A DNA stretch of 64,000 bases from Candidatus Tectimicrobiota bacterium (GTDB taxonomy: Bacteria; JACPUC01). Location: positions 186,001 to 250,000 of the forward strand of contig JACPUC010000019.1 of the NCBI GenBank assembly GCA_016192455.1, in the 5' to 3' direction. Shown in pieces: positions 1 to 64,000 of this stretch. A model generated the notes under the pieces. That model was given only the letters and a program-made list of their open reading frames with translations, was not told the origin of the DNA and made no database searches. How positions within the stretch are numbered: the first letter of the stretch is position 1; every line of letters begins with the position of its first letter. The position numbers were made by a program, and so were the translations under genes.

Positions 1-1
1 C

Positions 2-142
2 ATCATTGACCGCAAGCTCAGCCCTGTGGAGCGCGCCGAAGTGCTGGTGGTCGAGCTGGCGAAGTATCCCCTGGAGAGCCACTACCTCCCACCCCGCTGT
101 CGCACGCTCCTGGAGAGCACCCGACCTCTCCAGCCAGCCTAA
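2..142 (+). CDS. C-terminal fragment of a hypothetical protein (partial, runs off the left edge)
   Basis: Open frame IIDRKLSPVERAEVLVVELAKYPLESHYLPPRCRTLLESTRPLQPA* ending at TAA 140-142; GC3-rich codons; co-oriented with rimI. Confidence 0.6.
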   Translation: MIDRKLSPVERAEVLVVELAKYPLESHYLPPRCRTLLESTRPLQPA

Positions 143-210
143 GTAATCGCCGTGGACGTGGGTGCCGCTTGCCGCAGCCTCCCGCGACGGGTTGCTGAAG
201 GTGGTGGGTA

Positions 211-798
211 GTGCTGCCGATTTCCATCTCCGATATGCGCGAGAGTGATCTCGATGAGGTCCTCCGCATCGAATGGTCCGTCTTCCCTGAACCCTGGTCG
301 CGCGCCTCGTTCCTGCACGAACTTCGCGAGCACGGGGCGGCGCATCTCTATGTGGCGCGCAGTCTGGCCGCAGGCGGGGCCGAGTCGGCGGGTTCGGCGC
401 GTATCGTCGGCTATGCCGGCATGTGGCTGGTGGTGGACGAGGCGCACATCACCACCCTCGCCACTCATCCCGATTACCGGCGTTGTGGGGTCGCGACGCG
501 TCTGCTCTGGCACCTCTTCACGGTGGCGCGGCAGTGCCGCTGCGTGCGCGCCACGCTCGAGGTGCGTCCCTCCAATGTTGCGGCTCGCCGGCTCTACGAG
601 ATCTTCGGCTTCCTGGCTGTCGGGCGACGAAAACGCTACTATGCGAGCAGTGGCGAGGATGCGCTCATCTTGTCGCGGGAGGGCCTGGCGGAATCGAACC
701 CGCAGGTCGCGGCAGGCGGCTTCCTTGAGAAGTCACGGGGCGGCTGCCGAGCCTCCTTCGCCCCTAACCCCGAACCGATCTTGAGAGAGCTAGACTGA
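211..798 (+). CDS. rimI: Ribosomal-protein-alanine N-acetyltransferase
   Basis: IEWSVFPEPWS, VGYAGMWLVVDEAHITTLATHPDYRRCGVA, ATLEVRPSN, GRRKRYY...EDA motifs. Confidence 0.92.
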   Translation: MLPISISDMRESDLDEVLRIEWSVFPEPWSRASFLHELREHGAAHLYVARSLAAGGAESAGSARIVGYAGMWLVVDEAHITTLATHPDYRRCGVATRLLWHLFTVARQCRCVRATLEVRPSNVAARRLYEIFGFLAVGRRKRYYASSGEDALILSREGLAESNPQVAAGGFLEKSRGGCRASFAPNPEPILRELD

Positions 799-802
799 TC
801 TT

Positions 803-1936
803 ATGCGGCGGTCGACCAGCGCGCACGCGCGCCAGCTTGCACGCGATCTCGAACGGATGACGCTGCTCCTGGAGCTGCACGTCGAGGTGTCGCAGCTCCT
901 CATGGCCTCCGAGGGTCTTGAGAGTATCTTCGCGAAGGTGCTTGAAAAGGTCACGCTGGCTCTGGGTGGCGAGCGGGCGCGCTTCCTTCGCTATGATCCG
1001 TCGCACGCCAGCATGGTGACCATCGGAGCCACCGAGGGAACCATGCCGGTGCATGAGCGGGTTGCCCCCCTGCGCTGGCTCGAAAACTCAGCCCACGAGC
1101 CCCCTCCCATCGAGCTCTTCCAGGTTCTCCCCGCCGACGGCGGCAGCGGCGGGACGGTGCGGCTCACCCTGAAGCCGGGCCTGAGCTGCGAGATCAACCT
1201 GGGGGGAGCCGACGGCGAGGAGCGCGCCGTCTTTCTCCTTGCCGCCCATCAGCACCTCTACGGCATGATCGTTGTGCATGGCATCGATACCTCGATCACC
1301 TCCCCGCTGGACGTCAAGTACTTCGATGTCCTGGCGAACCTGCTCGCCCTGGGGCTGCGCAACGCCATGACCCTCGAGGAGACGGAGCGCCTAGCCACCC
1401 GCGACGGCTTGACCGGGGTGTTCAACCATCTTTACTTCCAGGAGTTCCTCGACTGGGCGTTGCATCGCTCCAGCCGTGAACGGCATCCGCTCGTCCTGGT
1501 GATGCTCGATATCGACGACTTCAAGAAAGTCAACGACCGCTTTGGCCACCCGACCGGCGATGAGGTGCTCTGCCGGCTGGCGGAGAGCTTGCAGAACGGG
1601 CTGCGGAAAAGCGACATGGTGGCGCGGTACGGCGGCGAGGAGTTCGTCGTGGTGCTGCCCGCAACGACGGCAAAGCGTGCCCAGCAGCTCATGGATCGCA
1701 TCGCCAAAACGGTCCGACATGGGGTGGAGTTCGAGGAGGCGCCGGACTACGTCATCACTGTCTCCTGCGGCATCGCCGAGTGGGAGGCCCAGGAGCCGAT
1801 CTCGAAGCGCGAGCTCATCGCCCGCGCCGATCAGGCCATGTACTACGGCAAGCGCCACGGCAAGAACTGCACCATCATCTGGACCCCAGTGCTCATGGCC
1901 GGAATGGAGACCGAGCAGCGCACGAGTGAGGCGTGA
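803..1936 (+). CDS. GAF-GGDEF diguanylate cyclase
   Basis: DGLTGVFN, DIDDFKKVNDRFGH, RKSD I-site, GGEEF active site, ADQAMYYGK; GAF-like N-terminus. Confidence 0.92.
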   Translation: MRRSTSAHARQLARDLERMTLLLELHVEVSQLLMASEGLESIFAKVLEKVTLALGGERARFLRYDPSHASMVTIGATEGTMPVHERVAPLRWLENSAHEPPPIELFQVLPADGGSGGTVRLTLKPGLSCEINLGGADGEERAVFLLAAHQHLYGMIVVHGIDTSITSPLDVKYFDVLANLLALGLRNAMTLEETERLATRDGLTGVFNHLYFQEFLDWALHRSSRERHPLVLVMLDIDDFKKVNDRFGHPTGDEVLCRLAESLQNGLRKSDMVARYGGEEFVVVLPATTAKRAQQLMDRIAKTVRHGVEFEEAPDYVITVSCGIAEWEAQEPISKRELIARADQAMYYGKRHGKNCTIIWTPVLMAGMETEQRTSEA

Positions 1937-2087
1937 GAAGGCCTCGCGGCCAATGGGGAAGGAGTAAGGAGGGCAAGGAAGAGCTGGGGAGAAAACCTCC
2001 CCTGTTGAGCCGAGCGCGGCCGCCCGGTGCGCGGGGACAGGGAGACGCCCCCCAAGGGCTCAGCCTGGCAGGAGAGGGAGGAAGAGT

Positions 2088-3491
2088 CTACTCATATTTC
2101 AGGGCTGAGAGTTCCCTGCCGACGGCTTGGCCGAGACGGGCGATAGACAAGTTGTACTGGTAGAGGGACTCGAAGAACGACTTCTCCGTCGTCGCAAAGG
2201 AGACGAGGGCATCGATGAGGTCCCGCGACTCCTTGAGTCCGAAGGTGAAGTTGGAGCTCTCCAAAGCCAACAAGCCGCGCGCCAGCTTCACGCCGTTACG
2301 GAAATTGGCGATGTTCGCCGCCGCCTCTTTCGCCTCCAGGTAGCGCTTCTTCACTTCCAGAGGAATCCCCGTCGTCGCAAAGTCCTGCTTGGCGAGAAGC
2401 TGCTCATACTCCGAGCGCGCGCGCTTCACCTCCGCCTGGTTCTTCAGGAACCCCAGGTCCCACTTGAAGCCCAAGGCTACGTACGATTCCAAAAAGTTGA
2501 ACGGGTCGTTGACGAAGGGATTGGTTTGACGGTCAACACTCGTCGAGTGTCCGCCGCGGGCGCCGCCGGCAATGAAGAACCTCGGCCAGTAATCGCTCTC
2601 TTCCGCCTTCACGAGATGGTCCTTCGCCGCGATGCCGGCGCGTAAGCGGCGCAGCTCGGGTCGATGCTGCAGCGCCATCTCAACGTACATCTCAAGATTG
2701 AGCAGCTCGACTTCCTCGCGGCGCAGCGCCGTCTCGGTGATCTCGAGCCCCGTGCCGGGTTTGACCCCCAACTGATGCCCGAGGGCGGAGCGGGCCAGCT
2801 CAATCGACTTGTTGATCTCCTCCTTCTGCTGATTGATCACCACCTGCGCCACCTGTAGGCGCAGCACATCCGTCTGCGCGCCGCGATCACGCTCGAGGAG
2901 CACCTGCGCGTCGTGCTGCGCGTCCTTCACGATGTCTTCAATCTCGAGCAGCACCTCGTTCAGCTCGCGCGCCAGCAGCAGCCCGTAGTAGAACTCCTTG
3001 ACCTTCAGGACCACCTCGTCGCGGGTCTGCTCAACGCGGGCGCGCTCCGCCGCAAGACCCTGCCGCGCCGCCTGCCGCAGGTTCGTGATCTTGCCGAAGG
3101 TGAAGAGGGGTTGCACGATGCTCAGGTCGGCGCTGGAGAAGAGCCCGATGCTGCCGGTGTTGCCGGTATCAAGACGAGCCCGGTCATCGCGCGGGGCCAG
3201 GACGTCGCCGCGATATTCCGGAGAGGGGGCGACGAAAGCGCCCAGCTCGATACTCGGGAAGAGCGCCGCATTCGCCTCATCCAGGAAGGATTCCGCCGCG
3301 CCGATCTTCAGGCGCGCCTCTTTCAACTCCGCATTGTTCTTCAGGGCCGTAGCGATGCTCTGCGCCAAGTCCAGGCGCAGCGCGGCCGCTTCGGCCTTGG
3401 CCGCGGCAGGCTGCTGCGCCGCGGCGCCGACGGGAAACGCCAACCAGCCAAGAAGGCAGAGGATCAACCCAACGGGTGCGGCGTAACGCAT
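2088..3491 (-). CDS. TolC-family outer-membrane efflux protein
   Basis: Signal peptide from ATG 3491; LAQSIATALKNN, QPLFTFGK, RPEL, YNLSIARLGQAVG OEP-repeat pattern. Confidence 0.85.
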   Translation of the reverse strand: MRYAAPVGLILCLLGWLAFPVGAAAQQPAAAKAEAAALRLDLAQSIATALKNNAELKEARLKIGAAESFLDEANAALFPSIELGAFVAPSPEYRGDVLAPRDDRARLDTGNTGSIGLFSSADLSIVQPLFTFGKITNLRQAARQGLAAERARVEQTRDEVVLKVKEFYYGLLLARELNEVLLEIEDIVKDAQHDAQVLLERDRGAQTDVLRLQVAQVVINQQKEEINKSIELARSALGHQLGVKPGTGLEITETALRREEVELLNLEMYVEMALQHRPELRRLRAGIAAKDHLVKAEESDYWPRFFIAGGARGGHSTSVDRQTNPFVNDPFNFLESYVALGFKWDLGFLKNQAEVKRARSEYEQLLAKQDFATTGIPLEVKKRYLEAKEAAANIANFRNGVKLARGLLALESSNFTFGLKESRDLIDALVSFATTEKSFFESLYQYNLSIARLGQAVGRELSALKYE

Positions 3492-3844
3492 GAGAGCTCC
3501 GTGACCGCGAGGAAAACGGTGCATCAGGAGGTTGGGACCACAAGCAAGCGCCCAGCGGAACAGTGGAAGAAACGCTTGACCTGATACGCTAGAGCATAGC
3601 ATATCCTGGCTGGCGCGCCAGAGAATTTTGCGCCTTGCCGCGCGGTGCTGAACCGAGCGGCTCGGCGCCCCGCCGGCGGCTGCTCGCCCGCGCGCCCAGG
3701 GGGTCGTGGCCCTTTTCTCGCCGCCTTCGCTCCGCGGGGTCCAGGCAAGGAGGGGGTGGCAGCGCGGCGCTTCCGTAGACGACAGGCGCTCACCTGACCA
3801 ACGCGCGTGAGCCCCACGCTCTCTTCCTCACCCGCCGATCTGGC

Positions 3845-4516
3845 CTACGGAGTTCCTGGCGTGCCTCCCTGGTGGTTTCTCGCCGGCGGGCTGACGAGGG
3901 CATCCAAATCAGCCACCCGCACCCTCATGGTCTTGATGAGCTCGTCATACGAGGACGAAAGGATGATGCGGTTGAACTGGGAGCGAAAGTTGTTCACCAG
4001 GCTGAGGCCTTCGATCATCACGTCGTAGACCTTCCAGTCGGTGTCCTCTTTCAGCATCTTATAGTCAATGGCAACATCCTCATGTTTCAGCCGCACCGCC
4101 GTCCGGACCTTGGCATAGTCGCCGTCGATCTGCTGGTCGACGACCACGATCTTCTCACCCGAGTAGGTCTCGATTTTGTAGGCGTAGTCACTCTCCAGCA
4201 GCTTGGAGAAGAGGTCGACGAACTCCTGGCGCTCCGGCTCGCTGCGCCGGCTCCAGTGCGTCGCCAGGGAACGGCGCGCCATCTCCGTGTAGTCGAATCG
4301 ACGCGAGACCGCCTGGCGCAGTTGGCGACGGCGCTCGGCGGCCTTCTCAAGACCCTTCAAGTCGGGGTTGGAAACGATCCTCAGGACTTCTTCGACCGAT
4401 GCCTCGACCAGGAGTCGCGGTTCCGAAGCGCGCGCCGAGCTGGCAAGCAGAACGATCACTGACAAAACCAGGATAAGGGGAACGACGTGATGTAATCGCA
4501 CCCGCCTCATACGCAT
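3845..4516 (-). CDS. mlaC: MlaC/Ttg2D phospholipid-binding periplasmic protein
   Basis: FDYTEMARRSL, WKVYDVMIEGLSLVNNFRSQF; RBS GAGGAGG before ATG 4516. Confidence 0.88.
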   Translation of the reverse strand: MRMRRVRLHHVVPLILVLSVIVLLASSARASEPRLLVEASVEEVLRIVSNPDLKGLEKAAERRRQLRQAVSRRFDYTEMARRSLATHWSRRSEPERQEFVDLFSKLLESDYAYKIETYSGEKIVVVDQQIDGDYAKVRTAVRLKHEDVAIDYKMLKEDTDWKVYDVMIEGLSLVNNFRSQFNRIILSSSYDELIKTMRVRVADLDALVSPPARNHQGGTPGTP

Positions 4517-4578
4517 CGAGCCTCCTCTGGCGTCTTCAGCAGACCTTCCGTTGATCGCGGCGGAGAGGTCCGTCATCC

Positions 4579-5016
4579 TCAAACCTTGCCCAGGACGAAT
4601 CGTCGGATGAGCTCCTCAAGTTGAATGGGGCTCTCCGTCTCGCGGATGAGCCCTCCCGGCGGGATGATGCGATTCGACCCGCCCAGGGAGATTTGCACGT
4701 ACTTGTCCCCAATGATGCCCTTGGTCCGAATCGACGCAATGGCATCGTCTTGGAGTTTGACGCTCTTGGCGAGGCTCAGCGTCACCCTGGCCCGATCCAC
4801 CGCCAGGGTGATCTCGTCCACCCGTCCCACTTCCACGCCGGCGACCTCGACACTGGCTCCAGGTTTCAACCCGGCGGCAGACTCGAACTGCGCATAGACG
4901 ACGTACCGTTCCGCTCCCAGCGACAGGTTGCCGAGGTTGATCGCCAGGTAGGCCAGAGAGGCTAATCCAAGGAGAACAAAAGCCCCCACGATCGTTTCCG
5001 TGCTTCTGCTCGCCAC
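4579..5016 (-). CDS. mlaD: MlaD MCE-domain protein
   Basis: N-terminal TM, GLKPGASVEVAGVEVGRV, ASIRTKGIIGDKYV. Confidence 0.92.
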   Translation of the reverse strand: MASRSTETIVGAFVLLGLASLAYLAINLGNLSLGAERYVVYAQFESAAGLKPGASVEVAGVEVGRVDEITLAVDRARVTLSLAKSVKLQDDAIASIRTKGIIGDKYVQISLGGSNRIIPPGGLIRETESPIQLEELIRRFVLGKV

Positions 5017-5042
5017 TGCCTTGCGACCTCGCTGCAGGGCTC

Positions 5043-5792
5043 TCAGTTATCCAGCACCAGGGGCCCCTCAATGGTGGCGCCAAGAAACTGCTGGACAACG
5101 GGATGCGCCGACGCGCGCAACTCTTCCGGTGTGCCCTGGGCCACAATTTGCCCATCATACATCAATGCCACCTGATGCGCGATGTCGAAAATTTGTGGGA
5201 TCGAGTGGGAGACCACCACCGCGGTAAAGCCGAACTGTCGCTGCGTATCCCTGATCAAGCGATGAATCGCATGCTCCATGAGGGGATCGAGTCCCGTCGT
5301 CGGCTCATCAAAGAGGATGATCGCGGGGTCCATGACGAGGGCGCGCGCCAGGCCGACGCGTTTCTTCATGCCGCCGCTCAGCTCCGCGGGGTACTTGTGC
5401 GCCATCTCCTCGAGGTCCACTTGCCGCAAGCGCTCGCGGGTGCGCCGGCGAATCTCCTCCTCGCGCAGGGTGGTCTTCTCGCGCAGGGGGAACGCGACGT
5501 TGTCGAAGACGTTCAGCGAATCGAAAAGCGCCGCGCTCTGGAAGAGCATGCCGAAGCGCCGGCGCGCCACATTGAGCTCTTTTTTGCGCAAGCGCGAGAT
5601 CTCCTGCTCATCCACGTAGATGGACCCCCGGTCCGGCTTCAGGAGACCGATGCAATGTTTCAGCAAAACCGTCTTGCCGCAGCCGCTGCGCCCGATGATG
5701 GCCGTGGTCTTGCCGCTGGGCATGTCGAGATCAATGCCGCGCAGCACGAGCTGATCGCCGAACTGCTTCCAGAGGCCACGGATGCTGAGCAT
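5043..5792 (-). CDS. mlaF: MlaF ABC transporter ATPase
   Basis: Walker A GRSGCGKT, FQSAALFDS, LSGGMKKR, DEPTTGLDP. Confidence 0.92.
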   Translation of the reverse strand: MLSIRGLWKQFGDQLVLRGIDLDMPSGKTTAIIGRSGCGKTVLLKHCIGLLKPDRGSIYVDEQEISRLRKKELNVARRRFGMLFQSAALFDSLNVFDNVAFPLREKTTLREEEIRRRTRERLRQVDLEEMAHKYPAELSGGMKKRVGLARALVMDPAIILFDEPTTGLDPLMEHAIHRLIRDTQRQFGFTAVVVSHSIPQIFDIAHQVALMYDGQIVAQGTPEELRASAHPVVQQFLGATIEGPLVLDN

Positions 5793-5805
5793 GCGGCGCC
5801 CAACC

Positions 5806-6585
5806 TTATAACAGCACGGAGGTGAGCAAGTAATCCCACATGAAGATGAGCGCCGAGCTGAGGACAACCGCGGTGGTGGTGGCGCGGCTCACCCCCGCGG
5901 CGCCGCGCTCGGCGAAGTATCCCATGTAGCAGCAGACCCAGGCAATGATGCAGCCGAAACAGAGCGACTTGATGAGGCCGCCGATGATGTCCACCATCTC
6001 CACACTGCTGCGCATCTCGCCAAAGTACGCGCCGGGATTCACCCCCAAGAGCTTCACCCCGATGATGTAGCCACCATAGATGCCGACGACGTCGAAGAAG
6101 GCGGTGAGCAACGGCACAGCCACGATGCTGCCGGCCAAACGCGGCGCCACCAGGAACTTCATGGGGTCGATCGCCATCGTGTCCAGGGCGTCAATCTGCT
6201 CGCTGATGCGCATGATGCCGATCTCGGCCGCCATCGAGGAGCCGGCCCGACCGGTGACCATCAGCGCCGTCAACACCGGCCCCAGCTCGCGGATGAGACT
6301 GAGGGCCACCGCCGAGCCGAGCAGCGTCTCGGAACCGAACTTGCTCAAGGTGTAGTAGCCTTGCAGCCCCAGGACCATGCCGGTGAAGGCGGCGGTGATG
6401 AAGACGACGAAGAGCGACTGCACGCCGATGTCGTAGACCTGCTGGATGCTCCGCCGCAGCTTCGCGGGCGGCAGAAAAATCCACCCCAGGCCGACGCCAA
6501 GGAAGAGGACCATCCGCCCCATAAACTGCGTGCCCCGCATGGCGGAGGCGCCAACCCACGCCACCGGAGACCTGGGCTGTGACAT
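5806..6585 (-). CDS. mlaE: MlaE ABC permease
   Basis: RELGPVLTALMVTGRAGSSMAAEIG..EQIDAL, GAAGVSRATT; start approximate. Confidence 0.92.
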   Translation of the reverse strand: MSQPRSPVAWVGASAMRGTQFMGRMVLFLGVGLGWIFLPPAKLRRSIQQVYDIGVQSLFVVFITAAFTGMVLGLQGYYTLSKFGSETLLGSAVALSLIRELGPVLTALMVTGRAGSSMAAEIGIMRISEQIDALDTMAIDPMKFLVAPRLAGSIVAVPLLTAFFDVVGIYGGYIIGVKLLGVNPGAYFGEMRSSVEMVDIIGGLIKSLCFGCIIAWVCCYMGYFAERGAAGVSRATTTAVVLSSALIFMWDYLLTSVLL

Positions 6586-6703
6586 CTCCCTGTCGCCAAG
6601 CGAGGCGGGAACCGCTGGAGGTACCGGAGCGCCACCCATGGAGTCATTTCCTTGGAAGAAAACGGGAGGGCAAACAAGCCCTTCTGGCAGCAAGAGGGGG
6701 CAA

Positions 6704-6720
6704 GGCAACTCCACTGCCGA
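6704..6720 (-). promoter_or_regulatory. Candidate sigma54 -24/-12 promoter for the mla operon
   Basis: Minus strand TCGGCAGTGGAGTTGCC = GG-N10-GC with TTGC, ~120 bp upstream of mlaE; imperfect -24 box. Confidence 0.3.
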
Positions 6721-6841
6721 TCCAGCAGCGCAGTTCTCAGGGGCCACCGCCGCTCGTTTGGAAGGCGCGCTTCCGACAGCGTCCTCGGCACCCGTCAGGA
6801 TTCTTCCACCGCCCCCTGTTCTTACATCAAGACGGCTGAAA

Positions 6842-6854
6842 TATCAACAGATTG
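6842..6854. promoter_or_regulatory. IHF-type site
   Basis: TATCAACAGATTG matches WATCAANNNNTTR in an AT-richer intergenic patch. Confidence 0.4.
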
Positions 6855-7173
6855 CTTGACCATCTCCTGCTTGTGGGTTGCCTAGCGCCACAGGCGGGGC
6901 CGTCGCCAACGAACCGCTGCTCCCTTGGGCTGCCACGCTTGCCATTCCAGGCGAGCGTGGAGCGCGACGCCGTGGGCCTGAGCGCGCCTTTCAACCCGCA
7001 CATCTGCAAACATGGGAGGAATGCCCGCGGGGAGTCAGCAAGTCAGGAATCGGCGCGACCACACCACGATGAATCACGCGGGGTGCCACGGGGAGGAAAG
7101 GCGGAGTTCGGGAGAACTGGGGGTATGACGGGAAGTTTGCCGCATGAGCCGTTCTTTGACAGAAGCGGAAAGC

Positions 7174-7210
7174 ACTCTGGCCGGAGGCTGCCGCAGCCTT
7201 CGGCCAGAGT
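7174..7210 (-). terminator. Stem-loop downstream of the class II cytochrome c gene
   Basis: ACTCTGGCCGGAGGCTG-ccg-CAGCCTTCGGCCAGAGT 17-bp stem ~50 bp past the stop. Confidence 0.6.
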
Positions 7211-7258
7211 ATCGCCACGCCAACCGCCACAACGCCGCTACCCAGACAGGTGTTGATC

Positions 7259-7657
7259 TTAATTCTGCGGCTTATCACGAACCTCGCTATGGCACTTGTG
7301 GCAGGTCTCGAAGAGGAGGGCGAAGTGCTTCACCACTTCGTCCTTGTTCTTCTCCTTGGCAAACTTCGCAATATGGCCCGCGTGATCCGCCACTTGCCCA
7401 TAAAACTCCTTGGTCTTGGCGGCAAGCTGCGGATTCTGCATCACCATGCGTTGGCGCTTCTCCATATCTGTGCTGATAGCAACAAGGGCATCGAAGTCGT
7501 AGGTCACGATGCTCTGCACGATGCCGGTGACATCACGGAGCTGCGCCACCATGAGGCGGTTGACAGGTTTCAGCTCGGCACTGGCGGGGGTGCTCATCAC
7601 CCCGGCCAGCAGAACACCCAGCAGCGCTCCCAGAACGAGAACCATCCGTCGCTTCAT
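7259..7657 (-). CDS. Periplasmic class II (cytochrome c'-like) monoheme cytochrome c
   Basis: Signal peptide MKRRMVLVLGALLGVLL..ASA, helical body, single C-terminal CHKCH; RBS GAGGGGG. Confidence 0.8.
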   Translation of the reverse strand: MKRRMVLVLGALLGVLLAGVMSTPASAELKPVNRLMVAQLRDVTGIVQSIVTYDFDALVAISTDMEKRQRMVMQNPQLAAKTKEFYGQVADHAGHIAKFAKEKNKDEVVKHFALLFETCHKCHSEVRDKPQN

Positions 7658-8085
7658 CTGTTGTCCCCCTCTCTGTGTACGGTCGCGGATCGGCGCCGGC
7701 ACTCCGGCGCCTTCAGGTGAACTGCAGGCCTCGCCACGCCTCCAAGCCCCGACAAAGGAAGCAAGCCTCCTCCCGGCAGCGGGCAGGGAAGCGAGGGTTG
7801 GCGCGAGAGTATACTCGTGGAGACTTGCGCAAGCAAGTGGTCTGTCCACCCCGGGGAAGAAAGGAGGAAAACAAGGCTGCGGCTTCGAGCACGGAGAAAA
7901 GCGCGACCCTGAGCGGTCACCCGGCCTCGGCGCCGTCCTCCCGTGCGGGCGGCTGTGACCCAACGCGGCGACGACGGCGTGGCGCCGGCGTCCGACTCAC
8001 CCGCCCGCGTTCAGCTTGTGTTACGTCTCACAAATTCCATCCTTCATTCGCCGCCTCCTTACGTGCTATGCGGGGGGCAAGTCTT

Positions 8086-8191
8086 GCGGGGGACCCTTGC
8101 TCCCCCCCACCCCCACTTCCCGCGAGCTGTAGGGGCGGTTCGCGAACCGCCCCTACGATGAGGGGTGCGCGAGGGGGCAAGGCTCCCTCGC
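8086..8191 (-). repeat. Dispersed three-hairpin intergenic element, copy 1 (contains a nested REP)
   Basis: Reverse complement aligns by eye with 33091-33182 and 53153-53244. Confidence 0.75.
8129..8156. repeat. GTAG-type REP palindrome, copy 1
   Basis: GTAGGGGCGGTTCGCGAACCGCCCCTAC, perfect 28-bp palindrome identical to 53066-53093. Confidence 0.9.
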
Positions 8192-8267
8192 AAATCTCTG
8201 CGATCTTTTCGAGAAACAGCACCGTAGCTTGCCTCGCAGGCCGGCCAAGGCGGCCGGCTCGCAGGGG

Positions 8268-9557
8268 TCAGGGCTGGCGGCGACCGCGCCCGGCTAGAGT
8301 TCCCCCCACCCCCGCCAGCAGGATCGCGCCGGCCACCAACGCGACGCGATCCCACCAGAGCAGGCGTTGGCGCGCCAGGATCAGCCGTTCAAGATTGGCC
8401 AGCCCAGGCTCCATCTCCTCGCTCAGCCGCCTCAGGCGCGGCAGGTCGAGCCGGTGCTGCTCCAGGCCGAAGCGCTGCCGCCAGCGCCGCTCCAGGCGCT
8501 GCAGGTTCTTCTCCAGGGGAGGGGAGGGAATGCCATGCCGGCGCTGCGCGGCGAGCAGGGCGGTCGTCCTCGCCAGGCGCCGGCGCGCCTGCGCGGCCGC
8601 GTCCTGGACACCGACGAGGTAGCGCACCGCGGCGCTCTCCGGTTGCTTCTGCGGCTCGTGGCAGCGCACACACACGCCGTCGCGCCCCAGCATCGCATCA
8701 TCCGGTCGCTTGATCGCGTGGCTGCCGTGACAGATGGAGCAGTTGACCTCATCGAGGCGATGCGGGTGGCCGCTCGGAAACTGGGCGCGTTCGCGCCCAT
8801 GGCAGCGGCCGCAGACGTCGTAGACCTTCTGCTGCTTGTAGTTCCGGTTCTCGTGCCCGCGGTGGCAACCGGCGCAGGTGGGAGCTTCCCCGGGGGGGAG
8901 GCTGGCCGCCCACTTCCCATGCACGCTCGCCTCCACCCAGGAAGGGATACGGCTGTCAAAGTTATACTTGCTGATGTAGTCGCGATCCCCGTGGCAGCGC
9001 CCGCAGGTGGCGTTCATGTTCAGCGGATGGCTCAGCGATTCGGGGTCGGTGACGCGCCGCGTGCCGTGAGCGCGGTGGCAATCAGCGCAGTCGGCGGCAT
9101 CGGTGTTCTGGTTCGTCAGCAGGGCATGGCCATGGTCGCCGCGTTTGTAACGCTGCACCGAGTCCCGCTGGAGCAGGACGTGGCGCCATGGCTCCTGGCG
9201 CTCGTGCTCTGCATCGTGGCACGGCCCGCACGCCGCCAGCACGTCGTAGGCGTTCTTCAAGGCGCCGCGGAAGCCGGCCTCCTTCGACTCCGCCTCGGCG
9301 CGCGTCGCTTTCGTGGCATCGCCGCCGTGGCAATCCGCGCAGCGTATGCCATAGGCGGCGTGGATGCTGGCCTCCATCTCCCGCGCCGCGGGCTGCGCGC
9401 GATGGCAGTCCAGGCAGGTATCCGGCTGGGCCGGAGCCCCCGCCGCCCCGCGACTCCCCGACAGCGAGACCACAAGCAGCAGCCCCGCCAGCGCGGCCAG
9501 TCGCCACGCCGGCGGCGGCATCCCGCGCACCAACGGCAGGGAGAGGGAGTGGCTCAC
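8268..9557 (-). CDS. Membrane-anchored nonaheme cytochrome c
   Basis: Nine CxxCH (CLDCH, CADCH, CGPCH, CADCH, CGRCH, CAGCH, CGRCH, CSICH, CVRCH), N-terminal signal, C-terminal TM; GTG 9557 overlaps the cytochrome b stop (GTGA). Confidence 0.9.
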   Translation of the reverse strand: MSHSLSLPLVRGMPPPAWRLAALAGLLLVVSLSGSRGAAGAPAQPDTCLDCHRAQPAAREMEASIHAAYGIRCADCHGGDATKATRAEAESKEAGFRGALKNAYDVLAACGPCHDAEHERQEPWRHVLLQRDSVQRYKRGDHGHALLTNQNTDAADCADCHRAHGTRRVTDPESLSHPLNMNATCGRCHGDRDYISKYNFDSRIPSWVEASVHGKWAASLPPGEAPTCAGCHRGHENRNYKQQKVYDVCGRCHGRERAQFPSGHPHRLDEVNCSICHGSHAIKRPDDAMLGRDGVCVRCHEPQKQPESAAVRYLVGVQDAAAQARRRLARTTALLAAQRRHGIPSPPLEKNLQRLERRWRQRFGLEQHRLDLPRLRRLSEEMEPGLANLERLILARQRLLWWDRVALVAGAILLAGVGGTLAGRGRRQP

Positions 9558-10711
9558 GATACGGCGATCCCAAAGATCGGCTCGGTCTTGCCCGCGTAGA
9601 CGCCGAGGTAGGTCAAGACCAGGAGCGCGAGAAGGGCCAGGAAGAAGAGGCTGAGGGCGGCCCGGCGCCGTCGCCAGCGGCGCTCCGGGGAGCGCTCGAG
9701 GTAGGGCCAGAGCAGCAGCGCCAGGAGTGGCAGGGCCTGCGCCAGAACCGCGACCTGAAAGGTGCTGATGCCCCCCGGCAGCGCGCGCGAGGGGATGTAC
9801 TTCAGCGCCTGGTAGGAGAAGAGGAAGTACCACTCCGGCTTGACATGCTCCGGCGTGCGCAGGGGGTCCGCGGGGTCGCCCAGCGGCGCGGCTCGCCAGG
9901 CGACCCAGAGGAGGAGGGCCGCGAAGACGAAGCAGGCGACGGCCGCCTCCTTGCGAGCTTGCACCGGGAAGAAGCGTACCCTGCGGTCCCTGGCGGCTCC
10001 CGTGCCGGCAAGCCGCGCCAGTGGCTCGGAGGGGCCGTGTTTCCAGACCAGGGCCAGGTGGGCGGCAAGGAGGACCAGGAGCGCAGCGGGCAGGAGCATC
10101 ACGTGCAGGGCGAAGAAGCGCGTCAGCGTCGCCCCGCCCACCTGCGCTCCGCCGCGCAGCATGGCTTTGAGAAAGGGGCCAAGCCACGGCGCCTGGCCGG
10201 CGATGCCGCTGCCGACGGTGGTGCCCCAGAACGCCGCCTGCTCCCACGGCAGCAGGTAGCCGGTGAAGGCGAAACCCAGGACCGTCAGGAGGAGACCGAC
10301 GCCGAGCATCCAAGTCAGCTCGCGCGGGCGCTTGAAGGAGGCCGTGAGGAAGACGCGCGCCAGGTGCAGGAGGAGCGTCGCCACCATGGCGTGGGACGAC
10401 CAGTAGTGGAGGCTGCGGACGATCCAGCCGAAGCGCACCTCGCTGATGATGCGCGCCACGCTCTCGTGCGCCGCGCTCGGCGTCGGCTCGTAGTAGAGGA
10501 GAAGGAGGATGCCCGTCGCCACCTGGATGGCGGCAAAGAGGAGCAGGAGGCTCCCCAGGTAGTAGTACCAGGGCAGCTTTGCCGGCACCGTGTGCTGCCG
10601 CTGGAGATGCCAGAAGCGCAGCAGGCCCGTCCGCCCCTCGAAGCCGTCGAGCAGTCGCTCCCTCAGCCGCTGTCGGCCCCTCCTCGTCGATGCTGCGGGC
10701 GGTGCGTCCAC
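9554..10711 (-). CDS. petB: Cytochrome b (b6 + subunit IV fused) of a Rieske/cytb complex
   Basis: GWIVRSLHYWSSH, FTGYLLPW, TRFFALH..AAHL, KPEWYF; start approximate. Confidence 0.92.
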   Translation of the reverse strand: MDAPPAASTRRGRQRLRERLLDGFEGRTGLLRFWHLQRQHTVPAKLPWYYYLGSLLLLFAAIQVATGILLLLYYEPTPSAAHESVARIISEVRFGWIVRSLHYWSSHAMVATLLLHLARVFLTASFKRPRELTWMLGVGLLLTVLGFAFTGYLLPWEQAAFWGTTVGSGIAGQAPWLGPFLKAMLRGGAQVGGATLTRFFALHVMLLPAALLVLLAAHLALVWKHGPSEPLARLAGTGAARDRRVRFFPVQARKEAAVACFVFAALLLWVAWRAAPLGDPADPLRTPEHVKPEWYFLFSYQALKYIPSRALPGGISTFQVAVLAQALPLLALLLWPYLERSPERRWRRRRAALSLFFLALLALLVLTYLGVYAGKTEPIFGIAVS

Positions 10712-10730
10712 GGTGTCTGGCCTCGAGACG

Positions 10731-11153
10731 TCAGCCGACGAGGAGATGGTTCCCCTGCACCTGCACGCGCAGGCGCTCCAGGGGCGCGGGAGGCGGTCCC
10801 GCCAGGACGTTCCCATCGGCGTCGAAGATGCCGCGGTGACAGGGGCAGACGAAGCGCCCCTCCTTGGGCTGCCAGCGCACGGAACAGCCGAGATGCGTGC
10901 AGACGAGGGAGAGCGCCCGCGGCGCCTCCTGGCCGTGCAGCAGGATTGCCGGCTCGCCGTAGTAGTCGAAGAGCCTGCCCTCGCCGGCTTTCAGCTCCGC
11001 AGCGTTGGCAAGCAGCAGCGGCTCGCCGCGCCGGCGCAGCGCAGGCGGGTAGAGGTAGCCGGCCACGCCGGCCAGCCCACTCAGGCCAAGGATGCCGAGG
11101 AGCCAATGACGCAGGCGGTCGAGGAAGGTGCGGCGCGTGAGCATGGAAGGCAT
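10731..11153 (-). CDS. petC: Rieske [2Fe-2S] subunit
   Basis: Tat motif TRRTFL, CTHLGC and CPCH boxes, GPPPAPL. Confidence 0.92.
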   Translation of the reverse strand: MPSMLTRRTFLDRLRHWLLGILGLSGLAGVAGYLYPPALRRRGEPLLLANAAELKAGEGRLFDYYGEPAILLHGQEAPRALSLVCTHLGCSVRWQPKEGRFVCPCHRGIFDADGNVLAGPPPAPLERLRVQVQGNHLLVG

Positions 11154-11234
11154 AACACGAGGGAGAGGGGGAGCGCCGGCGCGGCGCGTCCCCTTTCGAC
11201 GTCCGGCTGATGGTCCGCGGCGAGGCGAGGCGAC

Positions 11235-11882
11235 CTAGCCGCCGACCAGGCGCCGCTGCCAGACCGCCTCCACCTCGTCGGCCGTGCAGACGGTGCCGAA
11301 CTGCCGGTGGATGGTCGCCAGCGTGGCGTGGTGCGCCTCTTCACTGTAGGTGGCGCTGCAGTCCGACAGGAAGACGATGTAGTAGCCCTTGAAGAAGCCG
11401 TCGCGGGCCGTGGACTCCACGCAGACATTGGTCGCCACGCCAGTCATGATCAGGGTCTTGATGCCGCGGTTGCGCAGGATGAGGTCGAAGTTCGTATCGG
11501 GAAAAGCGCTGTAGTGGTGCTTCACCACCAGCACGTCGGAGGGAAGCATCTTCAGCTCATAGAACTCCGCGCCCCAGGAGTTGCTCTGACAGCGTATCTT
11601 CGGGTTGACACCGCGGCGCGCATCGAGGGCCCGGTTGGCGTTGCTGAGGAACTGATCGTCCATGATCACCTGCACGAAGACGACCGTGGCGCCAACGCGG
11701 CGCGCCGCCTCGACATGCTCGGTCAGCCGCGGCACCATGCGCCGCGCCATCGAGACGTCGCTGCCGATGCGGCCCATGTAGCCGTCGGGATGACAGAAAT
11801 CATTCTGCACGTCGATGAGGATCAGCGCGGCATGCTCTGGATTGACCTGTTGTTCCAAGGTGTAGAGGACGTCCCCCGCCAT
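11235..11882 (-). CDS. Cysteine hydrolase (isochorismatase/RutB-like)
   Basis: ALILIDVQNDF, KHHYSAF, TGVATNVCVESTARD triad. Confidence 0.9.
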   Translation of the reverse strand: MAGDVLYTLEQQVNPEHAALILIDVQNDFCHPDGYMGRIGSDVSMARRMVPRLTEHVEAARRVGATVVFVQVIMDDQFLSNANRALDARRGVNPKIRCQSNSWGAEFYELKMLPSDVLVVKHHYSAFPDTNFDLILRNRGIKTLIMTGVATNVCVESTARDGFFKGYYIVFLSDCSATYSEEAHHATLATIHRQFGTVCTADEVEAVWQRRLVGG

Positions 11883-12529
11883 GGTTCGCTCCCCCCAAGC
11901 AAAGGTGGACTCCACTGAGTTCTCGCGCGCCTCCGCGCCGCCCCGGGATGGGTGCCGAGGCGGCGCCCCTCCTCGAGCCCTCTACCTCCGCGCTGCCCTG
12001 GCCCGGGTGCAGGAAGCGGCGGCGTGAAGGTGCTACTTTACCAGAGCGGGGTTGGGAATTGAAGTCTGATTTGCGGCGACCCCGTCGCCGTGAGGCACTG
12101 GTGCGGCGGGGCGACCTGCGGCGCGCCGAGCGGGCGGGCGGCGCGAACGCGGCGCCGTTGGGAGGGCGCAGGCAGCTCCCCGCCGATGTGCGGTCAAGTG
12201 GGTGGTCTGTCGACCGGCCAGCGGGAGGCGCTTGGATGGGCCCTGTGCTGCTTTCACGGAGCTGGGGAGGAACAGCGTCCCAGTTGAAGATACAGACGGC
12301 CGCCGCCGCGCCGACTCCTGAGGAAAGGGCTGACGCCCTGGCAGCCGCCTGGGAAGCGTTCGCGCGCCGCCTGGCTCTCCTCCCGCCGGGTGAATGTGCT
12401 ACGCTGCATCTTCACGTGAGGCCTGAGCCAAGGTAGAGTGTTGACCAGGCGTTGCGTTCCGTCGCGTGTATCCGCACCCCCCCACCCCTTCGGCGTGGAC
12501 CAGGATGGTGTGAAGAGGACCCCTTGCCC

Positions 12530-14137
12530 ATGAGCCAGCAGCTCACCACCAAACCCTTCGAACCCGCCGCCGAGCGACCGGACGTGAAGGCCGCCTGGGA
12601 CTACCACGACTCCACCAAGCACTCTTATTGGAGTGTGAGGAGCAATCCGCACTCCCTCGACTTCTCGAACAAACCGCTGCCGTTCAAGATTTACCGCGAC
12701 CTGCCGAGCCTAGCTCTGCCGGAGGCGGTTGAATCGTCAACCGTGCCGGCGCTGCGAGCCATCGCGGCCGGAGACCCCTTCGAGGGAAGGGCTGGCAGGA
12801 TGGACGCGATCCCGGACCTTGCCCTCCTCGCCAGGCTGCTGCGCTTCGCTGCCGGCATCACCAAGCGGCGCACCTACGGGGAGAAGCTGGAGATTTTCTT
12901 CCGCGCCGCTGCCTGCACCGGCGCGCTCTACCACATCGATCTCTATGCGGTATGCGGCGACCTGCCGGACCTCGCGGCGGGCGTCTACCACTACGGGCCA
13001 CACGACAACACGCTGCGCCTTTTGCGCCGGGGCGATTGTCGCCCGCAACTCGTGGAGGCCACGGCCGGCGAGGACTACGCCTCGCAGGCGCCCGTGATCC
13101 TCATCGCCGCCAGCACCTTCTGGCGCAACTCCTGGAAGTACCAGGCCCGCGCTTGGCGCCACTGCTTCTGGGACAGCGGCACCATCCTCGCCAACCTCTT
13201 GGCGATCGCCGCCGCCGAGGATTTCCCGGCGCGTCTCTTGGTTGGCTTCCAGGACGATCTCGTCAACCACTTGGTGGGCCTCGACGAGCAACGGGAAGCG
13301 GCCCTGGCCCTCATTCCCCTCGGTTTTTCCCAGGCAGTCACGCCGAAGGCTCGCCACCGGCTCGAGCCGTTGGAACTCCAGACCGAGCCGCTCTCCCAGC
13401 ACGAGGTCGATTACCCCGACCTCCGCGCCGTGCACGCGGCGACATCGTTCAGGGGCGTGGGGGAGGTGGAGGCCTGGCGCGCCGCCCGCGGCACGCCGTC
13501 GGCCGAACCCGAGCCGGATGGGATGCTGTACCACCTGCGGCCGCTGCACGCCGCGACGCTGTCGCAGGCGCCCATTGAAGAGGTCATCGTGCGCCGCGGC
13601 TCGAGCCGGCGGTTTCGCCCAGATTCCCTGACGTTTGGGCAGCTCTCGACGGTGCTGCAGCTTGCCACGCAGGGAATCGCGGCGGACTTCTTGCACCCCT
13701 TCGGCGCCACCCTCAGCAGCATCTATTTGATCGTCCACGCCATCGAAGGGGTCCGCCCAGGGTCGTACAGCTACCATCGCGGGCAGCAGTCCCTCGAGCT
13801 GCTGAAGCAAGGGACCTTCCGTGCCGAGGCGGGTCGTTTAGGATTGGAGCAGGCGCTCGCCGCGGATGCAAGCGTGAATATCTACTTCCTCGCGGACCTC
13901 AAGGAGGTGCTGGCGCACTGGGGAGGGCGCGGCTACCGGGCGGCCCAGCTCGAGGCCGCCGTCATGGCGGGCAAGATGTACGTCGCCGCCTATGCGCAGG
14001 GATTTGGCGCTACCGGGCTCACCTTCTACGACGACGAGGTGACCGCGTTCTTCTCCCCGCATGCCAGCGGCAAGTCCGTGATGTTCCTCCTCGCCCTCGG
14101 GGTTCCCGACAGGCTGATCCGCACCCTGCGGCGCTGA
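12530..14137 (+). CDS. SagB/ThcOx-family dehydrogenase (tandem nitroreductase domains)
   Basis: YHDSTKH, RAAACTGALY, WKYQARAWRH..DSG, second domain RRGSSRRF, GATGLTFYDD. Confidence 0.85.
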   Translation: MSQQLTTKPFEPAAERPDVKAAWDYHDSTKHSYWSVRSNPHSLDFSNKPLPFKIYRDLPSLALPEAVESSTVPALRAIAAGDPFEGRAGRMDAIPDLALLARLLRFAAGITKRRTYGEKLEIFFRAAACTGALYHIDLYAVCGDLPDLAAGVYHYGPHDNTLRLLRRGDCRPQLVEATAGEDYASQAPVILIAASTFWRNSWKYQARAWRHCFWDSGTILANLLAIAAAEDFPARLLVGFQDDLVNHLVGLDEQREAALALIPLGFSQAVTPKARHRLEPLELQTEPLSQHEVDYPDLRAVHAATSFRGVGEVEAWRAARGTPSAEPEPDGMLYHLRPLHAATLSQAPIEEVIVRRGSSRRFRPDSLTFGQLSTVLQLATQGIAADFLHPFGATLSSIYLIVHAIEGVRPGSYSYHRGQQSLELLKQGTFRAEAGRLGLEQALAADASVNIYFLADLKEVLAHWGGRGYRAAQLEAAVMAGKMYVAAYAQGFGATGLTFYDDEVTAFFSPHASGKSVMFLLALGVPDRLIRTLRR

Positions 14138-14342
14138 CGCCGACGCCGGCGCCTGCGTCGCCCCCCGGACGAGGCAGTCGTTCCCCCGGGGACCGGCCCT
14201 CCTCCCCTCTCCGCAGCGGGAGCAGACGAAGGGGATCACGACGGACTCCGCACCTGGAAGGAGGCGGTCGAACGGACCATGGAGCCCGTTGTCGCGCACC
14301 ATCCTTCTTGCCGCTCGCTTGCCGAGGAGAAAGGGGGAGATT

Positions 14343-15707
14343 TCAGGCGTGAGCCGCGCACTCGCGCGCCAGGAGAGGCGGCTCGCTTTCGCGGTGAGTT
14401 TCCAGGTGGTCCGCACGGTTGGCCGCTTCCCGCCGACCGATCCGCTCCAGGGGTGTTGAGAGTTCACCAATGAGCGGGATCAACACCCGGCGAACCACGG
14501 CCGGCCAGGTGTAGCGGGAGGCCGAGTCCCTGGCCGCGCGCCGGAGGGAGAAGGCGTTGTCGATGGTATGCTTCAGGGTGCAGAGGTGGTGCACGATCTC
14601 TCCCGGCTCATTGCTTTGAATGGCAATTGCATCATAGCCAGGTGTGGCGTAATCCTCGCCGGTGCATCCCACAAAAGCCACCCCGCCTGTCGCCATGGTT
14701 TCCAATCCCACCAAGCCGAACGGCTCCACGCCGCTGTTTGCCAGCACGGCGTCGGCCGCGAAGAAGAGCTGTTTGCGCTGGTGCTCGGAGAGATAGGATT
14801 GCAGGACGATCATGTCGGCGCCGAGGGCGGGACGCAGGACGTCCGCCAGAGCCTGGACCTCGCTGTCGGCCCACTGCACCATGGCGACACGGAGGCCATG
14901 CGCCTTGGCCCGCCCCATCACCTCGCCGCCATGGGCCTCCACCCCGCCCCGCGCCAGGAAGAGGGGCTGCAAGCCCATCTGTTTCATGGAGGCCACGGCA
15001 TCCACGGCCATGTCCCAGCGTTTGTCGGGATCCCAGCGCGCCACCTTGGCCACGGCGAGGCGATCCTTGAAGAGACTGGAGATGCTGTGTGCCGCCGAGG
15101 CGTCCACAGGCTGCAGCCAGCGCTCGTGGATGCCGTTCGGGATGACCCGCGCGTCGGCGCCGTAGTCCCACAGCAGGTGCTTCATGTAGCGGCTCACCGT
15201 GGTGATCGTCGCCGCCTGTTTCAGAAGGCCCCAAGGGATGCGATGAAACCCGAAGGTGTTGTTGGCGTTCCAGAAGATGGTGACCTGATCGCGGCGCCGG
15301 AGTCGCGCCAAGAGATGGTGGAGGTACAGGATGGAGGAGACGGTGTGCCACTCTTCCGCAAGGATGACCACATGTTTCCCTGCGTCAAGACTTGGGGTGA
15401 TGACCTCCTCGAGCAGCCAGGGGGGAAGAGATTGGTTCCAGTCGTTCAGTTTTCCCTCTTCACCGTCATAGACGCCGGCGGGATGATAGGCACTGATCCA
15501 TTGACACCAGCGATGCAGATGTAGCCTCCCCTCTTCCTGCGTTTGGTGTCCTGCGGCATCGGGATCACCGATGAAAAAAAGGTGGGTTTCATAGTTCATC
15601 GCCGCCAAGGCTTCCGACAAGGTCGAAACACGGCTGCCGAGACCTCCCGCGCGGGAATAGGCGTCCGGTCCTTCAAAACTCAAAATGACGAAGACGATCT
15701 CTTCCAT
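14343..15707 (-). CDS. GT4-family glycosyltransferase
   Basis: SFEGPD..GGLG, TTVS, VIPNGI, EPFGLVGLETMATG. Confidence 0.85.
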   Translation of the reverse strand: MEEIVFVILSFEGPDAYSRAGGLGSRVSTLSEALAAMNYETHLFFIGDPDAAGHQTQEEGRLHLHRWCQWISAYHPAGVYDGEEGKLNDWNQSLPPWLLEEVITPSLDAGKHVVILAEEWHTVSSILYLHHLLARLRRRDQVTIFWNANNTFGFHRIPWGLLKQAATITTVSRYMKHLLWDYGADARVIPNGIHERWLQPVDASAAHSISSLFKDRLAVAKVARWDPDKRWDMAVDAVASMKQMGLQPLFLARGGVEAHGGEVMGRAKAHGLRVAMVQWADSEVQALADVLRPALGADMIVLQSYLSEHQRKQLFFAADAVLANSGVEPFGLVGLETMATGGVAFVGCTGEDYATPGYDAIAIQSNEPGEIVHHLCTLKHTIDNAFSLRRAARDSASRYTWPAVVRRVLIPLIGELSTPLERIGRREAANRADHLETHRESEPPLLARECAAHA

Positions 15708-16168
15708 CACGCACCTCTTTTGGCAGGATTCATCGAAGAATGATCCTGCCCCTCGCCGGCGCCTTTCTCCTTCCGCCACCCGCGACGAGAGAGAAGGGCG
15801 AGCGGCAACCGAACTGAAACCACCGCTCATCATCCACCCTATACGATCGCCGAATCGTGCTCAGCCGATGTGTGGTGAAAGACCTCCGGGACTTGAAGAA
15901 TCTTCCTGGTTTTGATTGGGTCCTCATGCGGCGGCATTGAACGTTTGCACACTTTTGGCGCATTGCCGCTCACTAATGAATGCCAGCCTGGTCTTCTCCC
16001 GCCGTTGCGGAGGCGGAGCGGCGGCCCGCGCCTGTTTGCTTTTCGGCCGCACGCCTCCCGACAAGCCGAACTCCCGAGTATTACCCCGGCACCGCCGCCG
16101 CGGTCACGCCTCGGGCCCCCGTGGCAGTGACGACACCGGCGCCGAGGAAGACCCGTCGCCGCAGGGTC

Positions 16169-16470
16169 TCAGGACCTCAGGGAACCGGCCATCTCGGCGA
16201 AGCGCTCCCAGGCCGTCGCCACCCAGAGGTCGGTTTGGGAGGGCCGAAGGAACGAACGATCAGGGCCACTTTCGTCGCCGCCTCATTGTCCGGGGCCTCG
16301 AAGAGATCGAGGTAGTCATACGGCCCCAGGACTGCGTAGTTGGCAATCCAGCGGACGCCTGGACATTCCTTCTTGATGCGCTCTTCCACCTTGGCGTTCA
16401 GTTCCGCCACGGCGTTTGGACTGGGGAAGGAAGTGGAGGAAAGTCTCGCCCGCAGCGCGACGTGAGCCAT
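16169..16470 (-). pseudogene. GYD-domain protein with a 1-bp frameshift near 16241
   Basis: YAVLGPYDYLDLFEAPD motif; conserved-looking tail SQTDLWVATAWERF lies in another frame ending TGA 16169-16171. Confidence 0.75.
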
Positions 16471-17155
16471 CGGATCACCCTTCCCTCGCTTGACAGTCGA
16501 GACCATCGGAAGGCGCGGCTGGGTTGCTGCAGACCTCCAGCATAGAGAAGCAAGCTCCGTGCCGACCGCTCGCCTCTCGACTAGGGACGCGTTCCGATCC
16601 TCCGGCGCCCTGCAAGCATCACCCCGGAAGGCCGCCCCCCTCCACGCGGGGCGGGCCGATCACCCCTCAGGCAGCGAGCCGGAGGAGAAACTTCAGCGCT
16701 GCGTTAAGACCGGCGACGCAGCTTTCTTGCCAATCAAGCCGCGGAAAAGTTGACGCTCGGTGTGGAGATCCTGTCTTAACGTACCAGGCAACTCAAACCG
16801 CCCAACCGCTTCCTCGCTTTTAGAGCAACGAAGGGGTCGCTCCGATTATTTCAGGCAAGAGCGCGATTGGATGTATTACGCATAGCTATTGGCCTGGACC
16901 AAAACTTATTCAAGGGGGGTAATCGGCGTCTTGGCGGGTCGAGGGATGACAACCTAAAGTTTTACGACCACAACAGTCTCGGCGGTGCCGCGGGCAGAGG
17001 ACTTTGCGAAGAAACGAACATTTGACCGCAGGGAAGCGTGAAATTGGCTGAGCACCAGTAACCGTTCAAATACTATCCATCGAACTTTTTAATACCTCTC
17101 CCCTCCCCGATGCCCCGTCTCCTCCGGCCGGGTCGGCACACGCGCGCAAGCGGAA

Positions 17156-17644
17156 TCAGAGGTTGGCCGGGTGGAACGAGTCGTGGCTGCGCCGCAGGAG
17201 GGCTCGCGCCCGCGCCAGGAGCTCTTCAGGATCAAACGGCCGGGTGAGGTAGTCGTCTACTCCCATCTGCAGGGCGGTGAGCTTGCTGTCCCGTCGGCTG
17301 TCATCCGTGATCATGATGATGGGCAGGTTTGCGGTGTGCTGGCGTTGACGCAGCTCGGAGCAGAACGCAAAGCCGTCCTTCTCGGGCTCCACGATGTCGA
17401 CGAGGACGAGGTCTGGAGGATCGCTTTCGATGAGGGCCATCGCCTCGCTGGCCTGGAGGGCGGTGATGACCTGAAACTTGTTCCGCTCAAACGTCGTCTG
17501 AACCAACTTCAGCGAGGCGGCATCGTCGTCCAGGAGCAGCACTTTCGTACGGCTCTTCAGCACCCTCTCCCGCCGTCGCACGAAGAAGACGATGCAAAAG
17601 AGCGTCACCACCACGAAGCTCGCAACGATGATCAATATTTCCAT
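17156..17644 (-). CDS. Membrane-anchored stand-alone response regulator (receiver)
   Basis: N-terminal TM followed by RRR; LLDDD, DLVLVD, DGFAFC, IIMIT, DDYLTRPF. Confidence 0.85.
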   Translation of the reverse strand: MEILIIVASFVVVTLFCIVFFVRRRERVLKSRTKVLLLDDDAASLKLVQTTFERNKFQVITALQASEAMALIESDPPDLVLVDIVEPEKDGFAFCSELRQRQHTANLPIIMITDDSRRDSKLTALQMGVDDYLTRPFDPEELLARARALLRRSHDSFHPANL

Positions 17645-17867
17645 GCACTCTTGTCCAAATTAGGTTGAGCCAGAGCGGTATTTTGGACAGCAGATGATAG
17701 TATCAGAGCACGTGCCCAGCCATTCGATACTCTCAAGATATCCAGGAATGGGCGTCCTGGTCAGTTCTCGCCGCTTTGAGCTGGGCGCGGCCTTACGCTT
17801 GGCAATTTGCACAGCATACGTAAAGGTGCAGAGACCTGATCCGGGTTTCAAGATAGCAATCCTTACA

Positions 17868-17880
17868 AATCAAGCACTTA
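17868..17880. promoter_or_regulatory. IHF-type site
   Basis: AATCAAGCACTTA matches WATCAANNNNTTR in the AT-rich region upstream of the receiver gene. Confidence 0.4.
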
Positions 17881-18206
17881 CCTCACTCAGAACGAGGTAT
17901 TTCGGCGAATTTGGACAGTAGTGATTCCCATGCCGAAATCACCTTTCCGCCCCAACGCCGAGGATCACCCTGGCGCCTTTTCCTAGCGCTTGCAGCATTG
18001 CCATGAGTGCGACGAACGGAGTCCTTGCGAGGTGGGCCGGCCGCCATGTTCCTCCCCTCGCGCGCGACGATCGAGTCGGGGCGCAGCGAGCGGCGCGGCG
18101 CTTCATCCCTGCGGACCGCCAGCCCGCCGATGCCACGACCCGGGCGCCCGGCTCCCCTCCAGACCGGCCGGGCGGCGCCCCATGCTCCTCCTGCTGCGTT
18201 CCCAGC

Positions 18207-18734
18207 TCACCGCGGCCGCTGATCTAAGAACGCCGGCGGCAGCGGCGGCCAGAGATCAGCATACCTGGGAGTCACCCGCGCGTTGAAGTAGAGGCGCTTC
18301 AAGTGCGCCTCGGGCGGCAAGGGGAAGAGGAGCTCGATGGTGCCGTCGAGGGTGACGTTCGCGGTTCGTGAGTCCACGCTCTTCTCGATGCCGTTGACGG
18401 CATAGACGAGGCGATGCTGAACCTCCACGTCTTTGACGCCTTTGGCGCGCGTTGGCACTTTCAGGAACCGGAAGGTGACCTTCCAGAAGGTAAGCCCCTC
18501 CTGGCGCAGGACCAGGCGGTAGTTCTCTCGTCGATCCGTGCGCTCATAGCCGAGCACCTCGATCTTCCAGAGTTCGTTCTCGACGATCTGACCAACCCGC
18601 GCCACCGACTGCGCCTGCACCGACGCAGCAAGAGCAAGAAGGGCCAACCCCACCAGGCACACGCGCCCCAGCGCCGGCCGGCCGCCAGATCGCTTGGCGG
18701 CCGCCCCGCGACACCACGCACCAGCGAGCGACAT
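18207..18734 (-). CDS. Hypothetical exported protein
   Basis: Signal peptide (LVGLALLALAASVQA), beta-rich body, genome-like codon use; start approximate. Confidence 0.7.
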   Translation of the reverse strand: MSLAGAWCRGAAAKRSGGRPALGRVCLVGLALLALAASVQAQSVARVGQIVENELWKIEVLGYERTDRRENYRLVLRQEGLTFWKVTFRFLKVPTRAKGVKDVEVQHRLVYAVNGIEKSVDSRTANVTLDGTIELLFPLPPEAHLKRLYFNARVTPRYADLWPPLPPAFLDQRPR

Positions 18735-19132
18735 GCTCACCACCGAACGTTCACGCAAGAAATGTTGTAAAGATGCGAGAGACGCCGTTGCTGTTCCACG
18801 CTACCATAGCCGGCGGGCCGGAGGAATGCCACCACCCTTCGTGGACGGAGGCGGAGAACCAACCGTCGAGCGTTGTCCGTCGCCACCTGCCACCCCGGAT
18901 GCAACGGCAGGTTCGCCTGCAAGCGCCTGGGACGGCCCGGAGGGGCCCCCGGCTGCTTGGCGGCGAGGCGTTTCGCCGTTGCGGGGCGCTCTCCCAACCC
19001 AGCGAGTCGCGGGGCAACCTTGCCGGTTTCAGAGCCTCTGTGTATGCTCCCTCCCGAGGTGAACCGGGTCTCATCTCCGCTCAACCGTGGCCGCGCCCGC
19101 AGGCCCCTCCCCGCGGCATGGAGAGTTGTCCC

Positions 19133-19309
19133 ATGCGCGTCCTCCTCAAATCGTTCCTGGGTCTCCTGGTGATGTTCGCGGCCGGCATGTGGGTGTGGCG
19201 CGAGTGGCAGCGGGACCAGCTCCTGGCCTTCGGGCTGGGTGCGCTCTTCACCCTCATGCTCTGCTACCTTCTCCTCTTCCGGCTTGCACCCCTACTTTGG
19301 GGGCCGTAA
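19133..19309 (+). CDS. Small two-TM membrane protein (58 aa)
   Basis: MRVLLKSFLGLLVMFAAGMWVW...FGLGALFTLMLCYLLLFRL; RBS GGAGAG. Confidence 0.65.
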   Translation: MRVLLKSFLGLLVMFAAGMWVWREWQRDQLLAFGLGALFTLMLCYLLLFRLAPLLWGP

Positions 19310-19901
19310 GGAGCCAGGGGACGGACGTGCCTCGGGGAGGAGAATCCCACGCCAAGCCGAGTGCTGAGTCCCCATTTCCACCGCGCCTCGGTGAGCATGG
19401 CCTCAACCGCCGCGCCGCCGGCGGCCGGCCCCACGCTCCGCCGCAGGTGACGGTGAGGGTGGGGGATTGGATCGGCAAGGCATCTCTACGGGAACATGCC
19501 TTGATTCGGAGCAGGGGGCCTGCAACGGGCCACGGCATGTCAGCAGCTCCCAGGGCGGATGCCTGGAAGAGAGACCCGGGCTGCATTGCAGGGCTTCTAT
19601 GAATTTAGAGAAGGCGGCAAGCTTCCTGTTCCCTTGTTCGTTTCTGTGAGGCTGGGAACAAACGCCGCTTCCGCACCTGCGATCCACCCCTCAGCCTCGC
19701 ACTTGAGGAGGCCGACGCCCCCTCCAAGCCCGTGGAGAGACGCCAAGCCTCTGCGAGTTTCTACGGTGAATGCTTCCCCACGGAGGAGCTGGAGGGACGG
19801 GGCGGACGCAGCGGCGGCGGCGCCCCGGCGGTCTCCCGGCATTCCCTGTCCGGTTCGCTGCTGGCGGCGCCCAAGCAGCAAAGCTCAGTGGAGGTCCCAG
19901 A

Positions 19902-20084
19902 ATGTTGAAGCGCTTGGTTGGCAAAGAGGTGTTCCTGGAGCTTATCGGCCACGATCGCTTCTTCCGTGGCCGGGTCAAGGCGATCGATCAGGGATTCATC
20001 TGCCTGGAGCAGACGGAGGGCGAAAACTTTATTAACCTTGCTCATATCGTCAGCATGCATGCACGCGCCGCAGGGGAGAAATAG
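19902..20084 (+). CDS. Small Sm/LSm-like beta-barrel protein (60 aa)
   Basis: RBS GGAGG; MLKRLVGKEVFLELIG..FRGRVKAIDQGFICLE..FINLAHIVSM. Confidence 0.65.
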   Translation: MLKRLVGKEVFLELIGHDRFFRGRVKAIDQGFICLEQTEGENFINLAHIVSMHARAAGEK

Positions 20085-20160
20085 GCGCCTGAAGCGCGGC
20101 GTCATCCGGGCGCGAGAGCAGCCCGTGCGGATTGCTCTCCGAGACGAGGAGACGGAGCGT

Positions 20161-21363
20161 ATGCCTGCCAGCGACCGCCCCGCCATGCGCAGCGTCGTGC
20201 ACCTCCTGAAGGAGTGGGCCCGGCAGCAGCGCGGCACGGCTGAGAGCGTCAGAGAGCCGGTGGCAACCGTGCAACCGCCGCAGCCTGCGGAAGCGGAGCG
20301 CGGGGCCGCGGCGGACCGCCCGCCGGCGCAGCCCTCCTCCACGCCCTCCGCGGAGCGAACCGAGCCCCCCTACCCCCCTCCCGGCACCCTTTTTCTGCAA
20401 CGCCTCGGCTGGCTGCCGCGCCGACGTTCGCGCCCCCTGGCCAGGCGGGACCACGAGATGCTCATGGAGACGCTGTTGCCGCTTTACGGCGACAGCTCCC
20501 CCGACCTCGAGGAGGTGCTGGCGGCGTACCAGGAGGGCTGGCGCGGGGACGCCAGCACGGCGATCTGCACGACGCCGCCGCGCTGCGGCGCGTGTCGCCT
20601 CACCGAGCAGTGCCGCTACTTCCAGCGGAGCCCCGCGATCACCGATCTCCCCCTCTCGCAGCGCCCCCGCGAACGCCTCATGAGCCTTGGCGAGGAGCAC
20701 CTCACCAACGCGGAGCTGTTGGGGATCATCATTCAATCCGGAACCGAGCGGGAGACCGCGGTCGATCTGGCGCAGCGGCTGCTCAGCCGCTTCGGCGATT
20801 TCCGCTCCCTGGCGACGAAGAGCATCGCGGAGCTCTGCAAGATGCGCGGCATCGGCCCGGCCAAGGCGACGCAGGTGATCGCGGCCCTGGCCATCGCCAA
20901 GCGCTACCACTCGCCAACCGTCGAGCAGGGGAAGCTCCTCAACGATCCGGACACCATCTTCGAGCACTACCACGAGCGCCTGCGCGCCCTCCCCCAGGAG
21001 CAGTTCCTGGTACTCCTCCTGAACAGCAAGCTGCGCTTCATCCGCGCTGAGGTGGTCGCCACCGGCGAACTCAACGCCGCCCACGTCAACCCCCGCGAGG
21101 CGTTCGCTCCGGCGCTGCGGCACGGCGCGGCGGCGGTGGTCTTCCTGCACAACCACCCGAGCGGCGACCCGACGCCGAGTAGAGACGACCTGGCCCTCAC
21201 CGACCGCCTGCTCGACAGCGCCCGCATCCTCGGCATCCAGGTGCTCGACCACCTCATCATCGGCAATACCCGCTACACCAGCCTGGCGCGGCAGGGCTAC
21301 ATCCCGTCTCCAAGACGCGCCCTCGGGGCGGATGGAGGCGCGCCGGAGGAGCTCTCCACGTAG
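20161..21363 (+). CDS. radC: RadC (HhH + JAB/MPN) with N-terminal EndoIII-like Fe-S subdomain
   Basis: RPRERL..LTNAELL, GIGPAKA, HNHPSGDPTPSRDD, DHLIIG; upstream Cx5Cx2Cx5C. Confidence 0.9.
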   Translation: MPASDRPAMRSVVHLLKEWARQQRGTAESVREPVATVQPPQPAEAERGAAADRPPAQPSSTPSAERTEPPYPPPGTLFLQRLGWLPRRRSRPLARRDHEMLMETLLPLYGDSSPDLEEVLAAYQEGWRGDASTAICTTPPRCGACRLTEQCRYFQRSPAITDLPLSQRPRERLMSLGEEHLTNAELLGIIIQSGTERETAVDLAQRLLSRFGDFRSLATKSIAELCKMRGIGPAKATQVIAALAIAKRYHSPTVEQGKLLNDPDTIFEHYHERLRALPQEQFLVLLLNSKLRFIRAEVVATGELNAAHVNPREAFAPALRHGAAAVVFLHNHPSGDPTPSRDDLALTDRLLDSARILGIQVLDHLIIGNTRYTSLARQGYIPSPRRALGADGGAPEELST

Positions 21364-21703
21364 CGCTGCCTCACCACCAGTCAACGGGGGACGTCGTCCT
21401 CGACGCCGCGATTGTCGAGCGCACCCCTACCCTGGGTTCATGCTCCGCCGCGGGCGCTCGCTGCGCGCGGCCCTGGCAGGCGCGAGGATGGGCTGGGCTA
21501 GGGAGCCGCCTCCCTTGCTCAAGCCGCATGACCGCGGCGTGGAGCACCTGTTCGCCACGCGGGCCTGAGATGGAACAGCAGGACGGATAAGCCCGCCGCG
21601 TGGCGAGTTCGAACGAGGAGCGCCAGCAAGGTGGTGAGACTGGTCCCCCCGTCCCACCAGGGGTGGTGGCTCCGCGGACTGCGCACTGCAGGGGAGAGGA
21701 TGC

Positions 21704-22978
21704 CTACTCGAGCCGCAGCGCCGCGCCGAGGCGCTGAAAGTCCTCGAGGAAGCGCGGGTAGCTGACGTTCACCGCTTCCGCGGTGGTGATCCGCACCGGC
21801 TGCTTCGCCACCAAGCCGGCGATGGCCAAGCTCATGACGATGCGGTGGTCGCCGTAGCCCTCGACGAGACCCCCTTGCAGGGCCGACTGCCGCACCACCA
21901 GGCCGTCTTCACGCTCCTCGATGTCGGCCCCGAGCTTCTTCAGCTCACTGCGCATCGCCGCAATACGGTCCGTCTCCTTGACGCGCGCCTGGGGGACATT
22001 GACCAGCCGCGTCTCGCCGGCGGCCACGCAGCCCACCACGGCCAGCGCGGGAAGCGCGTCCGGGGTGTCGCAGAGGTCGAGCTCGCAGCCGCGCAGCTCT
22101 CCCCCCCGCACGTGGATGCCCTCGTCGTTGATCGCGATGTCCGCTCCCATCCGCCGCAGGTACGCGACGACGGCCTTGTCCGCCTGGCAGTCCTGCATGT
22201 CGAGACCTTGCAGCGTCACCTGCGAGTCGGTCATCGCAGCGGCGCAAAGGGCGAAGGTGGCGGTGGAGAAATCTCCCGGCACCAGACAGTCGAATCCCTC
22301 GTAGTGCTGGCCGCCGGGGACGCGGAAGGAGGCGTAGCCGTCGCGCTCGTAGCGGATGCCGAGGCGATCCAGCCAGAGCAGCGTCATCTCCACGTAGGGG
22401 CGTTCGCGCAGGTCGACGGGGTGGATTTCCGCCCCCTCGGCGCTCAGCGGGGTGCAGAGGAGGAGGCTGGAGAGGAACTGCGAGCTGAAGCCCTCCACCG
22501 CTGTCCTGCCGCCCCGCAGCGGCCCCCGCACCACCACCGGCAGCTTGCCGTTGCCGCGGGTGGAGAAGGCCTCCGCGCCGAGGTTGCGCAGGGCCGCCAG
22601 GAGCGGCTCCATGGGCCGGCTGCGCACCGAGGCGTCGCCGGTGAAAACGCTGTACCCCCCTCCCAGGCTGGCGGCGCCGATCGCCAGGCGGCAGGAGGTG
22701 CCGGAGTTGGCGATGTTGATGACATCGTCGGGCGGCCGCACCAGGCCGCCGATGCCTTCGATGCGCCAGGCGCCCTCCTCGTAGGTTGTCTCCACCTCGG
22801 CGCGGAAGGCGCGGCTGGCGGTCAGGGCCGCCTGGGCGTCTTCCGACTCCAAGGGGTTGCGAATGATGGAGGCGCCGTGCGCCAGGGTGGCCAGCAGGAC
22901 CGCCCGGATGGTATGGGATTTTGACGCCGGGATCAGGCAGCGCCCCAACAACCTGGAAGCTTCGCTCACAAGGATCAT
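21704..22978 (-). CDS. aroA: 3-phosphoshikimate 1-carboxyvinyltransferase (EPSP synthase)
   Basis: PASKSHTIR, NSGTSCR, RPM, SSQFLS, RVKETDR, DHRIVMS. Confidence 0.95.
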   Translation of the reverse strand: MILVSEASRLLGRCLIPASKSHTIRAVLLATLAHGASIIRNPLESEDAQAALTASRAFRAEVETTYEEGAWRIEGIGGLVRPPDDVINIANSGTSCRLAIGAASLGGGYSVFTGDASVRSRPMEPLLAALRNLGAEAFSTRGNGKLPVVVRGPLRGGRTAVEGFSSQFLSSLLLCTPLSAEGAEIHPVDLRERPYVEMTLLWLDRLGIRYERDGYASFRVPGGQHYEGFDCLVPGDFSTATFALCAAAMTDSQVTLQGLDMQDCQADKAVVAYLRRMGADIAINDEGIHVRGGELRGCELDLCDTPDALPALAVVGCVAAGETRLVNVPQARVKETDRIAAMRSELKKLGADIEEREDGLVVRQSALQGGLVEGYGDHRIVMSLAIAGLVAKQPVRITTAEAVNVSYPRFLEDFQRLGAALRLE

Positions 22979-23019
22979 GGTGCTTGCTCGACTGCTGTGG
23001 AGTGACGCTGCGGAAGGGG

Positions 23020-24114
23020 CTACGTGCGCGGCACGGCGTCGAGGTAGGCGACGCGGGCGCCCTGCTGGCGCAGCAGGTGGTCCGCCAGCACCAACGCCAC
23101 CATCGCCTCCGCCACCGGCACGATGCGCGGACAGATGGCGGGATCGTGACGGCCCTCGACCACGATCGTGCTGTCCACGCCCTGATCATCAACCGTCTGC
23201 TGCGGCTGGGCGATCGAGGAGGTCGGCTTGATGGCGATGCGCACCACCAGGTCGGCGCCGTTGGAGATTCCCCCCACCACGCCGCCGGCATGGTTCGTCA
23301 GCATCGTCACTCGTCCTCCCTCGCTGCGCATGGCGTCATTGCACTGCGAGCCGCGCATGCCGGCCACCGCGAAACCGGCGCCGAACTCGACGCCCCGCAC
23401 CGAGCCGATGCTCATGAGGGCCGCGGCGAGATCGGCGTCCAGCTTGTGGAAGACCGGCTCGCCCAGCCCCGCGGGCATGCCCCGCACCCGCACCTCGACG
23501 ATGCCGCCCACCGAATCCCGCTCTTTGCGGCACGCCAGGATGAGCTGCTCCATCTGCTCCGCCGCCAGGGCATCGGCGCAGCGCACCAGGTTGCGCTCGA
23601 TCTGGCTCTCGTCAAAAGTTTTCGCCGCGATGTCGCCGATCTGGACGGTGTAGCCAAGGACCCGCATCCCCCGCCGGGCGATGATCTTCTTGGCGATCAC
23701 CCCACCGATGACCCGCGCCACCGTCTCGCGCGCGCTGGAGCGCCCGCCGCCGCGATGATCGCGCACGCCGTACTTCGCTTGATAGGTATAGTCGGCGTGG
23801 CCGGGCCGAAAGAGGTGACGGATGGCATCGTATTTGCTTGAATCGACATCGGTGTTGCGCACCAGGAGGGCGATCGGCATGCCGGTCGTTCTTCCCTCGA
23901 AAACCCCGGAGAGGAGCTCCGCCCTGTCCTCCTCCTTGCGCTGCGACGTCACGCGGCTCTGGCCGGGACGCCGCCGCGCCAGGTCAGCAGCAAAGTCCTC
24001 CTCGCTCAGCTCAATGCCAGCGGGGCAGCCGTCGATCACGACGCCCAGGCCGACCCCGTGCGATTCGCCCCAACTGGTGAGGCGGAGAAGCTGGCCGAAC
24101 GAGTTCCCTGGCAT
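23020..24114 (-). CDS. aroC: Chorismate synthase
   Basis: GESHG, RPGHAD, GGGRSSARET, KPTSSI, GRHDP. Confidence 0.96.
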   Translation of the reverse strand: MPGNSFGQLLRLTSWGESHGVGLGVVIDGCPAGIELSEEDFAADLARRRPGQSRVTSQRKEEDRAELLSGVFEGRTTGMPIALLVRNTDVDSSKYDAIRHLFRPGHADYTYQAKYGVRDHRGGGRSSARETVARVIGGVIAKKIIARRGMRVLGYTVQIGDIAAKTFDESQIERNLVRCADALAAEQMEQLILACRKERDSVGGIVEVRVRGMPAGLGEPVFHKLDADLAAALMSIGSVRGVEFGAGFAVAGMRGSQCNDAMRSEGGRVTMLTNHAGGVVGGISNGADLVVRIAIKPTSSIAQPQQTVDDQGVDSTIVVEGRHDPAICPRIVPVAEAMVALVLADHLLRQQGARVAYLDAVPRT

Positions 24115-24815
24115 CGCATCATCCTCGGCAGCGTGCGGGCGCCTTCCCCTCGCTTGCCGCGCCAAGCCTGCCAACCTGTCACCAGCGAGAAGATCGCCGT
24201 GGCAAGCAGTGGCTCTTGTTACCAACCTAGTGTAGCCGAAGTTTGGGTTCAACGCCATGGAGGAGCCGCGCTCCTGGCTGCCTGTGCCACCAAGCAGCGC
24301 CATGTTCCGCGCCGCAAGCAGGCAATGAACCATCCGGCCGGAGACCGCGGCGCGCCCCGCGACCAGCTTCCCGACCTCGGGGCGGCGGCGCGGCGAGGAT
24401 CATTTTGGCCTTGACTCATTTGATGATACGTTGTATGGAACTGCCTCAGAAAGCTGCGGCAAGCCTCCTGGCGGCTTGCGGGCTTGGATCAACCGTTTGT
24501 ATAACAGAGCGTTCCAAGGTTTCGAGGCTGCCGATAGTGTTGACTCCGCGGTTAGTAATAGATAATTACGAGCAAAGATTTTGGAATGGTATTCCGACGC
24601 GATCTTCTTCACTCCTGCTAGAATTCCTGCGCTTCTATCGTCTATGATGGTTGAATGCGCGGGCGCCGCTGCGGTTGACGGGCGCTTCTTTCGAGCGCTG
24701 TGGGAATGAAGCCTTCAACTAGGGAGGGAGGATTCGGGGGAGAGGCCTAGGACGAGCGAACGCATTTCTAGGCAAAGCGTACAATAGTTCCATCATCAAG
24801 TGGAGGAACCCAAGG

Positions 24816-27587
24816 ATGTTCAGAAGGCACAGGACGAGGAAGCTAAGAAAGGCTCTTCAGCTTCTGTTCATCATGATGCTCTGCGCGAGCGTCACGATGT
24901 TCTTCATACCGCAGGCTTATGCCCAGGACGGTGCTCCGCCTCCTCCTCCACCAGACGGCGGCGGCGCTCCGCCTCCTCCTCCACCAGACGGCGGTGGCGG
25001 CGCCCCGCCTCCTCCCGACGGCGGAGGTGGTGCTCCTCTTCCAGGTGGTACACCTCCTCCTCCCACCGGCGGAGGTGGTGCTCCTCCTCCACCACCAGGT
25101 GGCGGCGGCGGACCCACTGGCCCGACTGGCGGTCCCGGCGGGCCGACTGGCGGTCCCGGCGGGCCGACTGGCGGTCCCGGCGGCCCGACTGGCGGTCCCG
25201 GCGGGCCGACTGGTGGTCCCGGTGGCCCGACTGGCGGTCCTGGCGGGCCGACTGGCGGTCCCGGCGGCCCGACTGGCGGTCCCGGCGGCCCGACTGGCGG
25301 TCCCGGCGGTCCGACTGGCGGTCCCGGTGGTCCGACTGGCGGTCCCGGCGGCCCGACTGGCGGTCCTGGCGGTCCGACCGGTGGTCCTGGTGGCCCGACC
25401 GGTGGGCCCGGTGGTCCAACTGGCGGTCCCGGTGGCCCCGGTGGTGAGCCTGGCGGTCCCGGTGGCGGCCCTGGCGGTCCCGGCGGCGGCCCTGGCGGCC
25501 CCGGTGGCGGACCTGGCGGTCCTGGCGGCGGCCCTGGCGGCCCCGGTGGCGGACCTGGCGGTCCTGGTGGTGGTCCCGGTGGGCCGGGCGGTGGTCCCGG
25601 TGGACCGGGCGGCGGTCCTGGCGGACCAGGTGGTGGTCCCGGTGGGCCGGGCGGCGGTCCTGGCGGGCGTGGAGGTGTCTTGCCGCTGGATCAGGCGCCC
25701 ACTCGTGAACGCCAAGGGCCACGCATCGGCGCCGGGGATATCCAGCAAGGCCCCGGCGGTTCGTTGACCATCATGGGCGGACGTGGTGGCCAGCCTGGGC
25801 CGCAGATTTTGGGTGCTCGGATGACGGAAGAGGGCGGCTTCGAACTCGACCCCAACACCGCCCTGACAAGCCGTGGCGGGGCGCGCGACTTCCTCAGCTT
25901 CGAGGGCGGCGGCACCGCCTTCAATCGGAATGACATTGACCGCTTGCAGCCGCAGGAGCAGGGAGGTCGTTTCGGAGTGCTGCAGCCTGGTCCCGGCGGG
26001 CCGGGCGGTCCTGGTGGGCCGGGCGGGCCGGGCGGGCCGGGTGGTCCCGGTGGGCCGGGCGGCCCCGGCGGTCCCGGCGGGCCGGGCGGACCCGGCGGTC
26101 CTGGCGGGCCAGGTCTCGGCGGCTTGCCGCAAGTGCTCAATCTCGGTGGCGCGGAGGGACAGGCCATTCTCTCTCCCGAGGTGCTTGGAGAGGGTAACAG
26201 CCTGCAGCAAGATCCACAGACCGGCATCGTTAGCGGCAACGTTGGAGACTTCCGAATCTCCGGTTTTGCGCGTCGCGCCTTCCGCGGCCCGCAAGGGACG
26301 GAGGCCGGCGCCTCGGTGCTGGAAGACGACTCGTTGGCGATCAGCACCCCCGACGGCGAGGTTATCGAGCTGGCTCCGGCCCCTGTCAATGCTGACCAGT
26401 TCTTCGATATCTTCACGGAGCTCGGCGCCGACGCGCCCCAGTTCCACGGCAGCGGCGGCTTCCAGTCGCGCATCCCTGGCGCCCCTGGCGGCCCTGGCAT
26501 TAAGATCGTGGGGCGTCCTTCCCTCCTCGTGAGGGATCGGGGCGAGGGCGAGGCGCAGCAGGGGCTGCGGATCACCGGTGAAGGACGCAACCGCGTCGTC
26601 ACCTTCGAGACCAGTAATGGAGAGCAGCAGGCCATCCAGCCGCGCGTCAATCGCGCGCGCGGGCTGGCCATCGGTGTGGCGCGGATTCTTGCGGGCGAGA
26701 TCGGCTCCGAAAGAGCGCGGGGCGTTCAAGAGGCTCGCACGGGCTTTGCGTTCACGCCGGACGGCTCCATCGTGGCGCGCATCGGCGGTACGCCCGTCGC
26801 CTGTCAGGCCGACTTCGTGGTCATGGAGGACACGCCCCTCATCGACATCGGGGGCGAGGCAACCCCGCCTGCCGACGACTCGACAACCAGCACGGAGGAT
26901 TCAACGCCCTCCGAGGATTCGACGACCACTGATGATTCCACGACGGTGGCGGACGACTCGACGAGCGATTCCACTGAGACAGCCAGCGATGCGAGCGCGA
27001 CTGCCCTGACTCAGATCGCCAAGCGGCAAGAGGGCGAGACTCCAACGACTGGCGCCGGCGAGGAAGTCACCAGCGAAGAGACCCCGACCGGCACGGAAGA
27101 GCCCACCGTTGGGGAAGAGGAGACTGGGGCCGAGCCAACCGAAGGGGAACCGGCCGCCGAGGAAACTTCCGCTGACGGCGCCACCCTCGAAGAAGACCAA
27201 CTCGCGGCGGACACGCTTGGCATCGAGTCTCCAGGCGATGTTGACGGGGATGGCGTGGCGGACTTCCAGTTCACCGTTGCCGGGGAGACGCAGACCTTCT
27301 TCTGCCTGCCCCCCGAAGAGGCCGAGGCGCTGGTGGAAGCCAACGAGGAGGCCATCACCACCTTCGCCGAAACGGGCGTGCTGACGGTCGAGGGTGATCC
27401 GGTCACCATCGAGGATGCTGGAATTCCTGCCGAGGAGTTCGGCATCGAGACCGCGACGACCGACGAGACCGCGACGACGGACGAGACTACTACCTCTGAC
27501 GAGACAACGACTTCTGAGGAGACAACCACGACCGATACCACCACGACCGATGGCAGCCCGACCACTTCCTCCACCACCTCGAGCTAG
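24816..27587 (+). CDS. Secreted Gly/Pro-repeat surface protein with acidic Thr/Ser-rich tracts
   Basis: Signal peptide ending AYA-Q; poly-Pro/Gly, heptad and triplet repeats with mainly third-position variation; GDVDGDGVAD motif. Confidence 0.85.
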   Translation: MFRRHRTRKLRKALQLLFIMMLCASVTMFFIPQAYAQDGAPPPPPPDGGGAPPPPPPDGGGGAPPPPDGGGGAPLPGGTPPPPTGGGGAPPPPPGGGGGPTGPTGGPGGPTGGPGGPTGGPGGPTGGPGGPTGGPGGPTGGPGGPTGGPGGPTGGPGGPTGGPGGPTGGPGGPTGGPGGPTGGPGGPTGGPGGPTGGPGGPTGGPGGPGGEPGGPGGGPGGPGGGPGGPGGGPGGPGGGPGGPGGGPGGPGGGPGGPGGGPGGPGGGPGGPGGGPGGPGGGPGGRGGVLPLDQAPTRERQGPRIGAGDIQQGPGGSLTIMGGRGGQPGPQILGARMTEEGGFELDPNTALTSRGGARDFLSFEGGGTAFNRNDIDRLQPQEQGGRFGVLQPGPGGPGGPGGPGGPGGPGGPGGPGGPGGPGGPGGPGGPGGPGLGGLPQVLNLGGAEGQAILSPEVLGEGNSLQQDPQTGIVSGNVGDFRISGFARRAFRGPQGTEAGASVLEDDSLAISTPDGEVIELAPAPVNADQFFDIFTELGADAPQFHGSGGFQSRIPGAPGGPGIKIVGRPSLLVRDRGEGEAQQGLRITGEGRNRVVTFETSNGEQQAIQPRVNRARGLAIGVARILAGEIGSERARGVQEARTGFAFTPDGSIVARIGGTPVACQADFVVMEDTPLIDIGGEATPPADDSTTSTEDSTPSEDSTTTDDSTTVADDSTSDSTETASDASATALTQIAKRQEGETPTTGAGEEVTSEETPTGTEEPTVGEEETGAEPTEGEPAAEETSADGATLEEDQLAADTLGIESPGDVDGDGVADFQFTVAGETQTFFCLPPEEAEALVEANEEAITTFAETGVLTVEGDPVTIEDAGIPAEEFGIETATTDETATTDETTTSDETTTSEETTTTDTTTTDGSPTTSSTTSS
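25122..25667 (+). repeat. Coding tandem repeat, 26 x 21 bp: (PTGGPGG)15, PGGEPGG, (PGGGPGG)10
   Basis: Counted directly; unit e.g. CCGACTGGCGGTCCCGGCGGG. Confidence 0.95.
25992..26108 (+). repeat. Coding tandem repeat, 13 x 9 bp: (PGG)13
   Basis: CCN GGN GGN units counted directly. Confidence 0.92.
27447..27536 (+). repeat. Degenerate 18-bp coding repeat (ETATTD-like, ~5 copies)
   Basis: GAGACCGCGACGACCGAC-like units at the C-terminus. Confidence 0.7.
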
Positions 27588-27734
27588 GAGGTAGGTGGTT
27601 GACTGACGGGGCATTGTCGGGTATCCGCTCGGGCCTCAGCAGCCCGGCCGGATGCCCGACAGGCCCCAGGCGAGGGTGGAGCGGACTGCGGCGTGCTCCC
27701 TGCCGGCGCAGGGCATGAGAAGCCACCTGAAGAC

Positions 27735-27768
27735 GAACAGCCCCGGTGTGGATGCACCGGGGCCGTTC
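27735..27768. terminator. Hairpin between convergent genes
   Basis: GAACAGCCCCGGTG-tggatg-CACCGGGGCCGTTC. Confidence 0.55.
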
Positions 27769-27878
27769 AATTCCAGAGAGGCGGAGAAGCGGGGAAATCG
27801 GCGGCGGCAGGTTCGCCCGAAGCCGAGGCCGCGCCTGCGGCCCGAGCGCTGGCCGCGCGCACCCCCAGGAGGGGGCCG

Positions 27879-28751
27879 CTACAGGAGAAACAGGTCCAGC
27901 ACCGTAAAGAGGAGGATCGCCATGCTGATCCAGCCATTCACGGCGAAGAAGGCGCGGTTGAGGCGCGACAGGTTGCCCGGGCGGATGAGGGAGTGCTCAT
28001 AAAGGAGCAGGGCGCCGATGAGCAACACGCCCACGATGTAGGCTCCCTTGAGGTTCTCCAGGGCGACAATCGAGATGAGCGACAGGAACATGATGGCGTG
28101 GAAGAGCCGCACGATCATGAGCGAGGCGCGTACTCCAAAGGAGACCGGGATGGAACGCAGGCCGACGCGCTTGTCGTACTCCAGGTCCTGGAAGTGGTAG
28201 AAGATGTCGAAGCCCGCCACCCAGAACCCCGCGGCGGCGCCAAGCAGCAGCGGCGTGAGGGTGAGGCTGCCGCGAATGGCGATCCAGGCTCCCACCGGCG
28301 CCAGGAACTGGCAAAGCCCGAGGAAGAGGTGTGTCCAGGTGGTGTAGCGTTTTGTCAACGGGGTGATGACGAGCGCCGCCACCGCAATGGGGGAGAGGAG
28401 GAGGCAGAGCGGATTGAGGGCGGCAGCCGCCAGCACGAAGGCCCCCAGCGCGGCGATGCTGAAGACCCCGGCTTCGCGCTTGGTGACGAGACCGGCGGGA
28501 ATGGCCCAGAACCTCGTGCGCGGGTTCTGGCGGTCGATCTCCGCGTCGAAGAGGCGATTCAGACCCATGGCGCCGCTGCGCGCGGCCACCATGGCGACGA
28601 GGATCCAGAACATCTGCCAGCCGCTCGGCAGCCCCTGCGCAGCCAGCAGCGCGCTGCTCAGCGCGAAGGGGAGCGCAAAGATGCTGTGCTGGAACTTGAT
28701 CATATCCAGCACAATCCCCACTTTGCGCACGGCGCGCGCCAAGCCCGACAT
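27879..28751 (-). CDS. ubiA: UbiA-family prenyltransferase (MqnP-like)
   Basis: IKFQHSIFALPFA, ARSGAMGLNRLFDAEIDRQNPRT, AGFDIFY..QDLEYD, AFFAVNG. Confidence 0.9.
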   Translation of the reverse strand: MSGLARAVRKVGIVLDMIKFQHSIFALPFALSSALLAAQGLPSGWQMFWILVAMVAARSGAMGLNRLFDAEIDRQNPRTRFWAIPAGLVTKREAGVFSIAALGAFVLAAAALNPLCLLLSPIAVAALVITPLTKRYTTWTHLFLGLCQFLAPVGAWIAIRGSLTLTPLLLGAAAGFWVAGFDIFYHFQDLEYDKRVGLRSIPVSFGVRASLMIVRLFHAIMFLSLISIVALENLKGAYIVGVLLIGALLLYEHSLIRPGNLSRLNRAFFAVNGWISMAILLFTVLDLFLL

Positions 28752-28992
28752 GCTTCTGCTCCGGACCATTCGCACAGGTGCCGCGCTCATCGCGGAGTCG
28801 GCTCGTTTGCGACCTGCTCCGCGGCGTCTGGTCACCCGAGGTCACTAACGCCTGCCTTATACCACAGTCGCCCCCACCTGTCAGCCGCTGAGAGGTGATG
28901 AGCGGCAGGAACCGGGGAGTCCGCTGGTCGCCGGCGGGAGGCGCCGCGGGGCAGCTTTCCATGACTTGGCGGCGCACCGGCAAATCCGCCCC

Positions 28993-30444
28993 TCAAGCCC
29001 CTTCAATCCCATAGTCGCGCCAGCGCCGGTCGACGAGCCGCCGCACCTCCTCGCTCATGACGATCTCATCCGGCCACTCGCGCGTAAACCCCTCTTCGGG
29101 CAGCTTGCGGGTGCAGTCGATGCCCATCTTGCTGCCATAGTGGGGTTGGCTGGAGGCGTGATTCAAGGCATCCAACGGACCTTTCACGAAGGTGATGTCG
29201 CGCTCCGGCTCGATGGCGTTGCCGAGGCGCCAGAGCACCTCGCTGAGGTCCTGCACGTTCACCTCGGCGTCGAAAACGGCGATGATCTTGGCGAACATCA
29301 TCTGCCCCAGCCCCCAGAGGGCGTGCATGACTTTCTGCGCCTGTCCGGGGTAGCGCTTGCGGATGGAGACGAGGACAAGGTTGTGGAAGATGCCCTCCGC
29401 CGGCAGGTTCATATCGACGATCTCCGGCAGTTGTTTGCGCAGCAGCGGCAGAAAGATGCGCTCCGTGGCCTTGCCGAGGTAGAGGTCCTCCATCGGCGGC
29501 TTGCCGACGATGGTGGTGAGGTAGATGGGGTTGCGGCGCCGTGTCATGCAGGTGACGTGGAAGACGGGGTAGTCGTCGGCCAGGGAGTAGTAGCCGGTAT
29601 GATCGCCGAACGGCCCCTCGCGGCGCAGCTCGCCGGGGTTCACGTAGCCTTCGAGGATGAACTCCGCGTGCGCCGGCACCTCGAGGTTCACGGTCTCGCA
29701 GTGGACGACCTCCACCGGCTTCTTGCGCAGGAAGCCGGCGAATAGCAGCTCATCCACGTCATCGGGAAGCGGCGCGGTGGCGGCGTAGACCACCGCCGGG
29801 TCGCAGCCGATGGCCACCGCCACCTCGAGCGGCTCGCCCCGCTCCCAAGCGAGGTGGAAATGGTGCGCGCCGTGCTTGTGAAGGTGCCAGTGCATGCCGG
29901 TGGTGCGCTCATCGTAGAGGTGCAGGCGGTACATGCCGATGTTGCGCCGCTCGTTCACCGGGTTGCGCGTGAAGACCACCCCCATGGTGATGAAGCGGCC
30001 GCCGTCCTGCGGCCAGCAGTGCAGGATCGGCAGCTCCGTGAGGTCGATGTGCTGGCGCTCAATGACCGCCTTGCAGGGACCGCTGCTGACCTGCTTCGGC
30101 AGGAAGCTCGCCAGCTCCCGCAGCTTCGGCAGCATCTTCAGCTTGTCCATGAAGCTCTTCGGCACCTCCGGATCGAGGAGGAGATTGACCTGCTCGCCGA
30201 TGGCGTCGAGGGAGTCGGTCTCCAAGGCCAGGTGGATATGCTTCCAGGAGCCGAAGGCGTTGATGAGGAGGGGGTAGGAGGAGCCCCGCACGCGCTCGAA
30301 AAGGAGCGCCGGCCCCTGCCGTTTCACCATCCGATCGGCGAGCTCGGTGATCTCGAGGAACGGATCGACCTCCACGCTGATGCGCCGCAGGAGGCCGTGG
30401 CGCTCCAGCGCCGCGATGTAGTCCTGGAGGTCGGTGTAGGCCAT
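28993..30444 (-). CDS. ubiD: Menaquinone-biosynthesis UbiD-family decarboxylase (MqnL-like)
   Basis: WPQDGGRFIT, NIGMYR, EGPFGDHTGYY, VGKPPMED, KRYPGQA, WGLGQM. Confidence 0.92.
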   Translation of the reverse strand: MAYTDLQDYIAALERHGLLRRISVEVDPFLEITELADRMVKRQGPALLFERVRGSSYPLLINAFGSWKHIHLALETDSLDAIGEQVNLLLDPEVPKSFMDKLKMLPKLRELASFLPKQVSSGPCKAVIERQHIDLTELPILHCWPQDGGRFITMGVVFTRNPVNERRNIGMYRLHLYDERTTGMHWHLHKHGAHHFHLAWERGEPLEVAVAIGCDPAVVYAATAPLPDDVDELLFAGFLRKKPVEVVHCETVNLEVPAHAEFILEGYVNPGELRREGPFGDHTGYYSLADDYPVFHVTCMTRRRNPIYLTTIVGKPPMEDLYLGKATERIFLPLLRKQLPEIVDMNLPAEGIFHNLVLVSIRKRYPGQAQKVMHALWGLGQMMFAKIIAVFDAEVNVQDLSEVLWRLGNAIEPERDITFVKGPLDALNHASSQPHYGSKMGIDCTRKLPEEGFTREWPDEIVMSEEVRRLVDRRWRDYGIEGA

Positions 30445-30539
30445 GCCGGTCCTTGTCGCCGCAACCGGTGGTCGGGGGTGCGCCGGGGGTCGCGCGCCGG
30501 CGTCGGCGTTGAGGCCGCCGGGGGATTTCCAGTCGGAGC

Positions 30540-31277
30540 CTAGGGTTTCCGCGCCGTGAAGAGGTTGGCAATGCCGAAGGTGAGCGGCATCACCCGCACC
30601 TGCGCAAACCCTACCGCTTCGATGAGCCGGCGGAAGGCGGGCGTGGGCGGGAACCGCAGCACGGAATCGTGCAGGTAGCGGTACGCGTCACGGTTGCCGG
30701 AGATGAACCCGCCAAGCCGCAGCAGCACGTGGCGCAGGTACCAGCCGTAGAGGCCGCCGAGCACCGGCTCGGTTTCAGAGGCGAACTCCAGGACCGCCAG
30801 CCGCCCGCCGGGCCGCAGGACGCGTCCCATCTCCGCCAGCGCCCCAGCGCGGTCCGCTACGTTGCGGATGCCGAAGGCGATGCACACGGCATCGAACTCT
30901 TCGGCGCGGTAGGGCAAGGCAACGCCGCTGCCGGCCAGCAGTGCCGCCGGGACCCGTCGGCCCGGCTTGCGCAGCTTCCGCCTGGCACGCTCCAGCATGG
31001 CGCCGCTGAGGTCCACGCCGTGCAGCTCCACGCCGGCGCCGCACTGGGCCGCGGCCTCGAGCAGCATGTCGGCCGTGCCGGTGGCCACGTCGAGGAGCCG
31101 CTCCCCAGGGCGGCACTGCAGGCTGGCAATCGCGGCGCGGCGCCAGGCGACGTCGCGGCGCAGGCTCAGGAGGCGGTTCAGCGCATCGTAGCGGGGCGCG
31201 ATGGCGGAGAACATGGCGCCGATGGCGCCTTCCTGGCGCGCTCCCAGCTCCTTCCCGCCAAGCCCTGCCATAGCCAC
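30540..31277 (-). CDS. menG: Demethylmenaquinone methyltransferase
   Basis: MFSAIAPRYDALNRLLS, LDVATGTAD, AFGIRNV, RVLRPGG, AYRYL. Confidence 0.9.
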   Translation of the reverse strand: MAMAGLGGKELGARQEGAIGAMFSAIAPRYDALNRLLSLRRDVAWRRAAIASLQCRPGERLLDVATGTADMLLEAAAQCGAGVELHGVDLSGAMLERARRKLRKPGRRVPAALLAGSGVALPYRAEEFDAVCIAFGIRNVADRAGALAEMGRVLRPGGRLAVLEFASETEPVLGGLYGWYLRHVLLRLGGFISGNRDAYRYLHDSVLRFPPTPAFRRLIEAVGFAQVRVMPLTFGIANLFTARKP

Positions 31278-31329
31278 GCCTCGTCGCCGCCGCCGCGCGG
31301 GCCGCCCCAGAAGCGACGCCCGCCGCGCC

Positions 31330-32121
31330 TCACTCCGCCCGCCCCGCGGGCTCGGCCGAGCGGTTGCGCTCGTAGATCAGGCGCAGCCCGTCGATGGTAA
31401 GGTTTGGGTCAACAATCTGGATCACTTCCGATTCCTCGGCGATGATGCGGGCCAGACCACCCGTGGCGATCACCGTGGTATCGGCGCGCAGCTCCTTCTG
31501 CATGCGGCGCACCAGCTCGTTCACCAAGCCGACGTAGCCGTAAATGAGGCCGGCCTGCATGCTGTGCACGGTGTTCTTGCCGATCACCGAGCGGGGCCGC
31601 AGCAGCTCCACGCGCGGCAGCTTTGAGGCGTGCTCGAAGAGGGCCTCGGTCGAGATCATGATGCCGGGGGCGATAGCGCCGCCGAGGTACTCGCCGCGGG
31701 CGGAGATGGCGTCGAAGGTGGTGGCGGTGCCGAAATCCACGACGATGCAGGGCGGCTCGTATTTGCCCAGGGCGCCGATGGCGTTGGCGATGCGGTCAGC
31801 CCCCACCTCGCGGGGGTTGTCGTAGAGGATCGGCATGCCGGTCTTCACTCCCGGCCCCACGATCAGCGGTTGCACCCCGAAGTACTTCTTCGACATCGCC
31901 TCGAGCACGAAGAGGAGCGGCGGCACCACGCAGGAGATGCAGATGCCGGTCACCAGCTCGAAGGTCAGCGGCGTCAGGCGGAAGAGGTTGCGGATGAGGA
32001 CCCCGTACTCATCCTCGGTAATGTGTTTGCGCGTCTCGATGCGCCAGTCCACCACCCAGGCGCCCTCGTCGCAGACGCCGATGACGGTGTTCGAATTGCC
32101 CACATCGAGCACCAGGAGCAT
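31330..32121 (-). CDS. coaX: Type III pantothenate kinase
   Basis: LDVGNSNT, EVGADR, VDFGTATT, GGAIAPG, ATGG. Confidence 0.95.
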   Translation of the reverse strand: MLLVLDVGNSNTVIGVCDEGAWVVDWRIETRKHITEDEYGVLIRNLFRLTPLTFELVTGICISCVVPPLLFVLEAMSKKYFGVQPLIVGPGVKTGMPILYDNPREVGADRIANAIGALGKYEPPCIVVDFGTATTFDAISARGEYLGGAIAPGIMISTEALFEHASKLPRVELLRPRSVIGKNTVHSMQAGLIYGYVGLVNELVRRMQKELRADTTVIATGGLARIIAEESEVIQIVDPNLTIDGLRLIYERNRSAEPAGRAE

Positions 32122-32137
32122 TGACCCGCCCCCTCCC

Positions 32138-33025
32138 CTACCGGCCTGCCTGGTCGGCGGACAGGCCTCCCCCTCCTGGCCGTGGTGTCGGTCGGCACGC
32201 CGCCGCTGCGGCCTCGCGTGCGGGCGATGTCTCGACATCTCCTGCAACGATGCGCTGCAGCGCCCCGTCCGCCATTTCGAGAAGGAGCGCCCCGCCGGCA
32301 TCGATCTCTCTGGCGATGCCCCTCAGCACCTGGGCTCCGGAGTACACCTCCACCTCCTCGCCGAGCAGGATGGCGCGGCGCTTCCAGGCGGGGACGATGC
32401 CGGCGAGGTCGCCGCCGCGGTAGCGCCGGTACCAGGCATCGAGCCGTCGCAGGCAGGCGCGCAGCACGGCGACGCGGGAGACCTCCCGCCGGCCCTCGGC
32501 GCAGAGCGCGGTGGCCCGCCGCCGCACCTCGGGGGAAAGGTTCGCCGCTCCGCCGCACTCCGGCAGCGTCACGTTGATGCCGAACCCAACCACCACAAAC
32601 CAGCCGCCCTCCGACACCTGCTGCAGCTCGCAGAGAATGCCGCCGAGTTTCCGGCCGCCGAGGATGAGGTCGTTCGGCCACTTCAGCCGCACCGGAAAGT
32701 CGCCGCAGGAGGCGAGAGCCTCGGCGAGCGCCACCCCGGTCATCAGGCTCAGGAGACCCAGGCGCTCCGGTTCCCCTCCCGGCGCCAGCAGCACGGAGCA
32801 GTAGATGCCGCACCCCGGCGGCGAGTACCAGGCGCGGCCGCGGCGTCCCCGCCCGCGCTCCTGCGCCTCCGCGACGAACACCGCCCCCTCCCGCCCGCCG
32901 CGCAGCCCGTGCTGCACCGCCAGGTCGTTCGTCGAGTCCACGCGCTCAAAGAGGTGCAGCTCGCCGCCGATGCAGGCGGTGCCCAGATCGGTCAGGATCG
33001 CTTCGGCTGACCAGGGTTCAATCAT
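32138..33025 (-). CDS. birA: Biotin--[acetyl-CoA carboxylase] ligase
   Basis: DSTN, QERGRGRRGRAW, KWPND, KLGGILCE, GFGINV. Confidence 0.93.
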   Translation of the reverse strand: MIEPWSAEAILTDLGTACIGGELHLFERVDSTNDLAVQHGLRGGREGAVFVAEAQERGRGRRGRAWYSPPGCGIYCSVLLAPGGEPERLGLLSLMTGVALAEALASCGDFPVRLKWPNDLILGGRKLGGILCELQQVSEGGWFVVVGFGINVTLPECGGAANLSPEVRRRATALCAEGRREVSRVAVLRACLRRLDAWYRRYRGGDLAGIVPAWKRRAILLGEEVEVYSGAQVLRGIAREIDAGGALLLEMADGALQRIVAGDVETSPAREAAAAACRPTPRPGGGGLSADQAGR

Positions 33026-33090
33026 CCCGGCGTCGCGCCCCGCAGCATCATTGCCACCCCTCGCTTCTTGTTTCCATCAGAAGGAGGAAG

Positions 33091-33182
33091 GCGAGGGAGC
33101 CGCGCCCCCTTGCGCACCCCACTTACGCGAGCTGCTTCGCAGCTCGCGCGAAAAGGGGGCGTGGGGGACAAGGTTCCCCCAC
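33091..33182 (+). repeat. Dispersed three-hairpin intergenic element, copy 2
   Basis: GCGAGGGAGCCGCGCCCCCTTGC-GCACCCC-..CGCGAGCTGCTTCGCAGCTCGCG..GGGGGC-GTGGGGGACAAGGTTCCCCCAC. Confidence 0.8.
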
Positions 33183-33238
33183 CACAACCCCGCCCGACAG
33201 CTCATCAAAGTTGTCGCTGAACTTGGGAGGCCCGCTCC

Positions 33239-35944
33239 CTATCCCTTTGAAAGCTGCTCCGGCAGCAGTTCCGCGAGGTTCTTGGCAAGCTTCGTCTGCT
33301 GGGCGGCGAGGACGTCGCGGCGGGCCTCGTTCTTTTCGATGATCTCCGCTGGCGCCTTGCTGATGAACTCCTGGTTGGCGAGCTTGCGATCAAGCTGTGC
33401 GATCTCTTGGTCTACCTTCCGCAGCTCCTTTTGTAGGCGCGCCGCCTCCTCTTCGATGTTGATGAGACCCTCGAAGGGGACGAAGGCCTCGACCCGGCCG
33501 ACCACTGCCGTGCCGCAGGTACCGGGGCGCGGCAGGTGCTCTCCAAGGTCGAGAGTCTCGATGCGCGCCAGGGTCTTGATGGGCTCCGCCGCGCGCCGCA
33601 AGGCAGCGAGGCCGCCCGGCGTGTCGCAGGAGATCACCACCCGCGGCAGCACCAGCGCCGGCTTCACGTTGAACTCGCTGCGCACGTTGCGAATGCCGCT
33701 GATGACCCCCATCAGCAGCTCCATCTCTGCCTCCGCCTCGCCGTCGAGCCAGCGCTCCTCGGATGTAGGGAACGGCGCCAGGCTGACGCTGTCGCCGGTG
33801 TGCGGCGTCTGCTGCCAGAGCTCCTCGGAGATGAAGGGCATGAAGGGGTGCAGAAGGCGCAGGCTGGTCTCCAGGACGTGCGCCAGGACGGCCTGGGCGG
33901 TCTGCTTGGCGGCGGCATTCTCGCCGTTCAGGCGCGGCTTCACCAGCTCGATGTACCAGTCGCAGAACTCGTGCCAGAAGAACTGGTAGATGCCCGCCGC
34001 GGCGTCGTTGAACTTGTACTCCTCGAGGCCCGTCTGCACCACACCGATGAGGCGGTTCAGGCGGCTGAGAATCCAGCGGTCGCTGACCTCGAGGGCGGCG
34101 CGATCAAGGCCGGTGAGGAGGTCCCCCTGCCCTACGGCCTGCCCGCCGCCGTCGCCGGACGGGTCGTCCTCGATGGCCCGCAGCACGAAGCGCGCCGCGT
34201 TCCAGATCTTGTTGGCGAAGTGGCGGTAGCCCTCGATGCGCTCCTCGCTCAGCTTCACGTCGCGCCCCTGCGCCGCCAGGATCGCCAGGGTGAAGCGGAA
34301 GGCGTCGGCGCCGTACTTGTCGATGATGACCAGCGGGTCGATGACGTTGCCCTTCGACTTGCTCATCTTCTGCCCTTCCAGGTCGCGCACCAGGGCATGG
34401 ATGTAGACGTCGCGGAAGGGGACGTCGCCCATGAACTTCAGCCCCATCATCGCCATGCGCGCCACCCAGAAGAAGAGGATGTCGAAGGCGGTGACGAGTA
34501 CCGTGGTGGGGTAGAACTTCTTCAGTTCCGGCGTCTGCTCCGGCCAGCCCATGGTGGAGAAGGGCCAGAGCGCCGAGCTGAACCAGGTGTCGAGCACGTC
34601 CTCGTCCTGGATCAGCTCCTCGCCGCCGCAGGCGCAGCGCTGCGGGGTCTCCAGGGCCACCGTCACCGTGCCGCAGGCCTGGCAGGTCCAGGCCGGAATC
34701 TGGTGGCCCCACCAGATTTGCCGCGAGATGCACCAGTCGCGGATGTTGCGCATCCACTCGAAGTAGGTCGCCGCCCAAGTGGCCGGAACGATGCGGATGC
34801 GGCCCTCCTCGACCGCCTTGATCGCCTCCGCCGCCAGCCCCTTGGTGCGCACGAACCACTGCAGGGAGACGCGCGGCTCAACCACCGTGCGGCAGCGGTA
34901 GCAGTGCCCCACGGCGTGGCGGTAGTCCTCCTCGCGCACCAGGTAGCCCTGGGCGCGCAGGTCCTCGACGGCCCGTTTGCGGCAGGCGAAGCGGTCCATC
35001 CCCGCGTAAGGACCGGCGGCGTCAGTCATCATGCCGCGCGCGTCGATCGCCACCACCTGCTCGAGCCGGTGCCGCACGCCGATCTCGAAGTCATTCGGAT
35101 CGTGAGCCGGGGTGATCTTCAGCGCGCCGGTGCCGAACTCGCGGTTGACGTAGGCATCGTGGATGACCGGGATTGAGCGCTCCGTGAGGGGGAGATGCAC
35201 GCTGCGACCCATCCAGCCTGCGTAGCGCGTATCCTCCGGGTGCACCGCCACGGCCGTATCGCCGAACATCGTTTCAGGCCGCGTCGTGGCCACGATGATG
35301 CCATTTTGAGCCGCCTCGCCGCCGGGGTAGCAGACGTGGTAGAGCTTGCCGATGGTCTCCTCGTACTCGACCTCGAGGTCGGAAAGCGCCGTCTGGCAGC
35401 GCGGGCACCAGTTGACGATGTAGAGGTCGCGGTAGATCAGCCCCTCCTCGTAGAGGCGCACGAACACCTGCCGCACCGCCCGCGACAGCCCCTCGTCCAT
35501 GGTGAAGCGCTCGCGCTCCCAGTCGCACGAGGCTCCCAGCTTCTTGAGCTGCTGGATGATGACGCCGCCCGACTCCTCCCGCCAGCGCCAGACGCGCCGC
35601 ACAAACGCCTCGCGCCCCAGCTCGTGGCGGCTGGCGCCCTCCGCCGCGAGCTGCCGCTCCACCACGTTCTGGGTGGCGATGCCGGCATGGTCGGTGCCGG
35701 GCACCCAGAGCACCTCGCGGCCGCGCATGCGCTGCCAGCGGCAGAGGATATCCTGCAGGGTGTTGTTGAGGGCATGCCCCATGTGGAGCGAGCCGGTGAC
35801 GTTCGGCGGCGGGATGACGATGGCGTAGGCCGGTCGGAAGCTGCCTGCGTCGGCGTGGAAGTAGCCCTGCTTGAGCCAGAAGGCGTACCAGCGCTCCTCG
35901 ACGTCCCGCGGCTCGTAGTGGGGCGACAACTGGAACCCCTGCAC
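33239..35944 (-). CDS. valS: Valine--tRNA ligase
   Basis: [34 protein letters not shown]-terminal coiled coil; GTG start inferred. Confidence 0.97.
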
Positions 35945-35948
35945 CGTC

Positions 35949-37478
35949 TCAGCTCCCCTCTTCTCTCGCGGCGGCTTGCTTGATGGCCTCGATCTCCCGG
36001 CGGACGAGCCGTTCGGCAATGGCCGTGACAATCTCCGGCACGACCCGCTCGAGCACGTCGGAGGCGACCCGCGCGGCGATCTCCGTGACAACCCGCGTGG
36101 CGATCTCCGGCACGAGTCGCTCAGCCGCATCGGCGACGAGGCGTTCGGCAAGCCTCTGCAAGGAGGAGCAGAGAGTCTCGGCGAGGTGCGGCGCCAGCTC
36201 CTGCAGCCCGGCACGCAAGCTCGTTTCGATCAGCTCGCGCGGCAAGGCCGCCGCCTCAGCCGCTTCCCGCTTCACAGCAGGCGAGGCGCTCCGAGCCGCG
36301 GCGCGGGCCAACCCTGGTGGCGCGGCCGGCGGCCCGAGGGGAACGTCTCCTGTCACCACGGCTAATCCGCTTCGTCCCGCGTCGGACGGAGATCTGGAGG
36401 GTTGGGCGGCGGGGGGCGCCTCGGGAGGCGTCCGGCTTGCGGGCGCCGCCTCTCCCCGGCGCGCGGGTGAAGCCGCAAGCGGCTCGGCAGGCGCGGCAGC
36501 CCCGCCGGCGCGAGCTAGTGCCGCTTGACCTGCCGGTGTCTGACTCGGGGGCGGAGCCACGCTCCTGCTTGGGAGCGGCGCGGCGGCGCGTTCGGCTTCG
36601 CGCCCGCCCAACGGCGCGGCAGGCGATTCCCTTGCCGGGGTTCCAGCCCGCCCCACGAACTGACGCGCCACCCCAGCGTCCGGCGGTTTCGGGGAAGTGC
36701 CGGCGCGCCGCTCTGCGGCAGCCGCTTCGCTCCGCGCTCGAGGCCCAGCCGGCGGCGAGGGTTGTTGGCTTGCGCCGGGCTCCGGGGCAGCGGCCGGCTG
36801 GCCCCTTGGCCGCACTTCTGGTTGACCCTCCCGCTGCCCCCTCGCGGGTGGCCGGGCCTGTCCCACCGGCGCCCGCAGCGGCTCCGTCCTCCTCTCCTCT
36901 ACCTGCGGGGCCGAGCCTGTCGTGGCGGCCTCGATCTCACCGCTCACCAGGGCTTCGACGTCGGCCTCCGAGATGCTGCGCCGCGGCACGCGCGCGCGGG
37001 CGCGCACCTCATCTTCCGGGCTGCTGATCTCCTCGAGCTCCGGCGAGGCCCGCAGGTCCTCGGCGCCCCGGCGTGGCCGCGCCTGCGCCTCCGCGGCCTC
37101 CTCCGCGCGCCGCTCCTCGAGGAGGTGCGTCACCAGCTCGCGCAGCTCCGCCGCATCGAACGGTTTCGACAGGATGGTGTCGGCGCAGGCGAGCAACCTG
37201 CGCTGCTCCTCATCGTTGGTGAACTTGCCGACCAAGAGGATGATGGGGATGGCGTGGTGATCGGGATCGTTCTTCAAGTGATCGCAGAATGTCCGCGAGT
37301 CGATCTGTTCGTTCGTCGTATCGGCGATGATCAGGTCGGGGTTGCGCTGCTGGAGCTGGAACGCTGCCTCCTGGAGATTGTTCGCCTTGAGCACGAGGTA
37401 GCGCGGATCGGCAAAGGTAAGCTCCACGACCTTCTGGATTGTGACGCTGTTATCAATGAGGAGGAGTTGAATCGCCAT
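35949..37478 (-). CDS. romR: RomR-like response regulator (receiver, Pro/Ala linker, helical C-terminus)
   Basis: [17 protein letters not shown] receiver, long low-complexity linker, [21 protein letters not shown] tail; directly upstream of valS. Confidence 0.75.
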
Positions 37479-37697
37479 CCGACGGGTACATCTGAGTGAA
37501 AGTTATGGTGAGAACGAGGGCCCGCCTTCCCGACAGCGGGCTGCACCACCACAGGAGAGATCGAAGAGGCAAGAATTCGCGTGATCAACTCACACGCAGG
37601 GGACACCGCCTCCGCCGCCTCGGGAAAGAAAAATAGCGGCGCGGCGCCATTGCCGCTCCTGGCGGCCTCGGCGCCTGAGGCGCGAGGCGGGCGACTT

Positions 37698-38444
37698 TCA
37701 CGCGCCCCGCCTTTCCCTACCCGATGCCGCGTTCGAGTCCGTGCCGGCGACAACAGTCCGTGCCAATGACTCTTCAGCCCTGCTGACAAACTGGGCCTTG
37801 TTTCCCAACCCACCTTTGGGAGTGACGATACCGCCGGAAATGATCAGCTTGATCCCCTCCTCCACCGTCATCGAAAGCGGCACCACCTCACTCTTGGGAA
37901 CAAGAACGAGCCACCCGGAGGTAGGATTTGGCGTCGTGGGCAAAAGGACATGGACCATGTAGTCTTCCGTTTTGTCCTGGACCTCGTCACCTCCTTCCCA
38001 GGTGAGGAACCCCAGCGTCCACACTCCCCGGCGGGGGTACTCGATCATCACCACCTGGCGGATCGTGGTCCGATCGCTCATCGTGATCGCTACCAGGAAC
38101 TGCTTCGCCGCCAGGTAGGTGCCGCGGATGTAGGGGATGCGGTGCACGATGGATTCGCCTAGCGTGACGATCTTGCGGCCAAAGTAACTCGTGGTGAACA
38201 GTCCGATGAAGAAAACGATGAAGAAGGTGGCGATGATCCCAACGCCTGGGATGGAGATACCCTTCGCCCACGGGAACCCGTTCATCGCCAGGTAGGTCAG
38301 GCCTTGCTTTACGTAGGGAGCGAGGAGGTTGTCGAGGCGCCCGAAGAGAAAGGCGAAAACCCAGACGGTGAACGTCGCCGGCAGCGTCACCAGCAGGCCA
38401 GCCAGGAAGATTCTTCGGACCTTGGCGCGGAAGTTTTTGGTCAT
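37698..38444 (-). CDS. DUF502 membrane protein
   Basis: FLAGLLVTLP, EYPRRG, PTTPNPTSGW, EEGIKLIISGG. Confidence 0.88.
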   Translation of the reverse strand: MTKNFRAKVRRIFLAGLLVTLPATFTVWVFAFLFGRLDNLLAPYVKQGLTYLAMNGFPWAKGISIPGVGIIATFFIVFFIGLFTTSYFGRKIVTLGESIVHRIPYIRGTYLAAKQFLVAITMSDRTTIRQVVMIEYPRRGVWTLGFLTWEGGDEVQDKTEDYMVHVLLPTTPNPTSGWLVLVPKSEVVPLSMTVEEGIKLIISGGIVTPKGGLGNKAQFVSRAEESLARTVVAGTDSNAASGRERRGA

Positions 38445-38818
38445 GGCACGCGCAGCGCGACCTCGTGGGCTTCCACGCCCGCCCTTGCAGGCGCCGGAGC
38501 CCATGATTCACCGCAACTCATCGTTTCTCTAGGGTCAGGAGATGCGCAACCCCTCATGAGTGCAAGCACGCACCCTTCTCTCCTGCGAGCGCTCCTCGCT
38601 GAGCCGCCGCGCCCCGCTTGCGCCGCGCTTGGCTGCGAGCTCAGCGCCGGCGCACCCATGCCCGCCACGACCTCCACCCACCGCGAGGGGGCAGAGCAGG
38701 CGCCGCGGCCGCCGCTGGAGCGTTCCTTGCCTCTGCACCGCCTCGGAGTCGTTGCGCGCACCCGACGGAGCCTCGGCGATGTCATAGTATACCGGCGCAG
38801 CCCGTGTCACAAGGGTTT

Positions 38819-39256
38819 TTACGCGCCGCGACCGCGTTGCGCCCGGCGGAAGTCCAGATAACTCTGCAGCAGGAGCTGAGCGGCGAGCTGATCAACCCGT
38901 TCCTTGTGCTTGCCGGTTTTCACCCCCTGTTCAACCATCGCCCGCTTCGCCGCCACCGAGGTGAGGCGTTCATCCCAGGACGTCATCGGCAGGTGGCATG
39001 CCGCCGCTAGGTGCCGCTGGAACTCCTGGACTTTGCGAGCCTGGGGTCCCAGACTTCCGTCCATGTTGCGCGGCAAGCCGACAACGATCTCCGTGACCTC
39101 ATAGCTCGCAATCAGCTCGCACAACCGCCGCAGGTCATCCTGCAAGCGGCTCCGCAGCAAGGTGGAGAGCTGCTGGGCCGTCATCCCGAGCGGATCACTG
39201 ACGGAGACGCCGATGCGTCGCTCGCCTACATCAAGAGCAAGAATCCTCTCAGGCAT
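38819..39256 (-). CDS. ruvX: YqgF/RuvX nuclease (pre-16S rRNA processing)
   Basis: ILALDVGERRIGVSVSD, VVGLP, DERLTS, VDQLAAQLLLQSYL. Confidence 0.93.
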   Translation of the reverse strand: MPERILALDVGERRIGVSVSDPLGMTAQQLSTLLRSRLQDDLRRLCELIASYEVTEIVVGLPRNMDGSLGPQARKVQEFQRHLAAACHLPMTSWDERLTSVAAKRAMVEQGVKTGKHKERVDQLAAQLLLQSYLDFRRAQRGRGA

Positions 39257-39612
39257 GGTGACCTCACCGCGCTCCGGCCCCACGGTTAGTGTGCACAGGG
39301 AACGTACCACCTCCAGCAGCAAATTGACGCCGCTGAAGGTCTTATGCTACCGTGCTTTTCTGCTTCCTCTTCACCCCGAGCGTCAGCCTGGTTGCTCTCA
39401 TAGGTTGAAGTTGCGTACTGCCTTGGCGAGGGGCGCGGCCGGCTTGCGGTTTCCAAGGAACTCTCCCGGCCTGCCAGAGAATGAGCGTGATCGGGGTGCG
39501 GGCTGGGGTGCGCGAGCCGGTGCGAGGAGGGGGGGTGAACCATAGTACCTGCTCTTCGACCGTGTAATGAGTGGTGATGAGGATGGCGCTGCGTGGAGGA
39601 GGGAGATAGTCC

Positions 39613-39819
39613 ATGCCGATCGTGAAGATCATCGAGCTGGTTGGAGAGTCCCCAAACGGTTGGGAAGAGGCGATGAAGAATATCATCAAAGAGGCGCAAA
39701 AAACGCTCCGCGGCATCACCCGCATTGGCGCCAAAGAGTTTGACGTGCGCATGGTGGACGACAAGCTCGAGGTGTTTCGCGTTCGGGCGGAGGTCTCCTT
39801 CAGGCTCGAGCGCGACTGA
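39613..39819 (+). CDS. Dodecin (flavin-binding)
   Basis: KIIELVGESPNGWEEA..EAQKTLRGI..FRVRAEVSF, 68 aa, strong RBS. Confidence 0.92.
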   Translation: MPIVKIIELVGESPNGWEEAMKNIIKEAQKTLRGITRIGAKEFDVRMVDDKLEVFRVRAEVSFRLERD

Positions 39820-40070
39820 GCCCTTACCTGTCGTCGCGTCTCTGCCGCCGGGAGGTACGCCGCACCAAGAAGCATGGCGCGGTCCTCCTGCGCTCGCGTG
39901 TGGCGCCGCGCGTCCAGACGCGCCAGGCTCTGCCCGAATCAGCAGCCGCGCCTGCGTTCGCAGCGTAGCCGGTTTTCTTGTTGCCTGTCATCAGCCGCGT
40001 GACGACCAGGCCGCGGGTCTCGCGCAAGGGGCCGCAGTTTTCGACAGCGGCCCGACCCTCGGAGGCGCCC

Positions 40071-41117
40071 ATGGCAGCAAAAGCGCCCGCCAACAATCGC
40101 TTGGCACAGATCAACCAAGCTTTCCACGGATTCACCGCCTTCCACACCCTCACCATCGGAGCTGAGCTGAATCTCTTTCTCCAGCTTGGCGCCTGGCCGT
40201 CTGGGTTGACGCCTGGCGAGCTTGCCGCCCAGCTTGGGTTGCATGCGCCGTACGTGCGCACCTGGTGCGAAACGGCGTTCGCCAACGCGTTCCTCGACTT
40301 TGATGCCCAAACGGGCCGCTTTCGTCTCGGAGGGGGGCTGGAGGAGCTGCTCGCCCAGCCTGGGCATCCCAACTTCCAGGGCGGCTTCCTGCAAATGTTT
40401 GGCACCTACTTCAGCCAGGAGTTCCTTGAGCTGCCGAAGCTCTTCCGCAACGGTCAGCAGAGCAGCAGCCGCGAGCGCCGCCAGCACTTCGCCGCCCTGC
40501 TGAAGGGGCGCGGCAGGTCGCGCGGCATGCTCTTCGAGTCCAGGGTGCTGCCGCTGCTGCCGGGGTTGCCCGAGCGGCTGCGGGCGGGCGTGGCCTGCCT
40601 CGATCTGGGGTGCGGGGCGGGATCCTTCCTCCTTTACCTGGCCGAGCGGTTCCCGAATTGCACCTTCTGCGGCGTCGATGTTGATCCCCACGCCATCGCC
40701 ATGGCCCAGGAGGGGCTGCGCGATGCCGGCTTTCCGGCGGGGGTGCGCATCGAGCAGCTCGAAGGGAACGATCTGAGGTACGACGCCGCCTTCGACCTCG
40801 CAACCATGAGCCTGGTGCTGCATGAGATCGACTACGACATCCGCCGCCAGGCGCTGACCGACGTGTACCGCGCCTTGAAGCAGCCAGGCTTGCTGGCGAT
40901 CCTTGACTTCCCCTACCCGAGCTGCATCGAGGAGTTCCGCAACCCCGCTTTCAGCATGGGGGTGATCGACCAGTTCTATGAGGTGGCCTGGGGCAGCCGC
41001 CACCAGAGCTGGGAAGAGATTCAAGCCATGCTGGCCCCCCTCGGCTTCAGCCGCTTCCGCCGCGAGTTCCTCGCCGGCACGCCCTACGCCCTGATGGTCG
41101 CCGAGAAGGCGGGGTAA
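40071..41117 (+). CDS. Class I SAM-dependent methyltransferase with N-terminal wHTH
   Basis: TPGELAAQLGL wHTH; LDLGCGAG, GVDVD, ALKQPG. Confidence 0.85.
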   Translation: MAAKAPANNRLAQINQAFHGFTAFHTLTIGAELNLFLQLGAWPSGLTPGELAAQLGLHAPYVRTWCETAFANAFLDFDAQTGRFRLGGGLEELLAQPGHPNFQGGFLQMFGTYFSQEFLELPKLFRNGQQSSSRERRQHFAALLKGRGRSRGMLFESRVLPLLPGLPERLRAGVACLDLGCGAGSFLLYLAERFPNCTFCGVDVDPHAIAMAQEGLRDAGFPAGVRIEQLEGNDLRYDAAFDLATMSLVLHEIDYDIRRQALTDVYRALKQPGLLAILDFPYPSCIEEFRNPAFSMGVIDQFYEVAWGSRHQSWEEIQAMLAPLGFSRFRREFLAGTPYALMVAEKAG

Positions 41118-41251
41118 GCGCGGGGGAACGCCCGGTCACCAGCTCGCCGAGCGGCGAAGCCGGGTCAGCACCGGCAGCGGCAGCGGCTGGCCTCACCTGC
41201 CGCTGCGCGCCAAAGGAGAGAGGCTCGCGGAGCGCTCTCTGGAGAGACGAC

Positions 41252-41875
41252 ATGGTAGAGTTCGCCGTTGACCTTGCAAAGACGGCCCTGCTGGTCATCG
41301 ACATGCAGAACGTTTTCGTCTCGGAAGGGTACGCGTTTTGCGCCCCGAAGGGACGCGATCTGGTGCAGCGTCTCACGCCGCTGCTGGCGCGCTGCCGGGA
41401 GCGCGGCCTGCCCCTCATCTACACCGCCCACGTCATTCGGGCTGATGGCAGCAACCTGGGCGTCCTGGGAAAGATTCACCCGGCGACCTCCCAGGGCGCC
41501 CTCGAGCAGAACAGTGACTCGGCCGCGTTCTACCCCGCCTTGGCGCCGCAGCCGGGTGACATCCTCCTCGAGAAGCCCCGTTACGGCGCCTTCCACGGCA
41601 CCGACCTGGAGATCATCCTGCGGCAGCGCGGCATTGAGACCGTCGTCATCTCCGGCATCGCCACGAACGTCTGCTGCGACACCACGGCGCGCGAGGCAAC
41701 GATGCGCGATTTTCAGGTGATCTTCCTCGCCGACGGCACGGAGTGCCGCGACCTCCCCGATCTGGGCTATGGACCGGTCTCGCATGAGGAGCTGCAGCGC
41801 GTCACCGTGACCAACCTGGGGCGCGGCTTCGCCCAGATCATGAGCATCTCCCAGTTCCTTGACCTGCTGGGGTGA
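41252..41875 (+). CDS. Cysteine hydrolase (isochorismatase family)
   Basis: ALLVIDMQN, KPRYGAF, GIATNVCCDTTAREA. Confidence 0.9.
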   Translation: MVEFAVDLAKTALLVIDMQNVFVSEGYAFCAPKGRDLVQRLTPLLARCRERGLPLIYTAHVIRADGSNLGVLGKIHPATSQGALEQNSDSAAFYPALAPQPGDILLEKPRYGAFHGTDLEIILRQRGIETVVISGIATNVCCDTTAREATMRDFQVIFLADGTECRDLPDLGYGPVSHEELQRVTVTNLGRGFAQIMSISQFLDLLG

Positions 41876-41939
41876 GGCCGCCGCGCTCCGCGCCGAGCGG
41901 CGTCGCGGCGCCTGCGGCCCCCGTCACCTTCCCCCTGCC

Positions 41940-42938
41940 ATGCCCAGAGTTGAGATTCCGAGCCCGTTCCACCTTTCGCCCGGACAGCTCCGGCGACTGC
42001 GCCGCCGCCTCCTCGCCTGGTTCGCCGCCAACGGCAGAGACATGCCCTGGCGCCGCAGCCGCCGCCCCTACCCCATCCTGGTCTCCGAGATCATGCTGCA
42101 GCAGACGCAGGTGGAGCGCGTAGAACCGAAGTGGCGGGCCTTCCTGAAGGCATTCCCGTCGCTGAATCGGCTGGCTCAGGCGCCTCGCCGCGACGTCATC
42201 GTGCTGTGGGACGGCCTCGGCTACAACCTGCGGGCGGTGCGCCTGCATCTCCTGGCGCAGCGGATCAGCCGCGAGCGCCACGGACGGCTGCCGCGCACCC
42301 TGGAGGAGCTGCGGGCCTTGCCCGGCGTCGGCCCCTACACAGCCAGCGCCCTGGCCTGCTTCGCCTTCGGCGTTGATACCCCCGTCGTTGACACGAATAT
42401 CGAACGGGTGCTGCGGCGCCTCTTCGCGGCCGACCCCTCGGACCCCGACGCGCCCATCACGAAGCGCCGCGGCGCGACCCTCGCGGCGGCGCTCCTGCCG
42501 GCCGGACGCAGCCGCGACTGGAACCTGGCCCTCATGGACCTCGGGGCGCAGGTCTGCGCGCCACGCCAGCCGCGCTGCGGCGCCTGTCCTCTCGCCGCCT
42601 GGTGCACGGCGCGCGCCGCATTCGCCGCGCCGCGCCGCCAGGCAGGCAGCCAGCCCCGCTCCCCCTCAACGCCCGGCGGACCGAGGCGCCTGAGCCGCCG
42701 CCCCGCGGTGCGCTTCGAGAACTCCAACCGCTACTACCGGGGCCGCATCGTCAAGCTCCTGCGCTCCCTGGCGCCCCATGAGAGCGTGCCGCTGAGTCAG
42801 CTAGGACGGCGCATCAAAGCAGACTTCACGGTCGCGGACCGCGCCTGGCTCGGGAAGGAGCTGCGGAAGATGGCGCGCGAGGGTCTGCTCGAAGTGCGTC
42901 GGAAGAATGGCCGCTCCCATGTGGCCATGCCGTCGTAA
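41940..42938 (+). CDS. mutY: A/G-specific adenine glycosylase (no NUDIX-like domain)
   Basis: RDMPWR, SEIMLQQTQV, WDGLGY, LPGVGPYTA, VDTN, Cx6Cx2Cx5C. Confidence 0.88.
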   Translation: MPRVEIPSPFHLSPGQLRRLRRRLLAWFAANGRDMPWRRSRRPYPILVSEIMLQQTQVERVEPKWRAFLKAFPSLNRLAQAPRRDVIVLWDGLGYNLRAVRLHLLAQRISRERHGRLPRTLEELRALPGVGPYTASALACFAFGVDTPVVDTNIERVLRRLFAADPSDPDAPITKRRGATLAAALLPAGRSRDWNLALMDLGAQVCAPRQPRCGACPLAAWCTARAAFAAPRRQAGSQPRSPSTPGGPRRLSRRPAVRFENSNRYYRGRIVKLLRSLAPHESVPLSQLGRRIKADFTVADRAWLGKELRKMAREGLLEVRRKNGRSHVAMPS

Positions 42939-42976
42939 GGCTGCGCCGGCATAGGCGGACGGCGGCCGACAGCCCG

Positions 42977-44338
42977 TCAGGGAATCTCCCGCCGGTACTC
43001 CGCGGTGGCGATGCGGTTCGGGAAGTCGATGTCGTCATTCTCGCAGGCGTCGATGATCAGCTTCGAGCCCCAATCCTTGCCGGGATGGACCGGATCGAGG
43101 CGGCTCCCTTTGACGCGGTTGAGGATTTCAATGTCGGTCGCGGCGTCCACGCGGCTGGCCATGGCCCAGAGCACCTGCTCCTCGTCGTAGACGTCGATGT
43201 CGTGATCCACCACGATGACGTGCTTGATGAGCTCCGAGGCGGTGAAGGCGGCCATGGCGGCGAGCTTCGGTTCGCCGTCGCAGCGTTTCTCAATGCTGAT
43301 GTAGCAGTGGAAGCGGCCGGCGCCGCTAATGGGCAGGCAGACGCCGGTGACGGTGGGCACGATGCTCTGCACCTTGCGGTAGATGCTCCCCTCCTTGGGG
43401 ATGGCCCCCAGGAGACGATGCTCGGGATGGCCGACGAAGATGCTCATGCAGTAGGCGTCGCGGCGATGGGTGATGGCGGTGATCTCCACCATCGGCGACT
43501 CGCTGGCGGCGCCGTAGAAGCCGGTGAAATCGCCGAAGGGACCCTCCGCTCCCCGCTCCTGCGGCAGCAGGCGGCCCTCGATGATCATCTCGGCATCGGC
43601 GGGCACCAGCAGCTCCTCCCCGAACGTCTCGGAGGGAACCAGCCGCAGGGGCTCGCCCATCAGCCCGCCGATGCTCTCGTACTCATCCTCCGTGATGCCG
43701 GTGAGGACGCAGTTCCCCAGGTAGTAGGCGGGGTGATGGCCGATGACGCAGGCCACCGGCAGCGGCTCGTTGCGACGCTCGGCGCGCACATAGTAGTCCC
43801 ACAGGTGGCGGCGCTCGAAAAACATCACCACGTGGTTGGGATCGCGCACGTAGCAGCGGTGGAAGGAGGAGTTGTAGACGCCGGTGTCGGGATCGCGGGC
43901 CGACCAGGTCATCGTCAGGTAGGGTCCCTTGTCTTCGAGATGGTGCGTCAGGATCGGCAGGTGGAAGAGGTTTGGATCGGCGACCACCTCCTTCACCGGC
44001 GCCTCCTGCCGCCGGATGACGAGCGGTTTCTCGCGCCTCGCTTCACGGCGCTGGAACTCCAGCACCAGGTCGAGGCCGCTCTTCTCGGGCGGCAGACCAA
44101 GCGCCATGGCGCAGGCGCCGCGCGAGGCGAAGGCGTTCATGAGGATCGGGAACTTTGACGGCTCGCCACTCAGATCATTGATCTTCGTGAAGCAGAGGAG
44201 AGGATAGCGCCGCTGTTTCTCCAACTTGCCGACCAGGGCGCACACTTCCAGGTTAATGTCGTGCGCTTCGGTAATTTCCAGGTAGTTGCCGGGGGCAAGC
44301 CGCCGGGCTGTCTCCAGGTACGTGCGCAGGTCTTGCAT
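42977..44338 (-). CDS. UbiD-family decarboxylase (second, divergent paralog)
   Basis: DKGPYLT, NSSFHR, VPADAEMIIEG, EGPFGDFTGFY, VVDHDIDV, WAMASR. Confidence 0.9.
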   Translation of the reverse strand: MQDLRTYLETARRLAPGNYLEITEAHDINLEVCALVGKLEKQRRYPLLCFTKINDLSGEPSKFPILMNAFASRGACAMALGLPPEKSGLDLVLEFQRREARREKPLVIRRQEAPVKEVVADPNLFHLPILTHHLEDKGPYLTMTWSARDPDTGVYNSSFHRCYVRDPNHVVMFFERRHLWDYYVRAERRNEPLPVACVIGHHPAYYLGNCVLTGITEDEYESIGGLMGEPLRLVPSETFGEELLVPADAEMIIEGRLLPQERGAEGPFGDFTGFYGAASESPMVEITAITHRRDAYCMSIFVGHPEHRLLGAIPKEGSIYRKVQSIVPTVTGVCLPISGAGRFHCYISIEKRCDGEPKLAAMAAFTASELIKHVIVVDHDIDVYDEEQVLWAMASRVDAATDIEILNRVKGSRLDPVHPGKDWGSKLIIDACENDDIDFPNRIATAEYRREIP

Positions 44339-44705
44339 TGCGGTCCTTTCGCCAACGCCGGGGTGTTCTACCCCCTCAGCCTCTCCGCCTCGGAGGGGCG
44401 CCTTACGTTGCGTTCATGGCTCTCACCTTACGGTGGCACGTTTCGCGCTCCCCCCGCGCGGCCTCCCTTCTGGGTCATCCTCGCGCCTCTTCCGCAGCCC
44501 CGCTCCCCCTCATCCCGCCTTTGATTGAGAAGATGCACTGCTCACGGCGACGTTTTCAGCGCCACGGCCGTTCCCGCCTGGCTCCGTTGTCGCAGCAGCG
44601 ACCGCGGCGCGGCCGGGTGGTCCTTTCCACTCTCTTGACTCGGGACACTGGTTCAACCATCATACCCCTGAACCGGGGGCTCAGCGGTGGCTTCAGGAGA
44701 TCGAC

Positions 44706-45017
44706 GTGCGGCATTTCGTCGCCACGCTTTACTTCAGCGCCAGCGCCCGCCACGCCTACCTGGCGGCGCAGTCCGGCGCGGCGCCCATGCCGCCCTCCTT
44801 CGCGGCGCTGCGCGAGCGGCACGTAGCCTACCTCAACGAGCTTATGAAAGGAAGCTCCCTGATCTGCGCCGGCCCAACGCCCGACTACCGCGCCGGCGTC
44901 CTTGTCCTGGCCGCGGAGAGCGAGAGCGCCGCGCACCGGCTCCTGGCTGCCGATCCCTACATGGTGGAGCACGTCTTCGAACGCTACGAGCTGCTTGAGT
45001 TCAAACGGTGCGTCTGA
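44706..45017 (+). CDS. YciI-family protein
   Basis: RERHVAYL, AGP, LAADPY motifs; RBS AGGAG. Confidence 0.8.
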   Translation: MRHFVATLYFSASARHAYLAAQSGAAPMPPSFAALRERHVAYLNELMKGSSLICAGPTPDYRAGVLVLAAESESAAHRLLAADPYMVEHVFERYELLEFKRCV

Positions 45018-45139
45018 ACCGGCGGCCGCGCCGGCAGCGCGCCGCCCGCTCCGCCCCCGGCCTCCGCGGGCGCGGTTGCCTGGGGCAGGGTCCGTTCGTT
45101 GGGCATCGTGCAGGGAGTGTTTTGGAGGAGGAGTTGACC

Positions 45140-46201
45140 ATGCAACCATCGGCTATCAAGGTGAAGCGCGTCCGGGCCCGTGTCAGCATCGTTCTGCTGG
45201 CCGCGGCGCTGCTCCTGGGGTGGAGCATGGCGCCAGCCGGCGCCGCCGAGCCGGTAAAGATCCGCGTCGGCTACGTCCATGTCCCCTCTGAGCTTGGCCC
45301 CGTGATGTTCATGATGAAGCAGGTGCTGAAGAACCACGGCAAGACGTACACGATCGATTACGTCCCCTTCCGCGGCACCGGCCCCATGATCCCCGCTCTG
45401 GCGGCCAAGGAGCTCGACCTCGTCACCCTGGCATTCAACAGCTTCGAGGCTGCCATCAACAACGCCGGCCTCGATCTCAAGATCTACGCCGATAACTTCC
45501 AGGACGGAGTAAAAGGGTACTACACAGGCCAATGGGGCGTGCTGGAGAACTCCGGAATCAACTCCGTCGCCGACCTGAAGGGGAAACGTTTCAGCGTGCC
45601 GGCCATCAACACCGCGGTTGACATGGGCATGCGCGCCGTCATGGAGAAGCAGGGCTGGACGGCAGGCAAGGATTACCACGTCGTCGAGGTGCAGTTTGCG
45701 AACACCGAGGTGTTCTTGCGCGAGAAGAAGATCGACGTCGGCTTCTTCGCCCAGGCCTTCTGGGCGCGGGCGCAACGCGCCGGCGGGATTCGGGAAATCT
45801 TCAAGATGACCGACGCCTTCGGCGGCGTCACCCAGTTCGTCCTGCGCCTGGGCCGCAAGGAGTTCATGGAGCAGCATCGCGGCGTCATGGTCGATTACCT
45901 CGAAGACTACCTCCTTACGCTGCGCTACGTCCAGAACCCGAAGAACCGCGATGAGGCGGTGAAGGCAGCCGCCAAGTTCTTCAAACTGCCCGAGCAGGCC
46001 ATCAACCCCTGGTTCATCGTGCCGGAGAAGGACTACTACCGCGACCCGAACGGCTACATCAACGCCGAGGCCTTGCAGCGAAATTTGAAGCAGATGGTGG
46101 AGATGGGCTTCTCGAAGAAGCTTCTGAAGGTCGCGGAGTACTGGGACCACTCTTACGTGGATGCCGCTGTAGCGCGGGTCGGCAGAGTGGCGACGCCATA
46201 A
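45140..46201 (+). CDS. ABC transporter substrate-binding protein (SsuA/THI5-like)
   Basis: Signal peptide, IRVGY, ALAAKELD, SGINSVADLKGK. Confidence 0.85.
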   Translation: MQPSAIKVKRVRARVSIVLLAAALLLGWSMAPAGAAEPVKIRVGYVHVPSELGPVMFMMKQVLKNHGKTYTIDYVPFRGTGPMIPALAAKELDLVTLAFNSFEAAINNAGLDLKIYADNFQDGVKGYYTGQWGVLENSGINSVADLKGKRFSVPAINTAVDMGMRAVMEKQGWTAGKDYHVVEVQFANTEVFLREKKIDVGFFAQAFWARAQRAGGIREIFKMTDAFGGVTQFVLRLGRKEFMEQHRGVMVDYLEDYLLTLRYVQNPKNRDEAVKAAAKFFKLPEQAINPWFIVPEKDYYRDPNGYINAEALQRNLKQMVEMGFSKKLLKVAEYWDHSYVDAAVARVGRVATP

Positions 46202-46250
46202 GCAGGATGCCACGGGAGTTCACGATTCTTGCCTCATGCCATGAAACGGC

Positions 46251-46282
46251 AACGGACGGAGGGCCCCCACCCTTCGTCCGTT
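46251..46282. terminator. Hairpin between convergent genes
   Basis: AACGGACGGAGGG-ccccca-CCCTTCGTCCGTT. Confidence 0.6.
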
Positions 46283-46407
46283 CTCAGCTCCCCCTGGCGG
46301 CCTCGCCTGCGATCGCCGCCATCCTGGCCTAGGCCTTCTCGATCTCCCTCCTGCGCTGATGCCGCCGCGCTCTCCTGCGGGAGGCCGGCGGCAGCGGCGG
46401 CGCGGCG

Positions 46408-47874
46408 CTAGGCAGGCAGAACGCGCAGGCGCGGGCCCGCCGCGGCGGCAGAGGCGTCCGTTCGGCGCCGCGCTGGCTCGGCGATGAAATCAACCGTATC
46501 CGCTTCCACAAGAGCAGCGCCGACAAAGCTGCCCGCCTCAGGCAACGTTACGCCGTTGCAGCGCAGGTAGACGACCCCATCGATCTCCGGAGCCTGGGTT
46601 GCCAGGCGAGCAACCAGGAGGCCTTCTCGGTCCGCCGCCGGCGGACCCTCGACCAGCACCTGCTGCACGGACCCGAGGAGCTGTTCGTTCCACAGGCGCG
46701 CGGCGGCGTCGCGCGCTTCGCAAAGCAGGCGCAGGCGCTCCTCGACAACCTGCCCCGGCAGGGCTCCGGGAAGCTCGGCGGCGGCGCTCCCCTCCTCCGG
46801 CGAGTAGCGAAAAATCGCCAGGCGATGAAACCCGCCGCCGCGGACAAAGCTCAGCAGCTCGTCAAACTCCGCCTCGGTCTCGCCTGGGAAGCCGGCGATG
46901 AAGCTGCTGCGCAGCGCCGCCTGGGGCAGGAAGGCGCGAATGCGCTCGAGCAGCGCCAGGGTGCTCTGGCGCCGCGTGCCGCGCTTCATGAGACGCAGGA
47001 TGCGGTCATTGATGTGCTGCAGCGGCAGATCGATGTAGGGACAGACCTTGGGAAGCTCGGCGTAGGTCGCCAGGATCGCCTCGCTCAGCTCCGTGGGGTA
47101 GTTGTAGAGCACCCGAATCCAGCGCAGTTCCTCGATGGCGTGCAGCTCGCGCAGCAAGCGCGGCAGGTCGATCTCCCCGCCAAGGTCCTTGCCGTACGAG
47201 GTGATCTCTTGCGCGATGAGGTTCAATTCCACCACGCCGTTGGCCGCCAGCCCCTCCGCTTCGCGCACTACATCCTCCAGCAGGCGGCTGCGGAAGCCGC
47301 CCCGAATGCGCGGAATGACACAGAAGGTGCAGGTCTTCGAGCAGCCTTCGGCGACCTTCAGGTAGGCGGTATAGAACGGCGTCACTTGCAGACGCGGCAG
47401 ATCTCCACGGTAATCCATCAACGTCGGGGTGAAATGGGTGCCTGGAATGTTCCCCGCCGTCGCACCGTCCTGAAGCATCTCCACAATACGCGCGTAATCG
47501 TTCGTGCCGGTGAAGAGGTCAACCTCAGGAAGCTGCTCCCGCAGATCATGCTGGTAACGCTGTGAGAGACACCCAGTAACAACAAGTTTTTGCAATTTTC
47601 CTGAATACTTAAGTTTTGAAACCTCATGTATTGTATCAAGTGATTCCTGTTTCGCCTCGGCGATGAATCCACAGGTATTGACGATAATGGTTTCGGCCTC
47701 GGCTTCATCGACAACCAGCTCATAGCCGGCCAGGGCCAGCTTGGCGAGCATGATCTCGCTGTCAACAAGGTTCTTGGCGCAGCCCAGGGAGATAAGTGCA
47801 AGACGCTTCGAGCCTGCCGCGCGTGACCTCTTATTATGACGAATAGTATCCTTATTTTGTAGTAGTTTAGACAT
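46408..47874 (-). CDS. rimO: Ribosomal protein S12 methylthiotransferase
   Basis: SLGCAKNLVDSE, NTCGFI, AYLKVAEGCSKTCTFC, GFPGETE, QAPEIDG. Confidence 0.95.
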   Translation of the reverse strand: MSKLLQNKDTIRHNKRSRAAGSKRLALISLGCAKNLVDSEIMLAKLALAGYELVVDEAEAETIIVNTCGFIAEAKQESLDTIHEVSKLKYSGKLQKLVVTGCLSQRYQHDLREQLPEVDLFTGTNDYARIVEMLQDGATAGNIPGTHFTPTLMDYRGDLPRLQVTPFYTAYLKVAEGCSKTCTFCVIPRIRGGFRSRLLEDVVREAEGLAANGVVELNLIAQEITSYGKDLGGEIDLPRLLRELHAIEELRWIRVLYNYPTELSEAILATYAELPKVCPYIDLPLQHINDRILRLMKRGTRRQSTLALLERIRAFLPQAALRSSFIAGFPGETEAEFDELLSFVRGGGFHRLAIFRYSPEEGSAAAELPGALPGQVVEERLRLLCEARDAAARLWNEQLLGSVQQVLVEGPPAADREGLLVARLATQAPEIDGVVYLRCNGVTLPEAGSFVGAALVEADTVDFIAEPARRRTDASAAAAGPRLRVLPA

Positions 47875-47993
47875 GGAATCTTAATGATCCTCATTAATCA
47901 TTTGAACGACCGCCTAGAAGTCTGCGAGCAGGTCTTCGAGGGGAAAACAACCTCGATTTATCTGCGCTGGGGTCGCAGGCGCCCGTGGAATCC

Positions 47994-48758
47994 CTACTCC
48001 GCCCGACGAGCCGAGAACTCCGCCCACAGGGTGATGGCGCCGCGTAAGCTGGGTTGCTTGCCGAAGAGCACGACCTCGGCAAAACCCGCCGCCCGAAGTG
48101 CCGCCAGAAACTCCGTTTCCGGCAAGGCCCCCGCCACTCACGAGCTCCAGGCCTTCGGATCCTTGCGCGTCGTTTTGTCGAGGCTGCGATCCAGCATGAC
48201 ATCAGCCAGGGCGAGGCGCCCTCCCCGTCGCAGCACGCGGGCCATCTCGCCGAAGAAGAGGTCCTTGCGTGGCGACAGGTTGCTCACGCCGTTACTGATG
48301 ACGAGGTCGAAGCTCGCGTCGGCAAACGGCAGCAACTCCCCATCACCCTGGACGAGCCGCGCGTTCCGCAGTCGCAGCTCGCGGAGGAGCTGGGCGCAGC
48401 GCCTCAGCATGGCGGGGTTCATATCCAGGCCGACGATCGTGCCTTGGGGTCCGACGGCACGGCTGGCGAGAATCGCGTCGAGTCCCGGCCCCACCCCGAC
48501 ATCGAGGACGCGCTCGCCGCCGCTCGCCTCGGCATAACGCAGCGGGCAGCCCACTCCGCTGAAGGAGGTCACGGCCGACGGCGGCAACGTCTCGATGTCG
48601 CGCGGATAGCCCAGCGCCGCGAGCTCCCTCAACCGGACCGCTCGGGTCTCCTGCTCGGCGGGAGCCTCCGCCATCTCGGTGTATTTGCGCAGCACCTCGC
48701 GCCGCAGCCTCTGCTGTGGCTCCGTAAAGATCGCCGCCGCTCCACCCTGGGTCCTCAC
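47994..48758 (-). CDS. ArsM-like SAM methyltransferase, probable selenoprotein (UGA=Sec at 48138-48140; 254 aa)
   Basis: VLDVGVGPGLD, ISNGVSNL, RVLRRGGRL; frame continues past TGA as WSS-U-VAGALPETEFLAALRAAGF to TAG 47994. Confidence 0.85.
48103..48123 (-). promoter_or_regulatory. Bacterial SECIS-like hairpin
   Basis: GCCGGAAAC-GGA-GUUUCUGGC; apical loop starts with G, 23 nt after the UGA. Confidence 0.7.
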
Positions 48759-48946
48759 AGCGGCCTCTCCTCTCCTCGGCGCTCCCCACCATCTGCAAGC
48801 CCGGCGGGAAGTGACGCAGGGCGCGCCGTCACGCCATTGCGCACTATGTAGTATGGCACCCTCATCCCTTCAGCACCAATCCTTCACAGCCTGCACGGCA
48901 TTCCCTCGATCTCGAGAGGCTGAGCCAGAGGTAGGACTGCGTGTTT

Positions 48947-48976
48947 TTGACAAGCCATTGTGGGGGAGTGTACAAC
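48947..48976 (+). promoter_or_regulatory. Candidate sigma70 promoter for the dehydrogenase operon
   Basis: TTGACA-N18-TACAAC. Confidence 0.4.
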
Positions 48977-49248
48977 ATCACTTGCGTCCATGCAGCGGTT
49001 CCATGGCTCAAGAACTGGAAGAAGCAACCCGGCGGGCGGTTCAGCAACCACCTCCACCAAGGCCGGAGTCGTGGCGCGCTGGGATGCCGGCGTGTCGCCA
49101 GGCGCTGCGACGGTCGGCTGCGCAGGGCGGCAGCGCGATCCGGCGGGCGGCAACAACAACCCAGGTTGCTCCCGCCGCCGCGCGTTGGGGATCGTGCGGC
49201 ATCCCGCCCGCTGCAGTGACGCTGCCGCCGAACGCGAGAGGGTGAGCT

Positions 49249-50601
49249 GTGGCGACGTTTGTGCTGATGCCGAAGCTGGGGCAGGAGATGACCGAAGGCA
49301 CCCTCCTCTGCTGGTTGAAGCAGGAGGGCGAGGATGTCGTGAAGGGCGAACCGATCGCCGAGATCGAAACGCCGAAGGTCACCGCGGAGGTTGAGGCGCC
49401 GGCGGACGGCGTGCTCTTGAAGCACCTCGTTCCCGAGGGCGCCACGGTGCCCTGCCAGGAAGCGATCGCCGTCATCGGCGCCGCGGCGGAGGACATCCCT
49501 CCGCTGCCGCCGAAGTTTCCAACGGCCCCCGCCAGCGCCGCTCAGGAGGTCCCGGCCCCGGCGACACCCTTCACCCCGGGCGCTGACCATGCCGAGGCAG
49601 AGCTGTCCGCTGCTGGGTCGGATGGAAGGGCCGGGCGCCCGCAACGTGCAGGCGAGGAGGGGGGAAGGTCGGTCCCCGCACCGGTCCCAGAGGCGGGGGG
49701 CTCGAAGTTCGGCTACGTGCCCGCAAGCCCGCTTGCCAAGCGCCTGGCCCGCGAGCACGGCATCGAGCTGCGCGGCGTGCGTGGCAGCGGCTCGGCGGGC
49801 AGCGTGCGAGCGCGCGACCTGCAGCCCCTCATCGCCGCCTCTCGCAGGCTGGCCCCTCTCGACGTACCGCCGGGAGCAGCCCCCCTTCCGCAGCGGGGTA
49901 TTGTCATCCCCCACAGCAGCATGCGCCGGCGCATCGCCGAACGGGTTCTGCAGAGCACCCAGCGCCTGCCCCACTTCTTCATCAGCCTCGACATCGACAT
50001 GGGAGAAGCCCTGAAGCTGCGCGCCGGCGCGGCCCCCCGCCTGGCCCAGCAGGTTGGGGTGGAGGTGACGATCAACGATCTCCTCGTCAAGGCAGCGGCG
50101 CTGGCGCTGCGGCAGCATCCCCTGCTCAACTCATCCTGGACCGACGAGGGGATTCGGGTGCACGCCGAGATCAACATCGGCGTCGTGGTGGCGCTGGAAG
50201 AGGGGCTGATTGTGCCGGTGGTGCGGCGAGCGGACGAGAAGCCTCTGGCGCAGGTCTGCCGCGAGCTTCGCACCCTCAGCACCCGGGCCCGCGACGGTTC
50301 CTTGCGGCGCCAGGAGACGAGCGGCGGCACCTTCTCCATCTCCAACCTCGGCATGCACCACATCGACCGGTTCACCGCCATCATCAACGAGCCAGAAAGC
50401 GCCGTCCTGGCCGTCGGCAGCATCGCGGAGCGCGCCGTCGCCCGCGAGGGGCAGCTCCTCGTCCGCCCCATGATGACCGCAACGCTCTCCTGCGATCACC
50501 GTGTCATCGACGGCGTGGTCGGGTCGGCATTCCTCAACCGGCTGCGGGAGATTCTCGAATCGCCGAATCTACTCCTCGTAGAGGAACCTGAGCGGCATTG
50601 A
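49249..50601 (+). CDS. Dihydrolipoamide acyltransferase E2
   Basis: Lipoyl EIETPKV, PASPLAKRLA E3-binding domain, FSISNLG, DHRVIDG. Confidence 0.93.
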   Translation: MATFVLMPKLGQEMTEGTLLCWLKQEGEDVVKGEPIAEIETPKVTAEVEAPADGVLLKHLVPEGATVPCQEAIAVIGAAAEDIPPLPPKFPTAPASAAQEVPAPATPFTPGADHAEAELSAAGSDGRAGRPQRAGEEGGRSVPAPVPEAGGSKFGYVPASPLAKRLAREHGIELRGVRGSGSAGSVRARDLQPLIAASRRLAPLDVPPGAAPLPQRGIVIPHSSMRRRIAERVLQSTQRLPHFFISLDIDMGEALKLRAGAAPRLAQQVGVEVTINDLLVKAAALALRQHPLLNSSWTDEGIRVHAEINIGVVVALEEGLIVPVVRRADEKPLAQVCRELRTLSTRARDGSLRRQETSGGTFSISNLGMHHIDRFTAIINEPESAVLAVGSIAERAVAREGQLLVRPMMTATLSCDHRVIDGVVGSAFLNRLREILESPNLLLVEEPERH

Positions 50602-50767
50602 GCGGCCGCAAGCCGCTTTGGCAAGAACCAGAATCAAACGCGGCAGGGTGCGCCGCCGAGAAGTTAGAGGTCGCGACACCGGCGCCTTGACGGGGCGCGG
50701 GGCCGAGCGCCACGCCTGGAGCCGCAGGGCGTCGGCTAAGAGTCCGGGTGTGAGGGAGAAGATAGGG

Positions 50768-51739
50768 ATGGCAGCGAAGTCGCAGCTCGACGGCGGCACG
50801 GCACAGGCGCTCCTGGAGACGATGTGGACCATCCGCCTCTTCGAGGAGCGCGTCACCGAGCTCTGCGGCACGAACGAGATTCCCGGCCTGACGCACGTGG
50901 GCATCGGTCAGGAGGCCGTGGCGGCGGGGACGTGCAGCGTGCTGCGGCGGGACGACTACGTCTACGGCAGCCATCGCTGTCATGCCCCTGCCATTGCCAA
51001 GGGTGCGGACCTGGGGCGCCTGATGGCTGAGCTGGCCGGGCGCAGCGGCGGCTACTGCGCAGGCAAGGGTGGCTCCATGCACATCGTCGCCGCCGAGGTG
51101 GGGTTTTTGAGCGGCACCGGCGTGGTCGGCGGCACCCTGCCGCTGGCGGTCGGCTCGGCCCTGGTCTGCCGCGACCACGGTCGCGGCCAGGTGGTGATGG
51201 TCTTCTTCGGGGACGGCGCCGCCCAGGCCGGGCTCTTCCACGAGTCCCTCAACCTCGCCAGCCTCTGGGAGCTGCCGGTGATCTTCGTCTGCGAGAACAA
51301 CGGCTACGCCGAGTTCACCCCGCTCTCGGCGCACACGAAGGTGGAGCGCCTGGCCAGCCATGCCACCACCTATGCGATCCCTTGCCGGACGGTGGACGGC
51401 AACGATGTCGGCGCCGTGCGTCAGGCGGCGGCAGAGGCGGTGGAAACGGCCCGTGGTGGCGGGGGGCCGGGCTTCCTCGAGTGCCTGACGTACCGCCTGC
51501 GCGGGCACTACGTCGGCGATCCGGCGAAGTACCGCGAGCTGAGCGAGGTGGGCGAGTGGAAGAAGAAGGACCCGCTGCAACGCTTCCTGGAGGTCGTTGC
51601 GCGTCATGCGCTTCTCACCGCCGAGGAGGTTGAGGCCGTCGAGCGCCAGGCGCGGGAGCGCGTCGAGGCCGCCGCCCAAACCGCCCTGGCAAGCCCGCCG
51701 CCGACCATCGACCAGACGGAGAGCCACGTCTATGCCTGA
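50768..51739 (+). CDS. TPP-dependent dehydrogenase E1 alpha (acetoin/pyruvate type)
   Basis: GQEA, GKGGSMH, FFGDGA..ENN, TYRLRGH. Confidence 0.93.
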   Translation: MAAKSQLDGGTAQALLETMWTIRLFEERVTELCGTNEIPGLTHVGIGQEAVAAGTCSVLRRDDYVYGSHRCHAPAIAKGADLGRLMAELAGRSGGYCAGKGGSMHIVAAEVGFLSGTGVVGGTLPLAVGSALVCRDHGRGQVVMVFFGDGAAQAGLFHESLNLASLWELPVIFVCENNGYAEFTPLSAHTKVERLASHATTYAIPCRTVDGNDVGAVRQAAAEAVETARGGGGPGFLECLTYRLRGHYVGDPAKYRELSEVGEWKKKDPLQRFLEVVARHALLTAEEVEAVERQARERVEAAAQTALASPPPTIDQTESHVYA

Positions 51740-52724
51740 AGCCGCGCAACGCGAGCTCACCTTCCTCGCCGCCATCACCGCCGCCCTGAAGGAGGAGATG
51801 GCGCGCGACGCCGCCGTCATGGTGCTGGGCGAAGACGTCGCCGTCGGCGGCCCGTTCGGCGCCACGCGAGGGTTGGCGGAAGAGTTCGGTACGGCCCGCG
51901 TCGTCAACACGCCGATCAGCGAGGGGGCCGTCATGGGAGTGGCGGTGGGCGCCGCCGTGCTGGGTCGCCGGCCGGTGGTGGAGATCATGTTCATCGACTT
52001 CATCACCTTGGCGATGGATCAACTGGTGAACCAAGCGGCCAAGCTCCACTACATGTCGGGCGGCCAGCTTCGGGTCCCTCTCGTGGTGCGCACCCAGTGC
52101 GGCGCCACCGGCAGCTACGCGGCCCAGCACTCGCAATGCCTGGAGGCCTGGTTCCTGCACGTGCCGGGGGTGAAGGTCGTCATGCCCGCGACGCCGGCGG
52201 ATGCCCGCGGCCTCCTGAAGGCGGCCATCCGCGACGACAACCCGGTGCTCTTCATCGAGCAGCGCGGCCTCTACTGGAGCAAGGGGGCCGTCGAAGAGGG
52301 CGAGGCCGGCATCGTCCCCCTCGGCCGGGCGGCGATCCGTCGGGGAGGGGAAGACGTGACGGTGGTGGCCCTGGCGAGCATGGTGAGCGAGGCGCTCTCC
52401 GCCGCCGGGCAGCTCGCCGAGGAGGGCATCTCGGCGGAGGTCATCGACCCACGTTCGCTCCATCCCCTCGACCTCGAGACCATCGCCGAGTCGGTGAAGA
52501 AGACGCACCGCCTGCTCATCGTCCATGAAGCGGTGGCCCAGGGGGGCGTCGGCGCGGAGGTGGCGATGCAGGCGCAGCTCGCCGCCTTCAACTACCTCGA
52601 TGCGCCGGTCCGCCGCTTGGGCGCTCCGTTCACCCCGGTGCCGTACAGCCCGGTGCTCGAACGCGGCTACGTGCCCAACGCCGCCGCCATCGTCGCCACC
52701 GTCCAGCAGCTCATGCGGGAATGA
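51732..52724 (+). CDS. TPP-dependent dehydrogenase E1 beta
   Basis: GEDV, TPISE, EIMFIDF, AAQHSQ, DDNPVLFIE. Confidence 0.93.
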   Translation: MPEAAQRELTFLAAITAALKEEMARDAAVMVLGEDVAVGGPFGATRGLAEEFGTARVVNTPISEGAVMGVAVGAAVLGRRPVVEIMFIDFITLAMDQLVNQAAKLHYMSGGQLRVPLVVRTQCGATGSYAAQHSQCLEAWFLHVPGVKVVMPATPADARGLLKAAIRDDNPVLFIEQRGLYWSKGAVEEGEAGIVPLGRAAIRRGGEDVTVVALASMVSEALSAAGQLAEEGISAEVIDPRSLHPLDLETIAESVKKTHRLLIVHEAVAQGGVGAEVAMQAQLAAFNYLDAPVRRLGAPFTPVPYSPVLERGYVPNAAAIVATVQQLMRE

Positions 52725-53065
52725 AGGAGAGCGCGCTGGAGAACCGACCGGCAGCGACCGCCACGCGCCGGCGGAGCGGGAGGGGGCGTGCGTGACCTGC
52801 GCACCTGTGCGTGTGGGAACTACCGTCCATCCCCGCAGACGGCATGCGCACCATCTCAACCGCGGCTCAGAACTCCTGACATTCCAAGGGGATATACAAG
52901 TATCCCCCTGTTTTCTCCGCAGGGGCGCAGAAGCGTCTCGCCCGCAGGCCATGAAATTGGGCCATGCGTGGTCGTGCCACATCACGCCTGCCCGTCAGCC
53001 TCAACCTTCCCAGAAGTCAACCAGCTACGCGGCCACTTTCGAGGCAGCCTTTCATTCCATCGACT

Positions 53066-53093
53066 GTAGGGGCGGTTCGCGAACCGCCCCTAC
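53066..53093. repeat. GTAG-type REP palindrome, copy 2
   Basis: Identical to 8129-8156. Confidence 0.9.
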
Positions 53094-53152
53094 CAGTGGG
53101 AGACGCTTGGCGCGGAGAGTGTTTTGTTTCTCCAATTCTATTGCATAAATTT

Positions 53153-53244
53153 GCGAGGGAACCGCGCTCCCTCGCGCACCCCGACTACGCGAGCTGCTAC
53201 GCATCTCGCTGGGGGTGGGGGTGTGGGGGGCAAGGGTCTCCCAC
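53153..53244 (+). repeat. Dispersed three-hairpin intergenic element, copy 3
   Basis: Same 92-bp length and block order as 33091-33182. Confidence 0.8.
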
Positions 53245-53428
53245 GAAAAATTTCCGCCCTCGACCCGGACGAAGAAGGCGTCGCATTGATGATAGAACTT
53301 GTGAGACGTAACAGGAGAAGGCCGCGGTCATGGTGCGGGTCGTACGAATCGTCTCTCTTCGTGCGAGGGTGATGGTATGATGCTCTTCGTCACGGCTGCG
53401 CGTCGCGAAGGAAATTCGGCGTAGGAGT

Positions 53429-53483
53429 TTGACAGGTTGCCCTCTTGGGCCTATACAGTCTCGTTAACTGAGAATGATTGTCA
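53429..53483 (+). promoter_or_regulatory. Sigma70 promoter with Fur-box-like operator
   Basis: TTGACA-N17-TATACA, then TGAGAATGATTGTCA (53469-53483), 2 mismatches to the 7-1-7 TGATAATNATTATCA. Confidence 0.65.
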
Positions 53484-53527
53484 AAATACCGCGCCGCTGC
53501 TTCGGCTTCAGACGGGAAAATAACGTG

Positions 53528-55504
53528 ATGAGCGCCACACCACGGCTCCAGACGACACCTCCTCAGACCCGGCAGGGGTGGGGCGTGCTGCTCCAACTGG
53601 CCCTGCTCGCTGGCGTGCTCGTGGCGTCGCCGCCGGCGTTCGCCGACCAGGCCGCCGGCGACCTGGTGCTCCATATGCTCAGCTACCTGCGCGCGGATTA
53701 CCCAGAGGCGGTGCGTGAGGGGAAAGTCATCAACGCCGCGGAGTTCGCGGAGATGCGCGACTTTGCGCAGCAGATCGCCCGCGGCATCGGTGGTTTGCCG
53801 GAGCGGCACGGGAAGGCGGAGCTGCTGGCGAGCGCCAGGCTCCTACAGGCGGCGATCGAGCAGCGGGCCGCGGTGGAGAAGATTCGCGCGCTGGCGGCCA
53901 CGCTGAGCCACGACCTGGTGCGCCTGTACGGCATCGTCGTCGCCCCCCGGCGGCCCCCGGCGTTGGGAGCAGCGTCCGCCCTTTACCAACAGAACTGCGC
54001 CTCCTGTCACGGAACCGACGGTCGCGGCGACGGCGTGCTTGCCGCCAATCTCGATCCCCCGCCGACGAACTTCCACGATGGCGAACGCGCCGCCCAGCGG
54101 AGCGTCTACGGTCTCTACAACGCCATTTCCCTCGGCGTCAAAGACACCGCCATGCAACCGTTCCGCGCCTTCTCCGAGGAGCAGCGCTGGGCGCTTGCCT
54201 TCTTCGTAAGCCAGTGGGCGTTCGATGACGCGACACGAGCGCGCGGCGCTGACCTCTGGCGCCGCGGCGCCTATCGCAGGGTTTTCGCCGACCTGGGCAG
54301 CATCAGCCGGCTGTCACCGGCGGAGGCGGCGGACCCCCACGGCCCCGACGGCGTGGCGGTGCTGGCGTACCTGCGCAGCCATCCGAAAGCGGTGCAGAGG
54401 TCGGGGGACGCCGCCCTGGCGTTCGCCTTGCAGCACCTGAAGAACAGCCTGGCGGCGTACGAGATGGGGGAGGTGGGGAAGGCGTACCAACTGGCGCTCT
54501 CCGCCTACCTCGACGGCTTCGAGCTGGTGGAGTCAGTGTTGAACGCCATTGATCGCGCCTTCGTGGTCAAGGTGGAGGAGGCAGCGCTGCGCTACCGAAA
54601 TCTGATCCAGCACGCGGCGCCGACCGCCACCGTGCGCGAAGAGGAGCAACGGCTCGAAGCGCTCTTGATGAGCGCGATGGATCGTCTGCAGGCGGGCCGT
54701 CTCTCCCCCGCGGTGAGCTTCGTGGGAGCCTTCACCATCCTGCTGCGCGAGGGACTGGAGGCGATCCTGATCCTGGCGGCGATTGTCGCCTTCCTGGCGA
54801 AGGCAGGCCACCAGCATGCCACCCGCTACGTCCACTATGGCTGGATCGGCGCCCTGGCGGCCGGCATCGGGACGTGGTTCGCCGCCTCGCGCCTGGTGCA
54901 CATCTCCGGCGCCAGCCGCGAGGCCACCGAGGGGTTCACGGGGCTCTTTGCGGCAGGCGTCCTCCTTTACGTGGGGTTCTGGATGCACGGCAAGAGCCAC
55001 GCCGACCAGTGGCGCCGCTTCGTCGACCGCAAGCTGAGCGCCACCCTGGTACACCAGCGGACCCTGTGGCTGTTGGCCGTCCTGTCCTTCGTCGTCGCTT
55101 ACCGCGAAGCCTTCGAGACGGTGCTCTTCTACGAGGTGCTGTGGCTGCAAACCACCGCCGAGGGACACCAGGCTCTGCTGCTCGGCTTCGGCGCGGCGGT
55201 CCTGGGACTCTTGCTCGTGGTGTGGGTGGTGCTGAAGCTCAGTGTCAGGGTGCCGGTCGGCCTCTTCTTTAAATTGAACGCCGCGATCATGTTCATCCTT
55301 GCCATCGTGTTTACCGGAAAGGGGATCGCCGCCCTCCAGGAGGCGGGGAGGGTGCCGGCGAACCCGCTCACCTTCCCCCGCGTCGACGCCCTCGGAATCT
55401 ATCCCAACGTCGAGAGCCTCGGCGTACAGGGCGCCTTGCTTGTCATCATGGCCGGCCTGCTCATCTACACGCAGCTCACGACCAAGCGCAAAGCGCAGGA
55501 CTAG
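53528..55504 (+). CDS. Cytochrome c-FTR1 family iron permease (PbrT-like)
   Basis: LSYLRADY, CASCH heme motif, AYLDGFE, REGLE and REAFE motifs. Confidence 0.9.
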   Translation: MSATPRLQTTPPQTRQGWGVLLQLALLAGVLVASPPAFADQAAGDLVLHMLSYLRADYPEAVREGKVINAAEFAEMRDFAQQIARGIGGLPERHGKAELLASARLLQAAIEQRAAVEKIRALAATLSHDLVRLYGIVVAPRRPPALGAASALYQQNCASCHGTDGRGDGVLAANLDPPPTNFHDGERAAQRSVYGLYNAISLGVKDTAMQPFRAFSEEQRWALAFFVSQWAFDDATRARGADLWRRGAYRRVFADLGSISRLSPAEAADPHGPDGVAVLAYLRSHPKAVQRSGDAALAFALQHLKNSLAAYEMGEVGKAYQLALSAYLDGFELVESVLNAIDRAFVVKVEEAALRYRNLIQHAAPTATVREEEQRLEALLMSAMDRLQAGRLSPAVSFVGAFTILLREGLEAILILAAIVAFLAKAGHQHATRYVHYGWIGALAAGIGTWFAASRLVHISGASREATEGFTGLFAAGVLLYVGFWMHGKSHADQWRRFVDRKLSATLVHQRTLWLLAVLSFVVAYREAFETVLFYEVLWLQTTAEGHQALLLGFGAAVLGLLLVVWVVLKLSVRVPVGLFFKLNAAIMFILAIVFTGKGIAALQEAGRVPANPLTFPRVDALGIYPNVESLGVQGALLVIMAGLLIYTQLTTKRKAQD

Positions 55505-55524
55505 CGGCGGGGCGTCGTCAGGCC

Positions 55525-57114
<1,590 letters not shown>

Positions 57115-57163
57115 GCGTGCGCCTCCAACCTTATCGACATCAATGGACACATTTGTTGAGAAA

Positions 57164-57182
57164 TGTCAGTTCATGCTTGACA
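57164..57182. promoter_or_regulatory. Candidate upstream activator sequence
   Basis: TGTCA-N9-TGACA inverted repeat ~90 bp upstream of the -24 box. Confidence 0.5.
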
Positions 57183-57224
57183 GAATTGTAGCGCAGGCCG
57201 CGCCGCATGTCGAGGGATTCAATA

Positions 57225-57237
57225 TAACTGTTTGATA
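57225..57237 (-). promoter_or_regulatory. IHF site
   Basis: Minus strand TATCAAACAGTTA = WATCAANNNNTTR, between the UAS and promoter. Confidence 0.65.
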
Positions 57238-57266
57238 TGCAAAGTGTTTCCTGCAAGTCTCGGAAG

Positions 57267-57283
57267 TTGGCACGAAGGTTGCC
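57267..57283 (+). promoter_or_regulatory. Sigma54 -24/-12 promoter
   Basis: TTGGCACGAAGGTTGCC matches TGGCAC-N5-TTGC. Confidence 0.88.
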
Positions 57284-57363
57284 TTGGGGGCCAGCAAGGA
57301 CGTTGATCGAGATCATTGCGGTGCAGCGGAGAGCCACAACCACCACGGGGAGGAAGTAACACG

Positions 57364-58725
57364 ATGATCGGCAGCAGTTTGCAAGACCCGTTCGATCCGC
57401 ACAGCTCGCTTACCCATAGCGCCTGCGGAGCGCCAGGGGGGGCGGAAGCCGCCTTCGCCCCCACATCCCATGAGGAACTCATGGACCGCGCCGTCGAGGG
57501 CGCCGTGGTGCGGGCCGTCTTCGGCGGCAATGACCTGGCGCGTCGGCGCTTTCTGCAGATCGTCGGCGCCGGCGCGGCGGCGCAAATTTTTCGCGCGGTC
57601 TTTCCCTTCGACGGCGCCAAGGCGCTGGCGCAGGAAAAGGTGAAGGGAATCGAGAAGCGCGACCTCAGCGTCGCCTTCATCCCCATCACCTGCGCCACGC
57701 CGATCATCATGGCGGAGCCGATGGGCTTCTACGCCAAGCACGGCCTCAACGTCAAGGTGCGGCGGGCCGCCGGTTGGGCGATGGTGCGCGACTGGGCCAT
57801 CAACAAGGAGGTGGACGCGGCGCACATGCTCAGCCCGATGCCCCTCTCCATCACCCTGGGGGCGGGATCGCAGAAGGTGCCCTACTTCATGCCGGCGGTG
57901 GAAAACATCAACGGCCAGGCGATCACCCTGCACAAGCAGCATAAGGGGGTAAAGACCGCCCAGGACATGAAAGGGTTCCGCTTCTGCGTGCCGTTCCGCT
58001 ACTCGATGCACAACTACCTGCTGCGCTACTTCCTTGCCGAGAGGGGCATCCATCCCGACAAGGACGTGCAAATCCGGGTCGTGCCGCCGCCGGAGATGGT
58101 CGCCAATCTGAAGGCGGGGAACGTCGATGGCTACCTGGCGCCCGATCCGTTCAATCAGCGGGCGGTCTACGAAAACGCCGGCTTCATCTACATGCTCTCG
58201 AAGGACATCTGGCCGGGGCATCCGTGCTGCGCCTTCGCCATCTCGCAGGAGTTCGCCACCACCTACCCGAAGACCTTCTTGGCCCTCTTCAAGTCCATCG
58301 TGGATGCTACCCACTTCGCTTCCAAGCCGGAAAACCGCAAGGCCATCGCCAAGGCGATCGCGCCGAGGAACTACCTGAATCAACCGGTGATCGTCTTGGA
58401 GCAGGTGCTGACCGGGCGCTTTGCCGATGGCCTCGGCAACATCAAGTATGTCCCCGATCGCATCGATTTCGATCCCTTCCCCTGGCACTCGATGGCGGTC
58501 TGGATTTTGACCCAGATGAAGCGCTGGAAGCATGTCGACAGCGACTTCGATTACAAGCAGGTGGCGGAGCAGGTCTACCTCGCCGCGGAGTGCGACAAGC
58601 TCTCCAAAGAGCTGGGCTACGCCGCGCACGGCCAGACCTACAGCTCGCATACCATCATGGGAAAGGTCTTTGATCCCGCCGCGCCTGAGGCCTATGTCAA
58701 TAGTTTCGCCATTCGCAATGTCTAG
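57364..58725 (+). CDS. cynA: Cyanate ABC transporter substrate-binding protein (NrtA/CmpA family)
   Basis: RRRFL Tat motif, FIPITCATP, AHMLSPMP, NINGQAIT, HPCC, DRIDFDPFPW. Confidence 0.9.
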   Translation: MIGSSLQDPFDPHSSLTHSACGAPGGAEAAFAPTSHEELMDRAVEGAVVRAVFGGNDLARRRFLQIVGAGAAAQIFRAVFPFDGAKALAQEKVKGIEKRDLSVAFIPITCATPIIMAEPMGFYAKHGLNVKVRRAAGWAMVRDWAINKEVDAAHMLSPMPLSITLGAGSQKVPYFMPAVENINGQAITLHKQHKGVKTAQDMKGFRFCVPFRYSMHNYLLRYFLAERGIHPDKDVQIRVVPPPEMVANLKAGNVDGYLAPDPFNQRAVYENAGFIYMLSKDIWPGHPCCAFAISQEFATTYPKTFLALFKSIVDATHFASKPENRKAIAKAIAPRNYLNQPVIVLEQVLTGRFADGLGNIKYVPDRIDFDPFPWHSMAVWILTQMKRWKHVDSDFDYKQVAEQVYLAAECDKLSKELGYAAHGQTYSSHTIMGKVFDPAAPEAYVNSFAIRNV

Positions 58726-58737
58726 GAGAGGGGGAGC

Positions 58738-59640
58738 ATGGCTGAGCCAACGCCTGGTATCCAGAGCCCCGGAGGGAGGCACGCCCTTGTCATCTCTCTG
58801 TTCCTGTTCGGCATTTTCCTCCTGGCATGGCATCTCGCCACGCTGCGACCCGCCTTCAACCCCAAAGGGCTGAGCGACGAGCAGCTCACGACCATGGAGT
58901 TCAATGGCGACATCATCCGCACCGAGGAGGGGAGCTACATCTACGACCCCAAGAAGGCGCGGGGCCTGCCCGGCCCCTGGGCGGTGGCGCGCAAGAGCGT
59001 GGAAGAGTTCGGCGAAGCGTTCCAGAAGAAAGGGACCAACGACCACGGCATCGCGTATCTGATCCGCTACACCGTGCTGCGCTTCGCCGCCGGGTTTCTC
59101 TCCGCGTCGCTGGTGGCGGCCTGCCTCGGCGTGCTCATCGGCTTGTCAGCGACCCTGTACCGCGCCCTGAACCCGTTCATCCAGGTCCTCAAGCCGATCT
59201 CGCCGCTGGCCTGGATGCCCTTGCTGCTCTACAGCGTGCAAGACCCGACCATGACGGCGATCCTGGTGGTGTTCATGGCGTCGCTCTGGCCCACCGTGGC
59301 CAACACGGCCTTTGGGGTGAGCGCCCTGCGTCGTGACTACCTGCAGGTCGCCAGGCTCCTGCAGCTCACGTGGTCGCGACGGCTCGTCAAGGTCGTCCTG
59401 CCCGCGGCGGCGCCGGCCATTGTGGCCGGCCTGCGCATCTCCTTCGGCAGCGCCCTGGTCGCCGTGGTGCCGGCGGAGATGCTGCTGGGCGAGCTCGGCG
59501 TCGGCTACCTGACCTGGATCGAGTGGAACAACCTGGATATCGCGGGGGTGATCTTCGCCATTCTGGTGGTCGGCGGCGTCGGCGTGCTGATGGACCTGGG
59601 CTTCACTCGCCTGGCGCGATTCGTAACCTACGCGGAATAG
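58738..59640 (+). CDS. cynB: Cyanate ABC transporter permease
   Basis: GTNDHGI, NPFIQVLKPISPLAWMP, AEML..GVGYLTW. Confidence 0.9.
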   Translation: MAEPTPGIQSPGGRHALVISLFLFGIFLLAWHLATLRPAFNPKGLSDEQLTTMEFNGDIIRTEEGSYIYDPKKARGLPGPWAVARKSVEEFGEAFQKKGTNDHGIAYLIRYTVLRFAAGFLSASLVAACLGVLIGLSATLYRALNPFIQVLKPISPLAWMPLLLYSVQDPTMTAILVVFMASLWPTVANTAFGVSALRRDYLQVARLLQLTWSRRLVKVVLPAAAPAIVAGLRISFGSALVAVVPAEMLLGELGVGYLTWIEWNNLDIAGVIFAILVVGGVGVLMDLGFTRLARFVTYAE

Positions 59641-59648
59641 GGGGAGAC

Positions 59649-60551
59649 ATGGCGTTCCTGAGCGTTGAACAGGTGGCGAAGTATTTCCCGCTCTCGGAGG
59701 CCGCGTCGGCGGCGGGTCGGCAGGCGACCTTCTGCGTCTTCCGCGACGTTGACGTGCGCATCGCCAAGGGTGAGTTCGTCACCGTCATCGGTCACTCCGG
59801 CTGCGGCAAGAGCACGCTGCTGAACATCATTGCCGGCTTCGAAGAGGCGTCGTCCGGCGGCGTCATCCTGGACGGCAAGGAGGTGACCGAGCCGGGGCTG
59901 GACCGCATGGTGGTGTTCCAGAGTTTTGCCCTCATGCCGTGGTTGTCGGCCTTTGACAACGTGCGCCTGGCGGTGCGGGCGGCGCGACCCGCGTGGTCCA
60001 AAGCCGAGGTGGCGCAGCACACGCAGCGCTACATCGACATGATGGGGCTGAACGGGGCGGAGCGGAAGAAACCGGTCTTCCTCTCCGGCGGCATGCGGCA
60101 GCGCGTCGGCTTGGCCCGTGCCTTCGCGGTGACGCCGAAGGTCTTGCTGCTGGATGAGCCGTTCGCCCAGATCGATGCCCTCACCCGCGGCGTCATCCAA
60201 GAGGAGCTGGTGCGGATGTGGACCGCGATGCGGAACACCGTCTTCATGGTCACCCACGACGTGGACGAGGCCATCCTCCTCTCCGACCGCATTGCCCTGA
60301 TGACGAATGGGCCGGAAGCCCGGCTGGCCGAGTGCATCGAGGTGGACATCCCACGGCCGCGAAGCCGCGAAGCCATGATCGATACGCCGCAGTACGCGCG
60401 GCTGCGCAACTACATCCTGCATTTCCTCATGCAGGGAGCGCATCACCTGCCGGAACGAAACGGGCTCGGCGCAATGAACGGCGGCGGGCCGCTCGGCGTC
60501 GCCTCGCCTGGTCGCCCGCTTCCCCGCCGCCGGAGCGCGGCGGTGCCGTAA
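59649..60551 (+). CDS. cynD: Cyanate ABC transporter ATPase
   Basis: GHSGCGKST, LSGGMRQR, LLDEPF, VTHDVDEA, MTNGP. Confidence 0.9.
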   Translation: MAFLSVEQVAKYFPLSEAASAAGRQATFCVFRDVDVRIAKGEFVTVIGHSGCGKSTLLNIIAGFEEASSGGVILDGKEVTEPGLDRMVVFQSFALMPWLSAFDNVRLAVRAARPAWSKAEVAQHTQRYIDMMGLNGAERKKPVFLSGGMRQRVGLARAFAVTPKVLLLDEPFAQIDALTRGVIQEELVRMWTAMRNTVFMVTHDVDEAILLSDRIALMTNGPEARLAECIEVDIPRPRSREAMIDTPQYARLRNYILHFLMQGAHHLPERNGLGAMNGGGPLGVASPGRPLPRRRSAAVP

Positions 60552-60587
60552 CCACCCTACCAGAAGATCAGAGAGGAGGACTCGACG

Positions 60588-61034
60588 ATGATCAGCCGCC
60601 AAGAGGCCACGACCAGGATACTCGAGGTCAAGAAAGCCAAGGGACTTACCTTCGCCCAGATCGCCGAGGCGGTCGGCCGTCACCAGGTGTGGGTGGCCGC
60701 CGCGTTGCTGGGGCAAGCCAGCATGTCGGCCGATGAGGCGCATGCCGCCGCCGCGGCCCTGGGGCTGGAGCCGGAGGTGGCGGCGGCCTTGCAAGAGATT
60801 CCCACCAAGGGTTCACAGGAGAGCGCCGTGCCCGTGGATCCGCTCGTCTATCGGTTTCACGAGATCACCCAGGTGTATGGGAGCAGCATAAAGGCCATTA
60901 TCCACGAGCTCTTCGGGGATGGCATCATGAGCGCCATCGACTTCGAGATCGATATCCAAAGGAAGGAAGACCCCAAAGGCGATCGCGTCGTCGTCACCTA
61001 CAGCGGCAAGTTCCTCCCCTATCGGAAGTGGTAA
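60588..61034 (+). CDS. cynS: Cyanase (cyanate hydratase)
   Basis: DPLVYRFHE, FGDGIMSAIDF, GKFLPY. Confidence 0.96.
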   Translation: MISRQEATTRILEVKKAKGLTFAQIAEAVGRHQVWVAAALLGQASMSADEAHAAAAALGLEPEVAAALQEIPTKGSQESAVPVDPLVYRFHEITQVYGSSIKAIIHELFGDGIMSAIDFEIDIQRKEDPKGDRVVVTYSGKFLPYRKW

Positions 61035-61119
61035 AACGTCTCGCCGCCGCCACCACCACACCTAGGCGGGACCCTGCGCGCGGCCTCCCACGCGCCGTGT
61101 GGGGGATACTCGAGGCACA

Positions 61120-61431
61120 CTACCCGCGCGGCTCCCCAGACGGCTCCTCTGACGGGGCGTCGCACGAGGGGAGAGGAGCGGCGCTGCGGCGCAGGGCGTG
61201 GCGCACCATCAGCCAGCCGGCCAGGAAGAGCACCACGCCCTCGATGGAGAAGAAGAGGAGCTGCAGGAAGCTCTCGACGTAGGGGAAGATGAAGGAGACG
61301 ACGATGAGCCCAAGCAGGGACAGGAGCTGGATGGTGCGCCCGACGTAGTAGAGGAGCCCGGGTCTCCGGCTGGCCAGTGGAGGCATCGTGGGGGGCGCGC
61401 CCTCCGGTTGCTCTGGCTGCTGCGGCGGCAC
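61120..61431 (-). CDS. Small two-TM membrane protein
   Basis: YYVGRTIQLLSLLGLIVV...GVVLFLAGWLM; follows dgt by 4 bp. Confidence 0.65.
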   Translation of the reverse strand: MPPQQPEQPEGAPPTMPPLASRRPGLLYYVGRTIQLLSLLGLIVVSFIFPYVESFLQLLFFSIEGVVLFLAGWLMVRHALRRSAAPLPSCDAPSEEPSGEPRG

Positions 61432-61435
61432 GGTG

Positions 61436-62602
61436 TCACACCCGCTCGAAGGGATCGAAGAGCTTCTTGTACTCCTCCAGCGCGTAACGGTCGGTCATTC
61501 CCGCCAGGTAATCGCAGACGACCGTATGCAAGGCGTCCTCCTCCAGGCGCTGCTTGATGTTCGGCGGCAACTGCTCGGGGTTGGCGATGTAGGCCTCGAA
61601 GAGCTGCCGCAGGATGCGGCCCGCCTTCTCCCCCATGCGCACGACGCGGAAGTGCTGGTACATGTTGCGGTAGAGAAACTCCTTGAGACACTGGGCCTTG
61701 CTCTGCATCTCGGGGCTGAAGCCGGCGATGCGCCGGGAGGCGCCGCGGACATCGTCCACCGTCTCCACGCCGTCAACGACGATCCGGTGGGCCGTCTCCT
61801 CCACCAGGTCGGTCGTCAACTCATTGATGAGGCGGCGCACGGTCTGATGCTGGATGACGCGCGGCGGCTGGCCGAGCAGGGCGTCAAACGTCGCGCGGTA
61901 GGCCTCCTGCCAGAGCTCGACCTCTTCGAGCTGCTCCAGGGTGAGGAGGTTCGATTTCAGCCCATCGTCGATATCATGGTTGTTGTAGGCGATTTCATCG
62001 GCGAGGTCGGCGATCTGCGCCTCCAGGCTGGGGTGGGCGTGCGTCGCCGAGAAGTCGGGGTGGTCGTGCACGGGGGCGTGCATGAGGATGCCTTCGCGCG
62101 CTTCCCAGGTGAGGTTCAAGCCTGGGAAGTTCGGGTAGCGGTGCTCCAGCACCTCCACCACGCGCAGGCTCTGCCGATTATGTTCGAAGCCCCCGAACTC
62201 TTTCATGAGCTCGGCCATCACCCGCTCGCCACAGTGGCCGAACGGCGTATGCCCGAGATCATGGGAGAGCGCCACCGTCTCCGCCAACTCCTCGTTCAGA
62301 CGCAGCACCCGCGCAATGGTGCGCGAGATCTGCGCCACCTCCATGCTATGGGTGAGCCGGGTGCGGTAGTAATCCCCTTCGTGGTAGACGAAGACCTGCG
62401 TCTTGTACTCCAGGCGTCGAAAGGCCGAGCTGTGAACGATGCGGTCACGGTCGCGCTGAAAGGCCGTGCGGTACGGATGCTCCGGCTCCGGGAACTTGCG
62501 CCCGCGGGAGGCGCCGCTGTGCACCGCGTACGGGGCCAGGCGCTGCGCCTCGCTCGTCTCGTACTCCTGCCGCGTGAGCATCGGGAGCGTTAGGATCGCC
62601 AT
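61436..62602 (-). CDS. dgt: Deoxyguanosinetriphosphate triphosphohydrolase
   Basis: FQRDRDRI, KTQVF, RTRLTHS, HDLGHTPFGH, DEIAY..HD, AGMTD. Confidence 0.95.
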   Translation of the reverse strand: MAILTLPMLTRQEYETSEAQRLAPYAVHSGASRGRKFPEPEHPYRTAFQRDRDRIVHSSAFRRLEYKTQVFVYHEGDYYRTRLTHSMEVAQISRTIARVLRLNEELAETVALSHDLGHTPFGHCGERVMAELMKEFGGFEHNRQSLRVVEVLEHRYPNFPGLNLTWEAREGILMHAPVHDHPDFSATHAHPSLEAQIADLADEIAYNNHDIDDGLKSNLLTLEQLEEVELWQEAYRATFDALLGQPPRVIQHQTVRRLINELTTDLVEETAHRIVVDGVETVDDVRGASRRIAGFSPEMQSKAQCLKEFLYRNMYQHFRVVRMGEKAGRILRQLFEAYIANPEQLPPNIKQRLEEDALHTVVCDYLAGMTDRYALEEYKKLFDPFERV

Positions 62603-62607
62603 ACTCC

Positions 62608-63345
62608 TCAACCCTGCGACCCCTTGAGCCGCACCTTCAGCGACTCGATCTTCAACGACAGGTCCATCCCCGCCGCCGCGTCGGGATACGCCTCATTCAG
62701 TTCGCTGTAACTCTTCAGCGCCGCCTGAAGGTTGTTCATCTGCTCGTAGCAGCGGGCGATTCCCAACAGCGCCTCGCCCTTGGCGCGCGCGCCGGCTTGC
62801 TCGAGGATACGCCGATAGGAGTCGACGGCGGCGTCATATCGCTTTTGGGCGTGCAGGGCGTTCGCCTCGCCGAGCTGCGCCAGCTCCCACAGGGGGTGCT
62901 CGCCGGGCTTGAGGTCCTGGGCTAGGGCGCGGTAGATCTCCGCACCCTGTTCGTAGTTCCCCCGTTCCACCTCGAGACTGGCGAGGGAGAAGCGCGCCAG
63001 CGTCGCCATCGGCAGCGAGCTGTACATGGCGCTGAGGGTGCGCAGCTTCTGGGCGGCTGCCTCCCACACCTCGCCGGCGTTCTCTTTCTTGCCCTCGTCA
63101 TTCCCGCCCGCGTCATTCAGCGTGGCGAGCACGGCGCTGTAAGCACTTGCGGCGCGGGCGGCGCGTGCCTCGCGGTAGCGACGCACCCCCGTCACCGCCA
63201 GGGCCGCCGCCAGCACCACGACGATGCCGACGAGCACCGCGCGGTTATGCCGGCGCACAAAGAGCTCGGCGCGCGTGTAGGCGCTCAGAAACTCGTCGGG
63301 CTCCTTCAATAACGTCTTCCGTGTCTTTCGTCGAGTTCTCGCCAA
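62608..63345 (-). CDS. YfgM-like TM-TPR protein
   Basis: LKEPDEF N-terminus, single TM, TPR-like helices; TTG start with RBS. Confidence 0.8.
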   Translation of the reverse strand: MARTRRKTRKTLLKEPDEFLSAYTRAELFVRRHNRAVLVGIVVVLAAALAVTGVRRYREARAARAASAYSAVLATLNDAGGNDEGKKENAGEVWEAAAQKLRTLSAMYSSLPMATLARFSLASLEVERGNYEQGAEIYRALAQDLKPGEHPLWELAQLGEANALHAQKRYDAAVDSYRRILEQAGARAKGEALLGIARCYEQMNNLQAALKSYSELNEAYPDAAAGMDLSLKIESLKVRLKGSQG

Positions 63346-63464
63346 TGTGCGTGTCCTCTCTACCTGGAAGTTCGTCGTACGCTAGCACTTCATCAGGTGA
63401 TTTTCAAGCCACCGACCCCTGGCCCTGTCGCGCCGCGCGACGCACACCGCGCCCCGACGGGGCG

Positions 63465-64000
63465 CTAGGCGCCGTCGCGGCGCCGGTAGACCTCGATGCC
63501 ATCGAAACGCAGGTGCGGCGTCGGCGGCTGCGGGTCAACGTCCTGGTCCCACCGGTAGATGCTGCGCGGCGCGGCCGGCACCACCACCCCCACCTTCACG
63601 TAGTGCTCCCGAAGGTACCGCACGAGCCACGCAAAGATGCGCTTCGGCGACCTCTCCCGCACCAGCCACGAGGTCCAGACCTTGACGAAGACGATGTAGC
63701 GCGGCGCCGCGGCCTCGATCTCGCGGATCATCTCCTCCTGCATGCGCCGGGCGAAGGGGTAGTCCTGCATGAGGGCGTAAAGATGAATGTAGCCCGTGGC
63801 CGAGAGCCGGTCGGCGTAAAAGTAAATCTGCGGCTCCGATCCGAGGACGGCGATGCGGTCCTCCTTCGTGGTGCGCGCCTTGATGTAGTCGGCGATGACG
63901 AGCGACTCCGGGAAGGGGTTGAGGCCGTAAGTGGCTCGCGTCGCCTCCTGGGGAGTCACGGCGAAGAGGTAGCGCCGTTCGTTCACGACCCCTTGCAGCA
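63465..64000 (-). CDS. C-terminal part of a probable GT-C/ArnT-like membrane protein (partial)
   Basis: Frame open to the window edge; YGLNPFPES, IAVLGSEPQIYFYADR. Confidence 0.6.
   Translation of the reverse strand, partial: LQGVVNERRYLFAVTPQEATRATYGLNPFPESLVIADYIKARTTKEDRIAVLGSEPQIYFYADRLSATGYIHLYALMQDYPFARRMQEEMIREIEAAAPRYIVFVKVWTSWLVRERSPKRIFAWLVRYLREHYVKVGVVVPAAPRSIYRWDQDVDPQPPTPHLRFDGIEVYRRRDGA

Follow-up and report, generated by a model that had tools for sequence, protein, structure and literature searches.

A minus-strand gene in the window (the whole 64,000-nucleotide stretch of DNA analyzed here) very probably encodes a 254-residue selenoprotein, a complete class I ArsM-like methyltransferase that is obtained when SelB and tRNA-Sec recode an in-frame UGA via a hairpin (Table 1). 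The minus-strand ORF as called (48758..48138) has a GTG start (48758-48756) and ends after 206 residues at a stop TGA (48138-48140). Beyond this TGA the frame remains open for 47 sense codons, up to a TAG (47994-47996), and the residues around the recoded codon read ...AWSS-U-VAGALPETEFLAALRAAGF... A first-pass annotation had reported both the halt of the ORF at the TGA and the 47 further codons, and translation confirmed the two observations. The gene model should therefore read 254 codons including Sec207, instead of 206.

Table 1. Features of the ArsM-like selenoprotein gene (positions in the window)
Feature	Position	Strand	Basis and remarks
Whole ArsM-like SAM-dependent methyltransferase gene	47994..48758	minus	Translation with TGA read as Sec; 254 aa
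In-frame TGA, read as Sec207	48138..48140	minus	Same column as Cys224 of CmArsM; motif W-x-x-[C/U]-[IV]-x-G-A
47 codons past the Sec codon	47997..48137	minus	Helix 214-223, strands 226-236 and 243-252 (model secondary structure)
Putative bacterial SECIS hairpin, UUGCCGGAAAC-GGA-GUUUCUGGCGG	48101..48125	minus	Folding; loop 48112-48114, 23 nt past the UGA
Purine-rich GAGGAGAGGAGAGG, possible ribosome-binding site 5 nt upstream of the GTG	48764..48777	minus	Sequence inspection alone

The 254-residue product matched the Pfam families Methyltransf_31, Methyltransf_25 and Methyltransf_11. The best NCBIfam match was to NF041537 (189 bits vs. a cut-off of 510), and it was confined to the methyltransferase domain (profile positions 7-228). 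The second, NF008823 (ArsM), scored 170 bits, below its cut-off of 263, and NF041536 and NF047649 scored 166 bits (cut-off 575) and 163 bits (cut-off 460), respectively. With its 254 aa, one Sec and no second domain, the protein is not one of the fused multi-Sec proteins that NF041537, NF041536 and NF047649 describe. The best relatives of solved structure were the ArsM enzymes of Chlamydomonas (5evj; phmmer E 2.8e-26) and Cyanidioschyzon (4fr0; about 1e-23). In the alignments with these enzymes, residue 207 falls on the Cys in "geC(l/a)gGAL" (Cys224 in CmArsM), and the region past residue 207 aligns to ArsM as far as residue 233.

The protein search gave 385 relatives, and 32 of them were aligned with the query (alignment A1). 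An AlphaFold model built from A1 reached a pLDDT of 91.3 and a pTM of 0.90, and the 12 top-ranked Foldseek rows were all ArsM or AS3MT (TM 0.63-0.73). The window protein preserves 20 out of 20 invariant A1 columns. At the residue-207 column, Cys was present in all 19 full-length homologues (consensus LWAAC-x-x-GA), and the 13 short homologues (194-212 aa) stop precisely one residue ahead of it. One of the short ones (P0003), which derives from another assembly, shares 87% identity with the window protein and has the same end residue; apart from this relative, identity to the aligned clade members is about 35-43%. Twelve more distant short proteins with the same end point (P0006, P0014, P0015, P0034, P0038, P0040, P0041, P0045, P0047, P0052, P0061 and P0063) are, from their sequences, probably selenoproteins that were called as truncated. 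For annotation this means that the public protein collection has at least 13 homologues that seem to have been truncated where the window gene was.

The comparison was extended to the DNA level with 99 sequences (80 loci of species-representative genomes, 18 loci of further genomes and the window). A motif script could read the residue-207 column in 85 of the 99, with TGC or TGT in 73 and TGA in 12; 11 of the other loci lacked the anchor motif, and three had the anchor but lacked the C/U pattern (L027, one of these three, is visibly a Cys form). In all 12 TGA forms the frame is open beyond the TGA and carries the conserved U-[IV]-[AG]-G-A...A-G-F. These forms span at least eight differently labelled lineages: besides the window and L102, their labels are Chloroflexota, Gemmatimonadota (two), Bryobacterales, Actinomycetes, delta proteobacterium, Deltaproteobacteria, Nitrospirota, Burkholderiales and Spirochaetaceae. 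The expectation in the first-pass annotation of Cys or Sec at residue 207 was thus borne out in the readable sequences, and the family never ends there. Order- and phylum-level searches for close relatives that would allow a codon-level comparison gave solely the window's own genome. The 40 available relatives of this genome are kin at domain level alone; either it has no close kin in the searched genome set, or its placement is unrecorded.

A true stop at the TGA would make the gene a pseudogene, or its product a truncated protein of 206 residues, and the later frame a relic. Gene callers do end the ORF at the TGA, and the public protein collection holds the 206-aa form only (P0002). We regard this explanation as very improbable, because the TGA is a recurrent one (12 of 85 sequences that could be read) with conserved coding sequence behind it, and because a product ending at residue 206 would, according to the model, miss a helix and two strands that belong to the fold. 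The hairpin and the Sec machinery, described below, also argue against it.

The minimum-energy fold of an 81-nt stretch contains the hairpin GCCGGAAAC-GGA-GUUUCUGGC. The stem has 10 pairs when the 25-nt element is folded alone, or 11 unbroken pairs if G-U is counted. Folded alone, the 25-nt hairpin has an energy of -13.1 kcal/mol (z -4.04), and none of 200 shuffles was as stable. The 81-nt region overall, in G+C-rich DNA, was no more stable than its shuffles (z -0.48), so that the total folding energy is no argument and the local hairpin serves as one. As a background for the genome, 16,570 TGA triplets were sampled under a rule that asks for a G among the first two loop bases, a loop of 3-14 nt and a spacing of 16-37 nt; an unbroken stem of at least 11 bp in agreement with this rule followed 53 of them (0.32%). 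The published bSECIS model, in the available part of PMC13188914, has an apical loop of 3-9 nt, a stem of 4-16 bp, a G within the first two loop bases, a UGA-loop distance of 16-37 nt and an MFE of at most -7.5 kcal/mol. The window hairpin lies within all four of its constraints (GGA loop of 3 nt, 10-11 bp, 23 nt and -13.1 kcal/mol). The GGA-loop hairpin that had been noticed 23 nt after the UGA in the first-pass annotation was therefore found again, and it fits the published bacterial SECIS model.

A similar element follows the TGA in other Sec forms. Eight of the 12 (L020, L021, L024, L030, L070, L073, L083 and L102) have a hairpin of 7-8 bp whose loop, GGA or GGU, lies 17 nt past the UGA. 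The 23-nt register, 6 nt downstream of the position used by these eight, was seen in the window and L034 only, and the hairpins of L045 and L096 are in other registers. The SECIS hairpin of the family thus occurs in two registers, 17 and 23 nt, which are two codons apart and both have a G-first triloop. A rule-fitting stem of at least 7 bp was present after 11 of the 12 TGA forms, compared with 13 of the 73 Cys forms.

Covariation was analyzed in the eight Sec forms that had been picked for the 17-nt hairpin; the window and the three other Sec forms were excluded. In this set 95.3% of the cells are paired, four of the eight pairs have compensatory changes on both sides, and the covariation score was reached in 0 of 500 shuffles, a count that leans towards structure because the eight forms were chosen for showing the 17-nt register. 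At the same columns in nine Cys forms of the same clade, 41.7% of the cells are paired (as high in 151 of 500 shuffles), five of the eight pairs changed on both sides, and 177 of 500 shuffles reached the covariation score. When the partner was slid by 1-3 columns, paired cells made up 34-55% in the eight Sec forms vs. 24-46% in the nine Cys forms. The contrast in the hairpin between Sec and Cys forms can be taken as a stronger argument than the covariation count itself. A hairpin that is specific to Sec forms and covaries speaks against a true stop.

The window genome is a metagenome-assembled genome of 4.46 Mb in 31 contigs, estimated as 88% complete. The first-pass annotation had implied that selA, selB, selC and selD lie elsewhere in the genome, and all four were found above their cut-offs. 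The selB gene (366 bits, cut-off 242) and the selA gene (596 bits, cut-off 268) are adjacent on contig 23; tRNA-Sec (selC) scored 75.5 bits (gathering score 47) and has the anticodon tca; and selD scored 389 bits (L018, G000:C3:190907-191827). This selD also encodes a selenoprotein, its in-frame TGA lying within KVAGUAAKLGPGDL. A complete Sec machinery is a further point against a true stop. The Sec-dependent methyltransferase that had been proposed is supported by the Cys or TGA codon of the homologues, by the SECIS-like hairpin and by the presence of selA, selB, selC and selD.

A sequencing or assembly error, with TGC or TGT as the true codon, has to be weighed since the source of the window is a metagenome-assembled genome that is 88% complete and in 31 contigs. 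The stretch is present in four runs of one groundwater study. The contigs of two of these runs (X1 and X4, with depths of 25.8 and 16.4) contain the whole stretch without a difference, have the TGA and list no variant; they are a possible source of the window and hence not independent. A joint of X4 from 48095 to 48686 (side 22, 80% likeness) resembles a contig of another organism and was set aside. Contigs of two other studies (X5 and X6) have several nearby differences and no listed change at the codon, but the codon is near their ends: they start 10 nt past the TGA, which makes them weak as independent DNA support. The first-pass annotation had named TGC or TGT in raw reads as a refutation; the assembled contigs, which may be the window's own source, show a TGA free of variants. 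Together with the 87%-identical relative that ends at the same residue, these contigs leave an error in the codon as a most improbable explanation.

In CmArsM four cysteines are conserved (Cys44, Cys72, Cys174 and Cys224). According to the available part of PMC6138428, As(III) requires every one of them; the Cys174-Cys224 pair is the metalloid site and is needed for MAs(III), and Cys44 and Cys72 keep arsenic reduced. At the corresponding columns the window protein has V41, V69, G157 and U207, so that the last alone is kept, as Sec. The altered cysteine positions of the first-pass annotation, SNGV (residues 155-158) and SGVGCP (residues 67-72), were recovered in the translation and in the CmArsM alignment.

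The window protein is not alone in this pattern. We define here a one-Cys/Sec clade by V, I or A at Cys72, G at Cys174 and C or U at Cys224. At the Cys72/Cys174/Cys224 columns, 64 of the 85 sequences are C/C/C and one (L096) is C/C/U; 11 have V, I or A, then G and U, and nine have V or A, then G and C. Sec is therefore used by 11 of the 20 members of the one-Cys group, vs. one of 65 in the three-Cys group. All 20 one-Cys rows fall into one group in a quick maximum-likelihood tree, 19 of them at an SH-aLRT of 89 with L102 weakly joined, and Sec and Cys forms are interspersed within the group. The branch of the window protein is long (1.73), so its exact place within the clade is unsure. Against NF008823 (cut-off 263), the Cys forms of the one-Cys group scored 189-211 bits (6 of 6 below), and the three-Cys forms scored 265-304 bits (4 of 4 above). 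Locus L118 (G040:C268, minus 3..1478) has a frame of at least 492 aa that runs off the contig, in which a one-Sec ArsM-like domain (VVSNGIFNL ... DWFKUIAGAL) is fused to a C-terminal radical-SAM-like part with a CNLACTHC motif; by these motifs it is a fused form of the one-Cys/Sec clade in another genome.

In the window, a RimO/MiaB-like radical SAM enzyme is encoded downstream of the selenoprotein gene and in the same orientation, and a 2-oxoacid dehydrogenase E2/E1 cluster is arranged divergently to the selenoprotein gene. No ars family (Pfam) was found in 20 ORFs picked from the 34 listed with at least 150 aa between 39.9 and 57.2 kb of the window, nor in 73 flanking ORFs chosen within 1.5 kb of 19 clade members. 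The same 73 flank ORFs gave no recurrent neighbour. The flanks of the clade are heterogeneous: OsmC, MFS and a second methyltransferase were each seen twice, and DsrE, a Cys/Met PLP enzyme and an isochorismatase once each. The window itself has a second SAM methyltransferase (Methyltransf_12/25/11; 379 aa, 39978-41117, plus strand) about 7 kb away. It also has an isochorismatase gene at 41252-41875, and an isochorismatase likewise flanks the clade member L021. Further along, at 53474-55504 (plus strand), an ORF of 676 aa encodes both cytochrome c domains and an FTR1 iron permease domain.

In the mechanism that we propose, SelB would bind the hairpin and deliver Sec-tRNA to the UGA (48140-48138). 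Sec207 is the sole conserved Cys/Sec residue of the clade. By its alignment with ArsM, it would sit at the substrate site facing SAM, like Cys224. There it may hold a thiophilic substrate, some soft metalloid or chalcogen species, by a selenium bond during methyl transfer, and the substrate, placed opposite the SAM methyl, would attack that methyl.

A bona fide ArsM, in which Sec replaces one arsenic ligand and As(III) is methylated in the canonical way, would agree with the best sequence and structure matches, which are ArsM and AS3MT, and with a Sec at the position of the As-binding Cys224. The literature also files such sequences, the SNGV type included, as 'arsenite S-adenosylmethyltransferase' in the parts of it that were available. 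We consider this function unlikely. With V, V and G at Cys44, Cys72 and Cys174, the window protein has neither a Cys174 partner nor a Cys44/Cys72 pair, so that the ArsM disulfide cascade cannot run, whereas CmArsM requires all four cysteines for As(III). The scores against NF008823 (170 vs. 263 bits for the window protein; the one-Cys Cys forms likewise below the cut-off and the three-Cys forms above) and the lack of an ars family in the ORFs picked from the window and the clade flanks point in the same direction. The first-pass annotation had suggested a chemistry possibly unlike the canonical methylation of As(III). This is a reasonable guess, which draws on one cysteine position of four kept, the NF008823 score and the absence of ars genes nearby.

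The same three observations render the name "arsenite methyltransferase" doubtful for the window protein, and its clade probably deserves another one. We propose, tentatively and with less than even confidence, that the one-Cys/Sec clade (SNGV type) is a separate and widespread family of small-molecule methyltransferases that is not ArsM, in which the lone Sec or Cys is the sole reactive residue and the substrate is soft (for example a selenium, tellurium or sulfur species, or an organoarsenical). If it is true that the clade acts on a substrate other than As(III), (i) environmental arsM gene counts would be inflated by this clade; and (ii) some selenium-dependent methylation reaction would still have to be identified. 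A literature search, in the portions of text that were available, returned no paper that separates the one-Cys clade from ArsM, which does not show that none exists.

Compared with ArsM and AS3MT of known structure (CmArsM, CrArsM and human AS3MT; 4fr0, 6cx6, 5evj and 8xt7), the window protein has the same fold in the N-terminal and SAM-binding domains (TM 0.63-0.73), with an identity of 28-31% to algal ArsM and 23% to human AS3MT. It differs from them in the V, V and G that stand for Cys44, Cys72 and Cys174 and in the Sec that stands for Cys224. It is also shorter, at 254 aa vs. 377-387 aa for the ArsM chains, and does not have their C-terminal domain.

An "arsenite methyltransferase" (NF008823, motif UxxG) is listed among experimentally verified prokaryotic selenoproteins in the available part of a 2026 review (PMC13188914, citing Fomenko et al. 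2007), and the same selenoprotein family appears in a 2022 review (PMC9312934). The UVAG of the window protein fits the UxxG motif of NF008823 (PRK11873), but its 170 bits are under the cut-off of 263. Three fused ArsM-domain selenoproteins are listed too (PMC13188914, citing Haft & Tolstoy 2025, in the same available part). The multi-Sec fusions NF041537 (ArsM/AhpD), NF041536 (ArsM/DUF2284) and NF047649 (methyltransferase/UXPK-star) share the Sec motif UxxG with the window protein, which differs from them in having a single Sec and no second domain and in scoring far under their cut-offs.

A close likeness comes from the GOS marine metagenome, for which eight 'arsenite S-adenosylmethyltransferase' Sec sequences are given in the available part of Zhang & Gladyshev 2008 (PMC2398784). 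As far as the available part of its supplementary file 1 goes, four of them are of the ALACUVxGA type (two with SNCV, two fragments without that region) and four have DLWT[AG]UIAG (three with SNGV, the fourth a fragment without that region). Sec lies in the same motif W-x-x-U-I-A-G as in the window protein, and one sequence has the N-terminal FHTGRPL...LGY. By these motifs, the DLWT[AG]UIAG sequences of the available file are of the same clade as the window protein. Members of the window's own clade had therefore entered the catalogue by 2008 as ArsM, and in the text available from PMC2398784 both types share this name, with no division between the one-Cys clade and the rest. Novelty was overstated in the first-pass annotation, since ArsM-type Sec at this site has been catalogued since 2007-2008 and SNGV examples stand in the GOS supplement. 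Judged by sequence, the catalogued "arsenite methyltransferase selenoproteins" are of two kinds: (i) three-Cys ArsM with Sec at Cys224; and (ii) the one-residue clade to which the window protein belongs, with Sec in about half of the members sampled.
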